This document shows positions 1-64,000 of a stretch of DNA of 64,000 bases, piece by piece. The notes under the pieces were generated by a model. The model had not been told where the DNA came from and searched no databases. It worked only from the letters and a program-made list of their open reading frames with translations. The position numbers and the translations under genes are program-made. The first letter of the stretch is position 1. Each line of letters opens with the position of its first letter. Origin of the DNA: the human T2T-CHM13v2.0 reference genome, Homo sapiens; NCBI RefSeq assembly GCF_009914755.1, contig NC_060941.1. The stretch is one strand, 5' to 3'.

Positions 1-70
1 TGATTCTCCTCCTTCAGCCTCCCAAGTAGCTGGGATTACAAGCAGGCACCACCATGCCCGGCTAATTTTT
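1..70 (-). mobile_element. Alu (S-type) right-arm portion, interrupted by the FAM136A retrocopy; continues at 1835-1977
   Basis: Alu antisense sequence ending at the A-rich linker. Confidence 0.85.
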
Positions 71-1834
71 TTGTGGAGGGGGAGGGGAGAAAATTAAACT
101 TTATTTATTTTTAAAAGCAAACCACCGGGAAAATATAACACAGCCTGGAAGCAGCAAATGGACAGGCTATATTATCATTTCAAGTAGTAAGTTGATGAAA
201 ATACAATGAGGTTGCTATCAAAACAATAACGTGCCATGCCGGGGCAGGAACACTGCAAGTTGCGAAAGCCCCAGGCAAAAATGGTTTTTGGTACTGGGGT
301 CTGCCTCTCCTTTGCTATAAGGGAGTCAGCTCATCCTAGCCCAAGTTGCTTACTTTTTCTTCCTTGGATTTCCTGTTGCCAGGGTTTGTCTCAATTGTGC
401 TTTGTTAATTCAGGGGGCTAAGTAGGCAGTGCTAGGTTTAGGCTTTCATTCCATCCGTTCTATAAAAACCAGGTTTTTCCAAATCCAGTACTTCATAACT
501 CTGTTATAATCAAGTAGCCAACTGCTCTTCTTTTACTGTTCATTTCTAGATACTAGTATATATCACAATCAAAACCCCCTTCTCTTCACCGGGAAAGTGT
601 TACTGCAAGATTGTCCTGTCATTTTGCTACACACAGCCTCGGCCCATCAGCCAGTAATTATGCTTCCCATAATTAGTATGTCATCACCTCTCATGTTTTT
701 GCATGGTCTCCAGGCTGAAAGATGCAGCATGTAATAATTTTAAGAAATCTACATCTACATCTTGATGACCAGAAATGGGGATCCTCAAGGAAACTTTCAA
801 AGTTCTTATCCAAACTAGTCTCCCTCCCAATTCCACATCTTAAAATCAATTTGTATTGCCTTGTATAAATTACACAAAACCAAGAAAACAAAGACCCAGA
901 AAACTTTTTTGCCCTTCTAAGCGGGTGACCTCATGGATTTTGTTTCACAGCTTACGGAAAATGGTGTGGTGACACTTCTGGTAAACAGGATGTTGGCAAC
1001 AAAGAGAAAATATCTCTCCTCAAACTCCACCAACTCTAACCTGCCAGCCTGTTGGTACCTGTGTAATAAGAAGAGTTTAGTGCCTTGGAGGGCTCTGGCT
1101 TGTTACAGGGGAGATCCTTACTGGCAGGACAAGCACTGGCCATAGGATATATAAGCTCTAAAACTCTCCTGTAATATCTCTGACCCAATTTAGCACCACT
1201 TTTTTCCATTTCATTTTTTAGGACTGAAACATAAAAGAACCAGTGTCCAGAGGCAAGTGACATATGTCTTACACTTGTGGCCATCCTTCATTTCTTCATA
1301 AACTTTGCTTAAAAGACTAAAATTCCCAATTCCTTATAAAAAATATATTCTTGCCCTCAGCCCCAGTGGCCACTGGCAAAGACTGTTATTTCCCAATGGA
1401 TAAGAGAGCCTCCTTCATCTTCTTGGCCATAGTTGGGATGAGGTGCGTGTGGTCATCCACACACTTGGTCACACAACCGTCCAGCTGCTGCTTCACCTGA
1501 AGCTCCTTACTCCCAGTATCCATTGAATCTTTGGCTTTGTTGTTGCAATGCATGGCGCACCGGGCCAGGTGGTGCCGGAACTTCTCCAACTCACTGGTGA
1601 GCAAAGCCCGGGCTTGAGCCAGAGGCACATGGCAGTGCTTTGATGTACTGGTGCACCTACTGCATGGAGGCCTGGCTGTCCTCACAACAGCTGGTGCTGC
1701 ACCGGAACATGAGACCCTGCATCTTCCAGATGTTCTCTCTCTCCAGACTCTTCACCATGGAGTCCACCACCTCCTGCACCCACAGCTGCTGCAGCTCTGC
1801 CATGGCGTCCCCATACCGCCCTGCACCGTGCCAC
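71..1834 (-). pseudogene. Processed pseudogene of FAM136A (CDS remnant 1386-1803 plus long 3'UTR)
   Basis: Intronless [35 protein letters not shown]...KKMKEALLSIGK; nonsense TAG at 1657-1659, +1 frameshift near 1640, AATAAA (minus) at 100-105, 14-bp TSD cccggctaattttt at 57-70 and 1835-1848. Confidence 0.93.
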
Positions 1835-1977
1835 CCCGGCTAATTTTTGTATCTTTAGTAGAGACCAGGTTTGGCCATGTTGGCCAGGCTGGTCTCGAAC
1901 TCCTGACCTTAGGTGATCCGTCCATCTTGGCCTCCCAAAGTGCTGGGATTACAGGCATGAGCCATGGCGCCCAGCCT
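1835..1977 (-). mobile_element. Alu left arm (continuation of 1-70)
   Basis: taatttttgtatctttagtagagac...gccatggcgcccagcc. Confidence 0.88.
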
Positions 1978-3164
1978 CTGTCTTTCAAAAAAAAAAAAAG
2001 GGACTTACTAGGGCCTGCTTTGCCTGGGTCCCTATGCATCCTGGGATTGGTCAGAGTGAACCAATGAGAAGACTGAGCTGCTCTCAAGAAGGGCTACCAC
2101 AAGCTGGTTTTGAAAGCTTCTTGGTTCTGAGAACAACCAGCCCTAGATCCTTTTCATCTCTGATGCCAAATGATGTGGCACTGAGAACTGAAGAGGAAAC
2201 GTGAACAGAAAGAAGAGTGAGGGCTGAATAAGAAGCCTCGCCAGTGGGAAATAGGGCCCTTGGTACCTTTTGCTCCTAATAGTCACATCTGTGTTTAGAA
2301 GGGCCAGGAACTCCCACCTCCTGCGTCAGAGCCTGTCAAGCATGTCAGGCCTAGAGTGGCTTTCTGATCCCTGTTATACACCTATTTATAAGTTATCTAA
2401 GCTAATTCTGAGCTCAGAGTAATTTTCCTGAAGGAGCTTCAGGTAAATAAGGATGACAAAGAACTAAAACCAAATTTACTGTAAATGATAACTTCAGCTT
2501 CTAAGAAAAGAATTACTGACTCCACACTGATGTCAATAGCTGGAGAGCAAGGGCTACGAGGAAGAAAACCAGTGAAATAATCCATGGTCATGCCACTTGC
2601 CCAAATATCTGAATTGCTTATCATTAAAAAAGAGCAAATTTACGTTTATATGTGGCTTCATAATTTGTAAGATACGTTTACATGTTATTTATTTGATTTT
2701 CCCAACAAACCTATAAAACACTTTGGCCAAGTATTTTATGCACAAATGATCTCATACCAAGCAGGAAAGAACAGGTCTTACACTGATAGACCTTGGTGTT
2801 TATAAAATAGCTCTGTTTTGGAAATTAATTTGGAGGAATCTTATTTATAATCTGAGAAATCTGTACTAAGGGAGTCTGCTCTTAAAGGGAACATGGCTAG
2901 TCATGTGAATAGATCTCTAATGTAGCATATAGAATCTTTATTAATATGGATTGTTGCATAACCAATTATCTTACATCAAGACATGCTTACTGTAAGGCAC
3001 AGTAAAGGCTCCTGTGATGATGGCTCTGCACTGACCCCTAGTGGTGCCCTGCAGTCTCTCTCCTGCAGTTAATAGGAAAGGCAGAAATGAACCCTTCTTG
3101 AATTTGTTCTGCTGTCTCTAGATCTGGAAAAGAGACCCTGAGCTATTCAAATAAAGATGGTCAC

Positions 3165-3457
<293 letters not shown>

Positions 3458-3754
3458 CATTAAAGATGGTTACATCCATATGCCAAGGTATTATGTTGCC
3501 ACTAAAAATTATTTTTTAAAGAATCTTTTGTCAGAGAAAATGTTTAGAATATAACATTAAGTGGGAAAAAAGATACAAAACTACATGTATAGTGTGGTCC
3601 AAATTTTGAAATAGATATGTATATATTTATTTAACATATTATATATATGAACTTTTTAAAAAAGACTAGAAGGAAATGTACTAAAATATCAAAACAGGTT
3701 ATCTCAGGGTAGTGATGTTATTACTGAGCTTTATATTCTGTAATCATGTTTTCC

Positions 3755-4220
<466 letters not shown>

Positions 4221-4683
4221 CCCATGTTTTACTTTTATCAGGTGACATAATTAAAAAAAAACCAAAAGCTAGTCTCACAGCATCTGAGAGTCTGGGAGTC
4301 AGATGCATGTTAAAGTCAGAGGAATGAGGTCCAGTGCTGGCTTGGCTTGCTTTGCCTTATCTTTGGTTATTGTCTTAGCAACATAAAATTATTCAAGGTC
4401 TTGAAGCCACCTTGGGCTTACCTTCAAGTGTCCTTTTAGTGGGACAGAAGTATCTGTGATAGGCTCTGTTCACAGTCTTGACTGTTATAAGAAGCACTCT
4501 TGTGCGTAGCCACCTCCCCTCTGCTAGAGGCCCTGGCTGAATCCAAGAGGAACAGCAAAGGCTGTGCCTCCAACCAACTGTGGAAATTCAGCCATGTGGT
4601 TGAGTTACTTTTTTTTCTCTGAAACTTATAGCAGTCAATAAATTTTCAAACTCGAAGAGCCCCCAATTCCCAGACTTATTTGA

Positions 4684-8111
<3,428 letters not shown>

Positions 8112-9512
8112 GGTGGAAGCAGAAGCGAAGAGGATTTCATGCAGAGAACATAGCACACGCAGAGGTATAGAAGCAAGAGAAATTCACATTTGAGGAATTG
8201 CTGGTGGTTCTATGTGGCTGGGGCATAGAATTTGAATAATGGGGTTAACTATTATAGTTAAGGTGGAAATAGAAGGACGTGTGGCTGAAGAAGAAGGTAT
8301 GGGTTGGGTCCTGAAGGACCTTCTTAACTACATTCACATATATGACTTATCCTAAGGGTGATGGGAAACTTTTTAGGGAGGGTATGGCAGAATCAGGTGT
8401 CCATTTCAGAAAGATCAATCTGTGATGTGAATATATGTTGAGAGGCTGTTACGCTTAAGTCATGCAGGTAAGAGATTTTGGTGGTTTGAGCTAGGGTGGT
8501 AAAATGGGATGGGAGAGGGATGGACAGATTGGAGACTTGTTCAAGACTGGCTGTGGGGGAAAGAAATGGAGAGAAAGAGCTATCTGATCATTCGAAGGTA
8601 TCCAACTTGGGAAACTGGAGAGGGACAGAGAAAATACAGAACTATGGGGGAAAATGGTTTCAGTTTGGACCCAAAATTGGAGGTTCCTGTGGGACACCCA
8701 TGTCTGTGGAGTTCAGAAGAAAGACATCCCTGAGCTAGAGACACAGTTGAGATTCTGGAATCCTCAGCGCATATGGTAACTGCAGTATGGGAATGTTTGA
8801 GATGGCTGGTTGAGACACCGACAGTGCAAATGAAGCCACAAAGAAGGCAGTTGTAAGAAAGGTAGAAGGTAAATCAGAAGGTTGTTTTCAGCTAAAGACT
8901 CAGGTAGATGTACTGCGGTTCTCCATGTGTGAGGCACTATTCTAAGTGCTGGTGATAGAGCAGTAAGCAGGACAAAATTCCTGCTCCTGCATACCTTATG
9001 TTTGTGGTAGTTGGAGTAGAGCAAACAAATAAATATATAATTTTAGCCACTGAGAAAAAAAAACAAGGAAAAAATATACAAATACAGAATGATGGAAGGG
9101 AGGGGTCATTTTGGATGGGGTGATAAGAAATGACTTAAAAGCAGACGTTTGAGCAGAGACTTGAATAAACTGCAGAAATGAGAACATCTTGGCTTGGTAG
9201 TTTCAAAGAATGGAAAGAAGGCCAGAGTAGCTAGAGGACAGTGATGGAGGGACAGGATGGAGGGGCCAGCTCCTATTGGGCTTGGCAGGTCATGACAAAG
9301 AATTGGGGTTTTATTCTGAGTGTGATGGGAGGGAAGCCATTGGAGGGCTGACAGTGGGCAGGGGGTAGGGTGGCGTGATCTGAATTACATTTTACAGGGA
9401 TCACTCTGGTTGCTATTGGGGAATCATTTGTTGGGCTGCCACAGAGGAAACAATGGAGGCCAGATAGGAGTCTGGGGCAGTCATTCAGGAGAGTAGGTGG
9501 TGGCTTGGATAA

Positions 9513-9895
<383 letters not shown>

Positions 9896-9983
9896 TGAAG
9901 TGGGAGCTGAAAAGATTTGCTGCATGTTTGGATATATGGGTGTCAGGGAGAGAGAATAATCAAGGAACACTCCTAGGTTTGTA

Positions 9984-10654
<671 letters not shown>

Positions 10655-10661
10655 TGCTTTA

Positions 10662-10811
<150 letters not shown>

Positions 10812-11257
10812 TTACAAAGGCTCTACTCTACCTGACAAAATCTTATTCCTTAGTATTTAATTTCTCTTCTTAGGGAGAATTTAAATTTAATTAAGTAATT
10901 TAAATTAAAATTTTTTCCTGGCAGGGGTGGATAATGAAAAAAAGGTTGAGAAACACTGGCCTAGTGCAAGAACATGGCCTTTGGGAGTCACACAGGCTTG
11001 GTATGAATCCTGGCTCCACTACTTGGACACAGTGCTTAACCTCTCTAAGCTTCACTTTCATCATTTAAATGCCCACAGTATTAGCATAATAACCTTAGAG
11101 TTATTGGAAAAATTAAATGCAATGACGTGCCTGTTATATTGATAAATACTAATTTTCTTTCCCCTTTATCCCCGCTTTCAAGAATAGAGATTATTATAGT
11201 TAAGGAACTCCAGTAAACTGGGTAGAGACCAAATCAAGTGGGAATATGGCAGGCTTA

Positions 11258-11744
<487 letters not shown>

Positions 11745-12609
11745 TTATTCTGGAGCCTGACATATTACACTGGAACAGAGGCCGGAGAAAGGAGCCCACA
11801 TTAATTGTGGTGGACTTGGAATCTGAAGATCTGAGTGTATAAAATGTTGAACAATGAAAAGGTTGGGGAAATTAATTATGGTGCCTTTAATTTTGAAACA
11901 TCATGCAATCAGTACAATTGTTTTGGAAGGATATTTGGTGGCACGGGAAAACAGAATAAAATGTAAGCATACTGCAAAACAATACAAAGCCATTTTTGTC
12001 AAACGCCTATCTAGGTAGGAAATAGATTATCTCTGGGGTGGGATCTTTTCTTTTTCATAGTTTTCTGCATTTTTCAATTTTCCTACAAAAAGCTCGTGTT
12101 GCTTTTATAAGAAAAAAGTTATTTTCTGAAAGAACCTCTGGCGGAACTCAGATTTCCAGGGACCCACATGCCAGCACTATCCCAGCCTCGGGTGTCTGAG
12201 GTACCTAGACCAGAGGGTGTGGCCCTGGAGGTGTGAGACAGGGAAAGCTGGGCTGGGCCGGCCGCCCCTGCCCGGGGCAAGAGCAGCGTCGGGACCGGAG
12301 GACCAGTCGGGGGATGGGGCCGCAGAGGTGGCCGCGCGCCGGGAAGTGCTCAGGCCAGACCCTCCCCACTCGTTACACGCCCTGTGCTGGGCACGGGGAG
12401 GAGCAGGACGCCACCCTCTGGAACCACCCAGATCGCTGGGGCCTCCGAGAACCCGGAGGGCGGAAGGCCTGAGGGCCCCCTGCAGCCGCCTACTCCTCAC
12501 CCCAGCCCTAAAGTAGCCGGCGGGGAACTGCGCCAGCCCGCGCGCCCGCCGAGCCTTCGGTGACTGACGGGAGGTGGGAATGTGGGCGGAGCCTCACGCC
12601 GGAGCTGTG

Positions 12610-12974
12610 ATTGGAACAACCAACACCTCCCAATCTCTCCCAAGAGAGGGAGACAGCACCAGAGAGGGATGCGCAGAGGCGGGGGCTTAGAGGCCTCTAC
12701 GTGATTGGCTAACAGCGCAGGGAGCCGGGCGCTGTCCCGATGATTGGCAGGCGCTAGACAGCCCTCGGAAACCGCCTTGGCTTCGCCCATTGGCATCCTG
12801 TGAGAGTAGGCGGGATTGGTTCATCGTGTGGTGCTGATGATTAGCTGGCCGCTGAGAGTTAGGGTGTTGGGAGAGAGTTGGAGGGGGACGGCGGGGGCTG
12901 CCGACTTCCTTCTTGTTATTGGCTGGTGAGGTGGGTGGGGGTGGTGCGACGGCCCAGCGGCTGCCTGGGATTGG
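12610..12974. promoter_or_regulatory. Cluster of CCAAT (NF-Y) boxes
   Basis: ATTGG at 12610, 12704, 12743, 12789, 12815, 12918, 12970 and CCAAT at 12630. Confidence 0.75.
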
Positions 12975-13157
12975 TGGGGGCCGGCGTGAGTGACAGACAG
13001 GGGGGCGAGCTGCGCGACCAGCGGTTTGTTTTTCGGAGCGTTCCTGAGGTGGAGAACGGTGGCCGGACGGAGAGACTGCGGGTCTGAGGGACTGGCGGGC
13101 GGGCGGGCCGAGCGGCGCCGCCGAGGCCGGGCTGGGCCGAGCCCAGGAGCGCCCGGG

Positions 13158-13331
13158 ATGTAGCGGGCCACCCTGCCGATGCCACAGCGCCCGGCCGCGG
13201 GCGGAGCCGGAGCCGGAGCCTGGGGAGGCGGCGGGGGCCCAGAGCGCAGCCCGCGCCCCCCGCGCGGAGCCAGGCCCGCTGCCGTCCCCGCCGCCCGGGC
13301 CCCCGGCATGCAGCCCCGGCTGCGGAGGTGA
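13158..13331 (+). other. uORFs in the MAP3K3 5'UTR: start-stop ATG-TAG (13158-13163) and a 50-aa uORF (13179-13331) with an internal ATG at 13308
   Basis: Read directly from the sequence; all three ATGs are in the same frame as the main ATG at 13371. Confidence 0.7.
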
Positions 13332-13370
13332 CACTCACGGACCTTAGCCACCGCCGCCGCCATCGCCACC

Positions 13371-13374
13371 ATGG
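13371..13374 (+). CDS. MAP3K3: MAP3K3 coding exon 1 (ATG plus first base of codon 2)
   Basis: Perfect Kozak GCCACCATGG followed by consensus donor GTAAGT at 13375; G joins AC of the next exon to give Asp2. Confidence 0.95.
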
Positions 13375-16300
13375 GTAAGTGTCGCCACCGCCCCGGCCTG
13401 TGCCCGCGCTGCTTCGCGACGCCCCGCCCCAGGCTGAGGGAGGAGGACCCTGGGCCACCGCCTGACAGGCATGGACAGCCCGCCCGGCCCGGGGCTGCGG
13501 ACCGCCGGCCGGCCGGCCGCCCGCCCCGCTCGCGCGCCGCGGCCCGGGCGGGGGTTCTGGCTCCGCGGGGCGGCCCGGCCGGCAGAGCCCGCTCGGCAGC
13601 CCTCCTTCTGGGCGGCGCGGCGGGCGCATCCCGGGGAAGCGGCGGCGGGACCGAGGGCCCGTGCTCCGCGGGGCAGCCTGGTCCGAACGAGCCGGACCGC
13701 GAGCCCGAGGGCGGGGGAGCAAGAGCGCAGTGTGGGGCCCGGGCTGGAGGCTGCCGCAGGCCCAGCTGCTGTTGTGTCTTTTCCTTGATTTGCTTTTTTT
13801 TCCTGCCTGTGTCATTTCCTTCCCTTTGCTCACACAGGCCGGCCTGTGAGAGTTCCCGGGGCTTGCTCTCCAGCCCTGTGCGCGCCCCAGCGCAGGGGGG
13901 AGGGCGTGCGGGGCTCGGCTAGGAGGCGATTAAACTGGAGCTGTGATCAAGCGCGCGGTTGACAAATGCGTGCTGCACGCAGATTGCTGGGGGTCAGGAG
14001 TTGGTCGGATGCTGCCAGTTAGAATTCACATCCTACTTTTTGAAAAATCCCGTTGCAGGGGTTTAATCCATTATTTTTTTCTTGCGGTATCCCTGAAATT
14101 ATGTAACTTTTGAAAGAAACATTTGCTACACAAAAGAATTTCTCTGAAATCACTTCCTTTTTGTCAGTATTTACAATTTCTACTGTGAAGATGTAATCTA
14201 AGGAAAGCTTTTAATGTCTTCCGCACGTAGCATTTGAGTTGAATTATATTCCATATCCTTTTTGGTAGTTTAGCAAATGACTACTGGACTAGACTAAGAA
14301 ATAACATTTTAAACGTTCTTTACTTCTCCTGCCCAGACAGGTGTTGTGATACTGTTGTCACAAGTTTTGCAAAATATTTGGTATTGCCCTAAATAATAAT
14401 AAAAGGGTAAACTTCAGTGAGAGGATCGTTTGCAAAACGTTCCGTTGCTTCTGTGAAGTGCCCCATGTGAAGAGGGAGCCTTAATGTTTGCCTTGCCCTA
14501 TAGCAAGGTCAAGTCCTTTTTGTAGGAGGTTAACTGTACGCTATGTCAAATTCGCCAGATATTGTTTTGTGACCCATCTCTACACCCTGGCTTTGAATGA
14601 ATTGCCTTGTTCTAGTTCATGCTGTCCCTCATACAGTATGAGAAGGGTTTGTTCATTTGCTGGGCTTACTGTTTCCTTCTCATGCTTTCCTTCAGAAGTG
14701 CGTGCTCTTCTGAGGGAAGGTCTGCTGTGAGAGTGGACATAAAAGGAACCCAGTAAGGCCTGGTATTTAAATATATAATTGAAGAAATGTTTATTGAATT
14801 TTTTTATAGATGAGACACAGAATTCTTGTCTACCCCAGGATTCAAACATTTATCTTGTATTATAGATTTTGAATAAATCTTCGAATTGATTTATGAGCCT
14901 GTATTGTGATAGTCTTTCTTACAAGTCTTTTTTCTTGTCCTGTGGGGGCAGCTGTTAGTCCCAAAGGAGAGTGTGAAATACTTAAGGGTATGTAGACCAT
15001 CCACTTCCTACTTTGTTGACTGCTACACCAGTTAGAGTGCCCACATGTGTTGACTACATCTCATTATCTAACATGAAAATAGATATGAACCTGTTTTCAC
15101 ATTTCAAGACATTTTCAAAAAGTTTATAAGTGTGTGAGTATATGGAGACCAATGATGGGGAGGAAGGAAACTATATAGGCTGGGTCTAGAGCCCCAAAGA
15201 AAAAAGGGCCAGGACCTCAGGATCTTCTCATTTGTCCCCACATCAGTTGTCCTCCTGTCAGTTTTACGTGAAGACACATGTAAAAGGAACATGCAAGAGG
15301 AATTAACTTCCCTGGTGGCTGCAGTATATTAGGCAAGCTAGTTTAAGAACCACTGCCCTAGCTTTCTTCACTTTCCCCCATACAATTCTCTCCATCTTTT
15401 TTGTGAGGGGAAAGTAGATGACCTTGATACACTGTTAGAGCTAATATTGAATTCTTCTTGACACCTGGCTGTTCAATTTGCTTTGTATAGAGCTCATTGA
15501 GGATATGTATACACAGATACATTCACACACAGTCTCTCTCTTAAATACTAGTTTCCATTTTGGTGATGAAAATTTGAATTTCCAGTTTAGTTAGTTTGCT
15601 TTTAGTTGCTGTAGTTCTAAATAAACTCAAAGGATTGATAAGAGAGAAACATAGACTTCTTAGTATTTTAGTTATACTTGTTAAACTCCAGCCTCATGAA
15701 GAAAGGACTAAAACTTGAGTCTCTGCCCTGCAGGTTCTTTGGTTAAGTAACAGTCACATTTTCCTGAGCTGTTCTAAGCCCAAGACTGAAGCCTGTTTGA
15801 CAACTTGGGTTAATAAAAACATGTCAGATTTTATATTGTCTGTTAGCCCCAATGAATTTCTAGTGGAAATTATTTATCTCTGTAAATAATAGGAAATTTT
15901 TTTTTTTGCTTTGATACTATGTGGCTATAAAAAATTGGGATTGACTGGTTGTTTTTTCTTGGTCACTCCAGAATTCATTTCCAGATTTAGTAATCATAGT
16001 GGCAAATGCTGTTCATAATACCTGAGATTGTTTATGTGGTCTTTTTATAAACGCAGTCTGAAACTTTATATATCACTGAAAAATATGTAACAACTTGGAA
16101 ATGCTACAGGAAACTATAGTGAATGGAGTACAGGATTACAGATGATCTGGTTCTGGTTTGAAGTCAGAATTATTGTGACTTACAGACACCTTGTCTAGGG
16201 TTCCAAGGCTGTTAGGAGCTCCCTGTTAGAATAGTCTCAGTTCAGTTTGGCTAGAATCTGACCACCTATGTAGACTCTGAATAGTTAGCAGCTGTTTTGA

Positions 16301-16387
16301 TTGAAATTTGAATCACAGTTTAATAAATCAACATGGCTATGTCATTACTAGATTTCTGATATTTTTAAAAATGACAGTTGGATTTTA

Positions 16388-16710
<323 letters not shown>

Positions 16711-18006
16711 AGCTGAATTTTAGGCATCTGTAAAAAGTAAGTATCTGTCCAACTGAGCATTACTTAGGGGAATACACAGAGGATAAGATGAGGTTTTTCT
16801 GGTTCTATGGAAGCTGTTAATTTATTCTTTGCCCATTTGTTGAATGCCTCCTATGTGCCAGGCATAGTATTAAGCCCTGTGCCTGTGTTATCCTGTCCTC
16901 AAGAAGTTACAGTTAGGTAAGGTGAAGCAGAAACATGTAAACAATTAAGTGCAAAAGTGTGTAAAGATATACAGGAGAGAGATCAATTCTGTCGTTTTGG
17001 TATTGACACATGTAATTCTATAGTCTCCAGTCCTTTGGGTTAATTTCACTAAACGTTAAAATGTAGTGGTGATATATATTGATTCTTATGAGGAATAAAT
17101 GGCCTACTTTATAATATGTGTTTTAAGAATTTGAACCATCAATTAATATTGAATGCCTATTATATCTTAGAACAGAAAAACGCCAGCATTTGACTTTGAG
17201 ATTTAGCAAAGGTTCAACCATTTCTTGAAGGATAAAAGTTTCTTATGAATTGAGGGTCTGGCCTTATTGCATATACTCATTGTAAAATGATGTTTGCCTG
17301 GGCATGGACAGGGTGGAGGCAGTGGAAGTATGTGGAATGTCATGAAGAGAAAGTAAAATCTGACTCAGGGACACTGAAGCACAGACTCTCCTGAGTGAGC
17401 AGTGCGATCAGACGATCTGGTGGAGCTGGGTAGAACATTGTCAAGATGAAGAAATAACATCATTAGTTAAATGAAACAAAACAAAGATTAAAACATTACT
17501 TTGGGGATTGTATCTATGGAAAAGAGAGAGAGTGTGTGGCATAGTAAACAGACACCATACGGGATAACAATGTTTATTAGAGAATGTGGTGCTTCTGGCA
17601 ACTTTTCTGGGTTGTTAGCCAAGGGAACTCACAAATGGGAAGTGCCTTAAGACCCTGCTTTGAGATACAAGTAATAGCTCAGTCTGGAAGAGTGGCTTCC
17701 TGCTGGAGCTAAAGAGAGGAGTATGTTGCCTGGCAGCCTCCATACCACAGGTTGGGGTACCAGGAGAAGAAAAACTACATGCCACTGGGGAATTACTTAA
17801 AACTGCCTAAGAGCTTCTACTTTTTAAGCCTGAACTCTAATCCTTGTTTGATAGATCCTTTTCTAGTTCCATGAATACTCCTCCTTTTCCTAGATTCTTA
17901 ACCTCTTAATCTCTAAAATTAACCTCTTTCTCCTTATGCTTCTTCCTGGTAGCTTCTAAGTGTGTCAGACCACTCCCACTCTCAGGAAATCTTTTCAAAG
18001 TTATAA

Positions 18007-21257
<3,251 letters not shown>

Positions 21258-21611
21258 TAGGGAAATTGTAGAAGGTATAAAATAATTGATGGGATATATA
21301 TGTGTTAATTTGACAGATGTCTTTTTGTAGATACCCACTTTCTCCTCATTCATTATCCCCTTTACTGCATGCTTTCTATATTACAGCTATGTCACTCTCA
21401 TACATACTTTTGTATATGTTTTGAAGTGGAATCATATGGGAAGTTATGCTCCTGGTGGTTTTCCTGCAAGTTTTAAATCTAATTTTACTTTCCTGAACAA
21501 GCAAAAACCTCTTTATAGGCAACTTTGTCCTTTTCTGTACCTCGTCAGAGGGCATATAGGGCACCAGAGCAGATTTCGTCTAGGAAGAGGGGAGAGGCAA
21601 ATAAGGTGAGG

Positions 21612-23869
<2,258 letters not shown>

Positions 23870-25315
23870 TTATGGATCTATGATTTGGAGTCTTAAAGCC
23901 TTGTGTAAGCATTTCATCTGTTATGGGGACAGTATTCATATTCGTTTTTCCCCTTTACTGATATTTGGCAAATATTTAATTCAGATTCATGATCCCTAAG
24001 TCAGAAGGTTTTTAGCTACCTTACAGTATATAGTCAGGAAAAACTAATTAATTTGGTATTAGCTTATGTAAAATATAATTAAGAAGGTAAATTTATTAAT
24101 TAAAATGTCACCTAGTATATTCTGAAGGCAATAATGAGTGATTTTGTTATTACTGTTTACAGTTATTTTACCTTATTAACCTTATTGATAGTGCCTGTTT
24201 TATTGAGAGTTGTATGCTTCTTTAGGAAAACATTGCCTATTTTCCTTAACATTTAAACTTGTGTGTCATTGACAATCTTCTTCTCACCTGTAGTGCCACT
24301 TACCTGTTTCCTGGGTACTTTGTTCTGCAGAGAGGAGTGAATGATGGGGAGCTTTCCTACCTAGTGGGTATCCAGTGCTGTGTCAGCTAGCTATATTGGG
24401 CATGTTTGATGAAAATTTGTGTATGACATTCTCCCTTTTGGTTCTGTTTGTTATCAGCTAACCTCCTTTCTTCTCATTTGCACCTTGTTTACCAATTCTT
24501 CAGAATTGGTTCCTAGAGATAGTATAAGGCCCTAAAACTTTTCCTGTCTGTGGTCTGCTAGATAGAGCCTTCCAGAGTATTTCCTGCCTTTAGGAATCCT
24601 AGGGACCCCAAGGGAAGAGGAGTCCTTTTGTTTCATGTTAAAACAGAAGGATTAGTTTAAAAAGCTGCTTTTGTTGTTGTTACCTTATAGTACTGGAGGT
24701 ATAAACAGATAAGGGCCCATTCTTACACTATTTTCATATGTTATTCAGTCTGACTGTGTGAGTTCTCCCTTGCTATAACTCATTTGTATTCAAAGCCACT
24801 TTTCGAAGGAGCATTTTACCAGAAGTGAGTCCCCTCCCCCTTGCTTGAGCCTAATGACCTCACTTTCCTTCCTGTCTTCCTATGTAGTGTGTGCTTGCTA
24901 ACATTGCTCCAGTTAGCTGATCTTTCTCCAGACTGGACTATTAGCATGAATATCAGTTAGTGGGTGAAAAGGGGAAGCTTTCTTGAATTGGAAGGCCCAA
25001 AAGGACGAGGCTGGGAAAAGGAGGGGCGGAATGGTCACTGATGGTTCCTTGAAGGAGGATTCCTTTTTAGGACTCCTTCTGCTTAGAGCCTAAAAGCCAT
25101 GATGAGGGAAGTCTTGATCTTTTGCTGTGCCTGCTGCTGCGCTGGTAGAGTGAAGTCAGTGGTTATGAAGGCAGAAGCCTAAAAAGGATTGACTGTTAGG
25201 AAGTAATCTTAACAAGAGGTACTAGATCTTTGGATCCATGATTTACTTCAATGTTGTCAAACTTATGTTGCACGAAGGATACAAATTATTAACCTCAGTT
25301 TTTTTGTTTTTAAAG

Positions 25316-25408
25316 AAAAAACACAACAGCAGCAGCTCAGCCCTTCTGAACAGCCCCACAGTAACAACAAGCTCATGTGCAGGGGCCAGTGAGAAAAAGA
25401 AATTTTTG
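25316..25408 (+). CDS. MAP3K3: MAP3K3 alternative in-frame cassette exon (31 aa, long isoform)
   Basis: Acceptor tttttttgtttttaaAG, 93 nt, phase 0/0, KKHNSSSSALLNSPTVTTSSCAGASEKKKFL, donor GTAAGG; matches the insert I recall in the long MEKK3 isoform. Confidence 0.9.
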
Positions 25409-25598
25409 GTAAGGATCCAGATTACCTGTTAAAGCCAAAATGTACTTTTAAATCTGCTACTCATGCTGCAACAGCAGAATTCACTTCCCAGACAAGTTGT
25501 TTTAGTGGATTTGTAAAAAGCATTGGTTACCCGTGACCTGTGTTCAGTGCTTCTAGTCACCATTTCTCACAACAGTATTATTCATAAACAGCCTCTAT

Positions 25599-25782
25599 CA
25601 GTGCTGTCCAATAAACCTTCTGTGATGACAGAAATGTTTTATATCTCTGCTGTCCAATGTGGTTTTGTAGCCACTAGCTACATGTGGCTGTTGAGCAACT
25701 AAGGAACTAAATTTTAAATTTTATATCATTTTAATTAATTTAGACAGCCACATGTGGCTAGTGGCTATTGTATTGGACAGCA
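25599..25782. mobile_element. MER3 (hAT-Charlie MITE)
   Basis: cagtgctgtccaata...agccacatgtggctagtggctattgtattggacagca, with terminal inverted repeats. Confidence 0.8.
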
Positions 25783-27203
25783 TGACTTTATGCACTATGT
25801 AAGGGACTGTTGATTTATTGGGCAAGAAATTATGTATATGCTTGGAGATGTGTAGATATTCATTGGTATGTTCATTCCTTACACACGTCATGAGTTTCTG
25901 TACATTGTGATAAGCTAATAATGGGAATCCTACCTAAGATTTCTGTTTTAGGAAGAATGTGAAGATGTGGAACTAGAACAGCTGTTTAGAAATTGAAGCT
26001 CAAAGTTTTATGTTAATATGGGCAAAAGGGGAAATAAAATGCTAAGATAGCTTTTCCTCTTAATGAAGTCAAGGTTATAGAATGGCCTGTCCTGGGAAGT
26101 GTAGCAGATGTTTTGCTTCTGACCAAGAGGGATATTCTTCAGCAAAATTCTGAAAGCAGAAAAAGACAAAGTCTCAGCAAATGCATTTCTAGGAAAGATA
26201 GGGTAAGAGGCAGTGCGGGGAAGATGTTGGGGAGAGGTATTTATAGCCTAGTATAATGAAAGGAGCCTGGTGATATTAATAATCATTTAACATCGGATTT
26301 TATAATTCACAGAGTTACACATTTATTATTATTATTGTAGTTTTTGTTAGCCTAGGCCTGAGATAGAATGAAACAGTTTTCTTCATTACCAGTTCTTCTG
26401 CCAGAAAGTCCATGCTTAGGAAGAGAGAGGAATGAAAGATCAAAACCTAATTTAAATGGTGAAGAGTTGCCAAATTTGGTTAAGAAATGTCTAATTGGAT
26501 TACAGATTCAAATTACAGAGTCCCAGTTGAAAGAAGCTAAGCATTTTGGCTAGCTGGAAAGGTTGTTTATTCAAGGGTGGAATGGGGCTGGCAGAGGCAA
26601 ACAGCCTTTCACTATGAGAATGGCAGTGCTGGCTACAAGGCAGAGTCGAGACTGGCACAGCTTCATGGAGCTCAAGCTTGGCCCAGCAAGGAAAGCCAGA
26701 GGAGCTGTGGGTTCATTAACAGGATTGTTTGGGTGCCGAGGCCTGGAAGAACTGAAAAATCTAATTTAATATCTCTGCTTAGCAAGACTTGAGACATCCT
26801 TTTCCCTAAGTAAACAAGCTTGGTAAGTAATTGAAAAAGAGAATGGATTTGAGAACAAATAGGCAGCTATGGAAGTACATGGGCAGTGAGCTATTAACAA
26901 TTTTCTAGGAGGTAGATTCTGTATTCTCTGTATTCTAGGAGTACAGAGAATACTGTACACTAGGAGCATTTGCTGTATTCTCCCTTTTGTATATTGGGTC
27001 TCTGGAAGCCTACAGCGTGGTTAGAGCTGACTGAATATTCTTAGATGTGTGGCACATCCTACGTGTGGCTGGGTCCTATGGATAGTTTTGCAGGCCATGA
27101 TGTGCAGTGTCCCTTTAGCAGTCATTAACTCACAGTGAGTTATCAATGGGTGTTAGTTCTCTGTGGGTCTGACAACTTAGTATAGTGAAAAGAGTGCTGG
27201 CCT

Positions 27204-27818
27204 GTGGCTGAACATGCTGGAGAAGAGCTTGCCTGGCCACAGGGACACAGCCACGCAGATCCAGCATGTGTCTCCCATGTGCCAAGTGGAGCCCCCAGCC
27301 AAGAAGGCAGCCACACTAGCAGAGGGTGACAAGGACAATGACATTGACCTGTTTGTCAGCGACAATGAGGAGGAAGACAAGGAGGCAGCCCGGCTGTGGG
27401 AGAAGTGGCTGAGGTGGTATGTGGAGAAGAAGGCCAAGAAGACTGCGTTGGTGGTCAAGTCCTCCATCCCGCTGGACATCAAGCCTTGGGACAATGAGAC
27501 CAATATAGCCCAATTGGAGGCCTGTATGCGCTTCATCCAGCTGGACGGGCTGGTCTAGGGGGGCCTCCAAGCTGGTGCCCATGGGCTACGGTATCCGGAA
27601 GCTGCAGATTCAGTGTGTGGTGGGGGACGACAAGGTGGGGACAAACTTTCTGGAAGAGGAGATTACCAAGTTTGAGAGCGTGTGTAGAGTGTCGATGTTG
27701 CAGCTTTCAACAAGGTCTGAAGCCTTAGAGTGTGTGTGCGTGCATGCGCACGTGTGCAAGTGTGTGAGGCCCTGCCACTATTAAAAACTGAGACCAACCA
27801 AAAAAAAAAAAAAAAAAA
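27204..27818 (+). pseudogene. EEF1DP7: 5'-truncated processed pseudogene of EEF1D (probably EEF1DP7) in a MAP3K3 intron
   Basis: ...[17 protein letters not shown]...[15 protein letters not shown]...[20 protein letters not shown]; TGG>TAG at 27556 and frameshifts; ATTAAA at 27780; poly-A tail; TSD aaaagagt(g/a)ctggcct at 27188-27203 and 27815-27830. The pseudogene number is from memory. Confidence 0.9.
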
Positions 27819-28698
27819 GAGTACTGGCCTAGGAGTCATAGAGTTGTTACTCATCTATTAATGTAGGATTTTATAATTTATAGAGTGCTTTCAACAACAG
27901 TTAACATCAATGCTATAAGCATGTGTATAAGGTTTACACAGCTTTTACACAAAGGTATTGAGTAGAGGCAGGAAGTAAATCCAAGCCTTCTGATTCCTAG
28001 TCACCGTAATTTTACCATGTATAAGTCATATAACCTTTCTGAAGTGAGTTTTTCCATCTGAAATATAGACTTAATACTCACTGTGTCTACCTCTTAAGAT
28101 TGTTGTAAGATCATAGACAGAATGTGAAATATTTTGTACATTGTAAAACAAATGTACAAATGTGAAGTTGCAGTGGTTATGTCACTTCTTATGTTCTGGC
28201 ACTGCAGGTGTGAGCTTTGGGGAAAGCTTCTAACTACAACTGTCCATAGTGTTGTGGAACTGAAAGGATTAAGGTTTTTCTCTCTTTATGGGATTATCAT
28301 TACTGTTTATCTGATGATCTTTGCAAATTTCTGAAGCTAGCCTAATTTCTGAAAATCCCAGTGGAGGAAGAAATGGAATCCTTATTTCCATGGATTCCTG
28401 TTTCCCTTGAATCTTATCAAAATGGTAGGTAGATACTTGAACAGAGTCTGGGCTCTGGATCTAACCCTCCAGATGTTCATGAGTGGGTGCTTCAGAACAG
28501 AAAAGCTGCTTTCTTCATGATAGGCACAAGCAGGGCAGGGCCTTGGCTATCATTTCTAGAGGAAGAGAATTCCAGGATCTGTTCCCCCAGCAGGGTCAGT
28601 GATTGAGCAGACTGTCTTTTGCTTTCAGTGTGAAAGACCTGGCTCTTCAGGACCTCCCTTCTCTTTCAAGGGTTGTTGATAAGATGGGCTGGCCAGTT

Positions 28699-28963
28699 TG
28701 AAAATAAAATATAAAACAACACACAAGCCTGGCATTATATTTTGTAAGAAGATTGCTTTATAATCGTCTCTTCCACTGATCTCCTACAACTTTCCAGAGT
28801 CATGCTTAAAAATAAAATTTTAATTTTTGTTGTATTTTTTTTTCCTTTCATTCACTTACTCTCTTTGGCAAAATAAGGACTGCAATTCCAGAAATGTGGG
28901 GAGGCATCAAAGGTATGTAGCAAATGCAGGGAGAGAAATCAGTACAGAATCAGAGCGAGGATA
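28699..28963 (+). repeat. Left arm of 265-bp inverted duplication (non-TE sequence)
   Basis: Reverse complement of 30217-30481, 5 substitutions, no indels. Confidence 0.95.
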
Positions 28964-29372
28964 AGAAGAATGATGGGTAACTGAGGCCTTTTTCAGGTCA
29001 AGTTAGTTCATAAACCTTTGGTTAATAAATCCTGATTTTTCTGGATTCTTGAAAGCTTTTTGGGCTACATGTTCAGCTGTTGAGTCCAGACTTTGAGAAG
29101 GTCATTTCTGCTTTAGTGTTATTGTCAGTTATTCCTGTTGCTCCTGCTGAGTCCCTGAATCTGTAGCTCAACCCGACAGCCCGCACTGTCTCTCTCCTGA
29201 GCGTGGCTGTCACTACTGCTCTCACCGGATTGCCTGTGGTGGGGAGGGGACATGAAGCTGCTTAGACCTGAATTTCTGTACTAGAACTTTTTTCTCAGTA
29301 GCTGACACCTCCATTCAGTTTAACATGTGCCTATGGTCACGCTTCTCAGACACACAAAAGAAATGTATGTCG

Positions 29373-29648
29373 GTCAGGAGTGGTGGCTCATGCCTGTAAC
29401 CCCAACACTTTGGGAGGCCGAGGCAGGCGGATCACCTGGCCTGGCCAACGTGGTGAAACCCTGTCTGTACAAAAATACAAAAATTAGCTGGGCATGATGA
29501 TAGGTGCTTGTAATCCCAGCTACTTGGGAGGCTGAGGTGGGAGAATCGCTTGTACTTGGGAGGCGGAGGTTGTAGTGAGCCGAGATCACTGCACTCCAGC
29601 CTGGGCGACAGAGCAAGACTCCATCTCAGAAAAAAAAGAAAAAAGAAA
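29373..29648 (+). mobile_element. AluS inside the spacer of the inverted duplication
   Basis: Alu dimer with small deletions. Confidence 0.85.
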
Positions 29649-30216
29649 GGTATGTCATATTCCCTGTACCCCAGGAATCATGCAGTCTTACTGGGAAGTG
29701 AGGACTACATGAAAAAAAGAAAGTATGATATGACTATGCCTCACTGTGTGGTACAGAGAGTAAGTGCTATAGAAGGCCAGGAAAATGAAAGATGAGCCTG
29801 GGCCAGAGGAGCTATGGAGTCATTTCAGGTGGAAGGGCACTTGAACTAGGCTGTGAAGGAAGTATAAACAGTTAGGTAGAACGGAGGAAGGGTGGCACTC
29901 CAGGTCAGGAAACAGAATGATTAAAGGCCTAGGGGAAGAAGCAAACATGGCATGTATCAGGAAACAAGGTGAGCTTTGATCTGGCTTTAAAGGGGGGTCC
30001 CTGTGGGGAACAAACAGTGTGAGATGATCAGGTAAACTGAATGAGCCTAAATCCCAGAGGGCTTTGAGTGATAGCAGAGAATTTAGACTTTATTCCATAG
30101 ATAATGGGTATCACTGATTACCTTATGAACAAAGAAGGAACATGGTGAAAAAGGTGATTGAGATGGTTGGAACTGTAGAGGAACGCAGAGTGGGTTGGAA
30201 ATGGGGAGCTGAAATG

Positions 30217-30481
30217 TATCCTCACTCTGATTCTGTACTGATTTCTCTCCCTGCATTTGCTACATACCTTTGATGCCTCCCCACATTTCTGGAATTGCAG
30301 TCCTTATTTTGCCAAAGAGAGTAAGTGAATGAAAGGAAAAAAAAATACAACAAAAATTAAAATTTTATTTTTAAGCATGACTCTGGAAAGTTGTAGGAGA
30401 TCAGTGGAAGAGATGATTATAAAGCAACCTTCTTACAAAATATAATGCCAGGCTTGTGTGTTGCTTTATATCTTATTTTCA
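30217..30481 (-). repeat. Right arm of 265-bp inverted duplication
   Basis: Reverse complement of 28699-28963; followed by a 26-bp perfect palindrome at 30483-30508. Confidence 0.95.
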
Positions 30482-30740
30482 GCTTTATACATTTATAAAT
30501 GTATAAAGATATAATGCTTTATATCTTATTGACTCTGGGATCAAGGGGAAAGGGTCTCACTGAAGGTGATGTCAGGGAGAATGGGAAGCAGAGTCTTATA
30601 CCGGAGGTCTTTGAGAGGAGAATTGAAATTTGCTCCCTGGCTGTGAGGAGGAAAAGGAAGGAAAGAATCAAGCATTACTCAGAGATGTAACTGTGTAGCT
30701 GGGAGCACAGCAGTACCAATGTTAGAAATAGTGACACTGA

Positions 30741-30905
30741 GCCAGGCATGGTGACATGCGCCTGTAGTCCAAGCTGCTTGGGAGGCTGAGGCAGGAGGAT
30801 CACTTGAACCCAGGAGCTCAAATCTGTAGCGCACAGTGATTGTGCCTGTGAATAGCTACTGCACTCCAGCCTGGGCAACATAGCGAGACCCCATCTCTGA
30901 AAAGA
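30741..30905 (+). mobile_element. FAM (fossil Alu monomer)
   Basis: Monomer retaining the 7SL-like gcctgtgaatagctactgcactccagcc segment. Confidence 0.7.
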
Positions 30906-31765
30906 AAGTAATAGTTGAGAAGGGAGACTAGTTTAGGAGAGTAGTTGATATAGACACATATGGCTAGATTGAGTTTGAGATTACAGTGGGAAAAAACCTC
31001 AAGAGTGTGTGAGGTATGTGTATGTGTGTACGTTGATTTTTGCAGGTCCATAATCTGTTATCTGCAGTTCTGAGATCCAAACAGTACTACAAACTAAAGG
31101 GGTATTTTTAGTTTTTAGTTTCTATTTATTATTTTTTAATTTGTAGCAGACTCATTTGGCAACCAGACCTGTCCTGAATAGACACAGGGCAATTTATGGT
31201 CTTTCTTTATTCTACTTATTGTGAATATTCATACTTTTCATTGCAAAAATTAGGATAGCTTCGATAAAAAGCATGTACTCTGTTAACAAATAGACTCCAA
31301 ATCTCAGTGATTTAACACAGTATTCCCAGTACAAGGAGGGGGAGAACAGTGTTGCCCAGAGTTACTTAGGAACCTGGATTGAGGGAGACTCCTCTGTCCT
31401 AGGACATGTGCCTGCCAGGGAAGAGAGTATAGAACTTGATTCTGTTCCTAGCTCTTGGTCAGAACTAGGGACAAACCCCCCAAACTAACTTTTAAGAGGT
31501 CCAGGAAATACTTGAGCATTCTGCCTCTACCACAGTAGTACTGTCTCAGACACCCCCCACTCCACTGCCTGGGGAGGCATCACATGATTTATAGAACATC
31601 TACCATACTACCCCTCTAAATCCAAAACATGCATTCTGAAACACTTTTGGCCCCAAGAATTTTGGCTAAAGGATAATAGACCTGTATTACCATTTACCAA
31701 CCACTTGTATATCAGGTACTGTTCTAATCACTTTACCCAATTATATGATTTAATTCTTTTGATAA

Positions 31766-32195
<430 letters not shown>

Positions 32196-32985
32196 GTTCG
32201 AGGTTACACAGCTAGGAAGTTGTAGAGCCAAGATTTGAAGCAGGCAGTTGGACTCCAGTGCTACATTCTTAACAACTATATATTGGCCTCAGATACGTGG
32301 CAAGCAGATGAGCCTTGCTTCAGTGATTGGGGCTACATATAGAGATTGAGGAATCATCTATTTAGAGGCCCACTGAGAAGTTGTATGCAGAGCAGGAGAA
32401 AGCCAGAAGTCAGAAGTCGCAAGGTTGAGGAATGGTCATGTGTTTGGGGAGGGGTGGGAGAGGGCATGAACAAGAGGAACCAGCAAAGAAGCAGAAGTGG
32501 TCAGAGTGGTAGCAGGTTCCCTGTGCTGGGATAGAGTCACAGAAGTTGGAAATAGAGTTGGCCACCCACCAGTGTGAAATGCCTCAGAGAGGACAAGAAG
32601 AATGGCTGGCCGGAAGGCATTGAATCAAATTATCTTTATCTGAACTTCCCTTATCTATGGCTTATTATGGTCAACCTGATGGGTGAAATTCAGATTTAGG
32701 GACTCAGAAGATTTGGGCATATCATGTGGTTCATGGAAGCTTGTAAGGCTGTCATGGCATCAAAGAAGCATCTTTGTTTACACTGCTTTTTAGTCACAGG
32801 CTTGGTTAGTCTTAAGTAGCAGTGATTTGTGGTTTGGAACAAAAGTTTAATTCCCTTTCTGAATAAATTCATGTAGAGCAGTGCTTAGGTTATGGCTCGT
32901 TATGAAATAAATTTAGTTCCTTCATTTCCATAAAGGCACTGAGGAGATTCCTTCATTAGTATATCTAAATATAATGTTGTCCCAG

Positions 32986-35919
<2,934 letters not shown>

Positions 35920-36629
35920 GAAACATGATAGACCTGATCTCTGCTCTCCTGCAGTTTACAGGCTACTCATGATGGTCATTTTGGAAAAGGCTGGGAACAG
36001 TGTATAAGATCCTACTTTACCCCCAGTGGGGTAGCTTTGGGAGGGTTTTGGGAAATCAATGATAGTGGTACCAGTGGCAGCAGCAGCAAAAACCAAATAT
36101 TGCATGTCTATTATGTGTCAGGTATTTTACTTACATTTAGTTGTTGTAAGAACTCTGCAAGGTATGTTTAGGCTTACTCTACAGATGGAAAAACTAAGAC
36201 TCACAGAGGATAAGTAACTTGCCTGTGGTCATATAGCTAGAAAGCATCAGCAGCAAAATTTCTTTTTTGTCTTCAGTCACATCAGCCAACAAGGAAATGT
36301 ATCCTGGTCAGGAGGTGATAGAGTGGGAGAAACTTCCAGAGCCAATTGTAGAAATAGGGTGTGTATGAAGCTAGAAACAGCATAGCAACTGAGCTGGGCA
36401 GCCACCTAGGGATCTTACCCTAAGAGCTTTGTTGTCCCTGATGTTAGAACTGGAAGTTTTAACTCATTGGAAAGGAATGCCCATGCCCATCTGGGAAGAG
36501 AAGCTGGACCAGGAGCCATCAGGGATGTATGCCTAATGTTGCTAACGAACTGCCCAAGGCTTACTTGGCAATGGCAGGAGTGACACATTCCAGAGAATTC
36601 TCTAACCTGTCTATCATTCTTTTTGGCAG

Positions 36630-36670
36630 AGTGACGTCAGAATCAAGTTCGAGCACAACGGGGAGAGGCG
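36630..36670 (+). CDS. MAP3K3: MAP3K3 exon, start of PB1 domain (SDVRIKFEHNGER)
   Basis: Acceptor ttctttttggcAG, 41 nt, donor GTAAGT at 36671. Confidence 0.96.
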
Positions 36671-39052
36671 GTAAGTCTGCCTTCTGATGAGTAGCTGTGT
36701 TCATGTATGCCAAAGTTCTCAGATAGCATTGAGTTCATGGAAGTCATTCCCCTGTCCTGATCCCTGTGGGGCCACTGGCTGGGTAATAGGGTGGATTGGG
36801 CATAAAGGGAGGAAAGTTTCACCCTTGTCTTGGCCTACTAATTGAACCTTGTTCCTATCTTAGCATTGGAAGCCATTTCAACTGCTGATGTTTTACTGTT
36901 CTGCTCTATTCTGCTGCTGTGAGGTCTGACATTTTATTAGGAAGTGAGGACTCTGGCCCTACTCAGAGTCATGGCTTTCAGACACACTGACACTGTGTCA
37001 CCTGTGGGCATTAGAGGGAGGGCAGGATTCTCCTGTGATATGGTGCCATTACTATTCCCAGTAGAGCAGCCCTGGCTTTGTCCACATCAAGGGTCAGGTT
37101 GGTGAATTAGAAGTTTCTTCATGATGTCTCTAGGTCATGGGAAGCTGCACCAAGTCCATCAGTTGTAAAAGACTTTAGCTCCTTTGAGGACATAGAAAGA
37201 GGGAGTTTTTCGGTCTGTGTTCTGAATCTTACCTCATTAGGGAAGTGAAAGTAGTGTTACAAAACTCTTCTGTCCTTTTCTCCATTGTCAGTATTTTCAT
37301 TATTGTTATTTTTTGTGGGAAGCCAAGGTAGAAGTTCTCAGTAGAAAAAATGTGACTGTACTTAATTTCTGAAGTTATTTAAGGAAAACATTCAGAAAGC
37401 ATACAGAACTCTGGACATGGGATATTTGGGACCTTGCATGTTTGTGCATGTGCGGCACATGTACACATAAATGTGCCTTTCGGTGTTTTTTCCACTCTTT
37501 GCCTTTCTTTCCCATTGATATACTACCCCCTGCCACCCTCAGCTTTCCTTTGCTTTGAGCATTTGGACAGGTGAAGAGCATACCCATTAGTATGAGGTCT
37601 TCCTACTTTAAGAGTCTCACCACAGGACCTTAGTACCTCTAAACATTCTTGATTCTGGTAGTTCTCTACAGTTGGTACCTTTCAGCCTACTTTGCAGCTG
37701 GCTCCAGAGGAGACCTGTGGCTACTATTCTCCCTTTAAAATACACATTCACAAGCCTACAAGGTTGTCAGAGGCAACCCGGTGGAAGCATTGTGGAAAGT
37801 GTGGTCTGCAGAGCCAGGGTCCTTCTGCTCCTATGTGAGTTCCAGGCCTGGAGGGAGGAAGGTCTGAGCTCTGTCCCCAGCTGCTCTTCCTGTGTCCTGC
37901 CATTAGCAGAGAAGTTAAATTGTCACTTCATTGTTGCTACTTTTCACATTTTCCAACCTGAGTTTTAAAGGGATGGCCAAACTCAGAGCAGCAGAGTTTT
38001 CAATCAAAAGCACAATTGTGTTGGAGCCCAATTACGCAGTTAGGCTCTCCTGAATTCCCTGTTCCCAAAGTGGTATGCAGTTACAGTGAGCAGGCTTACA
38101 CTGAGAAAGTGTATGTGTTTGGTTTCAGAGAAGCTGCCAGATTGAAACCACAAATATTTAAGGTGGTCAGGCAGGAATGGCCTTCTGAAGCCCTGAGCAG
38201 CAGAACGTTGCTTATCAAGGTTTTGAAAATGGTGCATTCTCTTTTTACGGAGCTGTTTTCAGGAGCCATGGCATTTCAGTGTTTGTGTACTATATGTGGA
38301 ATTGAGGACTTTATAAAGTTGGTGCAGGGAAGCCAACAGAGTTAGTACTCTGTGCCACACAGCTCTAGTTTCGTGTATTTCACGTCAGGATTTTGTAGAG
38401 AATGTCATTATGGGCATTTTAAACTTTTTACCTGGAATATGGGTAGTATTTATCTAAATGTAGGCCCTTATAGAATTAGAATTCACAGGAAAGAGGAAAG
38501 AAGTCATGACTTTTCCCACTTATCCATGACAGGTATTCATTCTGGTGGGCTGACTTTCCCTTTACTTTGAGAATATGGGGACCAGACCCCTGACTGTCCT
38601 CCCTTTTGGCCCCAGGAGGGCTGGGGAGAAGGATTGTAGATTAAGATCTCCTTCCCTTTGGAAATGTTAATGACACACTGATGGGGGTGGTTGCATGGGT
38701 GTTAGACCTCTCTTTGAAGCACTGGCCTAAAAATGCCTGTTATTCAATAGGATGGCAGCAGCTTAGATCTTACCCAATCTGGAAGTCCTGGCCTCTGATC
38801 TTGACCAGACTTTCAAGCTGCTTTTGTGGGTTTTGAATGGCTCATTGCTAGGCCAAATGCAGAAGAATTTATCTCTGATCATGATCCTTTTTCAATAGTG
38901 TGCTAGGGACATCTGAGTGGACTTCTGGTATTTTATCCAGAAAGGCTGGACCCTTTTGCACTGTTGCTGAGGCCTTGAAGAAGGAGGGGTATGATTTGCT
39001 ATTAGGCATTAATAGAAAGCTATCCTCTCAAAAGGCTTCAGAAACACCTCTA

Positions 39053-39437
<385 letters not shown>

Positions 39438-39597
39438 TCAATGGGTTTCCTAGTGGAGATGAAACTAATTTGGTTAGCAGTATAATTTCCAAAAATGAAA
39501 GGTGGTGATGGACAAAGGAAAAAAACAGGAAGGAATTACCTTCTTGAGATGTTAGGCTTTGCGTGAAGGATAGATTATGGTTTATATTAATAGTCTA

Positions 39598-40380
<783 letters not shown>

Positions 40381-40822
40381 ATGCAGTTCTAGATGATGAA
40401 GGCTTTTATGCTTCTCACTGATTTGAGCCAACCTGTTACAGAAGAACATTAAAGAAATTATCTGGTCAGATTTTATTAAAACCCAATGGTTTAGATCCCT
40501 CTCTCTTGTGGCTTATTGCTTCTTCCTCTGGTTACACCACTTCCCACTCTGGGGGAGCAGGGAAGATGAGAAAGAACCACACACTTCTTCCTCTCAGCAT
40601 GGAAGAGGACAAGAACTGCGCAGGCCCATGGCTGAATACTGCTTGCTCCAACACACACTAGTCTGATTTTATCCTGCTTAGGTGTACTAAGAGATGAAGG
40701 TTGTTTTAATAGGCATTTCTCCAGTCACATTGGGCATCTTTTCATGTGTTTTATTAGCCACTTACAATTCTTCTGTGAATTGTCTAATCTTTTGCCTTTT
40801 CTATTAGATTGTCTTTTATTGA

Positions 40823-41068
<246 letters not shown>

Positions 41069-41233
41069 TAAATTTTTAGTAGAGATGGGGTTTTCCCATG
41101 TTGGCCAGGCTAGTCTTGAACTCCGGACCTCAGGTGATCCACCCACCGCAGCCTCCCAAAGCGCTGGGATTACAGGCATGAGCCATCTTGCCTGGCTTGT
41201 CTTCTGTATTTTATGTTATGGTTAGGAAGACCT

Positions 41234-41250
41234 TCTCTCTCTCTGTCTCT

Positions 41251-41289
<39 letters not shown>
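41234..41289. repeat. (CT)n-tat-(AG)~18 microsatellite
   Basis: Direct reading. Confidence 0.9.
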
Positions 41290-41294
<5 letters not shown>

Positions 41295-41690
41295 TTTTTT
41301 TTTAGACAGGGTCTCATTCTGTTGCCTAGGCTGGAGTATAGTGGCATGATCACAGCTCACTACAGCCCTGATCTCCTGGGCTCAAGTGATCCTCCCACCT
41401 CAGCCTCCCAAGTAGCTTAGACTATAAGCATGTACTATCACACCTGGCTAATTTTTTAAAAAAATGTTTAGTAGGCAGGAGGGCTCACTATCTTGCCCAG
41501 GCTGATCTTGAGCTCCTAGCCTCAAGCGAGCCTCCTACCTTGGCCTCCCAAAGTGCTTGGCCCCCAAGATTTTTTTTTAATTCTGTATTTTCTTATATAA
41601 ATTTGAGAGTATGTGTGTGTATGAGTTTCTTTCTTATATTCTTTTCTTCAGTTATCTCTGATTATTTTTAGTCATTTCTGTTCTAGAGTA

Positions 41691-41771
41691 TTGGGTTGAA
41701 CCCATATAAAATTGCCACTTTTATATATCAAAAATGGTCGGCCATCAGTAGTCTCATATAGTTCAACCTAA
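41691..41771. mobile_element. MADE2 mariner MITE
   Basis: ttgggttgaacccatat...atatagttcaacctaa inverted ends, TA flanks, ~80 bp. Confidence 0.7.
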
Positions 41772-41867
41772 TACATTCATTCAAACTTTTTATTGGCCAA
41801 GCATGGTGGCTTACACCTATAATACCAGCACTTTGGAAGGCCGACGTGGGAGGATTGCCAGAGTTCA

Positions 41868-42097
<230 letters not shown>

Positions 42098-42614
42098 TTA
42101 TTATGGAAATTTAAAGCACACACAAAAGTAGACAGAGTATTAAACTGAACTCCCATGGACCTGTCACCCAGCTTCAACATTACTAACATTTTCCCAGTCT
42201 TGTTTTATCAATTCCCACTTTTAAATTTTGCTGAAGTATTTAATAACAAATCAGATTTTACACCTCTTTGGATGACTCCTTACTCTACCTTATATTTGTA
42301 GAAATTGTTCTTTGAACTGACCTAATGAGTCTCTCCAGAAAATCTTCAATGTCAATACTAGTTACATGCACAGATATGTCACTGGTTAAGAAAACTGATC
42401 AGGCATATCACTAACTCAAGGGGGAATTCCTGTGACTCTGTAGTAGAAAATCTTAATTCTGAGGAAAATCAGTATGGAGATTCTTATGGCATCTCAAAGA
42501 TGAACGATGGAAAAGACCTTTCAAGTCCTAGAGTTGAGTCCCTTAGGAGTTGAGGCCATGTTTTCAGGACTGCTACTCCAGTCTGTACGTTTTCTACCTT
42601 ATTTCCTAAATAAT

Positions 42615-42841
42615 TTTTTTCTTTCAACTTTTATTTAAGTTCTGGGGTACATGTGTAGGATGTGCAGGTTTGTTACATAGTTAAACATGTGCCATGGTGG
42701 TTTGCTGCACAGATTAATCCATCACCTATATATTAAGCCCAGTATGCATTAGCTATTCTTCCTGATACTCTCTCTTCCCCAAGTCCCAACAGCCCCAGTG
42801 TGTATTGTTCCCCCTCCATGTGTCTGTGTGTTCTCATCGTT
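42615..42841 (-). mobile_element. L1PA 3' end, 5'-truncated
   Basis: gtacatgtgtaggatgtgcaggtttgttacatag...gttctcatcg is the primate L1 3'UTR, antisense. Confidence 0.85.
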
Positions 42842-43095
42842 GGAACATAGTTTTTAAATCTAGTGGCCTCTTCTGTCATTGGCAGAAGAGTCTAAGCTGA
42901 AGTGGTAGATGAATGGTTGGGATTGAGCAATAGTTGTGGGTACTGTTGTCAAACCTGATAGATGCTCAGAGGGTGAAAGGTAACGGTAGAGAAGAGGAAA
43001 AAAGGAAACAATCGGGAAAAGGCAAATTGAGTGAAAGAAAACAGAATCCTATGTTGAGAAGAAAGGAAGAATATACTCAGACCATTGCTTTTTAA

Positions 43096-43476
<381 letters not shown>

Positions 43477-44450
43477 TAGCTCTAATATTCCATGGTGGAA
43501 TCAGGTATGGTACCAGGGCTAGGGCTTATACTGTCTCCTTTACATTTTGTAGGAGTATCTTATTTTTTTCCCCCCAGCACAGCCTTAACAAGAAGCAGAG
43601 GGTTTAGCAGGGGCTAGGGAGGTGTGAAAAACCAGTGAGTAGGTCATCTATTACAGTCATAAATGCAGGATTCTTCTCTTAGAGTTTCTTCTGATTGGAG
43701 CTTATTTGTTTCAAATGTTAGCACCTGCTCCAATAAGTTCTTTAACTCCTCCTCCTCCTCACTCCACCCCAACGGTCCTTATTTACTTCTACTTTGAATA
43801 TCACCCAGGAAGGAATTCTTTTGAATGTCAGTTTCTGGGCTGCTTTCCGAGCTCCAAGAAGAATATTACAGACTACAATCAGCTTAGGCTGGTGCTTTGC
43901 AGTGTATTTATGCTGAGTAAAGAATGTGTACCTCGAGGAAATTGAGTTAGGGGTGCAAGACAAGAAAGCTGGGCAACATCATGACCCTTTGAGAACCAGA
44001 TCATCACTGTGTAGTTTTATTTTATTTGATGAGGAGTTAAAATTTTTCTTTTAGTAAAGACTTTTCTGAATCATTTAGTACTCTTTTCTTTTTCAGTTAA
44101 TATTTCCATTAAGAATTCCTGATGTTTCTTTATTCTAAAGCCAAATATAAATCATTGTTATTATTTTAGTTCATACATGTCTTAACATACTCTACTAATG
44201 TTAATGATCAGGAGTTGACTAACTTACATTTGATTAATTTAAAATCCCTCAATTCTGTTCTTTTGTTTGCCCTTTAAACCCTGCACTGTCAAGATCTAAG
44301 AATCCCAAATGAAAAATCTACTGAGATTTTATTTATTTATCTCTTTGTAATTATAGTTTTATTGAGATTAAAAAATTTATCATCTAAAAGTATACCATTC
44401 AGTGGTTTTTAGTATGCTGATAGAGTTGTGCAACCAACACCGCTATCTAA

Positions 44451-44687
<237 letters not shown>

Positions 44688-44805
44688 TGAGCTCAAGCGA
44701 TCTGCCTGCCTCAGCCTCCCAAAGTGCTGGGATTACAGGCATGAGCCACCGCACTTGGCCTCCAGAACATTTTTATCACTCCAAAGAGAAACCTGTACCT
44801 ATTAG

Positions 44806-45223
<418 letters not shown>

Positions 45224-45592
45224 AGTACGTGACCTTTTTTGTCTGGCTTCTTTGACTAAGCGTATGTTTTCAACGGTCATCTGTGCATGTTGTCAGTATG
45301 TCATTCTATTTTATGGCTGAATAATAAATATTCCATTTATGGATATACCACATTTTGTGTATCTGTTCATCTATTGATAGACATTTGGGTTGTTTTCATT
45401 TTTTGGTGATTAAATAGTGCTGCTATGAGCATTTGTTTACAAGTGTTTAAATGAACATATGTTTTCAATTCTGTAAGATATATACCTAGGCGTGGAATTG
45501 CTGGGTCATAAGATAACTCTAACTTTTTGAGGAACTGCCCAGATTTTCTATAATGGTTGCACAATTTTACAGTCCCACTAGCAACTTATGAG

Positions 45593-46298
45593 TGTATTAG
45601 TCTATTCTCACTCTGCTGTAAAAAACTGCCCGAGACTGGGTAATTTATAAAAGAAATAGGTGGCTAGGTGCAGTGACTCACGCCTGTTAATCCCAGCACT
45701 TTGGGAGGCTGAGGCGGGCAGATCACGAGGTCAGGAGTTCGAGACCAGCCTGGCCAACATGGTGAAACGCCGTCTCTGCTGCTGATATAAAAATTAGCTG
45801 GGCATGGTGGTGCACACCTGTAGTCCCAGCTACTCAGGAGCCTGAGGCAGAAGAATTACTTGAACCCGAGAGGCGGAGGTTGCAATGAGCCGAGATTGCA
45901 GCTCATTTGAGACAGAGTTGAGACTCTGTCTCAAAAAACGATTAAAAAAAATTATTTTATTTTATTTTTAAATAAACAAATAAAGGAAAGAGGTTTAATT
46001 GACTCACAGTTCAGCATGGCTGGGGAGGCCTAGCAAACTTAACAATCATGATGGAAGGGAAAGCAAACACATCCTTCACATGGCGACAGGAGAGAGAAGG
46101 GCCAAGCAAATGAGAAAAAGCCCCCTATAAAACCATCAGATCTCGTGAGAACTCACTCACTATCAGGAGAACAGCAGCATGGGATAACCACCCCCGTGAT
46201 TCAGTTACCTCCCACTGGGTCCCTGCCACAACACATGGGGATTATTGGAACTACAAATCAATATGGGATTTGGGTGGGGACACAGCCAAACCATATCA
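45593..46298 (-). mobile_element. THE1 (MaLR) solo LTR interrupted by a sense AluS (~45662-45950)
   Basis: Ends tgtattagtc / ccaaaccatatca; 5-bp TSD atgag/gtgag. Confidence 0.85.
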
Positions 46299-46838
46299 GT
46301 GAGGGCTGCAGTTTCTCCACCATCCTTACCAACATTTGTTATTTTCTTCTTTTAATAGCCATCCTAGTAGGTGTAAAGTGATATGTCACTGTGAGTTTTG
46401 TTTTTGTTTTTGGTTTGAGACAGGGTTTCACTTTGTTGCGCAGGCCAGAGTGCAGTGTGCAATCATGGCTCACTGCAGCCTTGACATCCTGGGTTCAAGT
46501 GATCCCCCCACCTCAGTTTCCCCAGTAACTGGGACAATAAGCACATGCCACCACACTGAGCTAATTAAAAATAAATTTTTGTAGAGATGGGGGTCTCATT
46601 ATTTTGCCCAGGCTGGTCTTAAACTCCTGGCCTCAAGTGAGCCTCCCGCCACAGCCTCCTAGGATTACAGGTGTGAGCCACTATCCCCAGCCTACTTGGT
46701 TTTTTTTATTTAACTCCCTTCCCAACCATTCTTATTTATTCCCACTTTGAATGTCACACAGGAAGAAATTCTTTTGCAATATAATATGATTTGCAGAACA
46801 TTCTCCCATTCCATAAGTAGTTTTGAGATTTTATTTTA

Positions 46839-47054
<216 letters not shown>

Positions 47055-47348
47055 TTAGCCCAGGAGGCGGAGGTTGCTGTGAGCCGAGATTGTGCCACTG
47101 CACTCCAGCCTGGGCAACAGAGGGAGATGCTGTCTCAAAAAAAAAAATCTTGTATTATAAATTGGGAACTGTGTAAGTTAATTGGACTTTTGCTTGATTT
47201 TGTGTTTACCATACGTGTATAAAATCTGACCAGGCGTGGTGGCTCACTCCTGTAATCCCACCAGTTTGGTAGGCTGAGGTGGGCAGATTACTTGAGGTCA
47301 GGAGTTCAAGACCAACCTGACCAATATGGCAAAACCCAGTCTCTACTA

Positions 47349-47549
<201 letters not shown>

Positions 47550-47686
47550 CTAGGTCCTAAGCAAGGCATACGTTTGCATCTTATGAATCTCTTAATACCA
47601 AGTATTCATAACATGCTCTGCTTTTTGCAGTGAGTGAGACTTATTTGTACCCTCAGGGACCTTCTATTTAATATTTCACTGGAACG

Positions 47687-47898
47687 TATGAGTGTATTAG
47701 TCTGTTCTCACGCTGCTGTAAAAAACTGCCCAAGACTGGGTAATTTATAAAGGAAAGAGGTTTAATTGACTCACAGTTCAGCATGGCTGGGGAGGCCTCA
47801 GGAAACTTACAATCATGACGGAAGGGAAAGCAAACACATCCTTCATATGGCGACAGGAGAGAGAAGTGCCAAGCAAAGGGGGAAAAGCTCCGTGAGAA
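47687..47898 (-). mobile_element. Partial THE1 LTR copy; local duplicate of 45587-46150 without the Alu
   Basis: Shares the flank tatgag and apparently private variants with the upstream LTR. Confidence 0.8.
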
Positions 47899-48214
47899 TG
47901 GAGGAGGTAGTTTTCAGGTTCTAGTCACTGACTTTGCCCTTAAACAGAAAGATAATTAAACCGTGCTATGCAGTCTAAATTTGTGTTTTTATTTGTATAA
48001 CAATTTTCATCCTCTGACCATCCCTCCACCCCTTCTCTTCCTTTTCTGCTTGTTCTATTAATGTCAGCACAATTGGCAGTAGAGTGGGACATGATCCTAC
48101 TTAATTTGGAAAAGAATATGGGGGCTGTAACTGTTTGCAACTTGATATTTTGAAGTAAATTAGTGTTTTTGGAGAGGCAGCTCTTCTCAGAAAGTATCTC
48201 ACAACTGGGTACTG

Positions 48215-48530
48215 AGGTATGCTACAGCATGGATGAACTAAAAAACATTAAGTGAAAGAAGCTAGATGAAAAAGATTGAATCTTTATGAATTGAATTGAA
48301 TATGTATGAATTGTATGAGTCTAAATGGAATGAAATGTCCAGAAAAGGCAAATCAATAGAGATAGAAAGTAGAGTAGTGGTTGCCTGGGGCTGGAGGTGG
48401 GAAGGAGGAGTGACTATAAATGGGCACAAGAGATCCTGTTGGAGTTCTGGAAATGTTTTAAAATTGGATTATGATGATGGTTGCACAACTATGTAAAGGT
48501 ACTACAAATTTTTGGATTGTACATTTAGAG
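48215..48530 (+). mobile_element. L1M 3'-end fragment
   Basis: gaaatgtccagaaaaggcaaatcaatagagatagaaagtagagtagtggttgcctgggg. Confidence 0.75.
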
Positions 48531-48700
48531 AAAAAAATCTGTATGGTTTCAACTAGATCTCTTAAGACCCCATAGTATCCAGTGAGATTGTTTTCCTCCA
48601 AACGTATTTTTATTTTTTGTTTATTTTATTTCTGCAAAGTGAAACATTGAGATAAACTTCTGTTTTATATTATTTTCCTTTTCTATGTCTTGTATCACAG

Positions 48701-48814
48701 CTCTCCATCCTGCTGAAAAACCAAGATGATCTTGATAAAGCAATTGACATTTTAGATAGAAGCTCAAGCATGAAAAGCCTTAGGATATTGCTGTTGTCCC
48801 AGGACAGAAACCAT
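48701..48814 (+). CDS. MAP3K3: MAP3K3 exon, end of PB1 domain ([38 protein letters not shown])
   Basis: Acceptor tgtatcacAG, 114 nt, donor GTAAGT at 48815. Confidence 0.97.
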
Positions 48815-49638
48815 GTAAGTAGCCCTTGTCATGGTCTGGCAGCTGAAGACAAAGCTTGCTTTCCTTCAGGAACTTGTCTCGCCTCCTTGACAGACATTTT
48901 CGTTCCTCAGCCACTGCCAAATTGAGAGCATAAGCACAGCACAGCCCACTTGTCAGTGGCCAGTGAACATTCTGCATTTGATTTCACCGAAAAGCCAGAT
49001 TGTCAGTGTTAACATTGCATCTAAAGGTTATTTGACTTTTGGTGAGGGAGGAAGGAAAATACTTTATGATAAAGAATAAAATTCTTGTGCTCTAAATTTA
49101 TGTTTTTTCAATTAGATTTTGACCCCAACAAGAGAAATTTGATTCGTTTGGCAGTGCCGATTAGGAAAGACTGTCAAAGATTTGAGACTGTCATGCTTTA
49201 TAAACCCAACTCCCACAACACCTTGCCTTTCCCTTGGAACACTTGTAGGAAACAAACTTTTCCTTTTGTTCAGTGGAAAAAGCCATGGGTTGGGGGCCTC
49301 TTATAACTTATCAGCTGTTGCTTTACCCAATGGCAGGCAGTCTGTAGGGTGTCAGAAGTGGGGAATTATCCCTTATGCACAGTTTCCTCTCCTGAAGGAT
49401 TCCTGGAGGCCTGCATTTCACAAGAATGCTTGCAATCTGTATCTGTCTTCCAATTACTGATTCTTCTACCAGTTTTCTTCAGATGCATGTTTCTGAAGGT
49501 TTCTTGGCACCATTTCCTTTTCTTATGCTTGACAGGCTTTCCTTTTCTTTATGTGGACAGCCAACATGGCAGCATAAGTGTGGGTGTAGTGACTAGGACA
49601 AAGTTTAGGTGGAATGCTGCTCATGCTGACCATTTCTT

Positions 49639-54798
<5,160 letters not shown>

Positions 54799-54866
54799 GA
54801 TGATATATGTGGCATCTATTATTCTGAAATTGTGTAGCTTCAAAGCAGATTTTAAAAAGGGCTTTA

Positions 54867-55211
<345 letters not shown>

Positions 55212-55926
55212 TTAATTAAATCACCTCAGATGCTTTCACAGCTATCATAACTATCATGGTCTTCCATGCAAATATCTCTTGGTACCACCATTAAAACAGA
55301 GGACTGGACAGGATGCTCTTGGTGATCCAGTGTGCCATTTCTTACCTTACATTCCCATGTAACAAACTAAAGCAACCCCTCTCCCTGCTTCACCTCTTCC
55401 CTGCATCGTTGAATCCACTTGCCAGATTTTTTATTGAGATAATTTGTGGGTGGACTTTTGTAACTTATTTTTCTACTGATCTCCTATCTTCCAGTCACTG
55501 AAATCTTGATGCACATGGTTTCCTGGTAATTTTTCATATTGTTTGTGTTAGCCACAGCTAACTTCTACCCAGAGTCCTTTAGTGAGGTGTTCATGGAATG
55601 ATCAAACACCATCTTCTATTTGTTGTCTTTAGAATGTTCTGCTAGCTACACAGTTCATACCTATGGGCTCTCCTGTCACTCTGCGACAGTCCCCTTATAT
55701 TCTCAGGCATAGTCCCACCTTCCTCCTTCCTCTTTTTCCCACTTCTGAGTCTTATTCAAGGTGTCCTAAACCCTTGAAGCAACCTCATTTTTATTTACCA
55801 TACCATTCCCTTTTGCCCCCTTAAATTGAGGTTTTCAAAATTTGGCTGAATATTACAAAATGTCAGTGCTTGGACTCTGTGTCCAGAGGTTCTGTTGATC
55901 TGAGGTGTCAAAATCTCCACAGGCAG

Positions 55927-56366
55927 CTGGGCATGGTCGCTCACCCCTGTAATCCCAGCACTTTGGAAGGCCAAGGCAGGCAGATCACCTGAGGTCAGGA
56001 GTTCAAGACCAGCCTGACCAACATGGAGAAACCCCATCTCTACTAAAAATGCAAAAAATTAGCTGGGCGTGGTGGCACATGCCTGTAATCCCAGCTACTC
56101 GGGAGGCCGACCAGGCTGGAGTACAGTGGTGCGATCTCGGCTCACTGCAAGCTCCGCCTCCCAGGTTCATGCCCTTCTTCTGCCTCAGCCTCCTGAGTAG
56201 CTGGGACTACAGGTGCCTGCCACCACGCCCAGCTAATTTTTTGTATTTTTATTAGAGACGGGGTTCCACTGTGCTAGCCAGGATGGTCTTGATCTCCTGA
56301 CCTCATGATCCGCCCGCCTCAGCCTCCCAAAGTGCTGGGATTATAGGCATGAGCCACTCCCGGCCT
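55927..56366. mobile_element. Sense Alu fused directly to an antisense Alu
   Basis: Junction gggaggccga|ccaggctgga at 56110/56111. Confidence 0.85.
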
Positions 56367-57816
56367 AGCTTTTAGATTTTTTAATTGAGGGTTTAGATAG
56401 TATGTCCTTTGGTACACATTTCAAATTCATGTTGCCATGATTTTTTGAATTCCCACTATGTGTAAGGCCCTGCATTCAGGCAGGTGGCAGGGTGCTCATC
56501 ATGCACCTCCTCTTTGTGAGTGCAAGACTATGACCCTCCCTTGCCCTTCACTTGCCTGCCTCCCCAGTATGTGGCTTTGACTGTTGTTTCCTTTTTGACC
56601 CTTAGCAGAGAGCTATTGCACATCGGAGGCTTCAGCAAGAACATTCACTTCCCCCTTGGTTCTGACTTCCCGTTAGAGCAAGACAGTTTTTCAAGACAAC
56701 CTGCATGTGATAAAGTCTGGCATGGGGACTACAGGAGGTTGCTTGGCAGCTGAACTCTCCCCTGAGAGCAGGAAACCTTTTTCCTGGAGGACAGGATATA
56801 GAGTTTGTTTAGATCGGACTTTTTTTGTTAGGGGGAGGTAGAGGAGATAGAGGAGCAAGTAGAAACTTTGAACCAACTTGTTTGTAAATCCTGAGCTCTC
56901 ACCCCGACTCTCACCAGTGCCCTGCTTATTTGTAATAGCATCCTGACATCACTTGATTACCTCCAGGGTTTAGTTTTAAGCTTTCTCAGTGCAAAGGCCC
57001 CCCTTTGTTGCTTAGTTTTCTCTGGCGGCTGGACTGGGCCCAGTGGAAAGAGTGGGTGGGTGCTGGGAGGATTGCTGACCCTCCTCTCAGGCCCTTGACC
57101 TCTGTCTGGCACAATGGTACTTATGATAGCTTTTCCCAATTGAACATGATCCTGAGATGATTTGTGTGTAAACCCTGGAATCTTCTTAATTTTCAGGGAG
57201 TGATTATTGTTGGGAAAAAGAAGCAAATTGAGCTACTTTTAAACATACATATATAAGCTGGGCATGGTAGCATGTACCTATAGTCTCAGCTAACCCGGAG
57301 GCTGAGGTGGGAGGATCCCTTGAGCCCAGGAGTTTGAGTCCAGCCTGGGCAACATAGCAAGACTCTGTATCAATCAATCAGTCAATAAGATAAATACATA
57401 TATAGCAACCAGAATTTTGTTGGGGAGGGAAGTTGCCATCATTCACTCTCCATCCTGACTTCCTCCTCTGCAGAAATAATTTTCTGCTACTCTTCCTAAA
57501 CTCTCTGGAGAATTTTATGAGAGGGTATTTACAGCTCTCTTTTCTGTTTTGCAGATTATTACAGGAATGCCTGTTATTCCTCCGTGTCTGGATCATCACC
57601 TGTTAAACTGGGGCACTAGGTCTCAGCGCTCATACATCATTGAAGCTATAAAACTACATTGAGCGAATAGTGGTTTGCTGAGACAAATAGAAGAGTGAGA
57701 TTTGGGGGAAAGCTGGGTAGCTCATGTATTAAAAGCATGAAGGTGGCTGAGCCTGCAGGGAGTCCTTAGGAAAAGGGTGAGAAGACCTTGATAGGCCTGA
57801 CTGTGTAAAGATGTAG

Positions 57817-58041
<225 letters not shown>

Positions 58042-58459
58042 TAAATAATCATCAAATATTTATTAACTATTACTCTGTGTAGAGTAATCCTTTATGCCTT
58101 TATTTTATTTAGAGAGGAAGGGCAAAGAAATAACTGGGATGGTATCCTGACTCTCAAGGAACTTAAAATATAATGATATAGTAGTGTGATTAAATTCCTT
58201 TTAAACATCCCTGAAAAAGTGATTGCCTCAGACATCTGCTTGAAGACTTCCAGCTGTGTTTACACTCACTTTTGACCATTCTTGTGAAGAATAGAGACTT
58301 GTAAAGTTAGGAATCGGGTCTAAGTTTGAATTTTGACCTTAAACCTCTTGCTTATGATTCCTGAGAAGTCTTTATACTTCAGGGAAGATAGTGACCAATG
58401 AAACTTTTGAGAGAGTCAAGCTAAGTTGTCTGGAAGGAAAGGAGACTATTGACATAGTA

Positions 58460-58767
58460 CAGTCATTTCTCTGTGTTTGTAGGGGATTGGTTCCAGGACC
58501 CCTGTGGATGCCAAGGTCTGTGGATGCTCAAGTCCCTGAAATAAAATAGTGTAGTATTTGCATATAACCTACCCACATCCTCCTTCATAGTTTAAATCAT
58601 CTCCGGGTTATTTATAATATGATGTAAATACTATGTAAATAGTTCTTATGCTATATTTTTATTTGTATTTTTTTGCTATTGTTATTTTTTATAATTTTCC
58701 ATATATTCTCAATCTGTGGTTGGTTGAATCCACAGATGCAGAACCTGGAGATATGGAGGGCCAACTA
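58460..58767. mobile_element. MER2-like Tigger MITE
   Basis: TA|cagtcatttctctgtgtttgtaggggattggttccaggacc...atatggagggccaacta|TA. Confidence 0.78.
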
Positions 58768-59719
58768 TATATACAACCCTCTGCTAACTAGTCAGAAAGC
58801 TCTGTGGCTGCTACCAGTCCTTCCCAGGACAGGAATCTAAATCAGGCCTGTGCATTATTACTTGTTAACCCAGGATTCCTGTGGATTCCACTTTTGGGAG
58901 TCTGGGGAGAAAGCCCCCATTTCTTGAATTGTGGAACTTGTATCAAAAGGGAAATCTGGTCTTATCAAACATCGTGTTGAGCCTGCTGCCTTAATGTTGT
59001 GGAGACCCCTGCTGCTGCTAGAAAGCCAGCTTTGCCCTTATCCATATAGGTAGAATTGCTTCAAATTGAAGTGTCCTCTGAAGATCCTGAGCTGAGCTTG
59101 AGAGATCTAAGCACTGATCCTGTTGCTGAGTTTGTCTGTTTGCAATATGCCTCCTGAGGGAGTTACAGGAAAAATATGTTTCTGAGGTACTGACTTTGCC
59201 TTACTGAGTAACTTCTGGAATCCAGGCAAGTACTGGTAGTAAGTATTGCCAGGCTGAAAGTCTGTATATGAATTTCAGATTTCTGTAGATAATTGGGGAA
59301 TGTGTTGGTTGAGGATGGAGAGCTAGTACCCTAGCAAGGAGAGCCTAGCCACAGCGTCTCTGGCCCTGGAATCTGTGTGCCTCAGAGCCTGGGAAGCTCT
59401 GCCAGTTTGGCCTCTTTTCCGTAGTCCTTGTAGAGATTGAGGGGATGGCGGTGGGCAGCATGGTCCCTTGTAATCAGTAAGGATTGATGGGGCAGTAACT
59501 GGGTCTCTTGCCCCCAAGCAAGAGCCTATGATATGTGCATGGAGGCAGGGGCTAAATACTTAGCCACTGGACCCTTTCTCCATGTTACCGGGAGCTATAT
59601 ATGGAAATGATTTTCCTGGCTGAGAATGCTGAGGAGTGAGATTTCTGTGAAGTAGTTCCTGTTTATCTGGAAAATGGGCAACACGGCCTCTTAGCATACC
59701 TAGATCCTGGCTTCCTTCA

Positions 59720-63800
<4,081 letters not shown>

Positions 63801-64000
63801 AAACAGAGACAGAAGTCAAGGTATAGCATGAGAGACTTGGAAAAGTCCTAGCAGTAGAAATGGGGTCCAAGAAGTCCTTGGTTAGTAAGCCTTAGCAATT
63901 CAGCCTTCCACTGGGTTCCTCTGTTGCCTCCTTGCCATCATCGTTTACATACATGTGAATATTTAGTGAGTCTGCAGCAAGCAGGCTACTCAGTTCACAC

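What the first reader, a model, noticed from the sequence alone, without database searches (positions are those of the whole stretch)
28699..30481. 265-bp near-perfect inverted duplication of unique intronic sequence: hidden pre-mRNA duplex and candidate micro-inversion
Seen: 28699-28963 is the reverse complement of 30217-30481 with no indels and 5 transitions (28708, 28716, 28752, 28766, 28956). About 189 bp in the core are identical, and the spacer is 1253 bp. The arms do not resemble any TE I recognise, so repeat masking would miss them. In the MAP3K3 pre-mRNA the arms can form a ~265-bp duplex, far more perfect than typical inverted Alu pairs. Four of the five mismatches are A-C pairs and one is G-U. 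Established: A opposite C is a preferred ADAR context, and highly identical inverted repeats mediate recurrent inversions and gene conversion. Inference: this is a non-Alu dsRNA/editing element in the intron downstream of the regulated cassette exon, and/or a polymorphic ~1.25-kb inversion.
Basis: partly seen in the sequence, partly recalled or inferred. Interest (0 to 1): 0.8.

Follow-up and report, generated by a model that had tools for sequence, protein, structure and literature searches.

The report
Small inverted duplication in MAP3K3 intron
A 265-base stretch of unique intron sequence in the human MAP3K3 gene is present twice in opposite orientation about 1.25 kb apart; it is a real small duplication that could fold into a long RNA hairpin, but nothing yet shows it does anything.

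Summary
28699-28963 is the reverse complement of 30217-30481: 265 nt, no indels, 5 transitions, 1253-nt spacer. The arm has only these two copies in the whole T2T-CHM13 assembly. The flanks and the non-Alu spacer are also single copy, homology stops sharply at all four arm ends, and there is no target-site duplication. It is therefore a small inverted duplication of unique sequence, not a transposon.

A strand-composition classifier trained on the MAP3K3 introns puts the spacer in its native orientation in this haplotype. That favours copy-and-paste of one arm over an inversion footprint.

No inversion is listed here in a T2T-coordinate callset of 41 genomes. The arms are shorter than the 654 bp-24.2 kb repeats of known human NAHR inversions.

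In silico the arms form a -450 kcal/mol duplex that survives folding in context. ADAR editing is plausible but could not be tested.

The "A-C mismatch" point is trivial: any transition in a perfect duplex gives A·C or G·U, and 4:1 has p = 0.375.

Verdict: real, ordinary in kind, unusually clean. Interest is low to moderate.

The parts
28699..28963 (.). Left arm of the inverted duplication (265 nt, 33.6% G+C). It keeps both CpGs at which the arms differ.
30217..30481 (.). Right arm, the reverse complement of the left arm with 5 transitions and no indels.
28767..28955 (.). 189-nt stretch identical to 30225-30413 on the other arm. Four of the five differences lie in the outer 68 nt. A run this long has P = 0.0105 if 5 mismatches fall at random.
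28964..30216 (+). 1253-nt spacer. Apart from one Alu it is single copy. Its strand composition matches the rest of the MAP3K3 introns, so it is in native orientation in this haplotype.
29372..29640 (+). Alu inside the spacer (7 CpG left) with a 16-nt target-site duplication at 29356-29371 and 29641-29656 (15 of 16 identical). Sub-threshold SRP-like Rfam matches.
30483..30508 (.). 26-nt perfect AT-rich palindrome starting 2 nt after the last base of the right arm. It is the only perfect palindrome of 20 nt or more in the 64-kb window. Candidate break site or repair scar.
30462..30530 (+). 16-nt direct repeat: 30462-30477 (inside the outer end of the right arm) and 30515-30530 (outside it), 16 of 16 identical, bracketing the palindrome. 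The left-arm equivalent differs from both at 2 positions.

Best explanation
This is a small, single-locus inverted duplication of formerly unique MAP3K3 intron sequence. It is a repair or replication scar, not a mobile element.

Origin. One arm is a blunt-ended, reverse-complement copy of the other, placed about 1.25 kb away. The distance was about 0.97 kb if the Alu in between came later. The segment between the arms was not inverted. The event most likely happened at a DNA break, or through a long-range template switch, next to the AT-rich 26-nt palindrome that abuts the right arm. Which arm is the copy cannot be told without an outgroup.

Age. Raw divergence of 5/265 (1.9%; Poisson 95% interval 0.6-4.4%) puts the last common state of the arms at roughly 3-44 My, depending on the rate used. 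That is ape-age, possibly older. The 189-nt identical core against 4 differences in the outer 68 nt suggests that arm-to-arm gene conversion, or template-switch 'stem fixing', has homogenised the core.

Consequence. Both arms lie in one intron on the transcribed strand. The pre-mRNA can therefore fold into a 265-bp hairpin with four A·C mismatches and one G·U wobble pair, and a 1.25-kb loop. I infer that this hairpin forms in part of the transcripts and is deaminated promiscuously by ADAR1, then removed with the intron. I expect no effect on the cassette exon 3.3 kb upstream and no cytoplasmic dsRNA.

Shown: the anatomy, the uniqueness, the sharp edges, the native spacer orientation and the thermodynamic pairing. 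Inferred: the mechanism of origin, gene conversion, editing and neutrality.
For: - Exact 265-nt inverted pair with 5 transitions and no indels.
- Only two copies of the arm in the 3.1-Gb assembly.
- Flanks and non-Alu spacer have no other match at E <= 10. The exceptions are 7 short hits to an 80-nt stretch at 27750-27829 and the palindrome's self-match.
- No homology beyond the arm ends.
- No TSD and no junction microhomology in either polarity.
- Strand classifier (Markov models on 2- to 5-mers; Alu- and exon-masked; leave-one-out): 34-36 of 39 native 952-nt windows have LLR > 0. The spacer scores +9.2 to +29.4 and both of its halves are positive. Its reverse complement scores -9.0 to -30.0, below the lowest native window (-3.6 to -5.8).
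- GC skew of the spacer is +0.215. None of 49 other windows is at or below -0.215.
- The only perfect palindrome of 20 nt or more in 64 kb abuts the right arm.
- Non-random mismatch placement, P = 0.0105.
- Duplex energy -449.6 kcal/mol. 260 of 265 in-register pairs are kept in the MFE fold of the 1783-nt element and of a 2783-nt context.
- No RefSeq exon overlaps the arms (hub annotation).
- Literature context. Template switching can create reverse-complement repeats and fix existing stems (abstract and passages of PMC8794818). Predicted dsRNAs within protein-coding gene loci are 96% intronic, with loops of about 2 kb on average over all predicted dsRNAs (sections of PMC11838218).
Against: - No outgroup or second human haplotype could be examined. 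Polarity, age and fixation are therefore unverified.
- All four junctions lack microhomology. That fits end-joining better than a replicative template switch, and described template-switch events are tens of bases, not 265 nt over 1 kb.
- The 16-nt direct repeat shared by the right arm's outer end and its flank is not explained by a simple one-step insertion.
- The 189-nt-run test and the palindrome adjacency are post hoc.
- The strand classifier is a proxy for ancestral orientation. It misclassifies 3-5 of 39 windows.
- The absence of an inversion call rests on held supplement text that may be cut, and on callers with unknown sensitivity for a 1.25-kb segment between 265-nt repeats.
- Editing and neutrality are inference only.
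Confidence: 0.6

Rival explanations
1. Footprint of an evolutionary micro-inversion made by staggered breaks. A 265-nt staggered cut at one breakpoint was filled in, and the 1.25-kb segment was re-joined in reverse, leaving inverted duplications of unique sequence at its ends. On this reading the repeat is a result of an inversion, not a cause of one.
For: - The anatomy fits: an inverted duplication of ancestrally unique sequence flanking a segment, with blunt junctions.
- In Drosophila, 17 of 29 fixed inversions carry such duplications, with a median of 321 bp. [quoted passage not shown]
- The odd palindrome and direct repeat sit at a junction that would be novel under one version of the model.
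Against: - The spacer has the strand composition of the surrounding introns, and its reverse complement scores below every native window.
- GC skew: 0 of 49 windows are as negative as the inverted spacer would have been.
- This test would be blind if the segment has since flipped back by recombination between the arms.
Confidence: 0.1
2. A currently polymorphic or recurrently toggling 1.25-kb inversion in human populations, driven by non-allelic homologous recombination between the arms.
For: - 98% identical inverted arms with a 189-nt perfect stretch, only 1.25 kb apart.
- In NAHR inversions, the ratio of repeat length to inversion length correlates positively with frequency. Here that ratio is 0.21.
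Against: - No inversion is listed at chr17 64.50-64.51 Mb among the chr17 rows of the T2T-coordinate callset of 41 genomes. That callset includes PAV calls of about 2 kb.
- No hit in the held supplement of the 1,019-genome study or of the inversion benchmark.
- Known human NAHR inversions use repeats of 654 bp-24.2 kb.
- About 85% of inversions under 2 kbp in 41 genomes are L1 twin-priming products (abstract).
Confidence: 0.1
3. A selected RNA element: a non-Alu intronic hairpin kept near-perfect because it recruits ADAR or other dsRNA-binding proteins, or because it shapes splicing of the upstream cassette exon 25316-25408.
For: - Very stable predicted duplex.
- An identical core longer than chance predicts.
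- Non-repetitive predicted dsRNAs are sparse, about 2 per Mb, with median lengths of 75-144 bp. This one is therefore at the long, well-paired end of the range.
Against: - Both arms lie in the same intron, 3.3 kb from the exon, so the pairing only loops out 1.25 kb of an 11.2-kb intron.
- The identical core is equally explained by gene conversion.
- No compensatory changes are seen: all 5 differences break or weaken pairs.
- No paper links MAP3K3 to an inverted repeat, to intronic editing or to an inversion (listings only).
- No Rfam family matches the arms.
Confidence: 0.06
4. A DNA transposon with long terminal inverted repeats, or a pair of fragments of one old dispersed repeat.
For: Terminal inverted repeats around an internal segment are the form of such elements.
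Against: - Two copies only in the assembly, with no weaker relatives at E <= 10.
- The 10 nt on either side are unrelated, so there is no TSD.
- 98% arm identity would be far too young for human DNA transposons (recalled general knowledge).
- Caveat: the genome search skips very common words and may miss copies about 30% diverged.
Confidence: 0.03
5. Assembly artefact in T2T-CHM13 (chimeric fold-back).
For: None found. It is listed because only this assembly could be examined.
Against: - The arms differ by 5 transitions, 2 of them CpG decay, with no homopolymer-length differences.
- They are separated by 1253 nt of ordinary sequence that holds an Alu with its own TSD.
- Fold-back artefacts have no such spacer or divergence (general knowledge).
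Confidence: 0.02

Closest known systems
Inverted Alu pairs (IRAlus) in introns, the main human ADAR substrates
   Same: Two reverse-complementary arms of about 250-300 nt in one intron, a kilobase-scale loop, and predicted intramolecular dsRNA.
   Different: The arms are single-copy sequence, not a repeat family. They are 98% rather than 76-90% complementary. They arose by local duplication, not by two independent insertions.
Non-repetitive predicted dsRNAs of the human genome (dsRNAscan catalogue, PMC11838218)
   Same: An intronic, non-repeat, highly paired hairpin. That survey reports about 2 such dsRNAs per Mb.
   Different: It is longer than the class medians of 75-144 bp. It falls just under the survey's '>300 bp and >96% paired' class of 2,018, which is mostly LINE pairs and 88% intergenic.
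Inversion-associated inverted duplications from staggered breaks (Ranz et al. 2007, PMC1885836)
   Same: An inverted duplication of ancestrally unique sequence, of similar size (median 321 bp there), with end-joined borders.
   Different: Here the enclosed segment appears not to be inverted. The scale is 1.25 kb within an intron, not a chromosomal inversion.
Short-range template-switch mutations that create or repair hairpins (Löytynoja & Goldman; Mönttinen & Löytynoja, PMC8794818)
   Same: A single event that writes a reverse-complement copy of nearby sequence, and that can later re-fix stem pairing.
   Different: Described events are tens of bases and short-range; the largest pattern in that paper is 59 bp. 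This one is 265 nt copied over about 1 kb, without microhomology at the switch points.
Palindromes of the sex chromosomes with arm-to-arm gene conversion, and IR-flanked NAHR inversions
   Same: Near-identical inverted arms around a unique spacer. Homogenisation of the arms is a plausible reason for the identical core.
   Different: The arms are 265 nt, against kilobases to megabases (recalled), and against 654 bp-24.2 kb for genotyped NAHR inversions. No second orientation is on record.

Membership tests
Intramolecular dsRNA / ADAR editing-enriched region | Two reverse-complementary arms able to pair within one transcript | tested here: met
   260 of 265 in-register pairs in MFE folds of 1783 nt and 2783 nt; duplex energy -449.6 kcal/mol. 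Both arms lie in one MAP3K3 intron on the + strand (hub annotation).
Intramolecular dsRNA / ADAR editing-enriched region | Clusters of A-to-G differences between RNA and DNA | not testable with these tools
   No RNA-seq or editing database on hand. MAP3K3 is absent from the held supplement of PMC12695637.
NAHR-mediated polymorphic inversion | Highly identical inverted repeats at both breakpoints | tested here: met
   98% identity over 265 nt with a 189-nt perfect run. The arms are shorter than the 654 bp-24.2 kb of 24 known cases.
NAHR-mediated polymorphic inversion | Both orientations observed among haplotypes | tested here: not met
   No row at chr17 64.50-64.51 Mb in the held T2T-coordinate callset of 41 genomes. 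No hit. This is a limited test, because the held tables may be cut and caller sensitivity is unknown.
DNA transposon with terminal inverted repeats | Target-site duplication flanking the element | tested here: not met
   The 10 nt on either side of the element are unrelated.
DNA transposon with terminal inverted repeats | Multiple related copies in the genome | tested here: not met
   Two matches only, namely the two arms. No weaker matches at E <= 10.
Staggered-break inversion with flanking inverted duplication | The enclosed segment is inverted relative to the ancestral order | tested here: not met
   Tested by proxy only. The spacer's strand-composition LLR is +9.2 to +29.4, against native windows with means of 6-9 and minima of -3.6 to -5.8. 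GC skew agrees. No outgroup was available.
Template-switch mutation | Reverse-complement copy of nearby sequence created in one event, shown by comparison with the ancestral state | not testable with these tools
   The reverse-complement copy is present. The ancestral state is unknown. The size (265 nt over about 1 kb) and the lack of microhomology are atypical compared.
Segmental duplication (conventional definition: at least 1 kb and at least 90% identity; recalled) | Length of at least 1 kb | tested here: not met
   The arms are 265 nt with sharp edges.

The most novel reading that the evidence does not exclude
The arms are kept near-identical by ongoing arm-to-arm conversion. They make one of the longest and cleanest non-repeat hairpins in an expressed human pre-mRNA. 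This nuclear dsRNA would be heavily edited by ADAR1 and would have a measurable effect, either on MAP3K3 intron processing or cassette-exon choice, or as a dsRNA source when the intron is retained. The same arms would occasionally flip the 1.25-kb spacer in human lineages, at a frequency below what 41 genomes reveal.
Probability: 0.07. Interest if true: 0.6.

Novelty: new member of a known kind. Interest (0 to 1): 0.3.

Why it matters
If the hairpin forms in cells, it is a clean single-copy test object. Reads map to it uniquely, unlike reads from Alu pairs. That makes it useful for studying ADAR hyper-editing of long near-perfect intronic dsRNA, and for asking whether such structures are tolerated because they never leave the nucleus.

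At the DNA level it is a compact example of how unique sequence becomes an inverted repeat next to a palindrome, and of possible conversion between arms only 265 nt long.

None of this changes what is known about MAP3K3, and thousands of non-repeat predicted dsRNAs already exist in catalogues.

Tried and rejected
- Decayed larger repeat. Low-stringency blastn of the two halves of 26000-33000 found nothing beyond the 265 nt except Alu-Alu matches. Rejected.
- Dispersed repeat. Three searches of the own assembly found only the two arms.
- Known RNA family. Rfam at E <= 1 gave 8 sub-threshold matches, none in the arms.
- Independent haplotype through stray human DNA in prokaryote assemblies. One exact-pattern scan of genome contigs gave 0 matches.
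- Which arm is the copy. The strand classifier gives +0.56 and +0.47 for the two arms, and the composition profile shows each arm half positive and half negative in GC skew. Both are uninformative.
- Junction microhomology. None in either polarity.
- Literature on MAP3K3. MAP3K3 with 'inverted repeat' gave 4 papers, with 'inversion' and 'breakpoint' 3 papers, and with 'A-to-I' and 'intron' 1 paper. None is relevant by title or abstract start.
- PMC11794170. Its supplementary table lists MAP3K3 only as a gene 'flanked' by repeat pairs in three assemblies, which is not this intronic pair.
- PMC13629690. The main text does not mention MAP3K3 or chr17.
- Closed or not held. Supplements were closed for PMC11838218 and PMC4365171; they may hold this locus.
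- Not used: complex prediction and the protein tools, because there is no protein question here.
Full report
**Observation.**
The feature is exactly as described. The repeat finder on 27500-31500 returns a single inverted pair, 28699-28963 and 30217-30481: 265 nt, 98% complementary, 1253 nt apart. A script lists five mismatches, all transitions, at 28708, 28716, 28752, 28766 and 28956. There are no indels, and the identical runs are 9/7/35/13/189/7 nt. Read on the + strand as RNA, the five positions give A-C, A-C, A-C, G-U and C-A. Two of the five (28766, 28956) are CpG sites. Both CpGs survive in the left arm and are lost in the right. Identity ends abruptly at all four arm ends, both in an alignment with 50-nt flanks and in a low-stringency blastn of the two halves of 26000-33000.

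**Is it a repeat family?**
It is not, as far as the tools can see.
- The left arm has two matches in the 3.1-Gb T2T-CHM13 assembly: itself and the right arm.
- Longer queries covered the flanks and the non-Alu spacer at E <= 10. They add only seven short hits to an 80-nt stretch at 27750-27829, and the self-match of a palindrome.
- The 10 nt outside the two arms are unrelated, so there is no target-site duplication.
- Rfam at E <= 1 gives eight sub-threshold matches, none in the arms. The SRP-like ones mark the Alu in the spacer (29373-29629) and another Alu at 30741-30899.
- Caveat: the genome search skips very common words and may miss copies about 30% diverged. No Dfam or RepeatMasker library was on hand.

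**How unusual is it locally?**
The window holds 81 inverted pairs of 100 nt or more within 4 kb. Of the 25 longest that the tool lists, this pair is 98% complementary and the other 24 are 76-90%.

**How did it arise?**
Three models fit an inverted duplication of unique sequence:
- (a) an inverted copy of one arm inserted about 1 kb away;
- (b) an inversion of the spacer made with a staggered break, which leaves inverted duplications at its ends, as proposed for 17 of 29 Drosophila inversions with a median duplication of 321 bp (abstract and passages of PMC1885836);
- (c) a once larger repeat that has decayed.

Model (c) is rejected by the sharp edges.

To separate (a) from (b) without an outgroup, I used the strand asymmetry of the MAP3K3 introns.
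- Markov models on 2- to 5-mers were trained on the Alu- and exon-masked transcribed part of the window. In leave-one-out tests they give 34-36 of 39 native 952-nt windows a positive log-likelihood ratio for the gene's own strand, with means of 6.2-8.7 and minima of -3.6 to -5.8.
- The spacer scores +9.2 to +29.4, and both of its halves are positive.
- Its reverse complement scores -9.0 to -30.0, below every native window.
- Plain GC skew agrees. The spacer is at +0.215, and none of 49 other windows is at or below -0.215.

The spacer in CHM13 is therefore in its long-term orientation. This favours model (a), unless an inversion later flipped back. The classifier cannot say which arm is the copy, because the two arms score +0.56 and +0.47.

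**Junctions.**
- Neither polarity shows microhomology. That fits end-joining better than a replicative template switch.
- Published template-switch events create reverse-complement repeats and repair stems, but at the scale of tens of bases (abstract and passages of PMC8794818, listings).
- The only perfect palindrome of 20 nt or more in the whole 64-kb window, 26 nt at 30483-30508, starts 2 nt after the right arm's last base. By my own arithmetic, such adjacency to one of four junctions has a chance of order 10^-3, though the test is post hoc.
- The palindrome is bracketed by a 16-nt direct repeat, 30462-30477 inside the arm and 30515-30530 outside it, 16 of 16 identical. The left-arm equivalent differs from both at the two outermost mismatch sites.
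- An 8-nt inverted repeat also brackets the right arm, at 30207-30214 and 30477-30484.
- I read this cluster as a break-prone or repair-scarred site tied to the duplication. I cannot derive a single clean event from it.

**Age and homogenisation.**
- Divergence is 5/265 = 1.9%, with a Poisson 95% interval of 0.6-4.4%.
- That corresponds to 9 My (3-22) at 1e-9 per site per year, or 19 My (6-44) at 0.5e-9 (the rates are recalled).
- Five mismatches placed at random leave a run of 189 nt or more in only 1.05% of 200,000 simulations.
- With 4 differences in the outer 68 nt and 1 in the remaining 197 nt, this suggests conversion of the core, so the duplication may be older than the raw figure.
- The Alu in the spacer has a 15/16 TSD and only 7 CpGs left. 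It is probably old, so it is likely to have been there when the copy was made (inference).

**RNA.**
- Both arms lie in the intron between the cassette exon 25316-25408 and exon 36630. That intron is 11,221 nt, or 13,220 nt when the cassette is skipped.
- The arms are 3290 nt from the cassette exon and 6148 nt from the next exon (hub annotation).
- ViennaRNA gives -449.6 kcal/mol for the arm duplex. It keeps 260 of 265 in-register pairs in the MFE of the 1783-nt element and of a 2783-nt context.
- The arms hold 92 and 85 adenosines. Of these, 56 and 53 have a 5' A or U, the favoured neighbours by recalled ADAR preferences.
- Section 9 of the dsRNAscan preprint (PMC11838218) puts 96% of predicted dsRNAs within protein-coding gene loci in introns and counts about 2 non-repetitive dsRNAs per Mb. 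Section 7 gives loops of about 2 kb on average and median lengths of 75-144 bp for non-repetitive ones. Section 10 counts only 2,018 of 5.13 million predictions as both >300 bp and >96% paired.
- This hairpin is thus at the clean, long end of a known class. Editing is likely if it forms, but I could test neither editing nor formation.
A transition in one arm of a perfect duplex can only give A·C or G·U, and 4:1 does not differ from 1:1 (p = 0.375).
- All five differences weaken pairing and none is compensatory, so there is no sign of selection for structure.

**Inversion polymorphism.**
- The held supplement of the T2T-coordinate inversion study of 41 genomes (PMC10150506) mentions chr17 33 times, including a 2,183-bp PAV call. 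It has no entry starting 64508, 64509 or 64510, and no chr17 entry starting 643-646.
- The held supplements of the 1,019-genome long-read study and of an inversion benchmark have no hit for these coordinates, for the estimated GRCh38 ones, or for the gene name. The GRCh38 and GRCh37 coordinates I searched with were estimated from recalled gene positions.
- In 24 genotyped NAHR inversions the repeats span 654 bp-24.2 kb (passages of PMC6748972).
- About 85% of inversions under 2 kbp in 41 genomes are L1 twin-priming products (abstract of the preprint).
- A common inversion here is therefore unlikely. A rare one is not excluded.

**In print?**
Searches for MAP3K3 with 'inverted repeat', with 'inversion' and 'breakpoint', and with 'A-to-I' and 'intron' returned 4, 3 and 1 papers. 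None concerns this locus by title or abstract start. A genome-wide map of repeat pairs of 200 bp or more at 80% identity or more should contain this pair. However, its held table lists MAP3K3 only as a 'flanked' gene.

**Verdict.**
This is a real, single-locus, non-transposon inverted duplication. It was most likely made by copy-and-paste next to a palindrome and partly homogenised since. It can form a long intronic hairpin, and no function has been shown for it. It is a new member of a known kind, and interest is low to moderate. Primate orthologues, pangenome haplotypes and RNA editing data would settle the open points quickly.

Noticed in passing
window 30483-30508: 26-nt perfect AT-rich palindrome, the only perfect palindrome of 20 nt or more in the 64-kb window. 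It starts 2 nt after the outer end of the right arm.
   Followed up: partly
window 30462-30477 and 30515-30530: 16-nt direct repeat, 16 of 16 identical. One copy lies inside the right arm and one outside it, bracketing the palindrome. The left-arm equivalent differs from both at 28708 and 28716. A one-step insertion does not explain it.
   Followed up: partly
window 30207-30214 and 30477-30484: 8-nt inverted repeat bracketing the right arm. The outer copy straddles the arm end. It may be chance.
   Followed up: no
window 29356-29371 / 29641-29656 and 29372-29640: Alu in the spacer with a 15/16 target-site duplication and only 7 CpGs left. A second Alu at about 30740-30911 is 77-87% similar to it.
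   Followed up: partly
window 13400-64000 (MAP3K3 introns): Strong strand-composition asymmetry. Simple Markov models on 2- to 5-mers assign the correct strand to 34-36 of 39 Alu-masked 952-nt windows in leave-one-out tests. This is useful as an outgroup-free test for recent inversions.
   Followed up: yes
window 27750-27829: An 80-nt stretch just after the EEF1DP7 pseudogene (27208-27717) has seven scattered 83-100% matches of 30-72 nt on other chromosomes. It is probably the tail or low-complexity end of the retrocopy.
   Followed up: no
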